This document shows positions 1 through 64,000 of a stretch of 64,000 nucleotides of DNA, one piece after another. The stretch is taken from the NCBI GenBank assembly GCA_035601775.1, contig DATNNO010000085.1:190826-254825 (forward strand), in the 5' to 3' direction. The translations under genes were made by a program, and so were the position numbers. Under the pieces are notes generated by a model. It saw nothing but the letters and a program-made list of their open reading frames with translations, searched no databases and was not told the DNA's origin. The stretch is from Terriglobales bacterium. GTDB lineage: Bacteria > Acidobacteriota > Terriglobia > Terriglobales > Acidobacteriaceae. The stretch's first letter is position 1. Every line of letters begins with the position of its first letter.

Positions 1-6
1 GCTAGC

Positions 7-699
7 GTGCTGATAGCTAAGATTATGAAGAAGACTTTTTGGATCACGCTAACATTTTCACTGGGCTATTTGGTTTTGGCCCTTGCCTGTCTAGTCCTGT
101 GGAGGACTGCTCATCCATGGCTGCGGGTAGATTGTTTCTCGGGTGGCTACCTGGCGTTAAGATTCTTGGGTTCAATTCACTCCCTGATTTCAAGTCGAGG
201 AGTCTTTCATTCAAAGCCTGTCATGCGGGAGTGGTGGGCACTGGAATCAGACCAGTCAGCGCCGCACATGGTCGTTCTTCTCATGGTAGCCGACTTGGCT
301 GTCTTTCTCGACTACGGGCACTGGCAGTTGATTCCCAGCCTTGAGCGACCGTTGCTTCAAAGCTTTGGATTAGGACTGTACGTTGCGGACGCGATTTGGC
401 AAACCTGGACAGACGCCCATCTTGCCAGATACTTCAGTCAAGAACGACCTGAAGCGATGCCAATGGATTATGGGCCTTATCGTTACGTCCGCCATCCCCG
501 TTACGCCGCTGCCATCGTGGGGAAGATCGCATTCGCACTGGTGTTGGCGAGTGCGTTCGGCTGGCTGCTGGCCGCCTGTTGGGGAGTTGTCCTTCTGCGG
601 AAGATGGCAGTAGAGGAGGCACACTTGCAGAGGTTATTTGGCCCCAAGTACAAGTCGTATGCACAACGAACCGCCAGGGTAATTCCAGGAGTCTATTAG
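7..699 (+). CDS. Isoprenylcysteine carboxyl methyltransferase (ICMT)/phospholipid methyltransferase family membrane protein
   Basis: ORF 7..699 (GTG start; in-frame ATG at 25). Several hydrophobic helices. C-terminal YRYVRHPRYAAA ... EEAHLQRLFGPKYKSYAQRT is typical of ICMT/PEMT-type enzymes. Confidence 0.7.
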   Translation: MLIAKIMKKTFWITLTFSLGYLVLALACLVLWRTAHPWLRVDCFSGGYLALRFLGSIHSLISSRGVFHSKPVMREWWALESDQSAPHMVVLLMVADLAVFLDYGHWQLIPSLERPLLQSFGLGLYVADAIWQTWTDAHLARYFSQERPEAMPMDYGPYRYVRHPRYAAAIVGKIAFALVLASAFGWLLAACWGVVLLRKMAVEEAHLQRLFGPKYKSYAQRTARVIPGVY

Positions 700-880
700 C
701 GGAGCCGTCATATGGCTGTGACTTCACATGCGAGAATCATGTATCTCTCGCACCCGAAGAAATGAGGAAGGGTTTTACACTCACGACCTGAGCAACCAGA
801 GCTCGTGAAAAGTAGCATAATTAGCATGTTGCCAGGGTGATTTGCTGAAGCTGAGCAGGTATAACTAAATTGGGGGTCAT

Positions 881-1822
881 ATGCTAATGCTGAAGGGTAT
901 AGCACCGTGGTTTGGCATCGTCCTGCTGTGTTCTTCACCGGTTCTTTCCCAGATTAATCCCAATCAGGTAGCCATTCTGAAGTGGTATCCGGCAAATACG
1001 GCAGCAACATTTTCAGTAGGGCGAGCCCCATGGGGAACCGCTTTTGACGGATCAAGCATCTGGGTGACGAACTTTACCGATGATACAGTAAGCAAGTTGC
1101 GTGCTAGTGATGGGCAGCGATTAGGGACCTTTAAGACTGGAAACGGTCCTACCGCTATGGCGTTTGATGGCGAGAATGTTTGGGTCGCCAATTCTGGAAG
1201 CAATTCCACCACTAAGATCCGTGCCCGAAATGGCGCTGTTGTAGGGACATTCTCCGTTGGCAATACCCCAGATGGCATTGCTTTCGATGGCGCAAACATA
1301 TGGGTTGCCAATGGATTCGGAAATACCGTTACAAAGTTGCGGGCCATAGATGGCAAGGTTCTCGGCACATTCCCCACTGGTAAAGAACCAGCGTGCGTCG
1401 CTTTTGATGGATCCAATGTTTGGGTGAACAATTTTGCAAGTGGCAGTGTTACAAAACTCCGCGGCAGCGATGGAAAAAATCTCGGAGAATTCCCGGTTGG
1501 CGCAGGCGCAGAGGCAATCGCGTTTGACGGCTCTAATGTCTGGATCACAAATAGTGACAGCAACACCGTCACCGAATTAAGAGCGTCAGATGGTCTTACC
1601 TTAGGAACATTCTCCGTTGGTTCTACTCCATCAGGCATCGTATTCGATGGGCAAAGCATGTGGGTCACAAACTACAGAAGCAGTACCGTAATGAAAATGC
1701 GTATCAGTGATGGTATGGTTTTGGGGACTTTCCCCACGGGAAATGAACCTCTTGTTCCTGCTTTTGATGGAGCAAATATTTGGATTCCAAATAGCGAGGA
1801 TAATTCAGTTTCTAAGATGTGA
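881..1822 (+). CDS. Secreted seven-bladed beta-propeller repeat protein (YncE/NHL-like)
   Basis: Signal-like N-terminus (WFGIVLLCSSPVLS). Seven ~41-aa repeats with consensus V(T/S)KLRasDGxxLGTFxVGxxPxGIAFDGxNIWVxN. Confidence 0.75.
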   Translation: MLMLKGIAPWFGIVLLCSSPVLSQINPNQVAILKWYPANTAATFSVGRAPWGTAFDGSSIWVTNFTDDTVSKLRASDGQRLGTFKTGNGPTAMAFDGENVWVANSGSNSTTKIRARNGAVVGTFSVGNTPDGIAFDGANIWVANGFGNTVTKLRAIDGKVLGTFPTGKEPACVAFDGSNVWVNNFASGSVTKLRGSDGKNLGEFPVGAGAEAIAFDGSNVWITNSDSNTVTELRASDGLTLGTFSVGSTPSGIVFDGQSMWVTNYRSSTVMKMRISDGMVLGTFPTGNEPLVPAFDGANIWIPNSEDNSVSKM

Positions 1823-1856
1823 ACCAGGGCAGCAGCCTGGGCCCTCCTCTTGCTTG

Positions 1857-1958
1857 GGGAAGATCCCCCTCGATGAGGCTCACCTGAGAACGACCTTCGG
1901 TTCCAGTTATGTGTCGTACTCACAAAGGACCGCAAAGGCGCTGCCAAGTATCTACTAA
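1857..1958 (+). pseudogene. Relic 3-prime end of a second ICMT-family gene
   Basis: The last ~33 codons of ORF 1707..1958 (GKIPLDEAHLRTTFGSSYVSYSQRTAKALPSIY*) align with the C-terminus of the ICMT ORF at 7..699 (VEEAHLQRLFGPKYKSYAQRTARVIPGVY*). No ICMT body or start lies upstream. Confidence 0.45.
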
Positions 1959-1993
1959 GGTCAGCCGGGTTGCCTCATTAATAAACTTTCAAG

Positions 1994-4210
1994 ATGACAG
2001 CCACGGAATCATTGCGGACATCAGATCCCAGAGCATCTGCTCCAAGGCTTCGTCATCGGCTTGGTTGGAGTGGGTGGAGCGAAAGAGCTTTCCTGGCAAT
2101 TCTGGTCCTCGTTTTTGTAGTTACAGGATTCATTCCGGCATGGACCCATCTCAATTCAGATTTTCCCAATTACTACCTAATTGCACGTCTGTACCGCGAG
2201 GGCTATCCGCTTGAGCGGGTGTACGAATGGACTTGGTTGCAACGGAAGAAAGATCACCAAGGAATTGATCAGCCACTAGTTAGCTTTATTCCTTCCACTC
2301 TTCCATCGGCACTAATAGTCCTGCCCTGGTCCTCACTTCCGCCCTTGCAGGCGAAGCGCTGGTGGCTGGTGGTAAACCTGGCGTTCTTGTTGGTAATAGC
2401 TGTCCTGCTGACCGCGATTACGAAGTTAAGCTTGACACGGATTGCGTTGGTGATGTTCCTGGCGACTATTCCTCTCCGCGACAGCTTTCTTTATGGGCAA
2501 ATGCACATTCTAGTTTTACTCTTGCTCACCTTCGCTGCGTGCTTGTATTTCAAAGATTCCTTTTTCTTATCTGGCATAGTTCTCGCGATCGCTGCAACCA
2601 TAAAGATCTATCCCGCTTTGTTCCTGATCTTCTTTGTATTCAAGAAGCAGTGGCGTGCCGCGATGGGTCTTATTGTTGGACTCTCAAGTGCGGCAACGAT
2701 TTCACTCTACCTTTTCGGAAGAAACGCATGCCTGCTCTATGTTCAAGAAGTCTTGCCCCAAGGCTTGAGGGGGGAAACCATTGATCCTTACAGCGTCGCT
2801 TGGAACTCGTTGAGCGCACTATTGCGGCGACTCTTCGTTGCAGAACCAGAACTGAATCCCGCTCCGGTCGCACACCTGCCGTGGCTTTACGCGCTTCTTC
2901 ACCCCCTGGCTCACGGCCTCATTTTTGTAGTTTTCATGTCGGCGATCAGTTCGAGAGCCGCGGACTACGGCAGAAGGAAGCTGGAGTGGGCGACTTATTT
3001 GTTTTTGCTGTTACTTCTGTCCTCACAGCCTGGCTCTTATCATTTTGTGGCGATGATATTGACGGCTGTCTTGGTCGTCGATTACCTGCTTGCTCATCAG
3101 CAAACAACCAGAGCGGCCGTCGTTGTTTTCATCTATGCCCTAATTTGTGGTCCACTGATCCAACTACACTGGATACAGGCAGCGGGCTGGCGCAATCTTC
3201 TGTTTTTCCCCCGGCTCGCATTGATGAGTTTTTTCGGGGGCGCATTGCTCTGTATTCTAGTCTCAGTGTCGCCGGAATCGTCGAGAATCCGCTTCAACCT
3301 AAAGGCCTCGGCCTTTGCTGCACTTGCCTTGCTCGCATTGGTCGCGGTCGGGTTCGTCTTTAACGCAAGACATCTTAAGGGACAGTTCGATAACTACAAG
3401 ACACGCTTGGTCACTATCCCTGATTCCCTGTTTGCATCCGATCCTGTAGTTACGTCACGAGGCGTGTTGTTTACTGGGTTGGTGAGGGGAGGCTACGCAG
3501 TGCGCCGCCTAAGTACGGGGGCGGTAACAGATTTTCCTGAGGTTGGCGGCGATTGGTTCCATCCGACTGCTGGAGAGCAGACGGACGAAAGCTGGGCCGA
3601 GCAGTCATTGCCGGGGGGTTCGCGTATCGTGCGTTTCTTTCCTTGGGATGCGCCTCGGAACCCTGCCGACATGACAATTGAGGCTGACAACGCGGAGCAC
3701 CCGGTAGTGTCGCCCGATGGCAAGTTACTTGCGTTCATCCGAGAGTCAAACGGCCGAGATAGCTTGTGGATTCGGCAAATCAGAACGGAGGAGGACAAGA
3801 TTCAAGCAATTGGAGAACGTGAAATCGCAGGAACTGGGTACGATGTGAGAGAAATGAGTTTCGCTCCCGACCACCGATTAGTATTTAGCTCCAGAAGCAA
3901 GGGACGGTTCGCGCTGTATATGGCAGAGCAGTCGGGAAGCATAGAAGAGATGAACGCTCCGAGTTGTTCTGCCCGTTATCCTACAATATCGCCGGATGGA
4001 CAGTGGATGGCATTTAGTTGTGAAGAGCGCGGAAACTGGCAGATTCACGTGATGAACCTGCATACGAGCGAAGAATCGCAACTAACCAATAGTGAATGCA
4101 ACTCCATTAGTCCTGCGTGGACGCCCGATTCCAAGCATATCGTTTACGCGACAGACTGCGGCCGCGGTCTCGGACTAACCGCTCTGGCAGAACTCACCGT
4201 CTTCCATTGA
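1994..4210 (+). CDS. Polytopic GT-C/DUF2029 (GT87-like) membrane glycosyltransferase-like protein fused to a C-terminal TolB-type PD40 beta-propeller
   Basis: 738-aa ORF. The N-terminal ~430 aa are dominated by TM helices. The C-terminal ~250 aa carry PD40-type repeats (VSPDGKLLAF, ISPDGQWMAFS, PAWTPDSKHIVY). Confidence 0.6.
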   Translation: MTATESLRTSDPRASAPRLRHRLGWSGWSERAFLAILVLVFVVTGFIPAWTHLNSDFPNYYLIARLYREGYPLERVYEWTWLQRKKDHQGIDQPLVSFIPSTLPSALIVLPWSSLPPLQAKRWWLVVNLAFLLVIAVLLTAITKLSLTRIALVMFLATIPLRDSFLYGQMHILVLLLLTFAACLYFKDSFFLSGIVLAIAATIKIYPALFLIFFVFKKQWRAAMGLIVGLSSAATISLYLFGRNACLLYVQEVLPQGLRGETIDPYSVAWNSLSALLRRLFVAEPELNPAPVAHLPWLYALLHPLAHGLIFVVFMSAISSRAADYGRRKLEWATYLFLLLLLSSQPGSYHFVAMILTAVLVVDYLLAHQQTTRAAVVVFIYALICGPLIQLHWIQAAGWRNLLFFPRLALMSFFGGALLCILVSVSPESSRIRFNLKASAFAALALLALVAVGFVFNARHLKGQFDNYKTRLVTIPDSLFASDPVVTSRGVLFTGLVRGGYAVRRLSTGAVTDFPEVGGDWFHPTAGEQTDESWAEQSLPGGSRIVRFFPWDAPRNPADMTIEADNAEHPVVSPDGKLLAFIRESNGRDSLWIRQIRTEEDKIQAIGEREIAGTGYDVREMSFAPDHRLVFSSRSKGRFALYMAEQSGSIEEMNAPSCSARYPTISPDGQWMAFSCEERGNWQIHVMNLHTSEESQLTNSECNSISPAWTPDSKHIVYATDCGRGLGLTALAELTVFH

Positions 4211-4285
4211 GCTGCTTACCGGAAAGAGGGAGTTCGCTTGTATCCGAGTTTTCGCACCTGACCTTGAAAGTTTTGCCAGCTTGAG

Positions 4286-5209
4286 ATGACCAACTTCTCC
4301 GTCCTTCGTTACCGGATGTATTTCGCCGCCAAAGACCTTGGTGTGCCGGATATGTTGCGCAGGTGGCCTTGGGCCGTACGAGCGCTTAGGCGGTTTAAGG
4401 CGCTGATCGAACGCTACGCGTTGCCGAACAAGCAGGTTTGGGTTCAGGCGCAAGCTGGGCTATCTCAGGGAATGTGGATGCGGCTTCGTCTTCCCGAGGA
4501 AGCACGCCACTGGCGCGGTGAACACGAAACCGAGGTGCAGGATGCAATTTGTGCCGGGGTTCGGCCGGGTACTGTTGTCTATGACATTGGCTCTCATGTA
4601 GGAACTGTCGCTCTTGGGGTCGCACGGCTCGTGGGTCAATTGGGCCGAGTGGTAGCTTTTGATGGTGATCCCGACAACACGGCGACGTTAGGGGAAAGCA
4701 GGCTGCGGAACCGACTGGAGGCGCGCCTTGCAGTTGTGCATGCCGCCGTCTGGTCTTACACCGCCAGTCATGGAATTCCTTTCCGGCGCGGCGGAACCCG
4801 AAGATCCCAGGGAGGAGTGGAAGCGAACGGACAACACCCCGTGGCGGGAACGGGCGAAATCATAAGTGTGCCAGCGGTCACGTTGGACGACTTCATCGCT
4901 GCTGGGGGACCCGTTCCGCAACTGGTCAAGATTGACGTGGAAGGCGGCGAGTACGAAGTCCTGCGCGGCGGCACCAACCTTTTCGCAAGTCAACGGCCAC
5001 TCATCATCGCCGAGGTCCACCATCAGCAGGCTGCCGAGCTGATTGGCGTTTGGCTGGGACAGTACCAGTATTGCGCACAGTGGAACATCCCAAGGGAGAA
5101 TTTTCCACGCTGCATGTTCGCTTGGCCAACTGAATATGATGGAGCAACATGGATGCAGAAGAGCGCCGGCTTCCGGAAGCCACGGCCCACGCCTCATTTT
5201 GTCTTGTAG
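4286..5209 (+). CDS. FkbM-family SAM-dependent methyltransferase
   Basis: VYDIGSHVGTVALGVARLVG (SAM-binding loop) and VKIDVEGGEYEVLRGG are characteristic of FkbM-type methyltransferases. The start is uncertain because in-frame Met codons lie downstream. Confidence 0.75.
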   Translation: MTNFSVLRYRMYFAAKDLGVPDMLRRWPWAVRALRRFKALIERYALPNKQVWVQAQAGLSQGMWMRLRLPEEARHWRGEHETEVQDAICAGVRPGTVVYDIGSHVGTVALGVARLVGQLGRVVAFDGDPDNTATLGESRLRNRLEARLAVVHAAVWSYTASHGIPFRRGGTRRSQGGVEANGQHPVAGTGEIISVPAVTLDDFIAAGGPVPQLVKIDVEGGEYEVLRGGTNLFASQRPLIIAEVHHQQAAELIGVWLGQYQYCAQWNIPRENFPRCMFAWPTEYDGATWMQKSAGFRKPRPTPHFVL

Positions 5210-5267
5210 ATTTGCCGCCCACCGGCTTCCCGACGATTGTGAAGTCGCTCCCTCAGCAGACCCCGCA

Positions 5268-6779
5268 TCAAGTGCAACTCGGTGCCGTCTCCGGCTGCAG
5301 TCTTTTCGCGTCCACGCTCGGTTTCGGCAGTTTGATGATGTTCTTCAACTGGCGATTGATCCACAGTTCAATCGGAAAATTGTAGAAGTCGTGGTTCAAA
5401 CGCACACGAGCGGGGTAAGCGGTGAGATGTTGAACCGCTTTCGCAAAGCGGCCGTGGCCGGTGGTCGCGATTGGAGCACGATCAAAGGCGATGCGCAGAT
5501 AATCCCGCATGGTTTGAACACGCTGATGGTCCCTGCCTTTGAGCCAGGGCAGAACTGTATAACGGGGGAAGTAGTCCACCCACCCCTCAAAGGACTTGGG
5601 AACTTCGATGCCCAGCTTTGCCGCCTGGTGAAAAATTGGCGAGCCCGGATAGGGCGTGAAAATGTTGGTCCAGAACTCTGCGCCGGGAAACTTTTGGCAG
5701 ATATCCATCATGAAGTTGACTGTCTCGCGTCGTTCTTTCGGACCCTCACCCGGGAAACCAAAAATGATATTGAAGGACGGGATGACCCCGGCTCTTATGC
5801 AACGCTCCGTCGATTGGTAGATGTCCCCTAGGATCTGAAAATCTTTGTTCATCAACTTCATTACGGTCGGGGAGGCGGTTTCGATGCCTTGGCAGATTTG
5901 GTGCAGCCCGGAGCGGCGAAGCAGGGTCAACTCTCCGATACTGAGACGCGCCGTCAGATTGGTCGTGGCTTGAACACTCCACTTAAAAGTGCTGCCTGCG
6001 CGAACCAATCCTTCCGCAATCTGCAACGACCGGTCAAGGTCGACCAGGAAATTATCGTCAGCCATCCACAGCAGATCGAGCCTGTAACGTCTGGTAAGCT
6101 CGATGGTTTCTTCAACGACCTGTTCGACCGGCAGTGCATTCCATTTGCGCCCGTATACTCCAGCATTGGTGCAGTAGAAACAATTGAAGGGGCAAGCGAG
6201 ACTGGAAACATACATGGTCCAGCGGCGCCCGCAAACTTTCTCATAAGCGTCGAAATCCGCAAGGTGATAGGCCTTGGCGGGCATTTTGTCGAGCGTCTTC
6301 AGAGGACGTTCAGGCGTGAGGTGCAGCTTGCCATCGCGCTTGAACCCAATGCCCAGGACGTCATCCAGAGGAGCGTCGTCACGCAGGCGGTCGGCAACCT
6401 CGAGCATACTGTCTTCGCCCTGTGCCCGAACGATGATGTCCACGTATGGCGCCTCGAGTGTCTGGCCGGGCAACAGGGACGGGTGCCATCCTCCCAGAAT
6501 CACGGGGAAGTCAGGATTCCACTTCTTGACTGCCTTGGCGACGTCCACCGTCTCGCGGATCATTGGCCCGGTCACGACGGAAATGCCCAGGCAGAGTGCA
6601 TCTTTTACTTCTTCCATGATCCGCTTCTTGTAGTCGGGGGTAATCGTCGAGTCGATAATCCGAATGTCGTATCCCGCATTCAATAGGGGAGTGGAGATAG
6701 CAAGGATGCCTAAGGGAGCCGTCGCCTCGATGCTTGAAAAAGAAGCGACAAAAAACACGATCTTCTTCGACGATTTCAC
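5268..6779 (-). CDS. B12-binding-domain radical SAM protein (class B rSAM), subfamily 1
   Basis: CxxxCxxC = CPFNCFYC. N-terminal Rossmann-like region (KKIVFFVASF ... GISVVTGP ... ILGGWHP). C-terminal tail NIFTPYPG ... LPWL ... YNFPIELW is shared with 7134..8645 and 12602..14065. GTG at 6779 was chosen by alignment with paralogues. The track ORF extends to a TTG at 6887. Confidence 0.85.
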   Translation of the reverse strand: MKSSKKIVFFVASFSSIEATAPLGILAISTPLLNAGYDIRIIDSTITPDYKKRIMEEVKDALCLGISVVTGPMIRETVDVAKAVKKWNPDFPVILGGWHPSLLPGQTLEAPYVDIIVRAQGEDSMLEVADRLRDDAPLDDVLGIGFKRDGKLHLTPERPLKTLDKMPAKAYHLADFDAYEKVCGRRWTMYVSSLACPFNCFYCTNAGVYGRKWNALPVEQVVEETIELTRRYRLDLLWMADDNFLVDLDRSLQIAEGLVRAGSTFKWSVQATTNLTARLSIGELTLLRRSGLHQICQGIETASPTVMKLMNKDFQILGDIYQSTERCIRAGVIPSFNIIFGFPGEGPKERRETVNFMMDICQKFPGAEFWTNIFTPYPGSPIFHQAAKLGIEVPKSFEGWVDYFPRYTVLPWLKGRDHQRVQTMRDYLRIAFDRAPIATTGHGRFAKAVQHLTAYPARVRLNHDFYNFPIELWINRQLKNIIKLPKPSVDAKRLQPETAPSCT

Positions 6780-6968
6780 GGGAGTGCCTTTCAGTGTTTC
6801 ATCTTGACCAGACCTAGGCGCTATTTGCCCTACGGCTTTGATCGAGCATTGGGTTCCAGTCGTGCATTGCTCAACCCGATCTCGCAACCCGGCCCGGGCA
6901 GATTACGGAACTTTGGGCGTAAGACTTGAAATCGAGTAGTCAAAAAGTACCAACCCGCCTCGCAGCGG

Positions 6969-7103
6969 TTGTCTCTAAATTGTCAAGATTCTGCAAAATC
7001 CACGTGACTATCGCCCTTTGTTGCTGTTGAATTTCTTAGTGCCTTCAAGAAAATGACAGATTTTTGACAATTGCATGACAAATGCCTTTCACCTGAATCC
7101 TAG
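6969..7103. promoter_or_regulatory. Bidirectional control region, copy A, between divergent rSAM genes
   Basis: Colinear with 14134..14269. The first 44 nt are 40/44 identical (TTGTCTCTAAATTGTCAAGATTCTGCAAAATCCACGTGACTATC). Both share TAGTGCC, three TGACA at 7054, 7065 and 7076 (11-bp phasing), mirrored TGTCT/TGTCA/TGCAA at 6970, 6981 and 6992, and a terminal TCCTAG. Confidence 0.55.
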
Positions 7104-7133
7104 CTTGGGTATTCCAGCGCGCACGCGATTGCA

Positions 7134-8645
7134 TTGAGCGAAATGCCTCGGAGCAGAAAAGTCGTACTGTTTTATCCGCCCTATGACGGACCTCCGTTGG
7201 GGGCGCCGTTGTGTCTGCTGGCGCTGGCATCCCCGTTGCTCGAGGCTGGTTTCGAAGTCAAGCTGGTGGACAATCTGATGTCACCCGACTTCGAGAATGT
7301 GATTCTGCGCGAGACAGAGGACGCGCTCTGTCTGGGCATTTCAATCCTCACCGGCCCGATGATCGGTTCCGCGATCAGGATAGCGAAAAAAGTGAGGCAG
7401 AATCGCCCGGAGCTGCCCATTGTGTTTGGCGGCTGGCATCCCACGCTGGTTCCAGAACAAACGCTCAAGCCGGATTTCGTGGATGCCATCGTGCGAGGCC
7501 AAGGCGAGCTGACTTTGCTCGAACTGGCCCAGCGACTGGCGGAGGGTCAGGACTTGCACGGGGTGCGGGGCCTATCGTTCAAAGATGACGCAGGCATGCA
7601 TCATGAGCCGGAGAGACCAGTTGCAAACATCAACGACCTGCCAGCCCCCGCGTATCACCTGGCGAATGTCGATGTTTATGCCTCTACCACTGGCGTACGG
7701 CAGCTGGCCTATGCGAGCAGTGTTGGTTGCCCCTACGCATGCAATTACTGTACGGACATGGTCTTTTACAAGCGCCGCTTCAACGCGTATCGCGCCGACC
7801 GGGTAGTCAGCGATCTGGCTGAGCTGGTTCCGCGCTACGGCATTGAAGAAGTCGCGCTTCTGGATTCCAATTTTCTGGTTGACATCAAACGCGCGGTCGC
7901 AATTGCCCGCGGGATCATCGCGAGCGGCGTCAAGTTCAAGTGGGATTTTCAAGCTTCAACTGACTTCGTGGCGAGGATGAGCGAAGACGATGTTCGGTTG
8001 CTGGGTGAGAGTGGCGTGAACCACATGGGATTTGGCACGGAATCGGCTTCCAAAGATGTGCTCGCTTTGATGAACAAGAAACACGAGCGCATAGAAGACA
8101 TGGTAGACACGGCCCGCAAGGCGGAGCTCGCGGGCATTCACGTTACTTTTAATGTCATTCTCGGATACCCGGGCGAAACCGAGGCGGATCGCCAACAAAC
8201 GTTCCGCATCATGAGCGAGATCGCCAAGCAATACTGGAATGTCAGCTTTTCTCCCAACATTTTCACTCCCTACCCCGGGATTCCAATATGGCCGCAACTG
8301 AAGGAGATGGGACTGCAGGAACCGCAGTCACTGGAGGAATGGGAGAATCTGGCCTTAGGATTTAATGTGCTTCCATGGTTGCAGGGGGAAGAACTGCGCC
8401 GGCTGCGACGCAGCCTCGAGTACTTCCTGCTAAACAACCAGATCCGCAAGGCGACAAAGAAGAGTGCTTGGTTGCGGCAGGGTTTTCGCCGGGCTCTCGG
8501 TGCGCCTGTACGCTGGCGCATCAACAAGAACCGCTACTCATTCCCTTGGGAACTCTGGGTTTCGCGTGCGGTAGAGCGGGTCACGACGCGGCGATCGCTC
8601 CTCACAGGCCAAAAACTAAGTGACCGAATGCAGGAAGTTTGCTGA
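7134..8645 (+). CDS. B12-binding-domain radical SAM protein (class B rSAM), subfamily 1
   Basis: CPYACNYC motif. N-terminal KVVLFYPPYDG ... GISILTGP ... VFGGWHP. C-terminal NIFTPYPG ... LPWL ... YSFPWELW. TTG at 7134 or ATG at 7143. Confidence 0.85.
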   Translation: MSEMPRSRKVVLFYPPYDGPPLGAPLCLLALASPLLEAGFEVKLVDNLMSPDFENVILRETEDALCLGISILTGPMIGSAIRIAKKVRQNRPELPIVFGGWHPTLVPEQTLKPDFVDAIVRGQGELTLLELAQRLAEGQDLHGVRGLSFKDDAGMHHEPERPVANINDLPAPAYHLANVDVYASTTGVRQLAYASSVGCPYACNYCTDMVFYKRRFNAYRADRVVSDLAELVPRYGIEEVALLDSNFLVDIKRAVAIARGIIASGVKFKWDFQASTDFVARMSEDDVRLLGESGVNHMGFGTESASKDVLALMNKKHERIEDMVDTARKAELAGIHVTFNVILGYPGETEADRQQTFRIMSEIAKQYWNVSFSPNIFTPYPGIPIWPQLKEMGLQEPQSLEEWENLALGFNVLPWLQGEELRRLRRSLEYFLLNNQIRKATKKSAWLRQGFRRALGAPVRWRINKNRYSFPWELWVSRAVERVTTRRSLLTGQKLSDRMQEVC

Positions 8646-8706
8646 TGTCGTGAGTTCGACCAAGCAGGCACAGTCCCAGGGTGCCTAACCCAGTCTTTTC
8701 CGTGTT

Positions 8707-10221
8707 TTAATTGTCCAACCTAGTCAGTGCTTCCCACGGCTTGATGCCAGCAGGTCCATTTGGCGCCAGGAGCGCCCAGCCTAACCCGGCGGAGTACAAT
8801 AACCCACCGCATGCAACCTGGAGGATCAGCGAGCCATAATGGTGGGCTGGAAACTCTTGTCTCATGAGCAAGAGTACGCCGGCGAGCGGCACACAGAGAC
8901 TCAAGGGCAGCATGTAAGCCTGGCTGAGAAAGGTGCTCAAAGGGATGTCCAGCTCGCGACGGACGTGCCTTGGAAGAAAAAACACGCAGGTAAACGTTAA
9001 TGGAATTGCCGTGCCGAGTGCGACACCGACAATTCCGAAATGAGATAGCAACCAGATGCTCAAAATCAAGTTGATTGCACCTTCGAGCAATAACACTGCG
9101 GCTAGCGTTCGGTGCCTGCCGATGCCGAGCAGGATTCTCGTTGAAGTCGACTGCGCCAGGTAGATGGTTTTGGGCACGGCCAAGATCACCAAAACAAAAT
9201 AGCTGGAAAGATACTTGGTGCCCACCCAAACTTCAATGATCGACCTGCCCAGGATCACCAGAATCGCGCAGAGAGGAAAGATTATGAGTGCACACGCGCG
9301 GTTTCCCGCCACAAGAGTCCGCCGCAGACGCACCACATCTCCAGTAGCATGCAGGTGGCTGGACATAGGAGTAAATATTACCGCCATGCTTCGGACAGCG
9401 GAACTTGAGTATTCGACCAGCTTTGATCCGATCGAGAAATAAGTGACTGCACTCGAAGAAAGCAGCGCTCCGATAAGGATCGGGTCCGATTGGAAGCGGA
9501 GTTTCTCCGCCAGAAGAATCACAAAAGCAAACGCACTATAGCTCAACATCTGCCAAAAGGAGTGACAATCGACATACCTCGGGCTTAACCTTAGAGGGCA
9601 AGCTCGGAAGGCCATCCCCATGAAAATCAGATAGCCGAAGAGGTTCATCCCGACCGTGATGGCCCCAATCGCCACCAACCCGCCCCCCTGGCTCAGCGCA
9701 ATCACGATCAGTAGGCCGCGGAGCAGCGTAACTCCGACCTGGCTAAGATGTAGCCAGGAGAACTTCTGCAACCCCTCGAGAACTGCGGCAAATACGCTTA
9801 GCGGAAAGGACAATGCCACACCGGCGCCCGCCAGCGCAAACAGTACCCGCGCCGATCCGAGAAAGCTAGGTGGTATTTTGAAAAGCGATTGCAGGTGAAA
9901 GAACCCCATTCCAGTAAGTAGCAACACAACCAACGACGCAATGGCATAGAAGGCGACGCTCGTGCTGAGAAAGCAGCTGAGTTTGTCTGCGTTCTGGGTT
10001 GCCGCAAACTTGGCAACATATCGCACGATGGAAGATCGGATCCCAAGATCGAGGAGTCCGTAATATCCGGTCAGGGAGAAGACCAGCACCCACAGGCTAA
10101 ATGCATCATCGCCCAGCCTATGGAGGATGAAGGGAGAAAGAAAGAAACCAACCACCGCGTGGACCAAAAGGCCCAGCCATGTGGCACTAACATTCTTCGC
10201 GGCTTGTTCCCTCAGACTCAT
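8707..10221 (-). CDS. MOP-superfamily oligo/polysaccharide flippase (Wzx-like)
   Basis: 504 aa with ~12-14 TM helices. N-terminal KNVSATWLGLLVHAVVGFFLSPFILHRLG is typical of polysaccharide biosynthesis (PST/MOP) flippases. Confidence 0.7.
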   Translation of the reverse strand: MSLREQAAKNVSATWLGLLVHAVVGFFLSPFILHRLGDDAFSLWVLVFSLTGYYGLLDLGIRSSIVRYVAKFAATQNADKLSCFLSTSVAFYAIASLVVLLLTGMGFFHLQSLFKIPPSFLGSARVLFALAGAGVALSFPLSVFAAVLEGLQKFSWLHLSQVGVTLLRGLLIVIALSQGGGLVAIGAITVGMNLFGYLIFMGMAFRACPLRLSPRYVDCHSFWQMLSYSAFAFVILLAEKLRFQSDPILIGALLSSSAVTYFSIGSKLVEYSSSAVRSMAVIFTPMSSHLHATGDVVRLRRTLVAGNRACALIIFPLCAILVILGRSIIEVWVGTKYLSSYFVLVILAVPKTIYLAQSTSTRILLGIGRHRTLAAVLLLEGAINLILSIWLLSHFGIVGVALGTAIPLTFTCVFFLPRHVRRELDIPLSTFLSQAYMLPLSLCVPLAGVLLLMRQEFPAHHYGSLILQVACGGLLYSAGLGWALLAPNGPAGIKPWEALTRLDN

Positions 10222-11671
10222 GCCAGTTCTTACGAGAAAACTCTAATCTGGTGGAGTCGCCGGGCAACTCGTCCGACCTCCATCGTGGTTCCTCCGAAGC
10301 AGCGTCGTGCTGCTCGCAGCTGAATGCTCGATTCTGGATTGTCAGCGCCGACGAGATCGGTCGCTGCCCAATTACGCCTGGCTGAGGGGCTAAATGTGCG
10401 GTCACTTTGTTCAGCCGCCGCCAACGTGGGATTTCCCAGAGGTATCGTAGCCCTGCCGTCACGTGGAAAAGAAGTCGGATGAGTACGCGCTCGAGTTGTC
10501 GCCCGCGTTCTCCGGAGTTTGTCGAAGATTTGGTTGTTATCGAGCGGGCCCTCCGAAAGAGTTGCTCCCAAGGCAACAGCCGAATCCGCATTAGGTGTCT
10601 CCTGGCCCTTGCGTCAGAAAGATATTGCCGATGAAGGAAGAGGATAACCTTGGCAACTGAGAACAGGCTGAATTGGTCAACTCGATTTTTCCCAAATACC
10701 CACGTCCGCGCATAGTTTTGAATCCAGATTCGAACTGCGGGACGAAGCTCCTCCGCCCAAATCCTTGAGGGCGACGGAAGGGGTGCTCCGTAAAAATGCG
10801 CGGATAGCTCGGTAACCACGACCACCATCTCGCGCAGCAGCGGGTCGCCTCCGATGCGTCGCTCGACGCGTCCCCATAGCAATGTGTCAGGTGCCCGCTG
10901 ACTGAGAAAGTATCCAATCTCGTACAGCCAGGACATTCGCACCCAGCCACTCAAAATGTGGTTGAAAGCGTGGATGACTTGAAGCAGGAATACGTCTTCC
11001 TCGGGAAGCGTACGAAAAGCCAATCCCTGCCATCGATGAGTTCTTATGTTGTCCACAGAGAACTCGGGTTCCGTCAAAGACACGCCATGGGAGTCGCTAT
11101 CCCAGAAGGCGAGACGCAATTCGACCGCATGAGGGGCGTGTGCCTCGTACTGCTCATCGGCAAGCGGCGGCATCCATGCTGATGCCATCAAGAATACGAA
11201 CTCGTTAGCGGAGGACTTTTTCAGGGAGTATCCAGCGTCCTCCAGTACGCGTCGCGCCACTGGCAGCGATTGATTATCAACCAAGTAGTCGAAGTCGCTC
11301 TGGTGCCGTAGAGACGCATCGGGACAGAACTGAGGGACAAGGGAAAGCCCCTTCACGGCCGCATATCTCACGCCGGCGCCATTGAATTTCTGGTTGAGAA
11401 AATCAAATTGACGCGCCATGTAGGCGACACGTCGCCGATTGGCAGTTAAGTTCTCCTCGAGGCGAGACAATGTCGACCTCGGCAGTATGTCGGTGGCGTT
11501 TGTGTCCTTGAGTTTTTGTAATAGATAAAGGATTAAGCCAGCATCGTGCAGCCATGTGAGTGCGTGCTCCCACTCACGGCGACGAAATCCCCTCAGTTCG
11601 TTTAGGCAGCCACTTGTCTTTCCTGAAAAACTCAGGAAATCGACGATGGCGTTGGGCAAAGTTTGCCTCAC
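10187..11671 (-). CDS. Uncharacterised nucleotidyltransferase-like protein (NTP_transf_5/PF14907-like)
   Basis: GTG start at 11671. GLSLVPQFCPDASLRHQSDFDYLV resembles the DxD-containing core of the NTP_transf_5 family. The 3-prime end overlaps the flippase start by 35 nt. Assignment is by eye only. Confidence 0.45.
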   Translation of the reverse strand: MRQTLPNAIVDFLSFSGKTSGCLNELRGFRRREWEHALTWLHDAGLILYLLQKLKDTNATDILPRSTLSRLEENLTANRRRVAYMARQFDFLNQKFNGAGVRYAAVKGLSLVPQFCPDASLRHQSDFDYLVDNQSLPVARRVLEDAGYSLKKSSANEFVFLMASAWMPPLADEQYEAHAPHAVELRLAFWDSDSHGVSLTEPEFSVDNIRTHRWQGLAFRTLPEEDVFLLQVIHAFNHILSGWVRMSWLYEIGYFLSQRAPDTLLWGRVERRIGGDPLLREMVVVVTELSAHFYGAPLPSPSRIWAEELRPAVRIWIQNYARTWVFGKNRVDQFSLFSVAKVILFLHRQYLSDARARRHLMRIRLLPWEQLFRRARSITTKSSTNSGERGRQLERVLIRLLFHVTAGLRYLWEIPRWRRLNKVTAHLAPQPGVIGQRPISSALTIQNRAFSCEQHDAASEEPRWRSDELPGDSTRLEFSRKNWHESEGTSREEC

Positions 11672-11822
11672 GACCCGACCTGGACTGGTCCTTCCGCAGA
11701 GAATCGAGCGGGAAATATTGTTCTAAGCTGTGAGGACAACGTCAATGGCAACAGCAGTTCTCGTTGCTGAGAAGCTGGGTTCTCCCTAGCGGACGCCATC
11801 GTGAAAGTGATAACCAGAGTTC

Positions 11823-12605
11823 TCACCGCCCACCTCGCAACCTGGTCTCCGCCGAGGTACGTCTAAACTGGCAGACTAGAACCGCGGGCAGTTGGCAGGC
11901 CCGTGTGAACAAATGGCTTTTCCCCGCTCGGGCGAAGATCGGCTTTTCCGGTTCTCCAAGGCAGAGTGGGAGGTGTGTAAGGCACTCGAACCCTCCCGAG
12001 TAGAAAGCTCGGATAATTTCTTCAGCCGTGCGAGGCAACATCTCGATTTGCATGGCACTGCGGGAATCACGGAAGCCAGTTCGCCATCCTCGCGCGTATG
12101 CCTCGGGGTGGAGATCACTGACAAAAACATCCGCTCCAGCCTTCATCACCCGTGCCAGCTCGCGCACCATCGCTCCCAGGTCACGGATGTGTCCGAGAGC
12201 GAACGAACAGACAACAAGGTCGAAAACCTCTGATCGGAATGGAAGCGCGAGGCAATCGGCCTGTGCCAGCCGTCCCGCTATCGCGGCCTTTTTTCCGGCA
12301 ACCCGAAGCATCGCAGCCGACAAATCAACGCCGATTCCTACACCGGCACCCCGCCCCGTAAGCTTCTCGAGCCACCGGCCGGTACCGCACGCGAGATCAA
12401 GCACGTGTCTGCCACTCAAGTCGGGAAGGTGCGCCGCGAGCTTACGTTCTTCGAGATTGAGTAACGGGTTGGGAGCCTGGTCATAGGTTGGTGCCCAACG
12501 CTCATAACCTTCCGCGACGGAAACATAAGGAGCAACCGAAAAATCGGCTCTACAATTCGATGATCCGATATCGCCGGATTCCGACGTGCTGGAGATCTGG
12601 TTCAC
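11823..12605 (-). CDS. Class I SAM-dependent methyltransferase
   Basis: VLDLACGTGRWLEKL (motif I) and FDLVVCSFALGHI. Start set to GTG at 12605, which overlaps the upstream rSAM stop as GTGA (12602-12605). The track ORF runs on to 12878 inside the rSAM gene. Confidence 0.8.
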   Translation of the reverse strand: MNQISSTSESGDIGSSNCRADFSVAPYVSVAEGYERWAPTYDQAPNPLLNLEERKLAAHLPDLSGRHVLDLACGTGRWLEKLTGRGAGVGIGVDLSAAMLRVAGKKAAIAGRLAQADCLALPFRSEVFDLVVCSFALGHIRDLGAMVRELARVMKAGADVFVSDLHPEAYARGWRTGFRDSRSAMQIEMLPRTAEEIIRAFYSGGFECLTHLPLCLGEPEKPIFARAGKSHLFTRACQLPAVLVCQFRRTSAETRLRGGR

Positions 12606-14065
12606 AGGCTTTCCGCCTTCGGCTTCCGCAGGTCGATGAACTCCTGGGTCCATTTCAGTTCCAGGGGCGCGGCATAGACGCCTAGCCGATATCGCCAACT
12701 GCTCAGGGCTTTGAGCACGACGCGGCCCCAGTTGGGCAAACGGATGTCCTGCACCGTCGGCCACCTGGAGGACACCACCAATTCGAAGTTGTCGATCAAC
12801 TGCTTGGTGCCAGGCCGCAGCCAGGGTGTTTGGGGATCCTTCTGAGTGGCGAATCGCTGCCAAGAATCCGTTGCCCACTCATCCGGGGTGGTGGGAAACT
12901 GAAACTTGTCCTCGACATCTCCATACATACGCGCACGCTGCGGAACCGGAGTGTAATGCTCGACGATGATCTCTGAATCTGGATTCAGCCGCTTCAGTTG
13001 GCGGATGAATTTGATGCACTCCCGAGTGTCGGCTTCGGGATCCTTTGGATTTCCGAAGATGATGGAGAATTCGGGAATGATGCCGAAGCGCCGTATTCGC
13101 GAAGCTAGAGCGAGAGTGTCTTCGGCGCAGAGGTCCTTATTCATCTCCTTTAGGTTTTCGTTCGATCCCGATTCGGCGCCGAAGAAAATCATGGCGCAGC
13201 CGGCGCGGCGAATGGCTTCGAACGTGGCGTCCGAGTACTTCATCATGATGTCGGTACGGCCTTCGCACCACCATCGCATCTTGAGCGGGGCCATCCGGTC
13301 CGCCAGTTCACGGGTGTGGTCCTCGCGCAGGAAAAAATTGTTGTCGTAAAACTGAATGGCATCGACGCCATAGGTTTGGGCGAGGTGGCGCAGCATGCCT
13401 TCGGTCCGAGCCGGCGATTCCATCTTTTCGCGGCTGCCGGAAAAGTTGACTACTCCGCAAAAATTGCAGCGAAAAGGGCACCCAATGCTAGCCTGGTGAA
13501 CCGCGGTGCGGCGGCCTAGGAACGTAGGCAGGAAATATCTCTCTGCCGGAATGCGATGGTATGGGTACCAGGGAAAATCGTCGGGACTTCGCATGGGACG
13601 CTCAGGATTGTGACGAGGAGTTCCGTCAGCGTCCTTGTAAGAGAGCCCGTTGATACTCTTGAGATCGCGATGTCCACGAATTGCTTCCAGCAAGTCGAGC
13701 AAAGTCTGCTCGCCCTGGCCGCGGACCGCGTAATCTACGTAGCCTGCGTTGAGAGCGGCAGCCGTATAGTTGGTAGCGAAGTAGCCTCCCCAAACGATCG
13801 GCAGGTGCGGGAATCGTGCTCGAACCTCGCGGCAGCTTGCGACAGCACCGACCGTCTGCGGTCCCGGCATGACCGTAACTGCCAGGAGTTCAATCCCATG
13901 CTCCCTGATCAGCGCGACCAGACTCTCGGTGGGATTTGGATCGATGTTGCCATCGACGATGGTGTATTCCTCTTTGCCCTCGAGCACTGCCGCGATCGCT
14001 AAGATCGACAACGGGAGGCGGCGGTTACGAGGCTTGGTTGCCTTCGGGTTATACAAGACGATCAT
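12602..14065 (-). CDS. B12-binding-domain radical SAM protein (class B rSAM), subfamily 1
   Basis: CPFRCNFC motif. N-terminal MIVLYNPKA ... VTVMPGPQ ... VWGGYF. The C-terminal extension ends in W-Y-LG ... LELKW, analogous to the paralogues. Confidence 0.85.
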   Translation of the reverse strand: MIVLYNPKATKPRNRRLPLSILAIAAVLEGKEEYTIVDGNIDPNPTESLVALIREHGIELLAVTVMPGPQTVGAVASCREVRARFPHLPIVWGGYFATNYTAAALNAGYVDYAVRGQGEQTLLDLLEAIRGHRDLKSINGLSYKDADGTPRHNPERPMRSPDDFPWYPYHRIPAERYFLPTFLGRRTAVHQASIGCPFRCNFCGVVNFSGSREKMESPARTEGMLRHLAQTYGVDAIQFYDNNFFLREDHTRELADRMAPLKMRWWCEGRTDIMMKYSDATFEAIRRAGCAMIFFGAESGSNENLKEMNKDLCAEDTLALASRIRRFGIIPEFSIIFGNPKDPEADTRECIKFIRQLKRLNPDSEIIVEHYTPVPQRARMYGDVEDKFQFPTTPDEWATDSWQRFATQKDPQTPWLRPGTKQLIDNFELVVSSRWPTVQDIRLPNWGRVVLKALSSWRYRLGVYAAPLELKWTQEFIDLRKPKAESL

Positions 14066-14133
14066 GTGCTAGGTGTCACCCCGAGACTGGAGACTGGTTG
14101 GCGCAGTTAAGGTACCAATCGGAGGGAGGGGAC

Positions 14134-14269
14134 TTGTCTCTAATTTGTCAACATTCTGCAAATTCCCCGTGACTATCCATCGATTTTTCGGTCTCCATCT
14201 CATAGTGCCACAAAGAAGTGACACAAATTTGACAATCTGCTGACAAAACACCTGTCCCATCTGTCCTAG
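14134..14269. promoter_or_regulatory. Bidirectional control region, copy B, between divergent rSAM genes
   Basis: Paralogue of 6969..7103 in the same orientation. TGTCT/TGTCA/TGCAA at 14135, 14146 and 14157. TGACA at 14219, 14230 and 14241. Terminal TCCTAG at 14264-14269. Confidence 0.55.
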
Positions 14270-14471
14270 ATTTGCTTACTCCTCTTGCATAGGTGCGGTA
14301 GATGCTGCGAAGCAATCGACCGCAATGGAGACGCGAGAGTATATTGGCGAGTGTGGTTTGGCGATCCCGCGCCTCTTAGAAGACGACGCCTCCTGACGAG
14401 CGCGGAGCTGAGCGAGCGTACGTAGGAAGTTTGCTGATATTTTTACTACCGACGAGCGAGGCGCAACTAGC

Positions 14472-15983
14472 GTGGCTGACGTTCTGCTAACCCATTCCTA
14501 TCACCTTTATTACGACCGCAAGCAGACGCGGAAAATGCAGCCTTATCCTCCGCTCGGCACGCTTTATGCGGCTGCCTTGCTGCGAAGCGCGGGCCTATCC
14601 GTCGCGTTGTTCGACACCATGCTCAACGATCCCGAGCAAGGGTTTCAGGCTGCTCTCGACGAGCACCGACCCCGGGTCGTCGTGGTCTACGAGGACAACT
14701 TTAACTTTCTTACGAAGATGTGCCTCACCCGCATGCGGGAAGTTGCCTATCACATTCTTGAGGTCTCGCAGAAGGCCGGGACCGCGGTCCTGGTAAATGG
14801 CTCTGATGCTTCCGATCACGCTCTGGAGTACCTTCGAAAAGGCTTCCGCTCCGTGCTGCTGGGCGAGGCGGAATGGACATTGTTAGAAGCAATCCAACAT
14901 CTCTTGAAAGGGGACAGCCAGGAAATAGCACAGACTCCCGGGCTGGCATATTTGGATGACGAGACTCAAGAACTAGTCCGGACGCCACATCGCCCGCTTA
15001 CGCGCGATCTCGACCTCTTGTCATTTCCTGCCCGCGATCTGATCGATGCGGCTCAATACCGCACTGCATGGAAAACTGCTCACGGCTATTTCTCCCTGAA
15101 TATTGTCGCGAGCCGCGGTTGCCCCTACCGCTGCAATTGGTGCGCAAAGCCCATTTATGGCGACTCATTCGCCGTGCGGTCGGCATGGAGCGTTGCCGAA
15201 GAGATGAGGCGGCTGAAATACGACTTCGGCGCTGAGCATCTGTGGTTCGCCGATGACATCTTCGGCCTCCGAGCGAAATGGGTCCGCGAACTTGCTGTGG
15301 AGGTCGAGAGGCTAGACGCTGCCGTACCTTTCAAGATGCAGTCCCGAGTTGATTTGATGACCGTCGACACCGTACGCGCTTTGCGCCGGGCCGGGTGCGC
15401 CGAAGTCTGGTTAGGTGTCGAGTCGGGGTCCCAGAAGATTCTGGATGCAATGGATAAGGGAACTCGAGTGGAACAGATCGCGAAAGCACGGGAGAATTTG
15501 CGGAACGAGGGGATTCGGGCATGCTATTTCCTTCAGTTTGGATACCAAGGCGAGACCTGGGAGGACATTCAGAAGACGGTGAAACTCGTGCAAGATACGC
15601 GTCCCGACGATGTAGGAGTCTCGGTTTCGTACCCGCTCCCGGGAACAAAATTCTTCGACCGAGTGCAGGCACAGTTGGGCGACAAGACCAATTGGTCGGA
15701 TAGCGAAGACCTTTCCATGATGTTCCAGGGCGCGTACACAGACGAGTTCTATCGCGCCTTGCACGACGCTTTGCATGCCCAAGTTGATTCTTGGCATTCA
15801 CACAAAGCGCAGGCCACCGGGAAGGACCTGCGTGCAAACCTTGACCCAGACGAACTGTGGAAGCGAGTCGTGCAGCTTGAGAAATCGTGCCGTAGCGCTC
15901 GCCCCACCGTTGTGCCGAGTCTTGCAAGCCAACAACTGGTGCAATTGCAGGCAGGCCCTGGCCTGACGTGCGGGGATGACTAG
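14472..15983 (+). CDS. B12-binding-domain radical SAM protein (class B rSAM), subfamily 2
   Basis: GTG start. CPYRCNWC motif. N-terminus VLLTHSYHLYYDRKQTRKMQPYPPLGTLYAAALLRSAGLSV is paralogous to 16006..17400. Confidence 0.85.
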   Translation: MADVLLTHSYHLYYDRKQTRKMQPYPPLGTLYAAALLRSAGLSVALFDTMLNDPEQGFQAALDEHRPRVVVVYEDNFNFLTKMCLTRMREVAYHILEVSQKAGTAVLVNGSDASDHALEYLRKGFRSVLLGEAEWTLLEAIQHLLKGDSQEIAQTPGLAYLDDETQELVRTPHRPLTRDLDLLSFPARDLIDAAQYRTAWKTAHGYFSLNIVASRGCPYRCNWCAKPIYGDSFAVRSAWSVAEEMRRLKYDFGAEHLWFADDIFGLRAKWVRELAVEVERLDAAVPFKMQSRVDLMTVDTVRALRRAGCAEVWLGVESGSQKILDAMDKGTRVEQIAKARENLRNEGIRACYFLQFGYQGETWEDIQKTVKLVQDTRPDDVGVSVSYPLPGTKFFDRVQAQLGDKTNWSDSEDLSMMFQGAYTDEFYRALHDALHAQVDSWHSHKAQATGKDLRANLDPDELWKRVVQLEKSCRSARPTVVPSLASQQLVQLQAGPGLTCGDD

Positions 15984-16005
15984 ATCCCGCGGGCCGAATC
16001 GAAAC

Positions 16006-17400
16006 ATGGACATACTTCTCACTCACGGTTACTTCCTTTACGAGGATCCTAAGGAGCTTCAAATCATGAAGCCCTATCCTCCACTGGGGATCCTGTACAT
16101 CTGCGCGCATCTGCGGAGCAAGGGCCTGAGTGTTGAGGTGTTCGATTCCACTTTCTCATCGCGCCAGCAACTATTTGAACTGCTCCAGCAGGGCCCTCCA
16201 TCCGTGCTCGGCATCTACGCAAATCTGATGACCCGACCCAACGTCGTCGAGATTCTGCGTGTCGCAAAGGATGCAGGCTGGAAGACGATGGTTGGTGGCC
16301 CGGAGCCCAGTGCTTATATCGACGAGTACCTCGAAGCGGGTGCAGACGTCATTGTGATCGGTGAGGGAGAAGTCACGCTGGAGGAATTGGTACCGGTGTT
16401 GAATTCGCATTCCGTCGACGCCTTACAGCACGTCAACGGCATTGCTTTCCGGGCTGCGGACGGAACCATCATCCGCACGCCTCCGCGAGATCAACTCCGA
16501 GACATCGATGCTCAGCCTTGGCCGGCGCGCGAATCGATCGATTTGACGCGCTATCTGACAGTCTGGCGCGAGCACCACGGCATGGGGTCGGTGTCGCTGA
16601 TCACGGCTCGCGGTTGCCCCTATCATTGCCGCTGGTGCAGCCACGAAGTTTTTGGCAAAACCCACCGCCGCAGAAAGCCGGCGTCGGTGGCCGACGAACT
16701 TGAGTGGCTAATTGGTCGATACCAACCCGAAATGGCTTGGATGGCCGATGACGTCTTCACCATTCACCACGGTTGGCTCTTTCAGTACGCCGCCGAACTT
16801 AAGCGGCGGGGACTGAAGTTGCCTTTTGAATGTATTTCGCGCGCCGACCGGTTGAGTCCTCAAGTTGTCGCAACCCTCGCTGAAATGGGATGCTTTCGCG
16901 TGTGGATCGGCTCCGAGAGCGGCTCGCAGCGCATCTTGGATGCTATGGAACGGGGCGTCACCGCTGAAGAAGTACGATCCGCGGTAGCTATGTGCAAATC
17001 GCACGGAATCAAAACTGGAATGTTTCTGATGTGGGGCTACGAGGGCGAGGAGCTTGGCGATATCGAAGCGACTATTGAGCACGTGAAGAAAACTGATCCC
17101 GATATCTTCTTCACCACCGTTGCATATCCGATCAAAGGCACTCCCTACTTCGCGGAAGTTGCAGACCGCGTTGAGAACCTCAAGCCGTGGAACGTGGGCT
17201 CGGACAGGGAGGTTCGCATTCGTAACCGGCATTCACGTCAGTTTTACAGCTTTGCCGATAAGTTGCTTCGCAGCGAAGTTGAGCTGGAACGCCTCCGGAA
17301 CGAACCTATTGTTGACGGATACGCCATTGCGGAATTGCAATCCAAAGTCTCTGATTTCCGCGCTGGCTTGACAGCGGCTGCCCATGAGATGGAGACCTGA
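16006..17400 (+). CDS. B12-binding-domain radical SAM protein (class B rSAM), subfamily 2
   Basis: CPYHCRWC motif. N-terminus MDILLTHGYFLYEDPKELQIMKPYPPLGILYICAHLRSKGLSV. ATG at 16006 is preferred over the track start at 15976, which overlaps the upstream gene. Confidence 0.85.
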   Translation: MDILLTHGYFLYEDPKELQIMKPYPPLGILYICAHLRSKGLSVEVFDSTFSSRQQLFELLQQGPPSVLGIYANLMTRPNVVEILRVAKDAGWKTMVGGPEPSAYIDEYLEAGADVIVIGEGEVTLEELVPVLNSHSVDALQHVNGIAFRAADGTIIRTPPRDQLRDIDAQPWPARESIDLTRYLTVWREHHGMGSVSLITARGCPYHCRWCSHEVFGKTHRRRKPASVADELEWLIGRYQPEMAWMADDVFTIHHGWLFQYAAELKRRGLKLPFECISRADRLSPQVVATLAEMGCFRVWIGSESGSQRILDAMERGVTAEEVRSAVAMCKSHGIKTGMFLMWGYEGEELGDIEATIEHVKKTDPDIFFTTVAYPIKGTPYFAEVADRVENLKPWNVGSDREVRIRNRHSRQFYSFADKLLRSEVELERLRNEPIVDGYAIAELQSKVSDFRAGLTAAAHEMET

Positions 17401-17404
17401 GCCC

Positions 17405-18232
17405 ATGGCAGTCGCTCAAGCGCAAATTTATGCAGCCCCGTTCGACGCTATCGCCGAGCGCTACGACGAGACTTTTACCACGTCGAAGATCGGCCGAGCC
17501 CAACGCGCATCGGTGTGGAAAGAACTTGAGAGAGTATTTCGCCCTGATGATCGTGTTCTTGAAATTGGCTGTGGCACGGGTGTAGATGCGTGTTTTCTGG
17601 CAGAGCATGGCGTGACGGTGGTTGCCTGCGACAACTCACCTCAAATGATCACAGTGACGACTCGCAGAGTCAAAGAAAACGGAAAAGATAGTTTGGTGTT
17701 TCCGCATTTGCTCGCGGCCGAAGACATAGCCAGCTTGCAAAACGGCGACTCCTTCGATGGAGCATTCTCGAACTTCGGGGCGCTCAATTGTGTTCAGGAT
17801 CTCCAGCGATTCGCTAGAGACTTGGCGATTCTTCTCAAGCCCGGTGCGACGGCTTTGCTCTGTTGGATGGGCCCGTGCTGCTTATGGGAAATCATGTGGT
17901 ATCTCGCTCAGGGAAAACCGGGCAAAGCCCTCCGACGATTCCGTCGCGCGGGCGTGACCGCGCGACTGGCAGAGGGAGCAACCGTTCGGGTGCATTACCC
18001 TTCGGTACGGTTACTCGCACACATCTTCGCACCTCAATTTCGCCTCGTGTCCATCAAAGGGATTGGTGTTTCGGTGCCGCCGAGCTACCTCGAAACTTGG
18101 GCAAATCGGTTTCCAGGTCTATTCGGTTTGAGTATGCGAGCCGATTCACTCTTGGGCCGCTGCCCCGGCATGCGCGCGGTTGCCGACCATATCCTGCTGG
18201 AATTCCGTCGTGAAAATCTTGAGTGGCGATAA
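17405..18232 (+). CDS. Class I SAM-dependent methyltransferase
   Basis: VLEIGCGTGVDACFLAEHG (motif I) and FDGAFSNFGALNCV. ATG at 17405, 5 nt after the upstream stop. Confidence 0.8.
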   Translation: MAVAQAQIYAAPFDAIAERYDETFTTSKIGRAQRASVWKELERVFRPDDRVLEIGCGTGVDACFLAEHGVTVVACDNSPQMITVTTRRVKENGKDSLVFPHLLAAEDIASLQNGDSFDGAFSNFGALNCVQDLQRFARDLAILLKPGATALLCWMGPCCLWEIMWYLAQGKPGKALRRFRRAGVTARLAEGATVRVHYPSVRLLAHIFAPQFRLVSIKGIGVSVPPSYLETWANRFPGLFGLSMRADSLLGRCPGMRAVADHILLEFRRENLEWR

Positions 18233-19287
18233 TGAGCACTCTCGTATCCATTTCGGTCGCCCGCGAATCGACTGGCAGCGACGCTTCTGACCTTGCCGCA
18301 CACCAACTCCGTGCCATGCCGGTCGTAGTGATTTCGCCGCACAACCAGTGCAATTGCCGTTGTGTGATGTGCGACATCTGGCGGATTCGCGATCCCAAGG
18401 AAATCACGCCCACAGATCTCGAACGACAATTGACTTCATTTCGCGAACTTCGTGTCCGCTGGGTTGTGTTTACCGGCGGCGAACCACAGATGAATGGCCA
18501 GTTGAGTTCTTTGGCGCAGATGCTCCGCGCCGAGGGAATCCGCGTAACCATGCTTACCGCCGGGCTGTTGTTGGAATCTCACGCCGAATCCATCGCTGCG
18601 AACATCGACGATGTGATCGTCTCCCTGGACGGGCCACCTACGGTGCACGACCACATACGGCGTGTTCCCCACGCTTTTGAACGAATAACAGCCGGGGTTA
18701 CGGCATTGCGAAAGTTCCGGCCCGACATCGAGGTGCGGGCGCGCTGCACCGTCCAGAAAGCAAATCACCGCTCGCTCTGCGAGGTAGTGCAATCGGCGAA
18801 GGAAATAGGCTTGAACTCGATTTCGTTTCTCGCAGCCGATCTCACCTCGGACGCCTTCAATCGCCCCCAGGGTTGGTTGCCCAAACGCCAAGACCGGGTC
18901 GCTTTGAAGGCTGAGGAAGTCGATGCGCTGGAGGCAGAAGTCGAGCGGCTCATCAGCGAGCACCAGATCGACCTGGATTCGGGGTTTGTGGTCGAATCAG
19001 CCGGAAAATTGCGCCGTATCGTGCTCCACTTCCGGGCCCACCTTGGCCAGGCACAGCACGTCGCACCACGCTGCAACGCGCCTTGGGTCTCCGCTGTGAT
19101 TGAGGCGTCGGGTGAGGTCCGTCCGTGCTTTTTCCATCCTTCGTTCGGGAATGTTCACAATCAAACCTTGCACCAGATCGTGAATGGTCCCGAAGCGCTG
19201 AAGTTTCGAGCGAACCTTGATGTTGCAACCAACCCAATCTGCCGCCGATGCGTGTGCTCTCTGCACATTCCGCGCCACGAAGAATGA
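18232..19287 (+). CDS. Radical SAM protein with Cys-rich SPASM/twitch-like C-terminal domain
   Basis: CNCRCVMC (CxxxCxxC). C-terminal cysteines CNAPW ... RPCFF ... CRRCVCSL. ATG at 18232 overlaps the upstream stop as TAATG. Confidence 0.75.
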   Translation: MSTLVSISVARESTGSDASDLAAHQLRAMPVVVISPHNQCNCRCVMCDIWRIRDPKEITPTDLERQLTSFRELRVRWVVFTGGEPQMNGQLSSLAQMLRAEGIRVTMLTAGLLLESHAESIAANIDDVIVSLDGPPTVHDHIRRVPHAFERITAGVTALRKFRPDIEVRARCTVQKANHRSLCEVVQSAKEIGLNSISFLAADLTSDAFNRPQGWLPKRQDRVALKAEEVDALEAEVERLISEHQIDLDSGFVVESAGKLRRIVLHFRAHLGQAQHVAPRCNAPWVSAVIEASGEVRPCFFHPSFGNVHNQTLHQIVNGPEALKFRANLDVATNPICRRCVCSLHIPRHEE

Positions 19288-19297
19288 GATGGGAGGC

Positions 19298-20029
19298 TTA
19301 AGACCCCGACTTGAACACGAAATCTACCGCCTTGGTTTCATTCGTTCCCACCGTAATTTTCTGGCTCTGGGTACCGAGCTTCTCATGCCACGCCTTGATC
19401 GTGTAGGTACCAGGCGGAAGACCTTTCAATTCGAAACTCCCGTCCTTGTCCGTAACCACAAAATACGGATGCTTGAAAACCGCGATGTAGCCTCGCATCC
19501 ACGGGTGCACGTTGCACTTGACTGGGATGGCGATCTCTTCCCGCGGAAACGTTTCTTCGATGGCCAGCCCATGCGGCTGCGTCTTATTCCATTCCCGATT
19601 GTTGTTTGGCATCGGATGAATGTTGTGCGTAGTTTCGTCGCTGTTGACCACATTCAGCTTCTGGTTCGCTTGCAACGCAAGCACATGCGGCTTGTATTGG
19701 CAGCCTTTCTGCTCGATGACGGCGGGTTGCGGCGGCGGTTCAAATGTTCGGTCTCCCAAACCGTCGGAAACATAGACGATGACGTTTGCCAGGCCACCAT
19801 TGGCGCCGATTACCACATCCTCGGTCGTCGCTGGCGTGGGATGCGACTTGGCACAGTTGGGATCGGACGACATGTCGATTTTAGTCGGTTTGAGTGCGGA
19901 GCCCTCAAACTTCGCAATACCCTTCAATGATCCGGCGGCGGCCGCATCTGCGGCACCCGCAGGGACGTAAGCGGCCAGGGATAAAGCAAGTGCTGCGGTT
20001 ATCACGATTAGGCCGTACTTGGTTTTCAT
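19298..20029 (-). CDS. Secreted cupredoxin-like (amicyanin-type loop) protein with C-terminal carboxypeptidase-regulatory-like domain
   Basis: Signal peptide (LIVITAALALSLAAYVPAGA). Candidate type-1 Cu ligands are THNIHP (His) and CNVHPWM (Cys-x2-His-x2-Met, as in amicyanin CTPHPFM). C-terminal DKDGSFELKGLPPGTYTIKAWHEKLG. Confidence 0.65.
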   Translation of the reverse strand: MKTKYGLIVITAALALSLAAYVPAGAADAAAAGSLKGIAKFEGSALKPTKIDMSSDPNCAKSHPTPATTEDVVIGANGGLANVIVYVSDGLGDRTFEPPPQPAVIEQKGCQYKPHVLALQANQKLNVVNSDETTHNIHPMPNNNREWNKTQPHGLAIEETFPREEIAIPVKCNVHPWMRGYIAVFKHPYFVVTDKDGSFELKGLPPGTYTIKAWHEKLGTQSQKITVGTNETKAVDFVFKSGS

Positions 20030-20161
20030 ATACCACCCGCTTTCTGTCCCTCGCAGTTGCGACGGCTGTCGCCTTTCGGGACGGTTGTTACAAGATAGAC
20101 TTGTCGAGTTACCACGTATTGCATGAGACGTGGCAGATTGGACCTGAACTTCGCATAGGTC

Positions 20162-20959
20162 TCACTCCGCTTTAGGCTCGGCCTGCGCTGGGCTGGGCCT
20201 ACCCTTTGCAGCCGCACGGAGCGTATGTATGTAATGCACTACGTCCCATATCTGGTCCGGTTTCATAGCATCCGTAAATGAGGGCATCGGAGTGCCGTCG
20301 AGGCCGGTGGTCAAGTCACGGAACAGCCCTTCATCCGACTCTCCACACTTAAACCGCGTTCCACCGCTCAGGTCGAAAGGTGTGATGGGATAGCCTTTAC
20401 TGTCGGTGAGCGAAGCCGCAGACGGACCGTTCCCCCGTCCTTCCTTGCCGTGGCAAAGCCAGCAGTTCATGCTCTGGAAGAGCTCCGCGCCGCGCTTCAC
20501 GCTCTCGGCCGAGGTGGGCGGCTCGGGAGGTATCGGCAGTGGAGCGGCCGGTTTCTCTTCCTGAAATCGTGGAGAGAAGCTCTTGATGTACGCGATCAGG
20601 TCGACCCGCTCCTGCCGCGTCAGAGGCTTCCACGAAGGCATTCCGCTGGCGTGGATGCCACGGCTGATGGTGTCGTACAAGTCGCTATCCAACGGCAGAC
20701 TTCCGCTCGGCGTCGATCGGCATTTGAATGTGGCCTTGGTGAAATCGCGAGGCTTCGGATCGAGATAAGGCGCGCTGTCTCCAGTTCCGTCGCCATACGC
20801 ACCGTGGCAGAAAATACAGTAGCGCTGGTAGAGCGCTTTGCCGTGGCTGGCATTCCCTGCCAAATTACCGACGTGGGTCTGTTGTGCGACAGCGGTCAGA
20901 CTCAACAAGAGGGAAACGAAGACCACCGCGCCGCCGGCCAAACTGATTTTAATGCGCAT
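20162..20959 (-). CDS. Dihaem c-type cytochrome (c4-like)
   Basis: Two CxxCH motifs (CIFCHG, CWLCHG). Signal or TM N-terminus. ATG at 20959 is preceded by GGAGA. The track ORF start at 21055 overlaps the upstream gene. Confidence 0.8.
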   Translation of the reverse strand: MRIKISLAGGAVVFVSLLLSLTAVAQQTHVGNLAGNASHGKALYQRYCIFCHGAYGDGTGDSAPYLDPKPRDFTKATFKCRSTPSGSLPLDSDLYDTISRGIHASGMPSWKPLTRQERVDLIAYIKSFSPRFQEEKPAAPLPIPPEPPTSAESVKRGAELFQSMNCWLCHGKEGRGNGPSAASLTDSKGYPITPFDLSGGTRFKCGESDEGLFRDLTTGLDGTPMPSFTDAMKPDQIWDVVHYIHTLRAAAKGRPSPAQAEPKAE

Positions 20960-20978
20960 GAACCGTTCTCCTCTCTCC

Positions 20979-22328
20979 TCAAAAATCAAAATCAAATCCC
21001 ATGAGATAACTGTTATTAATGTCGTCTTTGCCGGAAAGCGGCGCTGTTCCCGCATTGACGATGCGTGAATACTCCTGCACCCAGGCGAGGCCAGCTCGAG
21101 GGTTCATGATCGGATACCAGCGATAGCCGACGGTCCAAGTGTCGAGATTCCCCGCGTTGCTGCGCATACCGGGATTCGCCTCCCGCGACATTCGAATCAA
21201 CTCATATCGGCTAATCAAGATAAGTCGGGGGTTGTAGTCGTAATGGCCTTCCACAAAACCGCCGTTCCATGACGGACCAACCGCACCAACTGGCAACTTC
21301 GAGGGCTGATTAGCCGGCACGGAATTACCCAGGAAAACGTTGTCGTACCCATGCATGTAAAACGTTTGAAAATCGAATTTACCAAAGTACCACTGCCCAT
21401 ACGCACCCGCGCGATAAAAGCTACGGTTTCCCATGCCGGTTCCCGGGATCGGTCGGCCTCCGGTAGTTTGGAAAAAGGTGGGAGATTCGCCGAAATAACC
21501 GTAGACTCCGACCCGTTGCAAGCCTAATCCTGGGACTTCGAAGCCCTGGTTAAGGTTCGTGTAAACGTCGTAGGTTTGGTTCGAGGGTAAGCCCGTCAGG
21601 CCGTTATTACTGCTGACCACGGCGACGGAGTAGCGGGTGTAATCGTTGTCGGAGTGTCCCGATACCTCAGCGCCGAGCTGGAGGTTGCCAATGCCAGTAA
21701 AAAAGTTAGTGTCACCCGGCGGGGTAAAGAAATAGTTGTAATAGAGTGCTCCAGTATTGTTGATCGTCAGAGCTCGCTCCTGGGAAATCGGCTCATCCAG
21801 TTCAAACTTTCCCATTTTGAAGTTTAGCCAGTGCGATCCGACAAGATTGTCCAGGCGTACCCACGCTTGTGCCAAACCAGCGCTTGAGTTTCCGATGAAC
21901 GGTTGCACAAAGAATGAGATGTTTTTGTAAAGTGTGCCCGCTGTAACTATGTCAATGCCGCCAACATCGAATCCAGATGCAGTGACTGTGGACTCCACGA
22001 GGCCACTGCTCTTGTTGCCGGGAACCTTGTCCACCGGTACGCGTTTCGTGCTCTCCCGATGCCAGGTTGGCGTCACGCGAAACATGATCGGCCAATAGCC
22101 CGGTTGCTGATATATGGGAGCATCGCGATCGTTGCCCAGCTGATATCCGTTGTCTTTGAAGGTCTGCCCGAAGTTGTTCAGCATTGGCCAGGCCTCGTGA
22201 CACGCGGAACAAGGAAGGCCGTACTTGCGGGCGAAGGCAGGAATGGCATGCGCGGGCCGGACCGCCGCCAGCAGCACCATTGCAACCATCAGATGCGTGC
22301 CTATTTTTTTCAACGCCACAATTCCCAT
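20979..22328 (-). CDS. Cyc2-like fused monohaem cytochrome-porin (outer-membrane beta-barrel with N-terminal CxxCH)
   Basis: ATG at 22328 with AAGGAG SD. Signal peptide ends in AHA. FARKYGLPCSACHEAWPMLNNFGQTFKDNGY follows directly (single CxxCH plus P-x-L). About 400 aa of alternating beta-strand-like sequence end in ...YLMGFDFDF (C-terminal Phe). Confidence 0.6.
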   Translation of the reverse strand: MGIVALKKIGTHLMVAMVLLAAVRPAHAIPAFARKYGLPCSACHEAWPMLNNFGQTFKDNGYQLGNDRDAPIYQQPGYWPIMFRVTPTWHRESTKRVPVDKVPGNKSSGLVESTVTASGFDVGGIDIVTAGTLYKNISFFVQPFIGNSSAGLAQAWVRLDNLVGSHWLNFKMGKFELDEPISQERALTINNTGALYYNYFFTPPGDTNFFTGIGNLQLGAEVSGHSDNDYTRYSVAVVSSNNGLTGLPSNQTYDVYTNLNQGFEVPGLGLQRVGVYGYFGESPTFFQTTGGRPIPGTGMGNRSFYRAGAYGQWYFGKFDFQTFYMHGYDNVFLGNSVPANQPSKLPVGAVGPSWNGGFVEGHYDYNPRLILISRYELIRMSREANPGMRSNAGNLDTWTVGYRWYPIMNPRAGLAWVQEYSRIVNAGTAPLSGKDDINNSYLMGFDFDF

Positions 22329-22473
22329 GTCCTTCTCCTTAACTTCTTGGGCAGACTGTCCCTGCCGCCGGTACCGAATGCAAAGCTTCGCCCCCCGGCG
22401 CACTAACGGCAGGTAACCCCAAGCGTGCTGTCGCAGTGACAATTTAAAGATAAAAAAGTAAGGAGTCCGAGGT

Positions 22474-22511
22474 TGTCACGGGCGGGTCAAATTTCGGTCA
22501 CTTTCTTGTCA
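22474..22511 (-). promoter_or_regulatory. Four phased TGAC(A/C) direct repeats upstream of the Cyc2-like operon
   Basis: The minus strand reads TGACAAGAAAG TGACCGAAATT TGACCCGCCCG TGACA with exact 11-bp spacing. It lies 146-183 nt upstream of the start at 22328. Confidence 0.45.
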
Positions 22512-22684
22512 CCAGGTGGCGTCCAAGCCTCCGATGTGGGCTTAACGGTGGCGCGGAGAGAGATCGTCCTAACGAGCCGCGAGACACATGCTGATAAGAC
22601 GCTAAGAAGAGCGGAATTGAACGAATCCGACCTTGCTGGGTAATCCCGAGGGCGAGCTTGCAAATGCCACAGCAGCGGAGGCGG

Positions 22685-23827
22685 CTATGCGGAAACGGTT
22701 TCGGCCAGGTCGGGGCGGGGATTTCTTTGCTTGCGCAGTTCACTCCGAAAGTCTGCGGCGGTGAGTTCCGTATTTCTCTGGAAAAGTGCGAGCAAAGGGT
22801 CTTCGATCTCAGCCAAGGCCAGCCCCTTTGAGCTAATCGGCTGGACATCGTGCATGCCCTCGGGCTCCACCACGAGCTCGGGCTGCACCCCGTTGTTGTG
22901 CCTAAGGGGGTCGATGAACTTTTCCAAACGCTCGCGCTGCTGCTTGGTGGCCCAGGTGAATTCCACTCCCATGCCGATCTCGGGGTGCATCGCGCGCACC
23001 AGGCCTTCCGCTCGACTCTCGAGTTTTGCCATCCGCATGGTCAGGATGACTCTCGTATTCAGGGGAAATGGTGCAGCTATCTCCAGGTAGCAGCCGCCCA
23101 CGCTGAGGTCGGTAAGTGTGCAAGGTGCGGGTGGATCATCTGGCTCTATCTCTGGAGAATGCCGGGCTAGCCACGACTCGAGCTGATCGCGTTGTTCCGG
23201 AGGCAGATGCACAAAGCGAATGCCCGCCTGCGGGCCGCCACCCTCCCACGCCACTTCTGCAGCGCATTCGATACTGTCGTCGGTTCCGGGCAGATTAAAT
23301 TTGATACGCATGGGACCGGCGCTCTGAGCGCACCGCGAAAGTTGTAGGGACATACCGCCTTGACTGATGTCCGAAGTGACCGCCTTTCTCTGGCCCGCCC
23401 CGTTCTCGCTAACCAAGGCCACCGGAATCTGCATGGCGACACGTGCATTGCGACGGCGTTCGCACTTCATCAAAGCCCGGCCGGCACGAAAACTAGTTTT
23501 GGCGCGTTCCGCGGAGATGGGTTTATAAAGAACAAAATGCGCGCCTAGCGCGAAGGCGCTACGCACAGCCTTTTGACCATCAATCATCGCAACGACGATG
23601 GAGCGTTGGTTGCACGGAGCGGAGCGAACGCTCTTGAGTACTTGGGCCGCCACGTCCTCGTCGTTGCAGTCGACGACCACCGCTTCAAATCTCCGGCGGG
23701 TCAATTTTCGAACCGCCGAATCAGCATCGGTGCAAAGTTCAACGGCAATTTCCAGGTCACTGAGGACTCGCCGCAGCACCCGTAGGATCTTGTCGTCAGA
23801 ACACAGAACCAGCGCTTGCAAACTCAT
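22685..23827 (-). CDS. Response-regulator receiver domain protein with two PilZ (c-di-GMP-binding) domains
   Basis: REC-like N-terminus (ALVLCSDD ... AVVVDCND ... VLYKP). First PilZ has RRRNAR ... DISQGGMSL (RxxxR and DxSxxG). Second PilZ-like domain has LTDLSVGGCYLE. Confidence 0.75.
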   Translation of the reverse strand: MSLQALVLCSDDKILRVLRRVLSDLEIAVELCTDADSAVRKLTRRRFEAVVVDCNDEDVAAQVLKSVRSAPCNQRSIVVAMIDGQKAVRSAFALGAHFVLYKPISAERAKTSFRAGRALMKCERRRNARVAMQIPVALVSENGAGQRKAVTSDISQGGMSLQLSRCAQSAGPMRIKFNLPGTDDSIECAAEVAWEGGGPQAGIRFVHLPPEQRDQLESWLARHSPEIEPDDPPAPCTLTDLSVGGCYLEIAAPFPLNTRVILTMRMAKLESRAEGLVRAMHPEIGMGVEFTWATKQQRERLEKFIDPLRHNNGVQPELVVEPEGMHDVQPISSKGLALAEIEDPLLALFQRNTELTAADFRSELRKQRNPRPDLAETVSA

Positions 23828-23852
23828 CGTGGACGAACTCCGTTAAACACGT

Positions 23853-24014
23853 TCAGCCGCCAATGGCGGCTCCTTCCCCGTGGGCTTCCTCTTCGTTGAG
23901 TAAATGAGCTACGCTGCGAAGCTGCTCAGCGGCGGTCTGCAGGGCCTCGATCTGCTTGCCCAGTTGAGCCTGCTCGGCTTGCTTCTTTCGGAGCACTTCA
24001 TAAATATCCTTCAC
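23853..24014 (-). CDS. Small coiled-coil protein (53 aa), below the ORF-track length cutoff
   Basis: GTG at 24014 is preceded by AAGGAGGC with a 6-nt spacer. Hand translation gives VKDIYEVLRKKQAEQAQLGKQIEALQTAAEQLRSVAHLLNEEEAHGEGAAIGG*. The stop lies 25 nt upstream of the PilZ regulator start. Confidence 0.5.
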   Translation of the reverse strand: MKDIYEVLRKKQAEQAQLGKQIEALQTAAEQLRSVAHLLNEEEAHGEGAAIGG

Positions 24015-24238
24015 GATACAGCCTCCTTAATGCAATGTAAGTTGGTACCCTTTGACGGTCAATGAGACAGGGCCAGGACTGGGTTACGGCAGTAATCAGG
24101 CCGTGGTCTTACAGGAGGCCGTTAAAAGTATCTTCGCTTACTTGGGACCCCCGTCTCGCTCACTGTGATGTGTGCCGTTAAAACATTTATTATCATTAAT
24201 TTACATGGACGCGATTCAACTCGCGGGTACGATTTCTG

Positions 24239-24267
24239 TTGACTTTTGCGCGAAACACCCATAGAAT
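24239..24267 (+). promoter_or_regulatory. Sigma-70-type promoter candidate
   Basis: TTGACT (24239-24244), 17-nt spacer, TAGAAT (24262-24267). It lies ~150 nt upstream of the 24420 ORF. Confidence 0.45.
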
Positions 24268-24419
24268 CAAGACCTTCCGGTTAACCCAACAAGTCGACGT
24301 ACGGGTCTTTAGAACGCTAATTTACTGGCCGCCGGTAGGATGTGAATCCCTCCGTGCGCGGAATGAATCTGAACTTTTTACCGGTGTAAGTTTATCTCAC
24401 GCACGAGGCGTAAATATCT

Positions 24420-24647
24420 ATGGCTAAGCGACGCGGAAATCCTAACTGGGGCAAGCCGGAGCCCATCGGGCCGATTGTTCCCACTATCACCGAATTCGAA
24501 CAAGTGGTACGCGAGTACAAGCTTTCGCCGGACCAGTACCTGCGCTCTACCCGGCTGCGGGAATGGGCCCGGCGCAACAAGAATTCGAAGTACATTCCTG
24601 AGCCCCTGCTTGAGGCTTGGGGGTTCGAGATCGAATCCACCCTTTAA
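24420..24647 (+). CDS. Small basic hypothetical protein (75 aa)
   Basis: ORF MAKRRGNPNWGKPEPIG..., with a good promoter upstream and an intrinsic terminator downstream. No family recognised. Confidence 0.55.
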   Translation: MAKRRGNPNWGKPEPIGPIVPTITEFEQVVREYKLSPDQYLRSTRLREWARRNKNSKYIPEPLLEAWGFEIESTL

Positions 24648-24668
24648 CTGAAGATGAATCAGAACCCT

Positions 24669-24700
24669 GAGGGTCGCCCGAGCGGCGACCCTTTGTTTTT
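24669..24700 (+). terminator. Rho-independent terminator
   Basis: Stem GGGTCGCC (24671-24678) / GGCGACCC (24684-24691), 5-nt loop, then TTTGTTTTT. Confidence 0.7.
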
Positions 24701-24737
24701 GCCCCACAGCTTCGCGAGAAACTGGCAGAGGTTTTAG

Positions 24738-25358
24738 TTGGCCACTATTCTAACCATCCCGAGCATTCCGGCAAGTGAACTCGTGGCTCTCCTGATAGCC
24801 GTCAGCTTCGCTGCCGGACTCAATGTTTACGCCACTGTGGCCACGCTCGGATTACTGGCGCACGCTGGAGTGCTGCCGCTGCCACCTGCCCTGCAATTGC
24901 TGTCGAATTGGTGGGTGATCGCGGTCGGTGGCGTGATGTTCGTGATCGAATTCTTTGCCGATAAGATACCCGCCTTCGACCTGGTCTGGAACGCGCTGCA
25001 TACTTTCATTCGTATCCCCATCGCGGCTCTGCTGGCCTACGGCGCCACCGCGACGCTCTCTCCCTGGGAGCAAGTAGTGGCCACGGTTGCTGGCGGTGCC
25101 ATCGCTCTTGCTGCCCATGGAGGCAAAACTGCCGTGCGCGCTGCCGTCACTCCCTCGCCGGAACCGTTCTCGAATATGGCCTTAAGTCTGGGAGAAGACG
25201 GGCTCGCCATCTTCATTACATGGTTTGCAACCCAGCATCCGTATGGCGCGATAGCTATTGTCGGCCTATTGCTGGTTGTCATCGTGGTGCTAACCCGCTG
25301 GGTCGTGCGCTCGCTCCGGGCCCTTTTCCGGGGAGCCGAGCACGAGTTGGCGAAGTAG
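24738..25358 (+). CDS. DUF4126-like integral membrane protein
   Basis: TTG start. Gly/Ala-rich TM helices with FFADKIPAFDLVWNALHTFIRIP, as I recall for DUF4126. Confidence 0.5.
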   Translation: MATILTIPSIPASELVALLIAVSFAAGLNVYATVATLGLLAHAGVLPLPPALQLLSNWWVIAVGGVMFVIEFFADKIPAFDLVWNALHTFIRIPIAALLAYGATATLSPWEQVVATVAGGAIALAAHGGKTAVRAAVTPSPEPFSNMALSLGEDGLAIFITWFATQHPYGAIAIVGLLLVVIVVLTRWVVRSLRALFRGAEHELAK

Positions 25359-25381
25359 CTGCCTCAGCCGGTTCGCCCAGT

Positions 25382-25424
25382 TGACAATTCTCTGACAATT
25401 TCCTGAAAGCGCCTTTGCTACAAT
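25382..25424 (+). promoter_or_regulatory. Phased TGACA/TGACA/TGAAA repeats plus TACAAT box upstream of ribBA
   Basis: TGACA at 25382 and 25393 and TGAAA at 25404 (11-bp phasing). TACAAT at 25419-25424 starts 10 nt after the third pentamer and ends 9 nt before the ATG. Confidence 0.4.
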
Positions 25425-25433
25425 CGCACTGTA

Positions 25434-26624
25434 ATGACGCCACAATCGGCATTCACCGATGTCCCCACCGCCATCGAGGAAATCCGCTCCGGCCGCATGG
25501 TCGTGGTAGTGGATGATGAGGATCGCGAGAACGAAGGCGATCTGACGCTCGCTGCCGAGAAAGTCACTCCTGAACTGATCAATTTCATGGCCAAGTACGG
25601 CCGCGGATTGGTTTGCCTGGCCATGACTGAGGAGCGGCTGGACCATTTGCACATCGGTCCCATGACCGCCGAAAACACGTCGAACTACGGGACCGCGTTT
25701 TGCGAAGCGATTGATGCCCGCGATGGAGTGACCACTGGAATTTCAGCCTACGATCGCGCCCGGACGATAAAGGTTGCAATCGATCCCGCCACTCGCCCTT
25801 CGGATCTGGCGCGTCCCGGACATGTCTTCCCACTGCGGGCCCGCAAGGGTGGCGTGCTGGTGCGCGCCGGCCAAACCGAGGCCTCGGTCGACCTGGCCCG
25901 CATGGCGGGACTGATTCCGGCGGGAGTGATTTGCGAGATCATGCGCGACGACGGAACCATGGCGCGGGTTCCCGACCTCATTGAGTTCTGCAAAACCCAC
26001 AGCATGAAGATGCTGACCGTGGCCGAACTCATTCGCTACCGCATGCAGCACGAGCGCTATGTGCACCGGGTTGGGGAAGCGATTATTGGAACCCGTTACG
26101 GAGAGTTTCGCCTGATTGCCTATGAGAGCGAAGTGGACGGCGGCGAATCTCACGTTGCCTTGGTTAAAGGGGACGCACGCGGCGATATGGGTCCCGATAA
26201 CGACAGCGGCAGCGAGCCGGTGCTGGTCCGCATGCACTCCCATTGCGTGATGGGCGATGTATTCGGTTCTACGGCTTGCGATTGTCACGCGACCATTGAA
26301 GGCTCGATGCAGGCCATTGCGCGCGCAGGCCGGGGCGCTCTGATCTATCTGCATCAAACTTCGAAGGGCTTTTCGGTAGAGAGCATCGGAGAGCGGAGCA
26401 TGCTCACCTTCCACCGCGACAAGCGTCTCCCGTCTCTACCAGAGAGCGAACGCAAAACTCAGCGGGAAATTGGAATTGGAGCGCAAATTCTCTCGGACTT
26501 GAATCTGCGGCGCATTCGCCTTCTGACCAACCATCCCCGAAAAGTTCCGGCGCTCGAAGGATTCAACATCGAGATCGTCGAGCAGGTGCCGGTGCTGCTG
26601 GACAAAGTCAAGACTCATTCCTGA
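25434..26624 (+). CDS. ribBA: Bifunctional 3,4-dihydroxy-2-butanone-4-phosphate synthase / GTP cyclohydrolase II-like protein
   Basis: RibB core [45 protein letters not shown]. The C-terminal GCH II-like domain has [17 protein letters not shown] ... [25 protein letters not shown]. Confidence 0.85.
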
Positions 26625-26632
26625 AGCGGGTG

Positions 26633-26700
26633 CCCCATCCTAACGTCGCGGAAATAGTCCGATCCCAACCTCACTCTGGTTTTGCGACGTTAGGGTGGGG
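26633..26700. repeat. Long hairpin (17-bp stem) immediately after ribBA
   Basis: CCCCATCCTAACGTCGC (26633-26649) pairs with GCGACGTTAGGGTGGGG (26684-26700) with one G-T mismatch and a 34-nt loop. ATTTTGACTTTT follows. It may be a terminator or a REP-like element. Confidence 0.5.
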
Positions 26701-26766
26701 ATTTTGACTTTTAACCGTTGGATGTATTGCCCCCATTTCGCTTGAGTTTTACAGTACCGGATGGCC

Positions 26767-27030
26767 GGTTCAAAGCCCGGTTTAGGCTTGACCGGGGATG
26801 TTCAGCCCTCCCCAACTCTGTCATCCCGACTCAACTCTGTGATCCCGACCGGAACAGATCATCGCAAAGCGATGATCTGTGGAGTGGAGGGACCTTGCGT
26901 TGCGACGTCACCCGGCTGTGAGAAACGGTCGGGATCGAGTCGGAATAGACGACACAAAAACACGAAAGAGCGGCAGGAAGACTCTGTCCGGCTCCGAACT
27001 GCCCCCAACCAAGCCAAAACCGGGCTTGAA
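26767..27030. repeat. Nested-palindrome (MITE/REP-like) element
   Basis: Terminal inverted repeats GGTTCAAAGCCCGGTTTAGGCTTG (26767-) and CCAAGCCAAAACCGGGCTTGAA (-27030). Internal IRs CCGACTC...GATCCCGACCG / CGGTCGGGATCGAGTCGG and GATCATCGC-AAA-GCGATGATC. Confidence 0.5.
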
Positions 27031-27085
27031 TGGGCCACCGGCCGGCGAATCGGCCCAGCCTTTCAAACTAAATCCTTCTTCCCTG

Positions 27086-27676
27086 ATGTACAATTCCCAT
27101 GATTTTGATTGGAAAGGATGGATCATCGCCATGGTCGATCTCGATCCCCACACCATACGCGAAGTGATGAGCGACGCCCGACACCGAAGCAAAGATCCGG
27201 CAGAAGGATTCATGCTTGGGATTTCCATCGTACTTGCGGCCGGGGTCATCATCAGGTTCATCTTTGGGGAAGAGCGGAGTATCAGGTCCATTTGGACTTA
27301 CCTTGAAGGAATCGCTGTAGTTTACGCCCTTTGCTTTCTGATCTTGCTCATCTTTTTTGCGCGCGGCCCCCGACAATCTGCAAAACTAGCTGCGCGGCCG
27401 GCCATTTCTCTCCTATCACTACCGCTACTGCCGCTGGCTCTGGCTTTGGCTCTCTTCCTCTACCTCGTTTTGCTGGCAGGAGGCCTCTTGCTTCTTATTG
27501 TTATAAAGGTCTCGGGGAAAAAGGATTTCGCCTGGGGAACAGGGTCTTTGGCGGACATGTTTACCCTGAAATGGTGGAAGTCTAAGGGCTGGAGACCACC
27601 ATCAAGGATGGAACCGGGCACAGGTCATGGGATGATTAGCAGCCGTTCAGGGGTTAGCCCATCCCCTCAGAAATAA
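27086..27676 (+). CDS. Hypothetical membrane protein (3-4 TM helices)
   Basis: ATG at 27086 is chosen because the track ORF (26879) runs through the palindromic element. TM segments include FMLGISIVLAAGVIIRFIF, IAVVYALCFLILLIFFA and LALALALFLYLVLLAGGLLLLIVI. No family recognised. Confidence 0.4.
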   Translation: MYNSHDFDWKGWIIAMVDLDPHTIREVMSDARHRSKDPAEGFMLGISIVLAAGVIIRFIFGEERSIRSIWTYLEGIAVVYALCFLILLIFFARGPRQSAKLAARPAISLLSLPLLPLALALALFLYLVLLAGGLLLLIVIKVSGKKDFAWGTGSLADMFTLKWWKSKGWRPPSRMEPGTGHGMISSRSGVSPSPQK

Positions 27677-27906
27677 CAAATCAGGGTTGTCCGGGTGGCT
27701 GACCACCTTTGCGGCTTTGCAAAGGCCGGGACCAATGCAGCCTGCGTCCCGATTTTCCACCCGTGACCGCCGACCTCATCGCTCCCACCTTTACAAGTAG
27801 AGGCGCGCCAGCCCCGAGCGCCGCTAGAAAACGACAACACATCTTCGCCTTGTTTTCGCCGCAGTGGAAATGCTAGGCTGCTCAGTAGATCAGGTGGCGG
27901 AGAAAC

Positions 27907-28794
27907 TTGAACTACGAAATCCTTAAGACGGTTTCCCAAATTCTCACGTATATCGGCCTCTCTGTATCGTCGATTCTGACGTGGATAAATCTGCATTTCA
28001 AAACGTCTCAAGACCCCGATGCCGGTCATCGAAAAATTCTGACGCCGGCGGGAAAAGCAGCTAGAATTTTTCTTGTCATCTCATTTGTGCTCACAATATG
28101 TTCGGCAATCGTACAAAACTATGCTGATTCACAATTGAGACGCGCTGCCGAGCAACGCGGAACGAAGGCCATTCAGGCGGCTCTAGAAGAACAACACAAG
28201 CTATACGTAAATGAGTTGGAGCAACAATTTGAGGGGCCGAACGGAGTCATTCCCAAAATAGGTGAACAGGCGAAAGCGTTGAAAGCCGCCGAGTCACTGA
28301 TTGTTACCCAATCATCCGAAACCATCAATCAGTTCACGGGCTCAGAGTCCTACGCTGTCCTGATGTATGCTCCGGGACAAGGTTCTTTGCTATTTGCCCA
28401 TGTAGGAAAATACCCGCTCTACGGAGTCTCTGCTCGAATTGCTGACCTTGACCAAATGCCGACGAACCTTGCGGGCGTAACAGTTCCGGTTGGCGACATG
28501 ATTCGGGAACACGCGAACATCGAATCCATACCAGCAGGCATTCCGACATCAGGTGACCACTTCAATGCTAATGTTTTCTTCACAGCTAGAAATGGTGATT
28601 GGACTGAACTATTGCGGGTAATACGAGTGAATGACGGATGGGCAAGGGCTATTCGGGTGATGGGACGATTTACTTCTCTCAAGAAGGAAAAAGTGATGTG
28701 TGAGACTATCGACCCGAAATTTCCCCAGAACGCCGCGAGCGTACTCAATGAATTCAAACCTGTAGATGGCCCAAAGCCGCCGCGCTGTCTGTGA
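27907..28794 (+). CDS. Hypothetical protein with two N-terminal TM helices, a coiled-coil segment and an unknown C-terminal domain
   Basis: TTG start preceded by GGAG. TM segments VSQILTYIGLSVSSILTWINL and AARIFLVISFVLTICSAIVQNY. The region looks AT-richer by eye. No family recognised. Confidence 0.5.
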   Translation: MNYEILKTVSQILTYIGLSVSSILTWINLHFKTSQDPDAGHRKILTPAGKAARIFLVISFVLTICSAIVQNYADSQLRRAAEQRGTKAIQAALEEQHKLYVNELEQQFEGPNGVIPKIGEQAKALKAAESLIVTQSSETINQFTGSESYAVLMYAPGQGSLLFAHVGKYPLYGVSARIADLDQMPTNLAGVTVPVGDMIREHANIESIPAGIPTSGDHFNANVFFTARNGDWTELLRVIRVNDGWARAIRVMGRFTSLKKEKVMCETIDPKFPQNAASVLNEFKPVDGPKPPRCL

Positions 28795-29045
28795 CACGCG
28801 GCGCGTGGCCTGGCGCCCCAAGTTCGCGTCGGTTTTTGACGCTAACCTGCGTCAGCACATACCGACGTGGCTCCCAAGTTACCGCCCAAAAACCGGGCGG
28901 GAACCTGGGACACCGGGCCCAGCGTCAGTCGCGAAACTGGATCGCCGAGAAGAGATGACGGACTGAGCGAGCGCCAGGCGCGGCGGAGAAACCGGTAGTG
29001 TCAGGTTAAACCGGAGGGGGCCGATCCAGCAGACGCGGTTTTTTC

Positions 29046-30408
29046 ATGGAGCTCCCGACGACTATGTCAGATGATAACGTGCCAACTCCACGAGACAAAT
29101 TTGACAACGAACTGATTGAAATTTCGGGGCAGATCGCAAAGTCTGGTATGGACCGAATCTTCATGCATCTGAGAGACGCCCGCGAGACGCTACGGGTTGC
29201 TGATACAACAATCGGGGCGAAGGCAACAATCATCCTAGCTTCAGCTGCCCTGGAGTCAAACCTTGCCCATCTGACATTGCGCGCTCAGGCATTTGCTGCT
29301 GCGCGGCCACACCTTTACAAGCCTGAGCAAGTTGAATATCTATACGGGAAAAAAGACAACAGTCACGGATCGGGGTGCCCTGAAGGATGTACCGCTTCGA
29401 CAAAGCTTGGAAGAACGCCTGCAGGTTGTTCCAGATCTCTTGGCCCGAGCAGTCAATCGCAGGTATGCACTGCCGAGCAAGTCGCTTGCAATCCGCAAAC
29501 TCCGGCGCACAATAGAGCTGCGCGACAGCATCATCCATCCGCGCTGGGACAAATATCTACCTAGCATTTCCGCAATGGAAGCGGCTCAAGCTGTAGACGC
29601 AGTAGAACTATACCTTGATTCAGTTTGGAAACAACTCCATCCTTACTTGATAGGCTACGTCGCAGTACTTCCCACTATCAGAGGCTTCGACAAGCACGAT
29701 GTGGCAATCGGCCACCGAACAGCGGAGAAGCGAGTGCCCAAGACAAGCTTCACCACGATGACAAAAATCGGCATCGTTGAAGTCTTGGTCCATGAGTGGG
29801 TTGATATGGTGACGATCTGCAGCCTCGCTTTCGAAGGCGGATGTGAGGGTGACTCGGCAGGAAGTCTCTTAACCCGCGTTGCGCTCGTCTTACTCTTTGC
29901 AGGTTTAAACTCACAGCTGTCCATTGTTGCTCAATGGAGACTCCACGACCGATCATCGGCATTTCACGAGGCCGAGCGCAATTTCCTAAACGAAAACGCT
30001 GTGGGACTCGGCATGGATGGGGAGATTGAAATCGAAGAGGATCGTCAAAGCTTTAAGGAACGTATTGTCGCGGTGCCGACTGTACTGGTCAGGCGAGTGG
30101 AGAGTCAAGAGATCAACATCGATCTTGGAACCAAATGGGGTGAGCAACTACAGAAGTCGTATTTATTACGCAATGCTGTCGTGCATGCACCTTCCGACAA
30201 ACCCATCGAGCGCGTAAGTCTGTTGGAACTCCGGGCCGCCGCCACTGCTGTTCGCTCCTACTTCGAAGAATTAGTGCGGAAGGCCCCCGAAACCTTCAAA
30301 GCTCAGAACAAACTGCTGCCAGGCTTCGAAATCCCAGACGAAGCAGACCTCGAGGCGCTGATTAAAGCAGAAAGGATTCGCTGGGACAATCTCAATTCCC
30401 GTTTCTGA
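29046..30408 (+). pseudogene. Putative tandem-HEPN protein (~454 aa) interrupted by a frameshift at an A6 tract
   Basis: ORFs 29046..29564 and 29293..30408 overlap in different frames. The protein-like sequence switches frame at AAAAAA (29350-29355). Two Rx4H motifs are present: LRDSIIH (29521-29538) and LRNAVVH (30169-30186), each at the end of a ~150-aa helical-looking block. Confidence 0.55.
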
Positions 30409-30766
30409 GGCCCAGTGCCCCTGGTTCGCGCACTTTCCTTGTATATTCAGGCTCGTAACCCCCGTTTTTCGGGCGCTAACCTGGGTTTCGCCATATTCCG
30501 AAGGAGACAGCCCCAGATGTCATAGCTAAAGATCGTCTTGCGCCATCAGGCCCCCACAGTTCGCGCACTTTACGTTTCCCACTTCGGGAACCGTCTTCGG
30601 GGCCCGTCCACTTTCCCCTTGATCTCATTCCCTCCACCACGATATTATAGAACAACACAGGTTATCTATAAGATAAAGATAACCACGTTCTTTGACAACC
30701 TGACAAGGGCGCAGCTCTTGGCCATTGTGTTCACCACATACGCCAACTGCTGAGTCCGACCAACCA

Positions 30767-30800
30767 GACGAAGGCGAAAACCTTCGTCCGGCGCTTTTGC
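30767..30800 (+). terminator. Possible intrinsic terminator in non-coding DNA
   Basis: Stem GACGAAGG (30767-30774) / CCTTCGTC (30781-30788), loop CGAAAA, then CGGCGCTTTTGCTGTT. The U-tract is weak and displaced. Confidence 0.3.
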
Positions 30801-31072
30801 TGTTGTCCAGAGCGTAGGCGCAACCGGCCCGACAGACACGCTAACCCCAACGTTTAGAATATTTTGCCTGTAACTACCTTAAGAACCATAGATCTACAAG
30901 GCAAGAAAAAATCCGACCCTTTGTTTTCTAGATTTTGGGCGGAATTGAGTGTTTTTTTTGAGGGAAATTCTGCACCAGAATAGGTGCAGTTCTCGAAATA
31001 AGTCGTCGAAAGAACATGGATGACGCGCAGCGAGAGCACAAGGAGCCGGCAGCCATCCTCATGTCGGCGGCG

Positions 31073-31336
31073 TCAGAAAGGCTTTCGACTTACCACCTGA
31101 CTATCGTTAATGAAGAACTGCGCGGGGCACTGATCGGAGCCGCAGATTACGGGGAGCAGTCCGGCGAGCTGCTTGCGCGTAATCAGGCCCAGAGTGCCGC
31201 ATTCAGGGCAGGAGAGCACGGCCCAGTAGGGGTCATCTTTTTCTCCGACGCGGCCGGCGTTCTCCAGCACGAAGATGGTGCCGGGGAGCATCTGTTCGGG
31301 GATCCATTGGCTTAGGACGTCCAGTTCTCCAACCAT
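31073..31336 (-). CDS. Small zinc-ribbon-like hypothetical protein (87 aa)
   Basis: ATG at 31336 with AAGGAGG SD (31341-31347 on plus strand). Cys pairs CPECG ... CGSDQC. Lies downstream of the MerR gene on the same strand. Confidence 0.55.
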   Translation of the reverse strand: MVGELDVLSQWIPEQMLPGTIFVLENAGRVGEKDDPYWAVLSCPECGTLGLITRKQLAGLLPVICGSDQCPAQFFINDSQVVSRKPF

Positions 31337-31409
31337 CTCGCCTCCTTGTTCGGTCAAACGATGTTCGGCCAAGCAACGTGGAGCCACTATGTGGAACCAA
31401 ACTTCCCGC

Positions 31410-31877
31410 TTATGAAGCCTGTCTTACTTTGCGCAATGAGCGAGACATACCGGTGCTACTCTTCTTGGCGCGTATTTCGGCGCGCACCTGCCGCACGGTG
31501 TCGCTGAGACAGATCGTCAGCATGGGCTGGCGCGCATTTTTCAAGATGTCCACAATCTGCCGGGGCGAAGTTTCGAGATACAGAGTTTTGCCGTCGGTGA
31601 GCAAGTGGTATTCAGAGGCGCCACTGACGGTCTCCGCCAGGCGCTTACCGAACTCCCGCTGCAGGAAGCGCATGACCTTGCGCACGCGCTGCAAGGAGAA
31701 TCCTCGGTGGCGCAACTCGCAGATCACGGCGACCTCCGCGAGGTCTTCCATGGAATACACCCGGCGGCGCCCTTCCCGAGCTGGAACCACGATGCGGCGC
31801 TCGTCCCACCACTGCAACTGCCGGGGCGTGATGCCGGTCAGCGATACCACATCGCGAGATGTGAATGGTTCCCGCAT
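31410..31877 (-). CDS. MerR-family transcriptional regulator
   Basis: N-terminal HTH FTSRDVVSLTGITPRQLQWWDERRIVVP ... RRVYSMEDLAEVAVICELRHRGFSLQRV. Confidence 0.8.
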   Translation of the reverse strand: MREPFTSRDVVSLTGITPRQLQWWDERRIVVPAREGRRRVYSMEDLAEVAVICELRHRGFSLQRVRKVMRFLQREFGKRLAETVSGASEYHLLTDGKTLYLETSPRQIVDILKNARQPMLTICLSDTVRQVRAEIRAKKSSTGMSRSLRKVRQAS

Positions 31878-31891
31878 GCCAAGTCTGAAAA

Positions 31892-31928
31892 TGTTTCAAA
31901 CAATTGCAGAACCAAATGTTTGGAACAT
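31892..31928. promoter_or_regulatory. Two palindromic operator-like sites upstream of the MerR gene
   Basis: TGTTTCAAACA (31892-31902) and ATGTTTGGAACAT (31916-31928), 15-50 nt upstream of the start at 31877. Confidence 0.35.
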
Positions 31929-32207
31929 TCTAGGCGGGAACGGGCAGGTGTCAACTGTGGATTTCGCGGAGGAGGGGTGACTAGACGAGTTCCCTCAAGT
32001 GGAATCTCTTACATTGGGTTCAGAAGTGGAGTGTCAAGCGGAGCCGCCGTGTCGGTTACTTGGACATTTCAGCACCGACAATTCTTCCTAAAGAAGACCT
32101 GATAAAGGACTTACAGCAAATACGAATTCGAAAGCGGGTGGATTGGCAGTTGTTAGTTCCTGGTGCTCAGTTCTCAGATCCAGAGCAATGAGGGGCGTCA
32201 AGAAGTC

Positions 32208-32408
32208 TTAGCCCCCGCCGACGAAGTGGACAATCTCCAAGCGGTCGCCTTCACTCAGGTTGGTTCTCGCCCATTGATCGCGGGCAACGATGCTTCGGTT
32301 CAGCTCGATGGCTACGCGATCTGCTTTCATCTCCAGCTGGTCCACAAGACCGGCGAGAGTGAGCGGAGGATTGAAATCCCGAGCTTCGCCATTGATCTGC
32401 AATTTCAT
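32208..32408 (-). CDS. thiS: Sulfur-carrier protein ThiS
   Basis: 66 aa from ATG 32408: MKLQINGEARDF ... GDRLEIVHFVGGG* with a C-terminal Gly-Gly. Confidence 0.85.
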   Translation of the reverse strand: MKLQINGEARDFNPPLTLAGLVDQLEMKADRVAIELNRSIVARDQWARTNLSEGDRLEIVHFVGGG

Positions 32409-32510
32409 ATCATCTGGATTCTCGCAGCCAGCGCGTGCCGACGGCAAGTGAGCTGTCGAGCTTCGCTCGACCGCGCAGCCGGAGGCGCTGCCCCCACGCG
32501 ATCATCTCGC

Positions 32511-33101
32511 TTATGCTTCTACTTTGCGCAGGTGGAATTTGCGGGTTGCAGTGCGGCCGGAGTAGTTGGCTTGCACGAGCACGGCAGAATCGGGGAGAGA
32601 GGCTTCATCAACATCGATCTTCAGCTCGGCGTCGCCGTCTGAACCGGTGACCACTTGGGTGTAGAACGGGGCAGCGTCGGGACGGGCAAAGCGAACCGTC
32701 AGCCGCGCTCCCTCCACTGCGGCGCCTCCCTCGGTGACGCGCAGGCGCAGGGTCAGATTACGGTCCGAATGCACGGAGCCAGCGTTGAGCCACAGCACAT
32801 CGAGTTCCTTGATAGCAGCCAGCGACTCGGGCGTGAAGCGTTTGTCGAGAACACCGTCCACCTGTCCGTCGCGGATAGAGTCGAGCACCAGACGATGCTG
32901 GTCGCGCAGGATCTGCTCTTTCTGCTGGTCGGTGAAGCCGGACTCGGCGGCTTTGTCCGCGTAGGAGGTGGCACGCTTGCCGATGCAGCGTCCGCGGACG
33001 AAGACTTGAGTCTGCAGGAGCAACTCGTTCTCCCGCGCTTCGCTTTGCACGTGGTAAACCGTGCCGTCGTGCTTCACGTCGGTATTGAAGCCAAAGATCA
33101 T
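32511..33101 (-). CDS. Hypothetical protein (196 aa)
   Basis: Clean ORF with an ATG start: MIFGFNTDVKHDGTVYHVQSEARENELLLQTQVFVRGRCIG... No family recognised. Confidence 0.6.
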   Translation of the reverse strand: MIFGFNTDVKHDGTVYHVQSEARENELLLQTQVFVRGRCIGKRATSYADKAAESGFTDQQKEQILRDQHRLVLDSIRDGQVDGVLDKRFTPESLAAIKELDVLWLNAGSVHSDRNLTLRLRVTEGGAAVEGARLTVRFARPDAAPFYTQVVTGSDGDAELKIDVDEASLPDSAVLVQANYSGRTATRKFHLRKVEA

Positions 33102-33106
33102 CTGAC

Positions 33107-33147
33107 CCTACTTAACCAATCCTACTTAACCAATCCTACTTAACCAT
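33107..33147. repeat. 14-bp tandem repeat x3 (CCTACTTAACCAAT)
   Basis: Units at 33107-33120 and 33121-33134, with a partial unit at 33135-33147. It begins 5 nt upstream of the minus-strand start codon at 33101. Confidence 0.8.
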
Positions 33148-33199
33148 CGGCAGAAATCCACGCGCATGTTAAACGCTCGTCACAAAGTGGCCCAGTCGC

Positions 33200-33228
33200 T
33201 TGACACTCCCATCCGCGAAATCTACTCT
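33200..33228 (+). promoter_or_regulatory. Sigma-70-type promoter candidate for the nuo operon
   Basis: TTGACA (33200-33205), 17-nt spacer, TACTCT (33223-33228). It lies ~45 nt upstream of the nuoA ATG. Confidence 0.45.
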
Positions 33229-33274
33229 AGAATGTTTAGTGAATGCTTGGCTGCGAATTATATATAGCTCCTCT

Positions 33275-33670
33275 ATGCCGGACAATTACTTCGCTCGCTA
33301 CCTGCCATTATTGATTCACCTCATCGTAGCAGGTGCTTTGGCTTCTGCCATTGTGCTGCTTTCCTGGTTTATTGGCTACCGGCGGCCTACGCGAGCCAAG
33401 CTTTCTCCTTATGAGTGCGGGATGACCCCGGTGGGAGACGCCCGGGAGCGCTTCTCGGTAAAGTTCTACCTGGTGGCCATGCTCTTCATTCTGTTCGACG
33501 TGGAAGCGATCTTCCTTTATCCCTGGGCGGTGATCCTGCGGGAGCTTAAGATGTTTGGTTTCTGGGAGATGCTGGTGTATATCGGCATCGTTCTGGTGGG
33601 CTACTTCTATATCTGGAAAAAGGGTGTGCTGGACTGGGGTACTCCGTCGGCAAGAAGAGGGGAGGTCTGA
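33275..33670 (+). CDS. nuoA: NADH-quinone oxidoreductase subunit A
   Basis: 131 aa from ATG 33275. KLSPYECGMTPVGDARERFSVKFYLVAMLFILFDVEAIFLYPWA. Confidence 0.9.
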   Translation: MPDNYFARYLPLLIHLIVAGALASAIVLLSWFIGYRRPTRAKLSPYECGMTPVGDARERFSVKFYLVAMLFILFDVEAIFLYPWAVILRELKMFGFWEMLVYIGIVLVGYFYIWKKGVLDWGTPSARRGEV

Positions 33671-34167
33671 TGCCGCTGACCCCTGCCATTACCGATCTTG
33701 AAGCGCTGAAGGAGCACCCTGCGGTGGCTAGATTGCGGTCGTGGAACTCGGCGGCGGTCGAGGGAGCGAAGTTTGACCGCGAGGAGATGACGATCCACAT
33801 CGAACGCTCTTGCATCCGCGAGGCTTGCGTCATTCTGCGGGACGATCCGACCTATCCTTTTAATTATCTTTCCGATGTGACTTGCGTGGATTGGTATCCC
33901 TCGCAGCCGCGCTTCGAGGTGGTTTACCAGTTGCTGTCGATCCCCAAGAAGGAACGAGTGCGGCTGAAGGTGCGTTTGGGGGCCGATAGCCCGGTGGTGG
34001 AATCGGTGACTTCGGTTTGGCCGGCGGCGAATTACTTCGAGCGAGAGGTTTTCGATTTGTTTGGCATCCGGTTTACCGGGCATCCTTATTTGCGGCGTAT
34101 TCAGATGCCGGAAGATTGGGAAGGGCATCCGCTGCGGAAAGACTATCCAGTGGAGGGCTATCGCTAG
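33670..34167 (+). CDS. nuoC: NADH-quinone oxidoreductase subunit C
   Basis: Its ATG overlaps the nuoA stop (TGATG at 33668-33672). WPAANYFEREVFDLFGIRFTGHPYLRRIQMPEDWEGHPLRKDYP. Confidence 0.92.
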   Translation: MPLTPAITDLEALKEHPAVARLRSWNSAAVEGAKFDREEMTIHIERSCIREACVILRDDPTYPFNYLSDVTCVDWYPSQPRFEVVYQLLSIPKKERVRLKVRLGADSPVVESVTSVWPAANYFEREVFDLFGIRFTGHPYLRRIQMPEDWEGHPLRKDYPVEGYR

Positions 34168-34175
34168 ACTTCGTT

Positions 34176-35381
34176 ATGGCGCACATGACATCCACGCCCG
34201 CGCTCGAACCCGGCCAGGATCGGACGATGATCCTGAACATGGGTCCGCAGCATCCGTCCACGCACGGGGTGTTGCGGCTGATTCTGGAAATCGATGGCGA
34301 AACCGTGGTGCGGCTTATGCCCGATATTGGGTATCTGCACACCGGGATCGAGAAGACTTGCGAAGCCAAGTTCTACCAGCAAGTGGTGCCGCTTACCGAC
34401 CGCATCGACTACCTCTGCCCGATGACCAACAATCTTTGTTATGCGTTGGCGGTCGAGAAACTGCTGGGGCTGGAGATCCCTCCTAAGGCGCAATGGCTGC
34501 GCGTGATGCTGAACGAATTGACGCGCATCAACTCGCACCTGGTGTGGCTGGGGACTCATGCCATGGATATTGGCGCGCTTACCGTTTTTCTTTACTGCTT
34601 CCGCGAGCGTGAGGATATTTTGCGTTTGTTCGAGGCGGTCAGCGGCCAGCGCATGATGACTTCTTATTTCCGCATCGGCGGCGTGGCACTGGAACCGCCG
34701 ATGGGATTCTTTGACCGTGTGCGGGACTTCGCCAACCGCTTCCCTGCCAAGGTGGATGAGTACGAAAACCTGCTGACGGGGAATCCTATCTGGGTGATGC
34801 GGACGAAAGGCGTGGCGCGGATTACGGCGGAAGATGCTATCGCACTGGGCGCAAGCGGACCTACGCTGCGTGGAAGTGGCGTCGACTTCGATCTGCGCCG
34901 GGACATGCCTTACTCCGGTTACGAGAACTTCAAGTTCAAAGTCCCGGTGGCACTGGAAGGCGACGTGTTCGCGCGATACATTTGCCGGGTTCAGGAGCTG
35001 CGTGAATCAATTGCCATTGTGCAGCAGGCTCTCGACGGAATGCCGGAGGGTCCGATCAAGGCGGATGCGCCGAAAGTGGTGTTGCCCGATCGGGAAAAGA
35101 TGAAGACGCAGATGGAAGCTCTCATCTATCACTTCAAGATCATCACCGAGGGCTTTGCGGTACCGGCGGGCGAGGTTTACCAGGCGGTGGAGTCGCCGCG
35201 CGGCGAAATGGGGTATTACATCGTCAGCGACGGAACGGCTAAACCGTATCGCGTGCATATGCGGGCGGCGTGCCTGGCGAATCTGCAGTTGCTGCCGAAG
35301 ATGTGCGAAGGGCGGTTGCTGGCGGATGTGGTGGCGGCGATTGGATCGATCGACATCGTGCTGGGAGAAATCGACCGGTAG
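34176..35381 (+). CDS. nuoD: NADH-quinone oxidoreductase subunit D
   Basis: ATG at 34176 follows the nuoC stop. MILNMGPQHPSTHGVLRL ... ESPRGEMGYYIVSDG ... DIVLGEIDR*. Confidence 0.93.
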   Translation: MAHMTSTPALEPGQDRTMILNMGPQHPSTHGVLRLILEIDGETVVRLMPDIGYLHTGIEKTCEAKFYQQVVPLTDRIDYLCPMTNNLCYALAVEKLLGLEIPPKAQWLRVMLNELTRINSHLVWLGTHAMDIGALTVFLYCFREREDILRLFEAVSGQRMMTSYFRIGGVALEPPMGFFDRVRDFANRFPAKVDEYENLLTGNPIWVMRTKGVARITAEDAIALGASGPTLRGSGVDFDLRRDMPYSGYENFKFKVPVALEGDVFARYICRVQELRESIAIVQQALDGMPEGPIKADAPKVVLPDREKMKTQMEALIYHFKIITEGFAVPAGEVYQAVESPRGEMGYYIVSDGTAKPYRVHMRAACLANLQLLPKMCEGRLLADVVAAIGSIDIVLGEIDR

Positions 35382-35383
35382 AA

Positions 35384-35423
35384 ATTGAGTAATTTGGGAA
35401 TTGGGTAATCGGGTAATTGAATC
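35384..35423. repeat. Array of ~5 degenerate octamers (ATTGGGTA type, i.e. GGTAATT repeats)
   Basis: ATTGAGTA ATTTGGGA ATTGGGTA ATCGGGTA ATTGAATC, starting 3 nt after the nuoD stop. Confidence 0.8.
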
Positions 35424-35484
35424 CTGAGGTTTGCAGTGAGTTCTCCGCCCCGAGCAACTCCGGGACCGGACCAAGGCGTTTGCA

Positions 35485-35796
35485 TTGCGTGTGATTCGGC
35501 TTTTTCGATCGCTTCCGTCTAAGCCTGATGCTCAGGTCTTGGGGAAGCAGCTGCTGCGGTGTGGAACATCGGTGGCCGCAAATTATCGGTCTGTTTGCCG
35601 CTCCCGATCAAAGGCAGAGTTTATCGCTAGAATCGGAATCGTTGTGGAGGAGGCGGACGAAGCTGTCCTGTGGCTGGAATTGTTGGCAGAATCTGGCATT
35701 GTGTCGCGGGAGAAAACGAAGGAACTGCTAGTGGAAGCTCGGGAGCTGACTGCGATCTTTACGGCATCGCAAAAAACGGCTCGGAGCAATACCTAG
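35485..35796 (+). CDS. Four-helix-bundle protein (23S rRNA intervening-sequence protein family, PF05635-like) inserted between nuoD and nuoE
   Basis: LRVIRLFRSLPSKPDAQVLGKQLLRCGTSVAANYRSVCRSRSKAEFIARIGIVVEEADEAVLWLELL is typical of this family. Family-like sequence (EQLRDRTKAFA) continues upstream of the TTG at 35485 to a stop at 35437 with no canonical start. The 5-prime end may therefore be truncated or non-canonical. Confidence 0.7.
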   Translation: MRVIRLFRSLPSKPDAQVLGKQLLRCGTSVAANYRSVCRSRSKAEFIARIGIVVEEADEAVLWLELLAESGIVSREKTKELLVEARELTAIFTASQKTARSNT

Positions 35797-35809
35797 CGTT
35801 AAATTTCAC

Positions 35810-35841
35810 AATTACCAGATTACTCAATTACTCAATGGCAA
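35810..35841. repeat. Inverted-orientation octamer array (AATTACTC type)
   Basis: AATTACCA GATTACTC AATTACTC AATGGCAA, ending 1 nt before the nuoE ATG. It is the reverse complement of the 35384-35423 array units. Confidence 0.8.
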
Positions 35842-35842
35842 C

Positions 35843-36328
35843 ATGAAGTTTTCTGATCAATTCGAATCGCGCTTTTCGGAGATGCTGACGCATTATCCGA
35901 CGAAGCGGTCTGTGCTGGTGCCGACGCTGCTTTATGCGCAGGATGAGGTCGGGTATCTGAACCATCACGTCATTCATGAGATTGCGCAGCGGTTGGATTT
36001 GACGGACCTCGAGGTGAGCAACGTGATCAGCTACTACTCCATGCTGACGACCAAACCTCGGGGCAAATTCAATGTGCAGGTTTGCACCAACATTGCGTGC
36101 ATGCTGCGCGGGGGCGAAGAGATTCTCGATCACTGTGAGAAGAAGTTGGGCATCGGGCACAAAGGGACCACGCCGGACGGTATGTTCTCGCTCGAGGAAG
36201 TGGAGTGCATCGGGGCTTGCAGCTGGGCTCCGGCGGTGCAAGTAAATTATGACTTCCATGAGAACTTGACCGTGGAGAAGATGGACAAGGTCCTGGACGA
36301 GTATAAGAAGAATCGAGCAATTGGGTAA
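35843..36328 (+). CDS. nuoE: NADH-quinone oxidoreductase subunit E (2Fe-2S)
   Basis: VQVCTNIACMLRGGEEI ... EVECIGACSWAPAVQVN (four Cys of the 2Fe-2S site). Confidence 0.92.
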   Translation: MKFSDQFESRFSEMLTHYPTKRSVLVPTLLYAQDEVGYLNHHVIHEIAQRLDLTDLEVSNVISYYSMLTTKPRGKFNVQVCTNIACMLRGGEEILDHCEKKLGIGHKGTTPDGMFSLEEVECIGACSWAPAVQVNYDFHENLTVEKMDKVLDEYKKNRAIG

Positions 36329-36386
36329 TTTTGCAATTGCCGGAAGAATTACCCGATTACTCAATTACTCAATTACTCAATTACAA
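36311..36386. repeat. Cargo-less inverted octamer element at the nuoE-nuoF junction
   Basis: AATCGAGCAATTGGGTAATT (36311-36330, including the nuoE stop) is 17/20 complementary to AATTACCCGATTACTCAATT (36347-36366). The array continues AATTACTC AATTACTC AATTACAA up to the nuoF ATG. A central GCAATTGC palindrome is present. Confidence 0.75.
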
Positions 36387-36387
36387 A

Positions 36388-37713
36388 ATGATTTTGGTTT
36401 CCCATCCCGACGAAGTAAAAGTCGTCTCCAAACGCTTCGGGAAAGGTGCGACCGATATTGATCGCTACTTGGAGCTCGACGGCTACAAAGCTGTCCAGAA
36501 AGCGCTGGGGATGCAGCCGGATGCGATTGTCAACCTGGTGAAGGATTCCGGCCTGCGCGGGCGCGGCGGGGCTGGATTCAACACCGGGATGAAATGGTCA
36601 TTCGTTCCCAAGCAGTCCTCGAAACCAAAATACATTTTGTGCAACGGCGATGAGAGCGAACCGGGCACTTGCAAAGACCGCCTGATTTTCGAGCACGACC
36701 CGCATGCGGTGATCGAAGGAGTCGTGATCGCCGGAATTGCCACGGGCTCGCATGCCGGATACATCTATGTTCGCGGCGAGTACCGATATCTTTTGGAGAT
36801 CATGCAGAAGGCGATCAAAGACGCCTATGCGCGGGGATTCCTGGGCAAGAACATTTTCGACAGTGGCTACGACTTCGACGTGTATTGGCATGGCGGCGCT
36901 GGGGCTTATGAAGTAGGCGAAGAGTCGGCGCTGATGGAATCGCTCGAGGGCAAGCGCGGGATTCCACGAATCCGGCCTCCCTTCCCGGCCGTAGTCGGGC
37001 TATGGGGCGGGCCAACTGTCATTAATAACGCGGAGACGCTCGCCAGCGTGCCGCATATCATCCTAGGCGGCGCGGAATGGTTTGCCAAGCTGGGGCCGCC
37101 CAAGAATGGCGGGACCCGCCTGTTCTGCCTGAGCGGGCATTTGAATCGTCCTGGGGTGTATGAGCTCCCGATGGGCTACAACCTGAAGAAGATGATCTAC
37201 GAGGTCGGCGGCGGTATTCCCAATGGGCGCGCGTTGAAAGCCGTAGTTCCGGGCGGTTCGAGCTGTCCGATTTTGACTTCTGCTGAAATCGATGTCTCCA
37301 TGGATTTTGATTCGATGGTGAAAGCGGGCTCGATGCTTGGCTCAGGAGGCTTGGTGGTCGTTGATGACACCACCTGCATGGTCAAGTTTGCCTTGCGGAT
37401 CATGAAGTTTTATCAGCACGAGAGTTGCGGGTGGTGCATCCCCTGCCGCGAAGGTACGGATTGGCTAAAGAAAACGCTTGCTCGATTTCACGCTGGTGGC
37501 GGGGTGAAGAAGGATATCGATAATATCCAATACCTCTCGGAAAACATGTTGGGACGCACGTTCTGTCCGCTGGGCGACGCGGCGGCGATGCCGACGATTT
37601 CCATCGTGAAGAAATTCCGCAAGGAGTTTGAAGAGCATTTGGAAGGCAGGCCTTGTCCGTTTGAAAAGGCTGGTGTGGTCGAGCAGTTACCGGTGATGGC
37701 GGGAACCGATTGA
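36388..37713 (+). CDS. nuoF: NADH-quinone oxidoreductase subunit F (FMN, 4Fe-4S)
   Basis: ATG at 36388. GLRGRGGAGFNTGMKW ... CNGDESEPGTCKDR ... ESCGWCIPCREGT. Confidence 0.93.
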   Translation: MILVSHPDEVKVVSKRFGKGATDIDRYLELDGYKAVQKALGMQPDAIVNLVKDSGLRGRGGAGFNTGMKWSFVPKQSSKPKYILCNGDESEPGTCKDRLIFEHDPHAVIEGVVIAGIATGSHAGYIYVRGEYRYLLEIMQKAIKDAYARGFLGKNIFDSGYDFDVYWHGGAGAYEVGEESALMESLEGKRGIPRIRPPFPAVVGLWGGPTVINNAETLASVPHIILGGAEWFAKLGPPKNGGTRLFCLSGHLNRPGVYELPMGYNLKKMIYEVGGGIPNGRALKAVVPGGSSCPILTSAEIDVSMDFDSMVKAGSMLGSGGLVVVDDTTCMVKFALRIMKFYQHESCGWCIPCREGTDWLKKTLARFHAGGGVKKDIDNIQYLSENMLGRTFCPLGDAAAMPTISIVKKFRKEFEEHLEGRPCPFEKAGVVEQLPVMAGTD

Positions 37714-37723
37714 GGAGCGAATT

Positions 37724-37804
37724 GCGTAATTTGGTAATTGTGTAATTTCGTAATTTAAAGGCAAGGTTCTTCAATAGCCCGATCACCCGATTACTCAATT
37801 ACGA
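37724..37804. repeat. Cargo-less inverted octamer element at the nuoF-nuoG junction
   Basis: Forward units GCGTAATT TGGTAATT GTGTAATT TCGTAATT (37724-37755), a 25-nt spacer, then reverse units GATCACCC GATTACTC AATTACGA (37781-37804). It ends 9 nt before the nuoG ATG. Confidence 0.75.
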
Positions 37805-37813
37805 AATGTTCTT

Positions 37814-40171
37814 ATGGCTGACGTAAACATTACGGTGGATGGCAAGAAGGTCACGGCTCCATCTGGGACGCTGCTGATTGAGGCCTGCAAGAGCGTGGGC
37901 ATCGAGGTGCCCTCATTCTGTTACTACCCAAATCTGTCGCTGCAGGGCGCTTGCCGCATGTGCCTGGTCAAAGTGGAGAAGATGCCCAAGCTGCAAACTG
38001 CGTGTACCACGGTGATCAGCGAAGGCATGGCGGTCACGACGGAGAGTGACGAGATTCGGCAGGCGCGGAAGAGCATGGTGGAATTGCTGCTGGGCAATCA
38101 TCCACTCGACTGTCCGGTGTGCGATGCGGGCGGCGAATGCGAACTGCAGGATATGACGTTCTCCTACGGTGCAGCCGAATCCAAGTACATCGACGCCAAG
38201 AATCACAAGGAAGAGCAGCAGTGGTCGCCGGTGGTCTTCTTTGACCGGCCGCGCTGCATCTTGTGCTACCGCTGCGTGCGGGTGTGTGGCGAAGGCATGG
38301 ATGTTTGGGCTCTGGGTGTGCAGAACCGCGGGGTGAGTTCGATCATTGCGCCGAATCAGGACGATCATCTGGAGTGCGAAGAATGTGGCATGTGCATCGA
38401 TATATGCCCGGTGGGCGCGCTGACTTCCGGCGCGTACCGCTACAAGACGCGTCCCTGGGAGATGAAACACGTGGGCACGACTTGCACTCACTGCGCCGAC
38501 GGCTGCAAGACCACGTTGGGCGTGCGCCGATCCGATACCGGCATGGAGATTGTACGCGGAGACAACCGCGACAAGAGCGGCATCAATGGTGATTTCCTTT
38601 GCATCAAGGGGCGCTATGCTTTCGATTTCGCGCATCACGAAGACCGGCTGACGCAGCCGTTGATCCGCAAGAACGGCCGGCTGACTCCATCAACATGGGA
38701 AGAGGCGTTTGAGCTGGTCGGAAAACGATTCGCCGAGATTCGCGAGAAAGACGGCGGACAGGCGGTAGGTGTTGTCGGCTCGAACCGCACCACCAACGAA
38801 GAAAATTATCTGCTGCAGAAGTTTGCTCGCGTGGTGCTGCAGACCAATAATATCGACCATCACCGCACTGCCGACTTCCCTGCTCTGGCCGCGGCTCTCG
38901 CAGGCAAACCAGAAGCAACGGCCAGCATGCGGGACGTATTCAATGCGCCGGCGACTCTGCTGATCGGCAACGATCCGACTGAGCAGCATCCGTTGCTGGC
39001 ATGGCAGATTCGGAACAATGTTCGGCTGCACCGGGCGCGGCTGTCTGTGATCAATTCGCAACCCATTAAGTTGCGACGGCAAGCGGCCAGCTTCGTCCAG
39101 ATCCCTGCGGGATCGGAAGGAAAAGTGGCTGCGTTTCTAGCGGGCGATGACGCGGCCGTCGACGCAATTGCCAGCGAAGCGACCAGCAGCGATGCCTGGA
39201 TCGCGTTGCGTGACAAACTCCGTGGCGAACCGAGCCTCGTCATTATTTTTGGATCGGAGATCCGGGGCAAGGACATCGCTTCGGTGGTGAAGTTCGGCTC
39301 CGGTATTGCGGGCGCCAAACTTGTCTGCCTGGGCGACTACGCCAACTCGCGCGGCGCCGCTGATATGGGGCTCTACCCTGACCTGCTTCCGGGCTATCAG
39401 CGGGTTTCGGAGACGGTTCACGAAGAGTGGGGCAGCGTGCCGCAAGCGCACGGCCTGACCTTGCCTGAGATGGTCGAAAGCGCGAAAGCTGGCAAGCTGA
39501 AGGCGTTTTATGTAGTGGGTGCGAACCCCGTCGAGCAGTTCGGCATAGATCCATTCGTCTTCGCAAATAGTTTCGTGGTGGTGCAGGACATGTTCCTGAC
39601 CGAAACGGCCGCGATTGCGGATGTGGTCTTACCTGCCGCCAATGCGTACGAGAAATCTGGAACGTTCACTAACACGTGCGGCGACTTGCAACTGGTGAAA
39701 AAGGCTGGCGAGGTCACCGGTACGAAGTCAGATTTCGAAATGATCGTCCGTATTGCCGGCGCGATGGGCTTTGACGTTCAGCGATTGGTGCCGTTTAGCC
39801 GGGGAACCGGCACGGACATGGGACAATCGCGCGGTGCGCAGTCCGGTGAAGCGGACCGGCACGGGGTATGGCTCGAGGCCCATGGACTCGAACCGAAAAT
39901 GAGCCCGTTCGATCCCATGGCGATTCTGGATGAGATCCAGCGGTTGGTGCCTGGGTACGACGTTTCCCGTATGAATATCCTGACCGGCAACGATCAGCAC
40001 ACGACTTTGTCCGGAAGCGGGCCTGGGGCATTGCACAATCCGGAGTTGATCGTACCCGCCAAGGATAATCTTTTTAGTTCGGGCACATTGGGCCGTTATT
40101 CCCGCACCTTGAATTCGGTAATTGAGAACCGTCACAAACAGCCAGCGGAGGCGGAAGTCGCCGCCGACTAG
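37814..40171 (+). CDS. nuoG: NADH-quinone oxidoreductase subunit G (long, molybdopterin-fold form)
   Basis: N-terminal 2Fe-2S/4Fe-4S motifs (CYYPNLSLQGACRMC, HPLDCPVCDAGGECELQ, CILCYRCVRVC, CEECGMCIDICPVGA) followed by an MopB-like domain. Confidence 0.92.
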   Translation: MADVNITVDGKKVTAPSGTLLIEACKSVGIEVPSFCYYPNLSLQGACRMCLVKVEKMPKLQTACTTVISEGMAVTTESDEIRQARKSMVELLLGNHPLDCPVCDAGGECELQDMTFSYGAAESKYIDAKNHKEEQQWSPVVFFDRPRCILCYRCVRVCGEGMDVWALGVQNRGVSSIIAPNQDDHLECEECGMCIDICPVGALTSGAYRYKTRPWEMKHVGTTCTHCADGCKTTLGVRRSDTGMEIVRGDNRDKSGINGDFLCIKGRYAFDFAHHEDRLTQPLIRKNGRLTPSTWEEAFELVGKRFAEIREKDGGQAVGVVGSNRTTNEENYLLQKFARVVLQTNNIDHHRTADFPALAAALAGKPEATASMRDVFNAPATLLIGNDPTEQHPLLAWQIRNNVRLHRARLSVINSQPIKLRRQAASFVQIPAGSEGKVAAFLAGDDAAVDAIASEATSSDAWIALRDKLRGEPSLVIIFGSEIRGKDIASVVKFGSGIAGAKLVCLGDYANSRGAADMGLYPDLLPGYQRVSETVHEEWGSVPQAHGLTLPEMVESAKAGKLKAFYVVGANPVEQFGIDPFVFANSFVVVQDMFLTETAAIADVVLPAANAYEKSGTFTNTCGDLQLVKKAGEVTGTKSDFEMIVRIAGAMGFDVQRLVPFSRGTGTDMGQSRGAQSGEADRHGVWLEAHGLEPKMSPFDPMAILDEIQRLVPGYDVSRMNILTGNDQHTTLSGSGPGALHNPELIVPAKDNLFSSGTLGRYSRTLNSVIENRHKQPAEAEVAAD

Positions 40172-40184
40172 ATTCTTGTTGGAC

Positions 40185-40250
40185 CGCCCTCCCGGCGGCT
40201 TGGTTTGCGGGCGAGACGCCCGCGCGCGACAGCCGGCGGGACGCCGACGC
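40185..40250. repeat. GC-rich multi-hairpin element between nuoG and nuoH
   Basis: CCGCC..GGCGG (40185-40198), GCGGGCG-AGA-CGCCCGC (40207-40223) and GCCGGCG-GGA-CGCCGAC. The direct repeat CCGGCGG occurs twice. Confidence 0.45.
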
Positions 40251-40290
40251 TTACAAATGGCTTCGGAGAGCGTCAGGGAAACTACTTCGT

Positions 40291-41331
40291 TTGAGCCTTA
40301 GCGAATTTATTCTCGTTTCCATCGTTAAGATCGTGATCGCACTCGGCGTGTTGCTCACGGCGGTCGCGTATACGGTGTGGCTGGAGCGCAAGGTTGTGGG
40401 CCACATTCAGAATCGCTGGGGACCCACGCGGGTCGGCCCGTTTGGCCTGCTGCAACCGCTGGCGGACGGGGTCAAGTTTATCTTCAAAGAGGATCTGCTA
40501 CCACCGCACGTGTACAAACCGCTGTACATTGCGGCGCCGATGATCGCGTTGATTTTCGCGCTGACCTCGATCTCAGTCATTCCCATCGGGAACTGGATTA
40601 CGGTGTTCGGAATCCACACACCCCTGGAGATCACCGACGTCAACATCGGGTTGCTGATCGTGCTGGGCATCACTTCGCTGGGTGTGTACGGCGTCGCGCT
40701 GGCGGGATGGTCTTCGAACAGCAAGTATTCGCTGCTGGGTGGATTGCGCGCCAGCGCCCAGATGGTGAGTTATGAGATCTCACTGGGCCTTTCGCTGGTG
40801 GGTGTGCTGATTCTGGCCGGCAGTTTCAGTCTGCGGGAGATCGTCGATGCGCAGGCGGGAACGTTTTGGGGGTTTATCCCGCGCTGGAATATTTTCCAGG
40901 GACAGATCGTCGCGTTTTTTATTTATCTGATGGCGGCGTACGCGGAAACCAACCGAATTCCGTTTGACCTGCCGGAGGCGGAGACCGAACTGGTGGCCGG
41001 CTATCACACCGAGTACAGTGCCATGAAGTTCGCCATGTTCTTCATGGCGGAATACGCAAACATGATCACGGTGGCGTGCCTGGCAACTTTGTTGTTTCTA
41101 GGCGGATGGCATGGGCCCCATCGGTTCGGGCCGCCCATTCTGCAAGCGATCCTCCCGGTATTCTGGTTTGTGGCTAAGATATTCGCGTTTTTGTTCCTTT
41201 ATATATGGGTTCGCGGCACGTTGCCGCGCTTTCGCTATGACCAATTGATGGCGTTCGGATGGAAATTTTTGCTGCCGCTGGCCATCGCGAATTTGGTGAT
41301 TACAGCCTTGATTGTCGCTTTGAGAGCGTAG
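40291..41331 (+). CDS. nuoH: NADH-quinone oxidoreductase subunit H
   Basis: TTG start. WLERKVVGHIQNRWGPTRVGPFGLLQPLADGVKF ... PFDLPEAETELVAGYHTEYS. Confidence 0.92.
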   Translation: MSLSEFILVSIVKIVIALGVLLTAVAYTVWLERKVVGHIQNRWGPTRVGPFGLLQPLADGVKFIFKEDLLPPHVYKPLYIAAPMIALIFALTSISVIPIGNWITVFGIHTPLEITDVNIGLLIVLGITSLGVYGVALAGWSSNSKYSLLGGLRASAQMVSYEISLGLSLVGVLILAGSFSLREIVDAQAGTFWGFIPRWNIFQGQIVAFFIYLMAAYAETNRIPFDLPEAETELVAGYHTEYSAMKFAMFFMAEYANMITVACLATLLFLGGWHGPHRFGPPILQAILPVFWFVAKIFAFLFLYIWVRGTLPRFRYDQLMAFGWKFLLPLAIANLVITALIVALRA

Positions 41332-41343
41332 CGCAAAAACAAG

Positions 41344-41880
41344 ATGCTTCATCTGATCGTATTTTCGGTGTTTGGGTTGGTGTGCGTTGCCGGCGCGGTA
41401 AATCTGCTGGTGCAGCGGCATCCGATCAACAGCGCGCTGTCGCTGGTCGTGGTGATGGGCTCGCTCGCGGTGGAATATCTGCTTTTGGGCGCGGAGTTTG
41501 TGGCGGCTGTGCAGGTGATTGTCTATGCCGGGGCAATCATGGTGCTATTTGTCTTCGTCATCATGCTCTTGAACGCTGGTGAGGAGGAGCGAACCAAAGG
41601 CAGCCGGGTCGCGATGCTGTTTGGAATCCCGGGTATGCTGATTGGCAGCGTGCTCGTGGCCTGGGTTCTACTCGAACACTCGGGCACGGGAAACGTAGCG
41701 GTTGGTGCGCTTCCCGGACCTCCGAAAGTAATCGGATGGCTGCTCTTCCACGATTTCCTGCTACCGTTTGAAGTGACGTCGGTGCTGGTGTTGATCGCGA
41801 TTATGGGCGCAGTCGTCCTGGCCAGCCATCCTGGGTCAGCGCAGCAAGGGTCCACACAGCAAGACAAGAGGGAGGGTTGA
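41344..41880 (+). CDS. nuoJ: NADH-quinone oxidoreductase subunit J
   Basis: Starts 12 nt after the nuoH stop. [28 protein letters not shown]. Confidence 0.9.
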
Positions 41881-42182
41881 TGGTACCGCTTTCGTATTAC
41901 CTGGTCCTAAGCGGCATTCTGTTTGCCTGCGGCGTAACCGGGTTTCTGATAAAGCGCAACATCATCACCATCTTTATGTCGATTGAGCTGATGCTCAACG
42001 GGGTGAATTTGTCTTTCGTCGCATTCGCGGCGCAGTGGCACGCACTCAGCGGACAAGTTTTTGTGTTCTTTGTGATGGTGGTGGCAGCGGCAGAATCGGC
42101 GGTGGGACTGGCCATCATCATTGCTGTGTACCGCACGCGCGAGACTCTGAATGTGGATCGGGTGAACCTGCTCAAACTATGA
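41880..42182 (+). CDS. nuoK: NADH-quinone oxidoreductase subunit K
   Basis: ATG at 41880 overlaps the nuoJ stop (TGATG) and has a [27 protein letters not shown] ... [17 protein letters not shown]. Confidence 0.9.
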
Positions 42183-44197
42183 CGCCGAACCCTTATCTCT
42201 GGCTAATTCCGGTGCTGCCGCTGGTGGGTGCTGCCATCAATGGTCTGTTCGGGAAGCGCTTTTCCCGGCAGACCGTGTCGGCAATCGCGCTTGGGTTTAG
42301 CGGCGCGGCATTGGTCATGGCGCTATGGATCGCGGCCCATTTTTCTTCTTTGACTTTGCCTCTTGTGGAAAACCTGGCCCCGTGGATTCGAGCGGGCGAC
42401 TTTCAGGTGGACTTCGCATTCTACCTCGATCAACTTTCATTAGTGATGCTGCTGGTCGTCACTGGCGTCGGCTTCCTGATTCACATTTATTCCGTTGGCT
42501 ACATGTGGGAAGAGGGCGGGTTTTACCGTTTCTTCAGCTACCTGAATCTGTTTATGTTTTTCATGCTGACGCTGGTGCTGGCCAGTAACTATTTACTGAT
42601 GTTTATTGGCTGGGAAGGTGTGGGGCTGGCGTCTTACCTGCTGATCGGATTCTGGTTCACGAAAGACTCGGCGGCCTCTGCCGGAAAGAAGGCATTCATT
42701 GTTAATCGCATTGGCGACTTCGGATTCTTGATCGCGCTATTCTTGATGATCAAGCATTTCGGCTCACTAAATTTCGAGCAGATGTTCCGGATCGTATCTG
42801 GCATGCCAGCGGAAACCGCTGGCGCCGGTTTGCTGACCGCGATAGGTCTGCTGCTGATGGTGGGGGCTGCCGGAAAGTCAGCCCAACTCCCGCTCTATGT
42901 TTGGTTGCCGGACGCGATGGAGGGCCCGACGCCGGTTTCCGCGCTCATCCATGCGGCGACCATGGTGACGGCAGGCGTGTACATGGTGGTACGGTCGCAC
43001 GTGATTTTCGACCGCGCGCCGCAGGCGTTAGCGGTAGTCGCGATCGTCGGGACATTGACTGCTTTGTTCGCGGCGACGATTGGTGTCTGCCAAACTGACA
43101 TCAAGAAAGTTCTTGCCTACTCTACGATTTCGCAGCTGGGCTACATGTTTATGGCTTGTGGCGTGGCCGCGTATTCTGCGGGGATTTTTCACCTGATGAC
43201 CCATGCGTTCTTTAAAGGGCTGCTGTTTCTAGCGGCGGGGTCGGTGATCCATGCCGTTGGAGGCGAGCAGGACATGCGCCGCATGGGCGGGTTGCGGCAC
43301 CACATTCCGTGGACGTTCTGGACGATGACGGCGGCGACATTCGCTATCGCCGGATTCCCTCCATTCGCGGGCTTCTTCAGCAAGGACGAGATCCTTTGGC
43401 GAGCGTACTCGAGTCCTTATGGAAGCTGGGTGTACTGGGCGATTGGCGTCTTCACAGCATTTTTGACTTCGTTCTACATGTTCCGGCTTTGGTTCCTGAC
43501 TTTCTTCGGCGAGTACCGCGGTACGGCGGCAGCCCCTGGCGACGACCACATGCGCGTTGTCAGCGGGTCGCGGGCGGGGGCGCCCGCGCCACACGAGCAC
43601 GGCCACGGCGGCATCCACGAGAGCCCGAAGATCATGCTCATACCGCTGCTGATCCTAGCGGTGCTTTCGATTTGCGGTGGCTGGGTGGGAAGTGGTCGCT
43701 TCGATAAGTTCCTTACGCCGGCGCTTCACGCCGGCGTAACTGCGTATTCGATGGAGAATGTGGGGGCTGCGACTCCTGCGCCGGAACCGAAAGAGCAAGG
43801 TGGCTCTGAAACGTTTCTCACCGGCATTTCAGTTTTCGCTGCGGTCTCGGGATTGTTTCTCGCCTGGCTGTTGTACCAACGCCGACCGCAATTGCCGCAG
43901 GAAATTGCACATGCGCTCGGTGGATTCTATCAGGCCGTGCTGCACAAGTATTACGTGGACGAACTCTATGCTGCTGTCTTCGTGAAGCCTCTCATCGATG
44001 GCTCGACTCGGATTCTGTGGCACGGCATCGATCGGGACGTGATCGATGCGACGCTGGATAACAGCGCGGAGGGTGCGCGCGAAGTGTCCGATGCGATGCG
44101 ACACATGCAGTCCGGCAACCTTCGTTCCTACGCCGGCTGGATTGCCGCGGGCGCAGCAGTGGTGATCGCATACATGATCTGGATGGGAACACAATGA
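42179..44197 (+). CDS. nuoL: NADH-quinone oxidoreductase subunit L
   Basis: ATG at 42179 overlaps the nuoK stop (ATGA). [16 protein letters not shown] ... [31 protein letters not shown]. Confidence 0.92.
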
Positions 44198-45708
44198 GCA
44201 CCGCCCTGGACAACTCGATGCTCACGCTGGTCACGTTTATTCCGGTGGCGGGTGGGATTTTGCTGTTGCTGTTTCCGCGGCGTGACCGCGATATTCGTCT
44301 GTTCGCTCTCGTGGTCTCGCTGCTGGATTTTGTTCTTTCTTTGCACCTGCCGGTACATTTTCAGCGGGGACAAACCGGATTCCAGTACGAAGTCAACAAC
44401 CTTTGGATCTCGAATCCCAATATCCATTACCACATGGGTGTGGACGGTGTTTCGATGTGGCTGGTGGTGCTGACCACTTTTCTGACGCCGCTCTGTGTCC
44501 TCATCTCGTGGAAATCGATTCATGAGCGGGTAAAAGAATTTTTCATTCTGCTGTTGGTTCTGCAGACTGCGTTGATTGGGGTCTTTGTCGCGCTTGATCT
44601 GTTCCTTTTTTACTTCTTCTGGGAAGCCACTTTGATCCCGATGGCTTTGCTGATCGGAATTTATGGCCACGAACGGCGTGTCTATGCAGCGGTGAAATTC
44701 TTCTTGTACACGATGGTTGCTTCGATGTTCATGCTGGCGGCGATCCTGTGGCTTTACGCTAAAACCGGCACGTTTGATTTCGTTAGCATCCAAGCTGCAA
44801 TTCGTAACGGCCAAGTCGAGAACTTTGCTGGCGCAGCGCCCTGGCTCTTTCTGGGATTCTTTATCGCGTTTGCCGTGAAAGTTCCGGTCTTCCCTTTCCA
44901 TACCTGGCTGCCCGACGCGCACGTGGAAGCGCCCACGGCGGGTTCAGTTCTGCTGGCCGGTGTTCTGCTCAAGATGGGCACATACGGCTTGTTGCGATTC
45001 AATCTCGGCCTGTTTCCTGAGCAGTCGCGGAGCAATGCTTGGTGGATCATGGTGCTGGCGCTGATCGGTATCGTCTACGGCGCGCTGGTCGCAATGGTGC
45101 AGCCTAATATGAAGAAGCTGATCGCGTATTCTTCGATCAGCCACCTTGGCTTCGTTGTGCTGGGGATTTTCAGCTTCACCCAGACGGGACTGGATGGCGC
45201 GACCTTCGTCATGCTGGCGCATGGCGTTTCCACGGGCGCTCTGTTCATGGTGGCGGGGATTCTTTACGAGCGGCGACATACCTACGAAATCACAGAATTT
45301 GGCGGTCTCGCCACTCCGATGCCGGTATACGCGACGTTTTTTCTGTTCATCGTGCTGGCATCCGTGGGATTGCCTCTGCTCAACGGTTTTATCGGCGAGT
45401 TCCTGGTGCTGAGCGGTGCTTTCCGTGACCGCGCGGTTTACGGAATCCTGGGGGCAACGGGCGTGATTTGGAGCGCCTGTTATTTGCTCTGGATGTATCA
45501 GCGAGTCTTCTACGGCAAAGTCACACAGCAAGTCAATATGTCATTGCCTGACCTGAGCGGACGTGAACGTGCGGCGCTGTGGCCCACGGCGGCCGTCGCT
45601 CTGGTGATGGGCGTGGCGCCGCTACTCTGGCTGAACGCGATTGATCCCGCCGTACAAACTGCATTGGCCCCGTTCGCGCAACTTGCCAGCAAGGTGGTAG
45701 GCCGGTGA
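44194..45708 (+). CDS. nuoM: NADH-quinone oxidoreductase subunit M
   Basis: ATGA overlap with nuoL. FFWEATLIPMALLIGIYG ... FPFHTWLPDAHVEAPTAGSVLLAGVLLKMG. Confidence 0.92.
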   Translation: MSTALDNSMLTLVTFIPVAGGILLLLFPRRDRDIRLFALVVSLLDFVLSLHLPVHFQRGQTGFQYEVNNLWISNPNIHYHMGVDGVSMWLVVLTTFLTPLCVLISWKSIHERVKEFFILLLVLQTALIGVFVALDLFLFYFFWEATLIPMALLIGIYGHERRVYAAVKFFLYTMVASMFMLAAILWLYAKTGTFDFVSIQAAIRNGQVENFAGAAPWLFLGFFIAFAVKVPVFPFHTWLPDAHVEAPTAGSVLLAGVLLKMGTYGLLRFNLGLFPEQSRSNAWWIMVLALIGIVYGALVAMVQPNMKKLIAYSSISHLGFVVLGIFSFTQTGLDGATFVMLAHGVSTGALFMVAGILYERRHTYEITEFGGLATPMPVYATFFLFIVLASVGLPLLNGFIGEFLVLSGAFRDRAVYGILGATGVIWSACYLLWMYQRVFYGKVTQQVNMSLPDLSGRERAALWPTAAVALVMGVAPLLWLNAIDPAVQTALAPFAQLASKVVGR

Positions 45709-47171
45709 ACAGCGCCAACGATATGGCGCAAGTGATTCCCCATGCGGCTGACTACGTCCGCATCTTGCCGGAAATCGTGTTGGCGATTTTTGGCATGATC
45801 GTGATGGTGCTCGATCCCCTGATGGACGAGAGACGTAGTCAAAGGACGCTGGGAACCGTTGCGCTGGTTGGATCGCTGGCGGCGCTGGTTGCAACGTTAT
45901 TCCAGTCGCAATATCCAGGCCTGGGCTTCTGGAACATGGTGCGGGTGGACAGCTTCAGCGTGTTCTTCCATTTTCTGGTCGCGGCGGTAACCGTGGTTGT
46001 AATCCTGACTTCTTATGATTACATGGAAGTACAGGGGATTCGCGCTGGCGAATACTACGCGTTGGTCTTGTTTGGCGCAGTTGGGATGAGCTTGATGTCC
46101 TCGGCTGTGGAACTGGTCCTGATCTTTATTGCGCTGGAAATTTCTTCGATTTCCACATACATCCTGGCGGGATTTCGCCGGCGCGCAGCGATCAGCAGTG
46201 AGTCTTCGGTCAAGTACTTCCTGCTTGGTTCGTTTGCGACTGCATTTTTTCTTTATGGGGTCGCGCTGATGTTCGGAGCCACAGGCTCGACGAGCATAAC
46301 GGTGATCGGCGATGCACTTCGCTCGGGGCACATCCCAGTCCTGGCCTACCTTGGAGTAGCACTCATGTTCGTGGGCCTGGGTTTCAAAGTGGCGGCGGCT
46401 CCGTTCCACGTCTGGACACCCGACGTATATGAGGGCGCACCCTCACCGGTCGTTGGATTCATGTCCACCGCTCCCAAGGCAGCGGTGTTCGCCGTGCTGC
46501 TGCGGATCATGTTTGAGGCTGACGCTCCCGGGCGCGTCTGGTTGATTTGGGTAGTGGCGGCGCTTTCGATGACCCTGGGCAATATCGGGGCGCTGGTGCA
46601 GGACAACGTGAAGCGGTTGCTGGCGTACTCTTCCATCGCTCACGCAGGATATTTGCTGGTTGCGTTCGCTGCCTTGCCGAACAACGGCATTCCAGCTGCG
46701 ATGTTTTACACGACTTCGTATGCCGCGATGAACGTCGGGGCTTTTGCTGTGATCAGCCACATCGGCGGCAAGGACGAACGTTATGTCACGCTGGAAGATT
46801 ACGAAGGCCTGGGACGCCGCAGTCCCCTGCTGGCAGCGATACTGACGATTTTTCTTCTGTCATTGATCGGCATTCCGATTACCGGTGGTTTTTTCGCCAA
46901 GTTCTACGTGTTCAGCGCGGCGCTGCAGGCTAATCTGGTCGGGCTAGTGATTATCGGCGTGCTCAATAGCGCGGTGGCTTCGTACTACTATCTGCGGCTG
47001 ATCGTCGTGATGTATATGCGCGAAGCGCGCGAGGAAGTGCCCGTGGCACCAATTCCGTTGGGACTCGGAACGGCTTTGGCAATCAGCTTGGGCGCAACCA
47101 TTTATCTTGGTGTCCTTCCCGGACGAGTGCTCGACTATGCGGCCCGCACCGCAGCCGAGTGGGCGCGCTGA
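45705..47171 (+). CDS. nuoN: NADH-quinone oxidoreductase subunit N
   Basis: GTGA overlap with nuoM (alternative ATG at 45723). FKVAAAPFHVWTPDVYEGAPSPVVGFMS ... LLAYSSIAHAGY. Confidence 0.9.
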   Translation: MNSANDMAQVIPHAADYVRILPEIVLAIFGMIVMVLDPLMDERRSQRTLGTVALVGSLAALVATLFQSQYPGLGFWNMVRVDSFSVFFHFLVAAVTVVVILTSYDYMEVQGIRAGEYYALVLFGAVGMSLMSSAVELVLIFIALEISSISTYILAGFRRRAAISSESSVKYFLLGSFATAFFLYGVALMFGATGSTSITVIGDALRSGHIPVLAYLGVALMFVGLGFKVAAAPFHVWTPDVYEGAPSPVVGFMSTAPKAAVFAVLLRIMFEADAPGRVWLIWVVAALSMTLGNIGALVQDNVKRLLAYSSIAHAGYLLVAFAALPNNGIPAAMFYTTSYAAMNVGAFAVISHIGGKDERYVTLEDYEGLGRRSPLLAAILTIFLLSLIGIPITGGFFAKFYVFSAALQANLVGLVIIGVLNSAVASYYYLRLIVVMYMREAREEVPVAPIPLGLGTALAISLGATIYLGVLPGRVLDYAARTAAEWAR

Positions 47172-47184
47172 CCAGATCAGCCAC

Positions 47185-47895
47185 TCACTCCACCGCGACC
47201 GCAATATCCACATAAGCAAAAATGCGAGCGGAGAGCAGCCAGAACGCCAGTGTTTCCGCCGCCGCCAATACGACAGGAAACCAGGAAGCTGTTCCTGGAG
47301 AGCGAAAAGACGAGTTGACGACGGTCGTTCCGAGTTCCCACACGGGTATCACATATCCCCATTGTGGCCCGAGGAACTGCCCGGCCAGAGCAGGCAGCCC
47401 AAGGACCATTGCTGTGGCACCAGCCGCGAAAAAAGGGTTCAGGAACGTGGAAAACATCAGAGCCACGGTGCCGGCCAACATGCAGGCCGCCACCAGGCAG
47501 ACCATCAGAAACCAGAGATGCGAGATGGGAAATCCCGTCTCCCCTAATGTCCAACTTCCGGTGAGGCCGAGGGCGAAACAATAGACGGCGCAAGCCAGAG
47601 TTACGCCGAGCACGAGCCCCGAAAGATATTGCTGGCGTCCCACTGCCTTGGAGAGGACGCTTAGAATCCGGCGGGACCGGCGCTCGTTGTAGATGGCCGA
47701 TCCGCCGAAAAAGACGCTGAACGCCAGCACGTAGATGGCATCCTGCTTGAAGACGAAGAGCAGGTCCTCCCGTTGGCGGTGAATGTCGGTAACCAGCCCG
47801 AGAAATGCGAGGAGCAGGACCCAGAGCAGCAGAGTGAGAATGGGCCAACGCTGCTCGCGGGCGAAATTGACTGCAATGAGCAGAACCGGCTTCAC
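47185..47895 (-). CDS. ABC-2-type transporter permease-like membrane protein
   Basis: 236 aa with six TM-like segments. The start overlaps the stop of the upstream ATPase gene (ATGA). Confidence 0.6.
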   Translation of the reverse strand: MKPVLLIAVNFAREQRWPILTLLLWVLLLAFLGLVTDIHRQREDLLFVFKQDAIYVLAFSVFFGGSAIYNERRSRRILSVLSKAVGRQQYLSGLVLGVTLACAVYCFALGLTGSWTLGETGFPISHLWFLMVCLVAACMLAGTVALMFSTFLNPFFAAGATAMVLGLPALAGQFLGPQWGYVIPVWELGTTVVNSSFRSPGTASWFPVVLAAAETLAFWLLSARIFAYVDIAVAVE

Positions 47896-48815
47896 TGATT
47901 GCCTGCAAACGGAGGGGATTGAGGATCGGCGGTCACTTCCAGGAAAATCTCTTCCAGCGAGCGCCGCAGCGGATTGACGCTTACAACCTCACCTCCCAGG
48001 TTCCAGACCTTTTCCAAGGCTGCACGTTGCGTGTGGGCAGGCACGGAGAAGCTAACAACTCCGTCCCGGGCCACGGCCCCGTCGAAGTGTTTTACGGCGA
48101 TGGCGCGAACTACAATTTCAGTTTGCTCACCCACTTGGAGGAGATCGGCAGTCCTGCCCAGACGAGCCAGTCTGCCACGATGCAGCACCGCGACGCGATC
48201 ACACACCAATTCCACTTCAGAAAGCAAATGGGAACTCAAGAAGATAGTTTTGCCGGCGTTCCGCGCGCCCAGCAGCAACTCACGAACCATGACTCGCGCC
48301 AATGGATCCAGGGCGGAGGTGGGTTCGTCCAGAATCAGCAAGTCGGGATCGTTGACCATGGCCTGGGCCAATCCTACACGCTGCAGCATGCCACGGGAGA
48401 ACTTGCCCGCATTACGGTTCGCATGATCCCGCAGCCCGACAATTTCCAGGACCTGTCGCGCGCGGGTCTCAAGATGAGTTCCCCCCATCCCATTAAGTGC
48501 CCCGTAAAAGCGGACCAGTCGTTCCGCACGGCGGTGATAGAGAGCAACGCTTTCGGCGAGAAAGCCCACACGGCGGCGCGTGGCGGGATGACCAAAGCGC
48601 TCTCCAAGCAGGCGACCGCTGCCGCTCGTGGGCCGCATAAAGCCCATGGCCAGATGAATGGCGGTACTTTTGCCAGCACCGTTTGGTCCCAGGAAACCGA
48701 AAATTTCTCCAGCCTCCACGGTCAGGCTGAAGCCGTCGAGAGCACGCAGGCGACGCTTACTGGCGAAGCTACGATACTCTTTCGTAACATTGTCGAACTC
48801 GAGTACGAAGCGCAT
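47892..48815 (-). CDS. ABC transporter ATP-binding protein
   Basis: Walker A GPNGAGKST, signature-like FSRGMLQRV, Walker B LLILDEPTSALD. Confidence 0.88.
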   Translation of the reverse strand: MRFVLEFDNVTKEYRSFASKRRLRALDGFSLTVEAGEIFGFLGPNGAGKSTAIHLAMGFMRPTSGSGRLLGERFGHPATRRRVGFLAESVALYHRRAERLVRFYGALNGMGGTHLETRARQVLEIVGLRDHANRNAGKFSRGMLQRVGLAQAMVNDPDLLILDEPTSALDPLARVMVRELLLGARNAGKTIFLSSHLLSEVELVCDRVAVLHRGRLARLGRTADLLQVGEQTEIVVRAIAVKHFDGAVARDGVVSFSVPAHTQRAALEKVWNLGGEVVSVNPLRRSLEEIFLEVTADPQSPPFAGNQ

Positions 48816-48959
48816 CGTCGCTTATTCTAAATGGCTTCCCGAGCAAGCGCAGACTGGTCGCCATAAAGTCACTGCTTTAGCACAACTTTGATTTGACAAG
48901 CACGCTCTATCCCGGCCATGATAGTCGCGCGTTACAACACAAACAGCGGAGGGGGCAGT

Positions 48960-49127
48960 ATGGCTAAGTTGATGAAGAGGCTGTGGTCTGAGGAACAGGG
49001 CCAGGACATAGCGGAGTATGCCGTGATGCTGGCAGTGATTCTGGTTCTGGTGGTCGGAACCATACGACTCATCGGCGGCAGCTCAAACAATGTTTTCTCA
49101 TCAGTCGCGAGCTCGATCGGGCAGTAA
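48960..49127 (+). CDS. Flp/Fap-family type IVb pilin
   Basis: ATG at 48960 with a GGAGGGGG SD. MAKLMKRLWSEEQGQDIAEYAVMLAVILVLVVGTI has the Flp motif G-x4-EY followed by a hydrophobic helix. Confidence 0.8.
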   Translation: MAKLMKRLWSEEQGQDIAEYAVMLAVILVLVVGTIRLIGGSSNNVFSSVASSIGQ

Positions 49128-49244
49128 CCCATGCCGACGGTTGGCTGCTATTGTTTTCAACGGGTGCGGCTCAACCGCAGATTGTTTCTTGGAACTTGAG
49201 GCCAGTGCTTCCCGGGACATCCTGGGTCGGTCCTGCTGTCCGCA

Positions 49245-50732
49245 TCAGGAGACCGGCCGCATGCCGGATTGATCCGTCTTGTACTGTTTGAGTTTGTGGT
49301 AGAGAGAACTGCGCGGAATGCCGAGCTTCCTCGCGGCTGATTGGACTCGCCCACGTTCTTTATGAAGCACCTGCTGAATGTAGTTACGCTCCATCTCCTC
49401 TAAAGTTCTGAACTGGCCCATGCCTGCCAGGTACTGCTCGACCTGCACATCAAAATGCAAATCCTGATCCGCCAAGACATCGTTCCCGGCGACCAGCGCA
49501 ACCCGTTCCAGAACATTTCTGAGTTCCCGAATATTTCCCGGCCAGGAATAACTTTGCAACGCTCGCAGTGCGGCCGCACCAAGTTCCAAGCCGCCTGTCC
49601 CGAGGTCGGCGGTCAGCTCGCCGAGGATATGGGTGCTCAGAATGGGTATGTCTTCGACTCGCTCACGCAGGGACGGAACGGAAAGAGGAATCCAGCCGAT
49701 GCGATAGTACAGATCGCCCCGAAATTGCTTGCGCAGCGCCGGCGGCGCCATGACTTGCTGGGCGGCTGCCATCAAACGAACGTCAACTCGTCGATCACAG
49801 ACTTCCCCGAGCCTGCGAAACTGCTTCTCTTCCACGACCTTCAGTAGTTTTGGCTGGATCTGGAAGTCCACATTTTCAATCCCCTCGAGGAAAACCGTCC
49901 CCTTGTCGGCGATCTCCAGCAGTCCGCCTTTACTCTGCACCGTCCCGGCAGCATCTTCCTGATTGTCTCCGAACAACTCAGCCTCCAGGAGATCCTGTGA
50001 CAACCCGCCACAGTTCATATCCACGAAAGGCTCGGAAGTTCTGGGACCGTTCTGATGCAACCACCGCGCCGTCGTTCCCTTGCCGGTCCCAGTTTCTCCT
50101 TGGACTAAGACCGGGGTATCACTTAACGCTGCCCTGTGAGCCAGATCAGCAAGTCTTCGTATGCTGTCGCTTTTCCCCAAAAAAGGGTCTGGGATTCCAC
50201 GATTACTCATGGTCTTCTTCGCCAACTGCTGACGACGGTTTCGCTGATTCTCCAGGCTGCGTTGAACCATGACATGGAGTGTGGACAACTCCGCGGGCTT
50301 CGGCAAAAAGTACTCTGCTCCCAGCTTGACAGCTTCAACCGCCAAATCGATCGAACCATATCCGGTCAGAATGATGATGGGAATCGACGCATCAATCGCC
50401 TTCAGACGAGGTATGAGCTCCATGGCATTCCCGTCGGGCAGGCTGTAATCGAGGATAGCGACATCGGGGCGGGTTGCACGCCAGACTTGTTCCGCAAGCG
50501 CGCAGGTTCCGGCCGTCGCGACCTCGTACCCTTTGTCCTCGACATAATCCCGTAATAGCCCGCAATTTTCTTTCTCTCCTTCAACAATCAATACCCTGTC
50601 TCTGCGCACCCCGGTTCCTCCGGGGAGAGCAGATATTGCTCTTGAAGCGGAACTGGCTGCGAACATGCTCACGCCGTGTCTCCCTTCACGCATTTCGCCG
50701 GCAGATTTCCCGGTGCCGGCAGGTTTCCGCAA
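49245..50732 (-). CDS. NtrC/Fis-family response regulator (REC - AAA+ - Fis HTH) with degenerate sigma-54 interaction motifs
   Basis: REC (RVLIVEGEKE ... DVAILDYSLPDGN ... LPKP). AAA+ Walker A VLVQGETGTGKG. C-terminal HTH AARKLGIPRSSLYHKLKQY. The start is uncertain (in-frame Met codons at 50693 and 50666). Confidence 0.8.
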   Translation of the reverse strand: MRKPAGTGKSAGEMREGRHGVSMFAASSASRAISALPGGTGVRRDRVLIVEGEKENCGLLRDYVEDKGYEVATAGTCALAEQVWRATRPDVAILDYSLPDGNAMELIPRLKAIDASIPIIILTGYGSIDLAVEAVKLGAEYFLPKPAELSTLHVMVQRSLENQRNRRQQLAKKTMSNRGIPDPFLGKSDSIRRLADLAHRAALSDTPVLVQGETGTGKGTTARWLHQNGPRTSEPFVDMNCGGLSQDLLEAELFGDNQEDAAGTVQSKGGLLEIADKGTVFLEGIENVDFQIQPKLLKVVEEKQFRRLGEVCDRRVDVRLMAAAQQVMAPPALRKQFRGDLYYRIGWIPLSVPSLRERVEDIPILSTHILGELTADLGTGGLELGAAALRALQSYSWPGNIRELRNVLERVALVAGNDVLADQDLHFDVQVEQYLAGMGQFRTLEEMERNYIQQVLHKERGRVQSAARKLGIPRSSLYHKLKQYKTDQSGMRPVS

Positions 50733-51037
50733 CCTCTTGTTAACACATGGAGAGTGGATCGAGCTCTAGTTCGCGCCGCTGTTACGAAAACGGAACAAAA
50801 GCCGTCCCCCGCATTTTCGGCCCATTTCGATCACCAGGCCGCTTGCAAACGCGCGCCAGTCCGGGCTAATCCCAACCTTGAATTTTTGGGCTGATGCAGC
50901 TTTGAACGAACCGGAACAGAACCGGGCATGCGAGGCTTGTTCTTTGCATGCCTGTTCTTATTTCGCTAAGTTGTCCACAGCAGATCGGATTTTCTTATAC
51001 CGTGAGGCTTGCCGACGCTAAGACCATCCGAACTGCA

Positions 51038-51064
51038 AGACAATTGTTTAACAATTAAGTGACA
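51038..51064 (+). promoter_or_regulatory. Orphan phased AGACA/TAACA/TGACA repeat array in gene-poor DNA
   Basis: Pentamers at 51038, 51049 and 51060 (11-bp phasing), the same architecture as upstream of the rSAM, ribBA and Cyc2-like genes. Confidence 0.35.
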
Positions 51065-51542
51065 ACTCTGCTGCTTCCCAGTCCGCTCCAGGTGAATCCA
51101 ACGATATGTCAGGATCGAAAGTAGCTTTCGAAGATGATCTCTGCTTGACGGTTGTATCAGCGGTGGCAAAGAGCGCAGAGCACATGGGAGCGAACCTGCT
51201 CCCATGCAATGCGGCAGCCCGGTTGCAAGCCCGGGCCCAACAAAAAACATGTCTCCCCTGGCACAACTCGATCGCCTGCTGGAAAGCATCGTTCAGGAGC
51301 TGACTTTGCGTATTGTCGTTCCACGGTTGAGCGAGTTTGACTCGGTTTGGGACACTGCGAACAGTATCTGCGACCGCTACCAGATCAAGAGCGTCTCCAG
51401 TTGGCGATAGCTCCCTCGGTTACAGTCGAGAGGCAGGGGGACGGGAAACGATTTGGAAGGGCGGGACGTGATGCAAACTGGGATGGACGCCGCTCGTTGC
51501 GCCGCGGAATAACCTGAGCGCAATACCAAGACCCAACTTTCG

Positions 51543-52271
51543 CTATTGCTGCGTCCAGCGAAAAGCGCGCACGCCAAGAAAGATGTTGGCGGCGGTTACA
51601 CACGCAGCGGGGACGTACCAAATGCGGCTGTGTTTCCTCTTCATGTAGTAGGTCAGATACGCAACCCCCAAGTCAGCGGGAATTCCGATTCCATACAGGG
51701 CGGCCCGGCTGCGTAAGGAAGGTGGGACATCGTTGCAGGAGGCGTGTTGCTTCAAGCAGCTCAGGGTCAATTCTGCATTTGCGATGCTTGCGCCGAACAT
51801 CCCGCTGGTGAGCGCCAGGTAGTTCCGGTCCGCGACAGTGCGATCCACCCAAAGCGGGCCACCCATGGCAGCGGCCGGTGCCCCGTGAGACTCTCTCTTA
51901 ACAGCTGGGGAAGCCTCTGGGTCTGCGGTTGACGTGTCCGGCTTGGTCGCGCTCGGTGCGTCCGGCAGTTCGGATTCATTGCTTGCGCTGCCGATCACCG
52001 GAGCTTCAACGAGGGTCGCGGTAAGCAGCGACTGGCTAGCCTTGCCCACCTTCAGTTGAAGGTCGTCCCGCCGTTGAACGTCAATGCGATCAGACTGCGC
52101 CAGCAGTGAAAGCGCTGACCCGAGCGCAAAAGCGATACAGATATTGAACCTTCGATAACGATTACGCACCCTTCCCTCCTGGTGCTCAAGCTTCGATTTC
52201 GCGAACGGCCAATCCACATCAGTTACCTGAGCACGGGGCGGGCCAAAATCACACGCGGTGCCCTGCTGCAT
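51543..52271 (-). CDS. Hypothetical secreted/membrane protein
   Basis: Signal-like RRFNICIAFALGSALSLLAQ, a Pro/Ala/Ser-rich linker and a C-terminal hydrophobic region. The start is uncertain. No family recognised. Confidence 0.5.
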   Translation of the reverse strand: MQQGTACDFGPPRAQVTDVDWPFAKSKLEHQEGRVRNRYRRFNICIAFALGSALSLLAQSDRIDVQRRDDLQLKVGKASQSLLTATLVEAPVIGSASNESELPDAPSATKPDTSTADPEASPAVKRESHGAPAAAMGGPLWVDRTVADRNYLALTSGMFGASIANAELTLSCLKQHASCNDVPPSLRSRAALYGIGIPADLGVAYLTYYMKRKHSRIWYVPAACVTAANIFLGVRAFRWTQQ

Positions 52272-52527
52272 TAGAGCACTTTAATCGCCGAGACTAACTT
52301 GAAGCTGGCACGTGACACTAGTAGCTGAGGAACTAGCACTTTGGATTGGAGTTCGCGCGCAGGATCGTGGGAGATAAAACGTGCAGTGTTGGGCATTTAC
52401 ACGCGATGCCACTTCGTGCTTCGCACTCCGGAAAAAAATTGCGGTGCCCACTGAGCCTCGATTTTCAACACGAGATCCGATGTCATTTTTCTCGTCGCGA
52501 ATGAGACAGGTGAGATACTATCGCCAT

Positions 52528-52550
52528 ACTTTTCTCTCGCTTTGAGACAC
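52528..52550 (+). repeat. Leader repeat copy 1 (TTTCTCTCGCTTTGAGAC)
   Basis: Pairs with 52745-52767 (TTTCTCTCGTTTTGAGAC), with one mismatch over 18 nt. Each copy is preceded ~25 nt upstream by ATGAGAC(A/G)G. Confidence 0.6.
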
Positions 52551-52744
52551 TTGGTCCGCAGAGTCTCTCAGCTTCCGAACCAAATTGAGGTGCCTGGAGT
52601 TTGTTCGGACGTCCGGTCCGCCCGCGGCTTTGATCATCCGTGCGCACTGGAAACGAAACTCAGACGCCGCTGAGATTGCAGCGGATGTTCGAGGGCGAGC
52701 TCCACAGCATGAGACGGACCCGAATTTATTCTTGACTCTTTCTC

Positions 52745-52767
52745 TCGTTTTGAGACGCCGGGCGCGA
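52745..52767 (+). repeat. Leader repeat copy 2 (TTTCTCTCGTTTTGAGAC)
   Basis: See 52528-52550. The two copies are 217 nt apart, and both lie in the ~720-nt non-coding leader upstream of the NusG paralogue. Confidence 0.6.
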
Positions 52768-52991
52768 GCCGTTCCCGAATTGGAACCGCTAAACATCAGA
52801 TAACATGGAGGTTAGTGAATGGACCGAATTGGCATCCGCCATGCATCTAGCAGCGTCAGGCGAAGAGTGTAGTCGCCTACTTACACCTAAGAACGAATCG
52901 CGGCACAGGTGAGCCGTCTCCAGCAGCGACCGCGAGTGCCAACAAGCTTTTCACACGAAACAAACGCTATCTAAGCGACGGGGGCGAAGCC

Positions 52992-53624
52992 TTGTCTCAA
53001 GTGATGGACGCCAGCACCTCAGCGATGACTCAGAGCTTGTGGTCGCCTCCGCCCCTGCAAACGGCAGAGCGCCTTCCCCACTGGTACGCCGTCTATACGA
53101 GTCCGCGACATGAGAAGCGAGTTCGCGATCATCTGGGGCACCGCCGTGTGGAATGCTTTCTCCCCTTGTTCCGAAGCGTTCATCGCTGGAAAAACGGCTG
53201 CAAGGCCCAGGTTGAACTTCCGCTATTTCCCGGCTACCTGTTCGTGAACATCCCGCGCAGCGAACGGGTGCGAGTCCTGGACGTGCCCGGGGTTCTCTCC
53301 TTTGTCGGTCCTAGAGCCGAACCTGCTCAGCTTCCCGATGTTGAGATCGAGACTTTACGTTCCGGTTTGCACCTACAGAGGTTTGAGCCATATAACAATC
53401 TCATCATTGGCCAAAAGGTCCGCATCAAGGCGGGTTCGCTGACCGGCTTGGCAGGCGTACTGGTTCGCAGCGCGAATGGCTTCCGAGTAGTTCTTACCGT
53501 GGAACTTATCCAACAGAGTGTGGCGGTGGAATTGGACGCTGCTGATGTCGAACCTATCGCCCCCCACTCGATTCACTCCGCACCTACGTTCGCCCAAAGC
53601 CACTCCCTAAATAAATGCCAGTAG
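52992..53624 (+). CDS. NusG-family specialised paralogue (UpxY/RfaH-like transcription antiterminator)
   Basis: NGN-like WYAVYTSPRHEKRVRDHL ... ECFLPL ... LFPGYLFV and KOW-like GQKVRIKAGSLTGLAGVLV. TTG at 52992 or ATG at 53004. It heads an EPS locus. Confidence 0.75.
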   Translation: MSQVMDASTSAMTQSLWSPPPLQTAERLPHWYAVYTSPRHEKRVRDHLGHRRVECFLPLFRSVHRWKNGCKAQVELPLFPGYLFVNIPRSERVRVLDVPGVLSFVGPRAEPAQLPDVEIETLRSGLHLQRFEPYNNLIIGQKVRIKAGSLTGLAGVLVRSANGFRVVLTVELIQQSVAVELDAADVEPIAPHSIHSAPTFAQSHSLNKCQ

Positions 53625-54367
53625 CAAAAGAGCGCAGTAAGAACTCCACAAAGGACCGCATTGTGGAAGCCGCTGTACAACTGTTCTCGCGACAAGGCTT
53701 CGCGGGCAGCAGTACGCACGAGATTGCCCGCCTGGCAGGGGTCAGCGAAGTCACCGTTTTCCGTCATTTTCCGCGAAAAAAAGATCTCTTCTGGGCGGCG
53801 ACCGAGTCCCGTCTCCGGCGGCTGCGGCTCAGCAAGGAACTGCGCGGGCGGCTCGATGCCGATGAGAATCCTCGGACTGCTCTGCCCGGCGTGGTTGCCC
53901 TGCTGGTCGAGACCTTTCACAACCAACCAGAGATGGTCCGCTTGCTCTATCTCAGCCTTTTTGAGCTGGAACATGGCGCAGAACGAATACTGCGCAAGTA
54001 CCTGGTTCCTTTTTTCCAACCGGTTCGTGAATATCTCTCCAGGTGTGCCTCGAACGGACTGGCACGCGATCTCGATCCCTCGATTGCTGCCCTTGCCCTC
54101 ATGACTTCAATCGTGGCGCATCATGGGCTTTATCGCGTAGTGACCAACGAAGTAGATGGTTACACAAGCACCGATGAAGCAACGACTGCGTACGCGGAAT
54201 TCTGGTTCAAAGCCTTAATGTTCGAATCTTCACGGCCCGTGACCAACACGGACGAATGTCTTGCCGCCCCTCAAGACAATCCACAAGAACAGTGGACACG
54301 CGCGCGCGCTGTAAGGCAAAACACCGACAGTAGTCACTCTCCGATACAAGCTCTAGGGATCGAATGA
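53615..54367 (+). CDS. TetR/AcrR-family transcriptional regulator
   Basis: KDRIVEAAVQLFSRQGFAGSSTHEIARLAGVSEVTVFRHFPRKKDLF. It overlaps the upstream gene by 10 nt and the downstream gene by ATGA. Confidence 0.85.
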   Translation: MPVAKERSKNSTKDRIVEAAVQLFSRQGFAGSSTHEIARLAGVSEVTVFRHFPRKKDLFWAATESRLRRLRLSKELRGRLDADENPRTALPGVVALLVETFHNQPEMVRLLYLSLFELEHGAERILRKYLVPFFQPVREYLSRCASNGLARDLDPSIAALALMTSIVAHHGLYRVVTNEVDGYTSTDEATTAYAEFWFKALMFESSRPVTNTDECLAAPQDNPQEQWTRARAVRQNTDSSHSPIQALGIE

Positions 54368-56616
54368 CGGATACCCACTCTCTAGCAACCAACAAAAAGA
54401 CGGACCTGGAACCGTTCAGTTTCTCTGAACAGCATCCAGTGACCATCGAGTCTCACGAAGACCAGATCTCCATCATCCAATTCTGGCGCGTGCTCCAGAA
54501 GCGTCGCTGGCTTGTCATTGGAAGTCTCGCCGCAGTAGTGTTGCTGGTCACTGCCGTCTCTCTGGTTTTACCCAAACGCTATGACGCGTCCTCCCGGCTG
54601 CTGCTCGACCTGGAAGGTTCGCAGGATCTCGGCCTCGACCAGGTTGTGATGCCGATGGGAATTGATCTAGACACGAAGCTGCAAACACAGATACGGATCG
54701 TCCAGAGCGACACCATTGCCGTCAGCGTGATCAAGCAACTTGGGCTTCACCACAACCCAGGATTCGTTGGCAAACAGGCGGTGCCACCGGGAAACGACTT
54801 TGACAACCTGGATTTGCAGACCCGCGCGCGGCTAATGAACGGTTTGCATCGGTATCTGACCGTGCAACTGATTCCTAAAACGGAAATCATTGAGATTCAC
54901 TTTCGCAGCGGGGACCCCAAACTTGCTGCGGACGTCGCTAACGCGGTAGCCAATACTTACATCGAACACAACTTCCAAACCAAGTATCAAGCCACCCTGC
55001 AGACCTCTGAGTGGTTAACCAAGCAACTTGACGATGTGAGAAAGAATGCCGAGGCAGCCCAAGAGAAAGTGATTTCTTATCAAAAGAAGACAGGCTTGCT
55101 GGGAACGGACGAAAGCCACAACATTATTATTGACAGACTTGAGCAGCTAAACAAAGCCCTTTCCGAAGCTGAAGGCGATCGCATCGTAAAGGAAGCGAAA
55201 TATCGCATCGCGATGACAGAGAATCCGGAACTGATCGCGAACATCGCTCCCGACAGCCTCCTCGGCGCGCTTTACAAACAGCGGGCGGAGAGCAGGTCTG
55301 AATATGCACAATTGGCCGCCAAATATGGAGCAGCCTATCCCCGTGTCATCCAACTCCAATCGCAACTGAGCGAGTTGGATTCCAGCATCACCCAGGAAAT
55401 CAGGAAAGTTAGCGAAACCTTACGTGCGGAATACCGGGCGGCATTGAAGTCACAGGAGATGCTGCAGGCAACCCTCGAGAAGCAAAAGGACGATGCTTAC
55501 AAGATGAACCAGGATGCCATCCAGTATGGCATCATGCGGCGCGAAGTCGAATCCAGCCGTGACCTCTATGAAGGGCTACTCAAAAAGCTCAAAGAAGCCG
55601 GTATTCTAGCCGGTCTTAGATCGAGCAATATCAATATTGTGGACCAAGCCAGCGTGCCAATCGAACCCGTCGAGCCCAAGATCCCGCTCAACATAGGTTT
55701 GGGTTGCATGGGTGGTCTCCTGTTTGGCTTGGCCCTGGCTTTCGTGGTTGAGAACGTCGACAGCTCCATTCGCACGCCAGAAGACATTGAAGCCTACTGC
55801 GCGCTTCCTTCTCTTGGAATCATCCCCAGTGTGGCTATGACTCGCCCTGATCGTACTGCCGAGAAGAGCCTGGTTGGTACACGGTCGCCGCAGCTGATCC
55901 TGCCCGTCACCATGGAGCACCGCAACTCCGGCAGCGCCGAGGCGTTTCGCGCGCTCCGTACCTCCCTGTTGCTATCCTCTCCCGGCACGCCCCCACAAGT
56001 GATCCTTGTAACGAGCGCCATGATGCAGGAAGGTAAGAGCTTCACCTCACTGAATCTCGCGGTGGTCCTGTCCCAAACTGGACAAAAGGTACTGCTGGTT
56101 GATTCAGACATGCGCCGGCCCGCGATAAACAAATACTTGGGTATCTCCACGAATCGAGGGCTGAGCGCCTGCTTAGCTGGCACCGAAGATTCGGCGGCCA
56201 TGATCATGAAAATCGAGGAAATTCCGGGACTTCATGTCATGCCCGCGGGGCACATGCCGCCTTATCCATCGGAAATGTTAGCCTCGGAAGCCATGCCACA
56301 GCTTGTGCAGCGCTGGCGCGAGGAGTTCCGCTACATCATAATTGACACTCCGCCGGTGCTTGCGGTCACCGACGCAGTAGTCTGCGCAAGAATCGCCGAC
56401 GCAGTTGTATTGGTTGCGCGCTCTGAAAAAACGGGCCGGCAGTCACTCGTGCGCGCCCGCGATTTGCTGAAGAAGGCCCGCGCGAATATCGCCGGCGTGG
56501 TCGTAAATGATCTCTCTTTCGACTCGGTGGAATATCGCCAGTATTATGGCTACTACGGCAAAGATCATCAAGGCTACTACCACAACGGCAATGGCAACGG
56601 CGACGGTACCCATTGA
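54364..56616 (+). CDS. Polysaccharide co-polymerase / tyrosine autokinase (Wzc/GumC-like)
   Basis: Wzz-like N-terminus with a TM segment, a long coiled-coil, a second TM segment and a C-terminal P-loop kinase (VTSAMMQEGKSFTSLNLA, LLVDSDMRRP, IIIDTPPVL). Tyr-rich tail YRQYYGYYGKDHQGYYHNG. Confidence 0.85.
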   Translation: MTDTHSLATNKKTDLEPFSFSEQHPVTIESHEDQISIIQFWRVLQKRRWLVIGSLAAVVLLVTAVSLVLPKRYDASSRLLLDLEGSQDLGLDQVVMPMGIDLDTKLQTQIRIVQSDTIAVSVIKQLGLHHNPGFVGKQAVPPGNDFDNLDLQTRARLMNGLHRYLTVQLIPKTEIIEIHFRSGDPKLAADVANAVANTYIEHNFQTKYQATLQTSEWLTKQLDDVRKNAEAAQEKVISYQKKTGLLGTDESHNIIIDRLEQLNKALSEAEGDRIVKEAKYRIAMTENPELIANIAPDSLLGALYKQRAESRSEYAQLAAKYGAAYPRVIQLQSQLSELDSSITQEIRKVSETLRAEYRAALKSQEMLQATLEKQKDDAYKMNQDAIQYGIMRREVESSRDLYEGLLKKLKEAGILAGLRSSNINIVDQASVPIEPVEPKIPLNIGLGCMGGLLFGLALAFVVENVDSSIRTPEDIEAYCALPSLGIIPSVAMTRPDRTAEKSLVGTRSPQLILPVTMEHRNSGSAEAFRALRTSLLLSSPGTPPQVILVTSAMMQEGKSFTSLNLAVVLSQTGQKVLLVDSDMRRPAINKYLGISTNRGLSACLAGTEDSAAMIMKIEEIPGLHVMPAGHMPPYPSEMLASEAMPQLVQRWREEFRYIIIDTPPVLAVTDAVVCARIADAVVLVARSEKTGRQSLVRARDLLKKARANIAGVVVNDLSFDSVEYRQYYGYYGKDHQGYYHNGNGNGDGTH

Positions 56617-56665
56617 TTTGCCCGGATAAGGACGATGTCCACAGATAGTTTTCTAGAGAATCCGC

Positions 56666-57619
56666 ATGAAGCAATCGAATGTTTACTCTAAGTATTTCGC
56701 CGCAATGCTCTTAGTACTGACTCTCGCGGCCACAGCCGCGACTGCTCAGGAGAAAGCGGCAGCGCCCGGCGGCATGGCTGGTGGCGTTAGTTTCGGCAGT
56801 GGCGCCGCAGGTCCGATTGGCGCTGGCGACCTGATCGAAATGAGCGTCTTTGACACGCCCGAACTGAGCGGAAAGCTTCGCGTCAGCAATACCGGAGACA
56901 TCTCGCTACCGCTGGTGGGTTCGCTGCACGTGGCTGGGCTCAAAGCGGATGACGTGCAGAGTCTAATACGCCGGAAGTTCATCGACGGTGGATTCCTGAA
57001 AGACCCACAGGTGACGGTGTTTGTCGCCGAATACGCTACACAAGGTGTTTCGGTCCTTGGTGAAGTGAAAAGCCCCGGCATCTATCCTGCGTTCGGATCA
57101 CATCATTTGCTGGATTATATTTCGGTCGCCGGAGGACTTACGCCCTTAGCCGGCACCACCATCACCATTACGCGTGTTGGTCATCCGGATGCGCCGGAGA
57201 ACGTGAAGATCTCAGCCAGCGCGGCTTCCAAGCCACTGAACAATCCGGAGATCCTGCCTGGAGACTCCATCTTCGTGGAGAGAACCGGACTGATCTATGT
57301 CATCGGTGAGGTCGTACGCCCGGGTGGCTTTCCGATGGATCATGATCAACACCTCACTATTCTCCAGGCCATCGCCCTGGCCCAAGGCACGAGTTACACG
57401 GCTGCGAAAGGATCGGCAAAAATCATCCGTACCACGCTGCAAGGACGACAGGAGATACCGGTTAATCTAAAAAACATCCTTGCCGCCAAAGCTCCCGACG
57501 AGCCCCTCCAGGACAACGACATCCTATTCGTGCCGAGCAGCGCGACTAAGGCCACGTTGAAGAACATGGAGAGTCTTCTGCCGGTGGCTGCTTCCGCAAC
57601 GATCTACCGCATCCCTTAG
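56666..57619 (+). CDS. Polysaccharide export protein (Wza-like, Poly_export + SLBB)
   Basis: Signal peptide. IGAGDLIEMSVFDTPELSGKLRVSNTGDISLPLVGSLHVAGL ... GDSIFVERTGLIYVIGEV. Confidence 0.82.
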   Translation: MKQSNVYSKYFAAMLLVLTLAATAATAQEKAAAPGGMAGGVSFGSGAAGPIGAGDLIEMSVFDTPELSGKLRVSNTGDISLPLVGSLHVAGLKADDVQSLIRRKFIDGGFLKDPQVTVFVAEYATQGVSVLGEVKSPGIYPAFGSHHLLDYISVAGGLTPLAGTTITITRVGHPDAPENVKISASAASKPLNNPEILPGDSIFVERTGLIYVIGEVVRPGGFPMDHDQHLTILQAIALAQGTSYTAAKGSAKIIRTTLQGRQEIPVNLKNILAAKAPDEPLQDNDILFVPSSATKATLKNMESLLPVAASATIYRIP

Positions 57620-57732
57620 ACATTTCTTGGCTAGTGGACTGGATCACTGTCCATCTGAGCTGATCCACCTATTCGCGGTATGCATCTCCCACAAAACTCG
57701 ACAAGTGGCAAAGACGCCCAAAAAACTTTGGT

Positions 57733-58986
57733 ATGAGAGTCCTTCACGTTACGAAAACATCGGAAGCATCTTTCTGGGCTGTACGCCAGGCAACCCAACT
57801 CGCACTACGCGGGGTTGAAGTCCATGCCGTGCTTCCGAGTTCTTCCGGGGCGGCTGTGACGGCCTGGCAAAGATCGGGCGCGACCCTGCATTTTCTGGAT
57901 TGTAGCTTGCCGGTGTGCAATCCCGCGGCAGTTTCAAAAAGCGCATCTGAAATCCGGGAATTGGTTGAGTCAGTCCGGCCTGACTTGATTCATACCCACC
58001 ACGTTACAACCACATTGATGCTCCGCCTCGCTCTTGGGCGAAAACACCCCGTACCCAGAGTTTTTCAGGTACCTGGCCCGCTTCATCTGGAGCATTGGCA
58101 TGCTCGCAAGCTCGAGATTGCCTTGGCTGGTGAAAATGATTCCTGGATCGCCAGCAGCCGGTTCATCATGCAGCTCTACCAGAAAGCTGGGATTGCCATA
58201 AGCAGGCTTTTCTTGAGTTACTACACAACAGATACCACTCTTTTCTCAAGCTCCAGGACCGGATACCTGCGGCAGAAGTTACAAATACCGGACAATGCGT
58301 TAGTCGTGGGAAACATTAATCTCATTTATCCCCCAAAGAGATATCTGGGGCACACCGTTGGATTGAAGTGCCACGAGGACATCATCGAAGCAATCAGAAT
58401 CGTGCGGCAGAAGCGAAATGATGTTTGGGGCGTATTGGTCGGCGGCACCTTCGAAGCTTCCCAGAGTTACGAGCGAAAGCTTCGCACTCTGGCCAAGCAA
58501 AAGGGCGACGGCAAGATTCTAATGCCTGGTCATTTCAATTCGCAGGAAGTTGCAAGCAGCTGGCCGGACTTCGATTGTGCTGTGCATGTGCCCCTATCGG
58601 AGAACTGTGGCGGGGTTGTCGAGCCATTGCTCTCGGGCGTTCCTACCGTTGCTGGAGATGTGGGCGGCCTTCCGGAAGTTGTGCGGCCCGGGTTCACGGG
58701 AGAACTTGTGCCGATTCGTCGTCCGGATTTGCTGGCAAAGGCCGTATTGAACGTCTTCGACCATTACGATGAATTCCAGCAGATGGCAGAGTCCGGAAGA
58801 CAACTCGCAAACGTAATGTTCGATCCGGAGCGATGCAGTACCGAGGTTCTGTCCATTTATCGCCACCTGCTATTCGAGGAGCCTCGACCTGATACCTTCC
58901 ATTCAGGACAATTCCTGATTTCAAATCAGGACCCGACTCCCAGGGAAGCTGTTTCTACCCTGAGACTTGCACCCTCAATCCACTGA
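57733..58986 (+). CDS. Glycosyltransferase family 4 (GT-B)
   Basis: MRVLHVTKT... N-terminus. C-terminal E-x7-E-like region SENCGGVVEPLLSGVPTVAGDVGGLPEVV. Confidence 0.8.
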   Translation: MRVLHVTKTSEASFWAVRQATQLALRGVEVHAVLPSSSGAAVTAWQRSGATLHFLDCSLPVCNPAAVSKSASEIRELVESVRPDLIHTHHVTTTLMLRLALGRKHPVPRVFQVPGPLHLEHWHARKLEIALAGENDSWIASSRFIMQLYQKAGIAISRLFLSYYTTDTTLFSSSRTGYLRQKLQIPDNALVVGNINLIYPPKRYLGHTVGLKCHEDIIEAIRIVRQKRNDVWGVLVGGTFEASQSYERKLRTLAKQKGDGKILMPGHFNSQEVASSWPDFDCAVHVPLSENCGGVVEPLLSGVPTVAGDVGGLPEVVRPGFTGELVPIRRPDLLAKAVLNVFDHYDEFQQMAESGRQLANVMFDPERCSTEVLSIYRHLLFEEPRPDTFHSGQFLISNQDPTPREAVSTLRLAPSIH

Positions 58987-60314
58987 TGACTCCGAGAACC
59001 AAGAGAGTATTCGATCTTGCTTTTAGCTGCTTCGCGCTGGTGATCTTGTCGCCACTGCTGCTCGCCGTCGCGCTACTCGTCCGATTATTTCTCGGCTCAC
59101 CGATCCTGTTCCGCCAGGGTCGACCGGGTCTGGGCACCAAGATGTTCACGTGCTTGAAATTCCGCACCATGACCGATGCGCGCGACTTTCAGGGCGAGTT
59201 GCTGCCGGATTCGCAGCGGCTGACTGTACTCGGCGGTTTTCTTCGCAGTGTCAGCATCGACGAACTGCCCGGGCTCATCAATGTGGTTCGCGGCGAGATG
59301 AGCCTGGTGGGACCGCGGCCGCTGCTACCGCAGTACTTGAAGCGCTACACGCCAGAGCAAATGCGCCGGCATGAGGTCAAACCGGGCATCACCGGGTGGG
59401 TGCAGATCAACGGCCGGAATGCCCTTGAGTGGGATCAGAAGTTCGCACTTGACATCTGGTATGTAGATCATCAGAGTCTCTGGCTGGACCTGCGCATCCT
59501 AGCCACAACCGCGTGGCAAGTTTTCAGGCGCAACGGGATTGCACAGCCCGGGCACGCTACCATGCCCGAATTTCTCGGCATGAGGGCCGGGCGTGAAAAA
59601 GGAACCCTGTTGCAACGCAAACGAATTGCAATCATTGGAGCCGGTGGAGCAGCCAGGGAAATCGCTTCCGCTCTGCGTTCCATCAATCAGATTGAACCGC
59701 AATTTGAGTTCTTAGGCTACGTTGTCAGTGACCTGTCTCGATTGCAACCACGCGACAGCCGTGATCAAGTACTGGGAGACTTCGGCTGGTTGCAAGCAAA
59801 CCGGCATTCCCTCGATGCACTCGCAATCGGTATAGGTACTCCGTCCGTGCGGCTGAGGCTCGCCGCTGAACTTCGCCATCTGCTGCCAGGTATCGAGTGG
59901 CCCACGATCATACATCCGACTGCAATTATCGAACTCGATTCAGCCCGAATTGCGGAAGGGTGTTTCATCGGCGCAGGGGTTACGGCAACCGTGAACATCA
60001 CTCTGGAAGCTTTCGTGTTGTGCAATTTTGGATGTACCCTGGGACACGAAGCCCGGATCGGCGCGGGCTCTGTTGTTAATCCGGGCGCAAACATTTCGGG
60101 AGGTGTTGTGATCGGCACAGGCGTACTAGTAGGAACGGGCGCACAAATCCTGCAATATCTTCACATCGGCCCAGGCGCGACTGTCGGTGCGGGAGCGGTC
60201 GTTACCCGTAATGTCCCTGAGGGTCTCACGGTTCTGGGTGTTCCAGCGCGTCCTCGCGCTTTGGGTGAGTTACCGTCTTCGGTCCAGCAAGAGCAATATC
60301 AGACTCAATTCTGA
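58986..60314 (+). CDS. Fused monotopic phosphoglycosyltransferase (PglC/WbaP C-terminal type) and NeuD/PglD-type hexapeptide acetyltransferase
   Basis: N-terminal half: KRVFDLAFSCFALVILSPLLL ... FRTM ... SIDELPGLINVVRGEMSLVGPRP. C-terminal half: IAIIGAGGAAREI followed by left-handed beta-helix repeats (IGAGSVVNPGANISGGVVIGTGVLVGTGAQI). Confidence 0.8.
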   Translation: MTPRTKRVFDLAFSCFALVILSPLLLAVALLVRLFLGSPILFRQGRPGLGTKMFTCLKFRTMTDARDFQGELLPDSQRLTVLGGFLRSVSIDELPGLINVVRGEMSLVGPRPLLPQYLKRYTPEQMRRHEVKPGITGWVQINGRNALEWDQKFALDIWYVDHQSLWLDLRILATTAWQVFRRNGIAQPGHATMPEFLGMRAGREKGTLLQRKRIAIIGAGGAAREIASALRSINQIEPQFEFLGYVVSDLSRLQPRDSRDQVLGDFGWLQANRHSLDALAIGIGTPSVRLRLAAELRHLLPGIEWPTIIHPTAIIELDSARIAEGCFIGAGVTATVNITLEAFVLCNFGCTLGHEARIGAGSVVNPGANISGGVVIGTGVLVGTGAQILQYLHIGPGATVGAGAVVTRNVPEGLTVLGVPARPRALGELPSSVQQEQYQTQF

Positions 60315-60334
60315 AGTCTGTACGTCCTCTATTT

Positions 60335-61513
60335 ATGGATAACGCAGTGACTTCGGCACCTCCGCGCTGCCCTCGTTACGCCAGCTTGGACTTTTGGCGG
60401 GGCGTCGCCCGTTTGATGGTCATTGTGTTTCACTCGACTTACTACCTCCAAGCCGAAAGTGCAGAGACACACGGGCTTCGTAAGCTCTTCCTGGTTGGGC
60501 TGACCTACCTTTGGCTTGGAGTCCCAATCTTTTTCGTCATCTCTGGATACTGCATAAGTGGAGCCTGCGATTCCATGCGGCGCAAAGAGCATTCTGTTCG
60601 CTCCTACCTTTGGCGAAGATACCGCCGAATATTTCCTCCTTTCTGGGCATGCGTCGTGCTTACTGTGGCGGTGTTATTGATCTCAGGCAACTCCGCGCTA
60701 TTCACCGAGTCGACACTACGACATGCTTTCCCCCAGCTAACTTCGCTGTCGCTTTCGCAGTGGCTCGGGAACCTGACGCTTACCGAGTCCTGGCGTCATA
60801 ATTTTGGGGGTAATTCACTAGCTTACTTACTCGGTCAGTCATGGTCGCTGTGTTACGAGGAGCAGTTCTACATCGTCTGCGGGATACTGCTATTTGCCGC
60901 ACTGGGAAAGTTCTTTCGCAATGCCACGTGCATCACTGCTGCGGTGGCTGTCGTTGCGAGTGTCTCGCCTCGCAATTACATCGAAGGGTTCTTTTTCGAC
61001 GGCCGCTGGCTTACGTTCGCGCTCGGAATCCTTGTGTATTGGACGCTCAACTATGCGAGCGAGCCGGCTCGCAGTCGCATAAAGTGCACCATTGTTCTGG
61101 CGTCTTTGACAGCTGTTGCCAGCCTTTCGATCCGCGCCATTCGCATTCTGATCCTTTCCGAGATCTTCCGGACAGAACTACTCTGCGCGCTCTTGTTCAC
61201 AGCGGCGCTGCTCTATCTACGTCCACTTGATGCTCAAATCATGCGGAGCCACATATTCCGTCCAATTAGTTGGGCTGGAGCGATGTGCTACAGCCTCTAT
61301 CTCTGCCACTGGACTGTAGTGAAGCCCATCAGCGCTTGGTTTTGGCATCACGGTTTCACGTCCTTAGCGACGACTATGCTTGTAACTCTCCCACTGTGCC
61401 TCGTGGCCTCATCGGCGGTATCACGACTTTTCTATCTGGGAGTTGAACGTCATTTCCTCAACGCCCGACCCGCACCTCAGCCGAAGCTGCTGGCTTCTGC
61501 TGCAACTGCTTAA
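60335..61513 (+). CDS. Acyltransferase family 3 (membrane O-acyltransferase)
   Basis: SLDFWRGVARLMVIVFHS ... about 10 TM helices, typical of Acyl_transf_3. Confidence 0.78.
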   Translation: MDNAVTSAPPRCPRYASLDFWRGVARLMVIVFHSTYYLQAESAETHGLRKLFLVGLTYLWLGVPIFFVISGYCISGACDSMRRKEHSVRSYLWRRYRRIFPPFWACVVLTVAVLLISGNSALFTESTLRHAFPQLTSLSLSQWLGNLTLTESWRHNFGGNSLAYLLGQSWSLCYEEQFYIVCGILLFAALGKFFRNATCITAAVAVVASVSPRNYIEGFFFDGRWLTFALGILVYWTLNYASEPARSRIKCTIVLASLTAVASLSIRAIRILILSEIFRTELLCALLFTAALLYLRPLDAQIMRSHIFRPISWAGAMCYSLYLCHWTVVKPISAWFWHHGFTSLATTMLVTLPLCLVASSAVSRLFYLGVERHFLNARPAPQPKLLASAATA

Positions 61514-61587
61514 GGACAACTTCGAGAGCTCCCGAGTGCATTTACAGCAAGAGCAATACCAGGTTTGATCCCTCAATCACAGCTCAT

Positions 61588-63090
61588 ATGACTTCCACAG
61601 CGGTCGAACCGGTGCTTGCGGAACAAGCAACCAGCTTTGAAATGCCCGCGCAGGCAGACGTACCGAAACTGGCGCGCCGCGGACTCAACTGGTCTTTGGT
61701 ACTTCTGGCGGGAAGGTACTTGCTTTCGATGGGAAGCACGGCATTACTGGCGCGACTTCTCTCCCCCACCGATTACGGATTGCTGGCAATGGTCGCTGCG
61801 ATTACGGCTCTTGCCCAAGCAAGTTCTGATTTTGGGTTGTCCTGGGCAGCCGTCCAACGTGCACAACTAAGCCGTAATCAGATTGATGCGCTCTTGGTCA
61901 TCAACAGTGCATTCGGATTGTTCTTGATGGTGCTGTGTGCGTTATCGGCGCCCTACATAGCTGCCTTTTATCACCGCCCGGAACTCACGAAAATCATGGT
62001 TGCGGCCAGCACCGCGCTGTTGCTGTCGGCGATCGCGGTGCAGCCGACCGCTTTGATGCGCCGCCAAATGAAGCTGAAAGAGCTTTCGTTGTGCAGCCTA
62101 TGGGCTCTGTTGATCTCCGCCGTAGTAGCGATCGTGCTGGCTCGATTTGGATTCGGCTATTGGGCGCTCGTGGTTCAACTCATTCTTCAGCAGGCAATCA
62201 CCACGGCGCTTTCATTTCCGATGAGTGGATATTTTCCACGACTTCCACGGAATTTCCTGAATCTCCGCTCCCTTGTGACCTTTGGCGGCTACTCGGCGGC
62301 TTACGGCATCGTCAACTATTTTGCACGCAACCTCGACAACGTACTGGTCGGGAAGTTCTGGGGCGCGACCGCTCTCGGATATTATTCCCGCGCCTACTTT
62401 CTGATGACTCTCCCGGGCATGGTTGTGATGGGTGTGTTCAGCGGCGTGCTTATTCCAGCGATGGCGTCCCTACGAAAGGAGCCGGCTCGGATGGAAGCGG
62501 TGTATGTCCGCGCCCTGCGCTTGATCACCGTGTTGGGGTGCGCGTTCGCTGTTGGAATCGCAGCAGCCGCACCGGAACTTGTGGAGTTTGTATACGGGCC
62601 TAAGTGGCGCGCGGTAGTACCAATCCTGCTGTGGCTCTCGGCTGCAAGCATTCTTCAGCCGATACAAAATACAGCCCAGTGGCTCTACATTATCGCGGAA
62701 CGCGGCCGGGGCATGTTCATGATGGGCCTGATAGTTGCTGGATCCGCCATGCTGGCCTTTGCCATAGGCATTCCGTCCGGACCAGTTGGCGTGGCGCGTG
62801 CCTACGCAATTGCAAACACGATCGTTGCGTACCCGGTACTTCTCATGGGGCATCGTGCTTGCGGTCTAAATATTGCAAGAACCGTAGCTGAAAGCGCGCC
62901 TTTACTCCTCTGCGCGCTGATCATGGGTGGCGTTGTTTGGCTCATCGGAGTGGGAACTAGTGCCGCGAGCATGGGTCTCCACGGTCGGTTGGCATTGAAA
63001 ATAATTATTGGCGTATTCACCTATGCCATTTGTCTCCGGCAACTCGCCCGTCCAACGTATTCCGAGATTCTGGCCCAGCTTTCCGCATGA
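61588..63090 (+). CDS. MOP-superfamily polysaccharide flippase (Wzx-like)
   Basis: 500 aa with ~14 TM helices. GRYLLSMGSTALLARLLSPTDYGLLAMV is typical of polysaccharide biosynthesis protein N-termini. Confidence 0.78.
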   Translation: MTSTAVEPVLAEQATSFEMPAQADVPKLARRGLNWSLVLLAGRYLLSMGSTALLARLLSPTDYGLLAMVAAITALAQASSDFGLSWAAVQRAQLSRNQIDALLVINSAFGLFLMVLCALSAPYIAAFYHRPELTKIMVAASTALLLSAIAVQPTALMRRQMKLKELSLCSLWALLISAVVAIVLARFGFGYWALVVQLILQQAITTALSFPMSGYFPRLPRNFLNLRSLVTFGGYSAAYGIVNYFARNLDNVLVGKFWGATALGYYSRAYFLMTLPGMVVMGVFSGVLIPAMASLRKEPARMEAVYVRALRLITVLGCAFAVGIAAAAPELVEFVYGPKWRAVVPILLWLSAASILQPIQNTAQWLYIIAERGRGMFMMGLIVAGSAMLAFAIGIPSGPVGVARAYAIANTIVAYPVLLMGHRACGLNIARTVAESAPLLLCALIMGGVVWLIGVGTSAASMGLHGRLALKIIIGVFTYAICLRQLARPTYSEILAQLSA

Positions 63091-63097
63091 AGGACCA

Positions 63098-64000
63098 ATG
63101 CTGCACGTCCATGTAATCGACGAACTTAGAACTGGTGGGGCCCAGACCCATCTGATCACCATGCTGCGGGAGGCCATTACCTTCCCGGGTATCGAACACC
63201 ACGTTGTGAGCCTCTTTGGAGACGGAGAACTCAGCGGAGAGATCCGCAGCCTCGGAGTTCAGGTACACGTTTTGGATCTGCGTCCTTATTTTCGAAAGCG
63301 AAAGTTCTTGACCGCTACGGCCGAGGTTCAAAAATTGATCGACATGCTGCAGCCGGATTTGGTTGAAGCACACCTGACCTGGAGCCGTTTCATCGCGTTG
63401 TTTGCCGCTTGGCGGGCCGGAGTGCCGCTGAGAATTGGTTTCGAGCAGGGCGATCTGTACATGAATTCTTGGAAATTCCGCATTGCAAACTTCGTGGCGC
63501 AGTCATTCGCACATCGAATCGTGGTTTGCAGTGAGGCGCTCGGGGATTGGGCACGCCATACACACGGCATCTTTCGGTCGAAGTTGCTGGTGCTGCACAA
63601 CTGTGTGGATTTGACCCGGTTCAATCCTGAAGGCCCCGTGGCTAGGGATGTTCAGCCGGTTGCTGGCACTATCCTGTTCTGTGCCGTAGGTACGCTCGGC
63701 CGCGGTGTGAACAAGCGTATGGATGTCTGTATCCGAGCCTTGGCAAGCGCACGATCTGAAGGCGCCAATGTTGCCTTGGTCATTTGCGGAGACGGAGAGC
63801 AACGAAGTGAACTTGAAAAGCTGGCAACCTGCCTCGGTGTCGCTCGCCAAGTGAAGTTTCTGGGAACACGTCCCGATGTCCCAGCAGTCCTCCGGGCGTG
63901 CGACGTGTTTTGTCATGCCGCACCATGGGAGCCATTCGGGATCGTTGCGATCGAAGCTATGGCCGTGGGACTTCCGATTGTTGTGCCTGACTCGGGAGGA
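63098..64000 (+). CDS. Glycosyltransferase family 4 (partial; runs off the window end)
   Basis: Hand translation from ATG 63098: MLHVHVIDELRTGGAQTHLITMLREA ... EPFGIVAIEAMAVGLPIVVPDSGG. Open to the end of the window and absent from the ORF track because no stop is present. Confidence 0.75.
   Translation, partial: MLHVHVIDELRTGGAQTHLITMLREAITFPGIEHHVVSLFGDGELSGEIRSLGVQVHVLDLRPYFRKRKFLTATAEVQKLIDMLQPDLVEAHLTWSRFIALFAAWRAGVPLRIGFEQGDLYMNSWKFRIANFVAQSFAHRIVVCSEALGDWARHTHGIFRSKLLVLHNCVDLTRFNPEGPVARDVQPVAGTILFCAVGTLGRGVNKRMDVCIRALASARSEGANVALVICGDGEQRSELEKLATCLGVARQVKFLGTRPDVPAVLRACDVFCHAAPWEPFGIVAIEAMAVGLPIVVPDSGG

Follow-up and report, generated by a model that had tools for sequence, protein, structure and literature searches.

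An uncultured soil Terriglobales acidobacterium carries, inside its complex I operon, a small gene for a four-helix-bundle (4HB) protein placed between nuoD and nuoE, and the locus raises the question of what kind of element this is and how the operon accommodates it. The stretch of DNA that was analysed, 64 kb in length, is referred to here as the window, and the features of its nuoD-4HB-nuoE locus are collected in Table 1. The gene belongs to PF05635/TIGR02436, a large uncharacterised family whose sole description since the 1990s has been, to our knowledge, that of an ORF carried within 23S rRNA intervening sequences (IVSs); the size of the family can be appreciated from the at least 8000 scored candidates obtained in each of two protein searches. 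A first-pass annotation, made from the letters alone, had described a 103-aa ORF between nuoD and nuoE bracketed by arrays of inverted octamers, and on re-reading the octamer sequences, their coordinates and the ORF were all as it had given them.

Table 1. Features of the nuoD/nuoE junction and of the two following nuo junctions, in window coordinates.
Feature	Position	Strand	Details
nuoD, complex I 49-kDa subunit, upstream cistron	34227..35381	+	Pfam PF00346, E 7e-119
nuoD stop codon TAG	35379-35381	+	
5' arm, five tandem octamers of AATTGNGT type	35383..35423	+	begins 1-2 nt past nuoD stop
Forward octamers ATTGAGTA ATTTGGGA ATTGGGTA ATCGGGTA ATTGAATC	35384-35423		
SD-like GAGG	35426-35429	+	followed by ancestral GTG start of the 4HB gene, 35436-35438
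4HB coding region (PF05635/TIGR02436)	35440..35796	+	TAG at 35794-35796
1-nt insertion site, C-rich run	35443..35451	+	CCCC (35448-35451) at its end
3' arm, about 4.5 tandem octamers of CAATTACN type	35803..35838	+	reverse complement of 5' arm
Reverse octamers AATTACCA GATTACTC AATTACTC AATGGCAA	35810-35841		
nuoE, complex I 24-kDa subunit, downstream cistron	35843..36328	+	Pfam PF01257, E 6e-52
ORF-less hairpin, nuoE/nuoF junction	36311..36387	+	fold -21.1 kcal/mol, z = -4.4
ORF-less hairpin, nuoF/nuoG junction	37720..37806	+	fold -22.9 kcal/mol, z = -1.6

The family assignment, previously given as PF05635-like, is confirmed by scores above the cutoffs of both profiles, PF05635 at E 2.6e-15 and 57 bits (cutoff 33.8) and TIGR02436 at 73-82 bits (cutoff 24), with no further match in Pfam or NCBIfam and none to the PADLOC defence models. 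The ORF also matches PDB 2RLD, which has five chains, at E 1.5e-16. Concerning the surroundings, the nuoD gene call in the identical contig L001 is 8385-9539 (offset 25842), and only 4 nt separate the end of the 3' arm from the nuoE ATG. Sequence inspection revealed no Shine-Dalgarno (SD) motif in this interval, nor is there one adjoining the nuoE, nuoF or nuoG starts in the window, and no target-site duplication is visible at the nuoD/nuoE junction. A consensus scan of the + strand from 35250 to 36450 yielded neither a sigma-70-type promoter nor an intrinsic terminator. At the gathering threshold, Rfam gave a single match for the whole window, an unrelated twister ribozyme, hence no rRNA was detected in it.

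The 5' end of the gene had been described as eroded or non-canonical, and the cause can now be named as a 1-nt insertion after the ancestral GTG at 35436. The frame is intact from 35440, but an in-frame TGA stands at 35437 and the sole in-frame start is the TTG at 35485, from which the 103 residues run to 35796, so that about 16 N-terminal residues are missing. When aligned with three relatives (L005, L009 and L010), whose ATG or GTG starts fall on the window GTG at 35436, the window sequence is set apart from all of them by a single gap column, i.e. one extra base just past this GTG that shifts the 4HB frame; homologue N-termini read M/V-x-T-Q-PEQL. A start codon is found at the expected place in 88 of 92 related copies, the window copy being among the four without, and the full-length ORF of about 119 aa with its start is absent there. 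The same frameshifted sequence is present in four independent metagenome contigs, and the window product is 96% identical to the intact 119-aa protein P0001. Judged from these alignments, the gene was frameshifted recently, and it is probably a recent pseudogene or yields an N-terminally truncated product; any function that depends on the protein has therefore probably been lost here, or is supplied in trans.

Both arrays were recovered by Tandem Repeats Finder and by an inverted-repeat search, together with an inverted repeat of 28-30 nt that is 82-83% complementary. The motif AATTACYC is found 10 times in the window, where 1.7 occurrences would be expected, and period-8 ATT arrays are confined, over the 64 kb, to three consecutive nuo junctions. 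The arms form a 28-bp duplex of -32.1 kcal/mol, whereas shuffled arms give -13.5 +/- 3.1 kcal/mol and none of 500 is as good, and they are also paired in the minimum-free-energy fold of the full 475-nt stretch. The terminal inverted repeats are thus predicted to enclose the element in a stable stem, and the earlier proposal that they pair in this way is borne out by the duplex energy as well as by covariation across relatives (see below).

The two following junctions, nuoE/nuoF and nuoF/nuoG, carry hairpins of the same kind with no ORF in them. At nuoE/nuoF the 5' arm (36311-36342) overlaps the final nuoE codons and provides the TAA stop, while the 3' arm (36347-36387) has 5 units, reaches the nuoF ATG at 36388 and includes extra units left unpaired. 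At nuoF/nuoG, a junction where relatives have a 4HB cassette, a 5' arm (37720-37760), a loop of about 20 nt and a 3' arm (37780-37806) are followed by the nuoG ATG at 37814. The loops of ORF-less hairpins retain the inner ends of the cassette, AATTGAAAAyC...GGTTTTCAATT, and the two hairpins of the window are ORF-less derivatives of the cassette hairpin. The ATTG arm comes first in 35 of 36 ORF-less hairpins by a strict motif count, which was used since motif-based classifiers undercount such hairpins and loose motifs mis-assign polarity. Solo 3' arms with no partner were also found upstream of start codons, which indicates that pairing is not always needed.

Among 79 loci from Acidobacteriota genomes, inverted tandem arrays flank nearly every related 4HB gene (about 90 of 92 copies, scored by eye). 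Their period is mostly 8 nt, or 7 or 9 in some clades, and is specific to protein clades. The cassettes occupy mostly the nuo junctions D/E, F/G and E/F, other sites being those between nrdR and an icd-like gene, lolC/E and lolD, and pdxS and pdxT. They are always co-oriented with the flanking genes and fit exactly into the gap from one cistron's stop codon to the start of the next, with median distances of 4 nt from stop codon to first unit and 6 nt from last unit to ATG; uninterrupted nuo junctions are overlapping (ATGA) or 6-11 nt apart. Of 108 junction elements, 35 have an SD-like tetramer past the stop codon and ahead of the first unit, compared with 8.8% of control windows, a share that led us to reject a split Shine-Dalgarno as a universal feature. 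The neighbours of the cassettes are housekeeping genes, and no reverse transcriptase, transposase or nuclease was identified beside them. The related 4HB proteins have a median pI of 9.6, and the dN/dS of about 0.05 among their genes indicates strong purifying selection.

The arms themselves are conserved in a very regular manner. The five units of the 5' arm align without indels in 28 relatives, unit number is unchanged in either arm, and variants specific to individual units are constant across these 28 diverged cassettes. RNAalifold predicts 27 pairs for the 28 cassettes, 13 of them with compensatory changes, and 92.3% of the alignment cells are paired, whereas sliding the partners lowers this value to 21-42%. 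None of 500 shuffles reaches the observed value on any of five pairing measures, statistics which overstate significance because the compared sequences are phylogenetically related. It should be noted that covariation of inverted repeats can also result from DNA-level template switching or conversion between arms. Over 92 copies, the mean duplex energy is -57.6 kcal/mol for a cassette's own arms, -44.8 for arms taken from different cassettes and -34.6 for shuffles. Mismatches of G-U type outnumber those of A-C type (130 vs 69, only about 2:1), and the 5' arm of cassettes is always the G-rich ATTG strand; this excess and the constant polarity hint at an action at the RNA level, on the sense strand.

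The first-pass annotation had pictured a mobile cassette that colonised the transcript, and had pointed to further copies and empty sites as a check. Such copies do exist, occupancy varies by junction and by genome, and there are true empty sites with tight or overlapping cistrons. A recent arrival, on the other hand, does not agree with the history that can be read from the tree and from the comparison of 4HB and NuoD identities. The 4HB tree shows position-specific clades with some exceptions, several independent clades occupying nuo junctions, and 4HB identity follows NuoD identity with a Spearman coefficient of 0.61 at D/E and 0.47 at F/G. Copies at D/E and F/G within one genome are 61-70% identical, which rules out a recent duplication within the operon, while the D/E copy of L019 and the F/G copy of L016 share 88% identity, with 90% for NuoD. 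These comparisons suggest that the cassette is old and mostly vertically inherited at nuoD/E, with occasional moves to other nuo junctions. Public metatranscriptomes, queried with the window and with L021, a locus from a Stordalen-type MAG, gave either no match or only Logan contigs of relatives 85-95% alike. Joints in these contigs that skip 35377-35843 belong to relatives that lack the cassette and were rejected as evidence of processing.

Outside the Acidobacteriota, Bacteroides 4HB relatives that are about 31% identical have heptamer arms, (AATTGAC)n and (GTCAATT)n, and in all three contexts examined, which include the araD/araA and aminotransferase/DAHP synthase junctions, the gene lies inside inverted arrays. 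Heptamer arms also flank 9 of 11 4HB copies in viral contigs. The ATTG/CAAT core is shared between phyla whose 4HB proteins are only about 31% identical. The converse association does not hold: 104 evaluable metagenome arrays, picked by repeat sequence alone, comprise 1 4HB cassette, 47 gene-less hairpins and 56 solo arrays. The octamer arrays noted around the ORF are thus real but not specific to the cassette, 103 of these 104 arrays being free of a 4HB gene and ORF-less hairpins adjoining it in the window. Since only 1 of 104 has the gene, the arms belong to a broader class of hairpin repeats resembling the cyanobacterial STRR, and the role of the stem may be unrelated to the gene. This comparison of repeat abundance covers metagenomes and the operon of the window. 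No 4HB-like ORF was found at 33 viral-contig loci with (TTGGTCA)3, viral contigs being a poor proxy for cyanobacterial genomes, and no description of 4HB repeat-hairpin cassettes was found in the literature searched.

How does the cassette compare with known systems? Among the closest is the 23S rRNA IVS of Leptospira and Coxiella burnetii, whose loop encodes a PF05635/S23p protein; that of Coxiella has 428 nt, a 28-bp stem cut by RNase III at its middle and the S23p ORF in the loop (PMC4990558). The window cassette, of about 460 nt, likewise has terminal inverted repeats forming a stem of about 28-30 bp and would be transcribed within its host RNA, no promoter of its own having been detected, and the sporadic distribution, suggestive of past mobility, is also alike (PMC4990558). 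Unlike IVSs, which interrupt helix 9, 25 or 45, it is located at a protein-coding operon junction, its arms are arrays of about five units of 7-9 nt with an ATTG/CAAT core, and ORF-less versions occupy the adjoining junctions. Of the earlier designation as an IVS-type cassette, the stem of about 30 bp with an ORF looped out by it thus stands, but the host site is nuoD/nuoE, and strictly speaking the name IVS does not apply outside an rRNA gene. RNase III excision, demonstrated for IVSs, is proposed by analogy for the nuo cassette; the architecture matches that of an ORF-bearing IVS, and such cleavage is plausible here.

The STRR hairpins consist of 7-bp tandem repeats in intergenic spacers inside operons, with a proposed role in stabilising transcripts or in coupling translation (PMC2670836). 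The ORF-less hairpins at nuoE/F and nuoF/G are like them in having short tandem units that form hairpins at cistron junctions, but the host belongs to the Acidobacteriota instead of the cyanobacteria and its units have other sequences; the literature searched gave no link between STRR and a 4HB gene. In REP/REPIN systems the associated RAYT is an HUH/Y1 transposase with known chemistry. The likeness there would be of one conserved, vertically inherited gene lying between inverted copies of a hairpin repeat that is far commoner without the gene (PMC3116915), a preponderance seen for the present repeats across metagenomes and within the operon of the window. The 4HB protein, in contrast, is a helical bundle of 119 aa for which no catalytic site is known and which is not an HUH/Y1 transposase by Pfam and NCBIfam, and the repeats are tandem arrays and not a single palindrome. 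Avd, a component of diversity-generating retroelements, is pentameric and binds nucleic acid. It is, like 4HB, a basic four-helix bundle of the same structural superfamily, homology of PDB 4DWL (Avd) to PDB 2GSC, a PF05635 member, having been reported (PMC10053308), but neither a reverse transcriptase nor a template/variable repeat pair was recognised beside the cassettes, which occupy tight housekeeping junctions of a few nt. Set beside MITEs and insertion sequences, the cassette has inverted arms, no duplication visible at the nuoD/nuoE junction and no transposase identified. Evenly spaced short repeats are read by oligomeric proteins in TRAP-type rings and in the ParG-parH arrays of plasmid TP228. 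The 20-mer DNA-binding oligo AATTACTCAATTACTCAATT of a study of the TP228 parFGH partition system is built of AATTACTC, an 8-bp unit identical to that of the window 3' arm, and the nuoE/F arm contains this 20-mer (PMC5389482); there is no homology to TRAP or ParG, and the match is most likely a coincidence.

The reading that we favour, to which we give about an even chance, is that the cassette, one of a widespread class, is an old nuo insertion consisting of a 4HB gene in the loop of a tandem-repeat hairpin, whose stem most likely acts on RNA and is most probably a target of RNase III. Within the polycistronic nuo transcript, the arms would zip into a stem of about 30 bp and loop out the insert of about 380 nt, so that the nuoD stop comes to lie next to the nuoE start. 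In this manner the stem would most likely act on RNA, rendering the insertion harmless to the operon, which by analogy with ORF-bearing IVSs would most probably come about through cutting by RNase III. A stem-capped 4HB mRNA would thereby be set free, and nuoE would keep a short leader, CA/AU-rich, poor in G and unstructured, on which its translation may start with no Shine-Dalgarno. The basic 4HB protein, pentameric in solved relatives, probably binds the repeat arrays, which is the least supported step of the scheme. That the stem forms in the cell, that RNase III cuts it and how nuoE is translated are all what we infer from these patterns. What counts against a stem serving RNase III only is that its ATTG/CAAT core is conserved and its unit number fixed, neither of which it would require; both point to sequence-specific recognition.

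Two alternatives may be set beside this picture. The hairpin could bridge translation uncleaved and restore the ancestral tight junction, either because a ribosome terminating on nuoD melts the stem base and frees the nuoE start, or because a purine-rich, SD-like tract just 5' of the stem is brought beside the AUG when the stem closes. Long-range translational coupling has a precedent in the MS2 coat-replicase interaction, and hairpin-bridged ribosome-binding sites have one in phage T4. The short or overlapping uninterrupted junctions, the arms abutting stop and start codons, the enrichment of SD-like tetramers over control windows and the nuoE, nuoF and nuoG starts with no adjoining SD motif all agree with such bridging, a role already proposed for the STRR hairpins between cyanobacterial hupS and hupL (PMC2670836). 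Yet only about one element in three has the tract, solo 3' arms and unpaired extra 3' units such as those at E/F in the window would often leave the start region single-stranded anyway, and a duplex of about 30 bp is an expected RNase III substrate, so that we find bridging rather doubtful. The other alternative, which we take as a possibility on the unlikely side, places the function on DNA: the arrays would be dispersed REPIN-like hairpins and the embedded gene would encode, in the manner of a RAYT, a repeat-binding factor that maintains or spreads them, five units per arm matching a pentameric ring. It accounts for nearly all 4HB genes lying inside inverted arrays in Acidobacteriota, Bacteroides and viral contigs while the arrays themselves mostly lack the gene, for the cassette inner ends kept in ORF-less loops, for the core retained across phyla, for the unit number fixed in both arms of 28 cassettes, for a period that follows protein clade, and for cassettes relocated between junctions. 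A basic protein of the Avd superfamily (PMC10053308) with pentameric solved relatives (PMC4990558) would also suit this role. The 4HB fold, however, has no known catalytic activity and no enzyme was identified beside the cassettes, target-site duplications are not evident, the genome of the window tolerates a frameshifted copy, and the same-operon copies, being old paralogues, imply very low mobility.

It has also to be considered that 4HB regulates its host operon, binding the mRNA repeats in TRAP style, or DNA, and tuning distal complex I expression or stoichiometry. Long retention at nuo junctions under strong purifying selection, the several independent clades found there, periodic arrays typical of multi-site binding targets and the unit shared with the TP228 oligo are in line with this; but cassettes in unrelated operons, among them those of araD/araA and the aromatic amino acid genes in addition to the nrdR, lol and pdx sites, indicate that any function reaches beyond complex I, and the frameshifted copy of the window sits in an operon with no visible decay. 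We consider such a regulator improbable. Far less credible still, and already disfavoured, is the reading as neutral junk, i.e. slippage-made microsatellites around a passenger gene, with stem and gene both functionless. Replication slippage readily makes tandem repeats, solo arrays are many in metagenomes and the window ORF is broken, but the arms covary, unit number and unit-specific variants are constant over 28 diverged cassettes, polarity is constant, the design recurs across phyla and the dN/dS is very low.

Returning to the favoured RNA-level reading and to the recognition of the repeats, a wider and more tentative idea, which we would not expect to hold but think worth stating, is that TIGR02436 proteins and short-tandem-repeat hairpins are the two parts of a single system across phyla. 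A pentameric 4HB ring would read the about five units of each arm of its own cassette, as well as the numerous ORF-less hairpins of like flavour in other places of the genome, either on RNA (processing and translation where cistrons meet) or on DNA (repeat propagation).

The cassette shows that a gene can persist for very long inside an essential, tightly coupled complex I operon without breaking it. Operon-internal short tandem-repeat hairpins such as the cyanobacterial STRR are a puzzle of about the same age as the IVS ORFs, and the two are joined by the observation that nearly all the 4HB genes examined, those of two phyla and of phage contigs, lie in the loop of a hairpin of about five repeats set exactly at a cistron junction, with arms that covary and with ORF-less hairpins nearby. 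A very large protein family that is still uncharacterised is thereby made open to experiment. Bacteroides is a tractable organism for work on 4HB cassettes: 2RLD is a solved structure of the Bacteroides protein, and cassettes of its relatives sit in the arabinose operon. If the two-part system is true, it would amount to a partnership of the RAYT/REPIN type in which the protein is a ring that binds nucleic acid without being an enzyme, and it would account for the ORFs of 23S rRNA IVSs and for STRR-like repeats as well.

Rereading of the DNA at 35384-35841 confirms the observation of the first-pass annotation, a 103-aa PF05635-like ORF between nuoD and nuoE bracketed by inverted octamer arrays. 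The ORF runs from TTG 35485 to 35796 in a frame open upstream to a TGA at 35437, is flanked by nuoD and nuoE, and encodes a four-helix-bundle (4HB) protein by its matches to the family profiles (PF05635/TIGR02436), with an E value of 1.5e-16 against 2RLD, the five-chain structure of a Bacteroides relative. The arrays, recovered by Tandem Repeats Finder as well as by a separate repeat finder, are not due to chance: AATTACYC is ~six-fold over-represented within the window, and period-8 ATT arrays occur at three consecutive nuo junctions and nowhere else in the 64 kb. Paired in isolation, the two arms give a 28-bp duplex of -32.1 kcal/mol (shuffles -13.5 +/- 3.1; 0/500 equally good), either arm folded by itself is unstructured, and the pairing that the annotation had foreseen is kept when the entire element is folded to its minimum free energy. 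The host operon (33200-40171; 1-20486 of L001, an identical contig) reads nuoA-C-D-(4HB)-E-F-G-H-J-K-L-M-N, with no nuoB or nuoI called between their expected neighbours. A type-P5 twister ribozyme (RF02684) at 51174-51234 (+), matching above the Rfam gathering threshold (51.6 bits, cutoff 37.6), is unrelated to the cassette.

Repeat elements of the window and further insertion sites of 4HB genes
Feature	Position	Description	Basis
nuoD/nuoE 5' arm	35384-35423	five forward octamers ATTGAGTA ATTTGGGA ATTGGGTA ATCGGGTA ATTGAATC	sequence reading
nuoD/nuoE 3' arm	35810-35841	four reverse-type octamers	sequence reading
nuoE/nuoF ORF-less hairpin	36311-36387	D/E-type repeats, few unpaired loop bases	-21.1 kcal/mol, z = -4.4
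nuoF/nuoG ORF-less hairpin	37720-37806	D/E-type repeats	sequence and fold
Relatives, non-nuo site		nrdR / isocitrate-isopropylmalate dehydrogenase-like gene	sequence motifs
Relatives, non-nuo site		lolC/E / lolD	sequence motifs
Relatives, non-nuo site		pdxS / pdxT	sequence motifs
Relatives, further site		nuoD / nuoH of second complex I operon	sequence motifs
Bacteroidaceae site		araD / araA, co-directional with neighbours	
Bacteroidaceae site		aminotransferase gene / DAHP-synthase-chorismate-mutase gene, co-directional with neighbours	

The 5' end of the ORF, which had been judged eroded, is indeed altered. Homologues 80-96% identical to the window protein have 119 aa and an N-terminus reading M/V-x-T-Q-PEQLRDRTK, and in a DNA alignment with three relatives their start codon falls on the window GTG at 35436, preceded by GAGG, right after which the window carries one additional base that shifts the frame. 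This insertion is probably genuine, since the sequence is identical across four independent metagenome assemblies. The start codon is at the expected place in 88 of 92 related copies, the window copy being one of the four exceptions.

The closest loci all belong to Acidobacteriota MAGs, the window host itself being an uncultured Terriglobales acidobacterium. When Nuo proteins were mapped onto 79 loci from genomes and several from metagenomes, the related genes fell overwhelmingly within the nuo operon: most at D/E, many at F/G, some upstream of nuoA beside the divergent gene, and a few either at E/F or downstream of nuoG. These frequencies are biased, because the loci were selected by presence of the 4HB gene. 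Several single operons hold two or three copies. Copies outside nuo likewise lie between co-directional housekeeping genes, the neighbour names at the four tabulated motif-based sites resting on recognisable motifs, not on family search. Inverted tandem arrays flank almost every related copy, as had been asked of other PF05635 genes; the period is 8 nt in 79/92 5' arms and 76/92 3' arms, typically with four to five units, and a few protein clades use 7-nt or 9-nt units. Expanded arms (~13 units in L072 at 2000-2110, ~9 in L084 at 3345-3452) are exceptions. Unit sequences vary by clade (AATTGAGT, GATCGGGT, CATTGAGT, AGTTGGTA, AATTGCGG and others) while the two arms of a cassette match, mean duplex energies being -57.6 kcal/mol for own arms, -44.8 for cross-cassette arms and -34.6 for shuffles.

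The annotation had further proposed colonisation by a mobile cassette, which is not borne out as a recent event: the insertion is ancient. Its inheritance is mostly vertical, because a neighbour-joining tree resolves large position-specific D/E and F/G clades and 4HB identity correlates with NuoD identity (Spearman 0.61 at D/E, 0.47 at F/G). Relocation between junctions does occur, the copies upstream of nuoA being nested in a D/E clade and the L019 D/E copy being 88% identical to the L016 F/G copy (NuoD of those genomes, 90%). Copies sharing an operon (61-70% identity) are old paralogues. The protein is basic (median pI 9.6) and, with a median dN/dS of ~0.05, is under strong purifying selection. 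True empty sites were found in some relatives, in which nuoD and nuoE overlap (ATGA), nuoE and nuoF lie 6 nt apart, or nuoF and nuoG 10-11 nt; with so short an ancestral spacer, inserts necessarily abut the stop and start codons, at median distances of 4 nt and 6 nt, respectively.

The octamer arrays had been taken as a cassette feature, but the same repeats also build gene-less hairpins at E/F and F/G. The 5' arm of the former codes for the end of nuoE, its five terminal codons and TAA (AATCGAGCAATTGGGTAA, 36311-36330) being composed of octamer units, so that the NuoE C-terminus appears replaced or extended by the repeat element; the 3' arm has five units and reaches the nuoF ATG. ORF-less hairpins look like cassettes with the ORF deleted, because their loops retain the cassette inner ends (AATTGAAAAyC...GGTTTTCAATT); alternatively, cassettes could be hairpins whose loop gained an ORF. 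At E/F of L024 and L048 and at F/G of L083, CAAT-type arrays stand directly before the start codon as solo 3' arms that lack any 5' counterpart, which suggests that the C/A-rich arm alone can act as a leader for the downstream gene.

Junctions also host other elements. In L030, D/E (378 nt) carries array units and then ~eight tandem copies of 16-nt GGAGTGGCTGTGCGCT in place of the 4HB gene. Other hairpin families, among them a GC-rich palindrome of ~110-130 nt (TAGCGCCGGCGTCTCGCCGGC...GCCGGCGGGACGCCGGCGCTA) and an AG-rich hairpin (GTCAGAAGTTAGAAGTGAGAATGCAGAAGTAA...), are found at F/G of L018, L040, L044 and L045 and at E/F of L018 and L031. A different small insert of ~560-615 nt occupies F/G of L053, L062, L071, L078 and L009 (8316-8885), its gene in L009 being called as DinB_2/MST family. 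Taken with the other inserts described here, this one suggests that genes are readily inserted at the distal nuo junctions, as at general hot spots. Upstream of nuoA, a few nt before the start of the divergent 196-aa gene (32511-33101, minus), the window spacer carries 2.9 copies of a 14-nt unit, CCTACTTAACCAAT, with perfect identity (33107-33146); in L009, L023 and L066 a 4HB cassette occupies this spacer, with its 3' arm immediately next to the divergent gene's ATG.

Distant relatives were sought with the 2RLD sequence as query. Bacteroidaceae 4HB proteins, only ~31% identical to that of the window, are encoded between inverted heptamer arrays, (AATTGAC)x4-5 and (GTCAATT)x4-5; on IMG/VR contigs inverted heptamer arms of varied sequence flank 9/11 related genes; and in a published gene table for Flavobacterium columnare gmk and nadD enclose a 4HB gene, leaving ~35-nt gaps (PMC5524665). 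Judging from these examples, the design spans at least two phyla: a 4HB gene sits at a cistron junction between inverted arrays of ~five 7-9-nt units, in which an ATTG/CAAT core is frequent. The converse was approached by a gene-blind search of metagenome contigs for the exact 18-mer ATTACTCAATTACTCAAT, yielding 120 loci, only 3 of them near nuo genes. The 104 evaluable ones comprise 47 gene-less hairpins, 56 solo or purely tandem arrays and a single 4HB cassette, so that the arms belong to a broad class of intergenic tandem repeats able to form hairpins. Among described classes the cyanobacterial STRR comes closest; its 7-bp repeats form hairpins between hupS and hupL with proposed roles in transcript stability or translational coupling (PMC2670836). 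Almost all 4HB genes are thus enclosed by arrays, yet most arrays are gene-less, an asymmetry reminiscent of RAYT genes and REPINs. No description of a 4HB gene within a repeat hairpin was found in the searchable literature. The earlier interpretation, an IVS-type cassette in the nuo mRNA, finds partial support. The stem is real and the layout resembles that of an IVS, but the element lies outside rRNA, its arrays belong to a wider class, the insertion is old and the local gene is broken.

Arms of 28 cassettes align with zero indels through five units per side, which is unusual for tandem repeats and implies conservation of both the number of units and the variants peculiar to each. RNAalifold on this alignment gives 27 pairs, 13 with compensatory changes (e.g. 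at one pair A-U in 15 sequences vs G-C in 11); 92.3% of cells are paired, none of 500 shuffles attains the observed value on any of five measures, and pairing falls to 21-42% when partners are slid by 1-3 columns, although the sequences compared are related and DNA-level homogenisation of inverted repeats is possible. Mismatches that would be G-U in sense RNA number 130, against 69 that are G-U solely in antisense, and the G-rich ATTG strand is constantly the 5' arm, in cassettes and in 35/36 ORF-less hairpins; on both counts we lean towards selection acting on the sense-strand RNA.

The cassette is conserved and co-oriented with its host genes, and a simple consensus scan found no promoter-like or terminator-like sites of its own. 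In the nuo transcript the arms would pair as a ~30-bp stem, looping out the insert and placing the nuoD stop beside the nuoE start. Left uncleaved, such a stem could serve translational coupling or RBS bridging, the main RNA-level rival, and an SD-like tract does lie at its 5' base in 32% of elements vs 9% of controls. Cleavage by RNase III would be the most likely fate, given that this enzyme generally cleaves long near-perfect dsRNA and that ORF-bearing rRNA IVSs are analogous. The latter, similar to the window cassette in protein family, size and stem length, are cut mid-stem by RNase III (PMC4990558). Cleavage here would free a stem-capped 4HB mRNA and leave nuoE with a short, G-poor leader.

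The conserved core, the fixed number of ~five units at any unit length, the clade-specific period and a basic protein with pentameric solved relatives argue that the repeats are read sequence-specifically by some factor, for which the 4HB protein would be the obvious candidate. The 3'-arm unit AATTACTC (36362-36384, 35819-35836) is also the unit of the 20-mer AATTACTCAATTACTCAATT, which served as a DNA-binding oligo in work on the parFGH partition system of plasmid TP228 (PMC5389482); this 20-mer is fully present in the nuoE/F arm and matched over 17 nt by the nuoD/E arm. This is probably a coincidence, and serves as a reminder that protein-binding sites can be 8-bp-periodic arrays.
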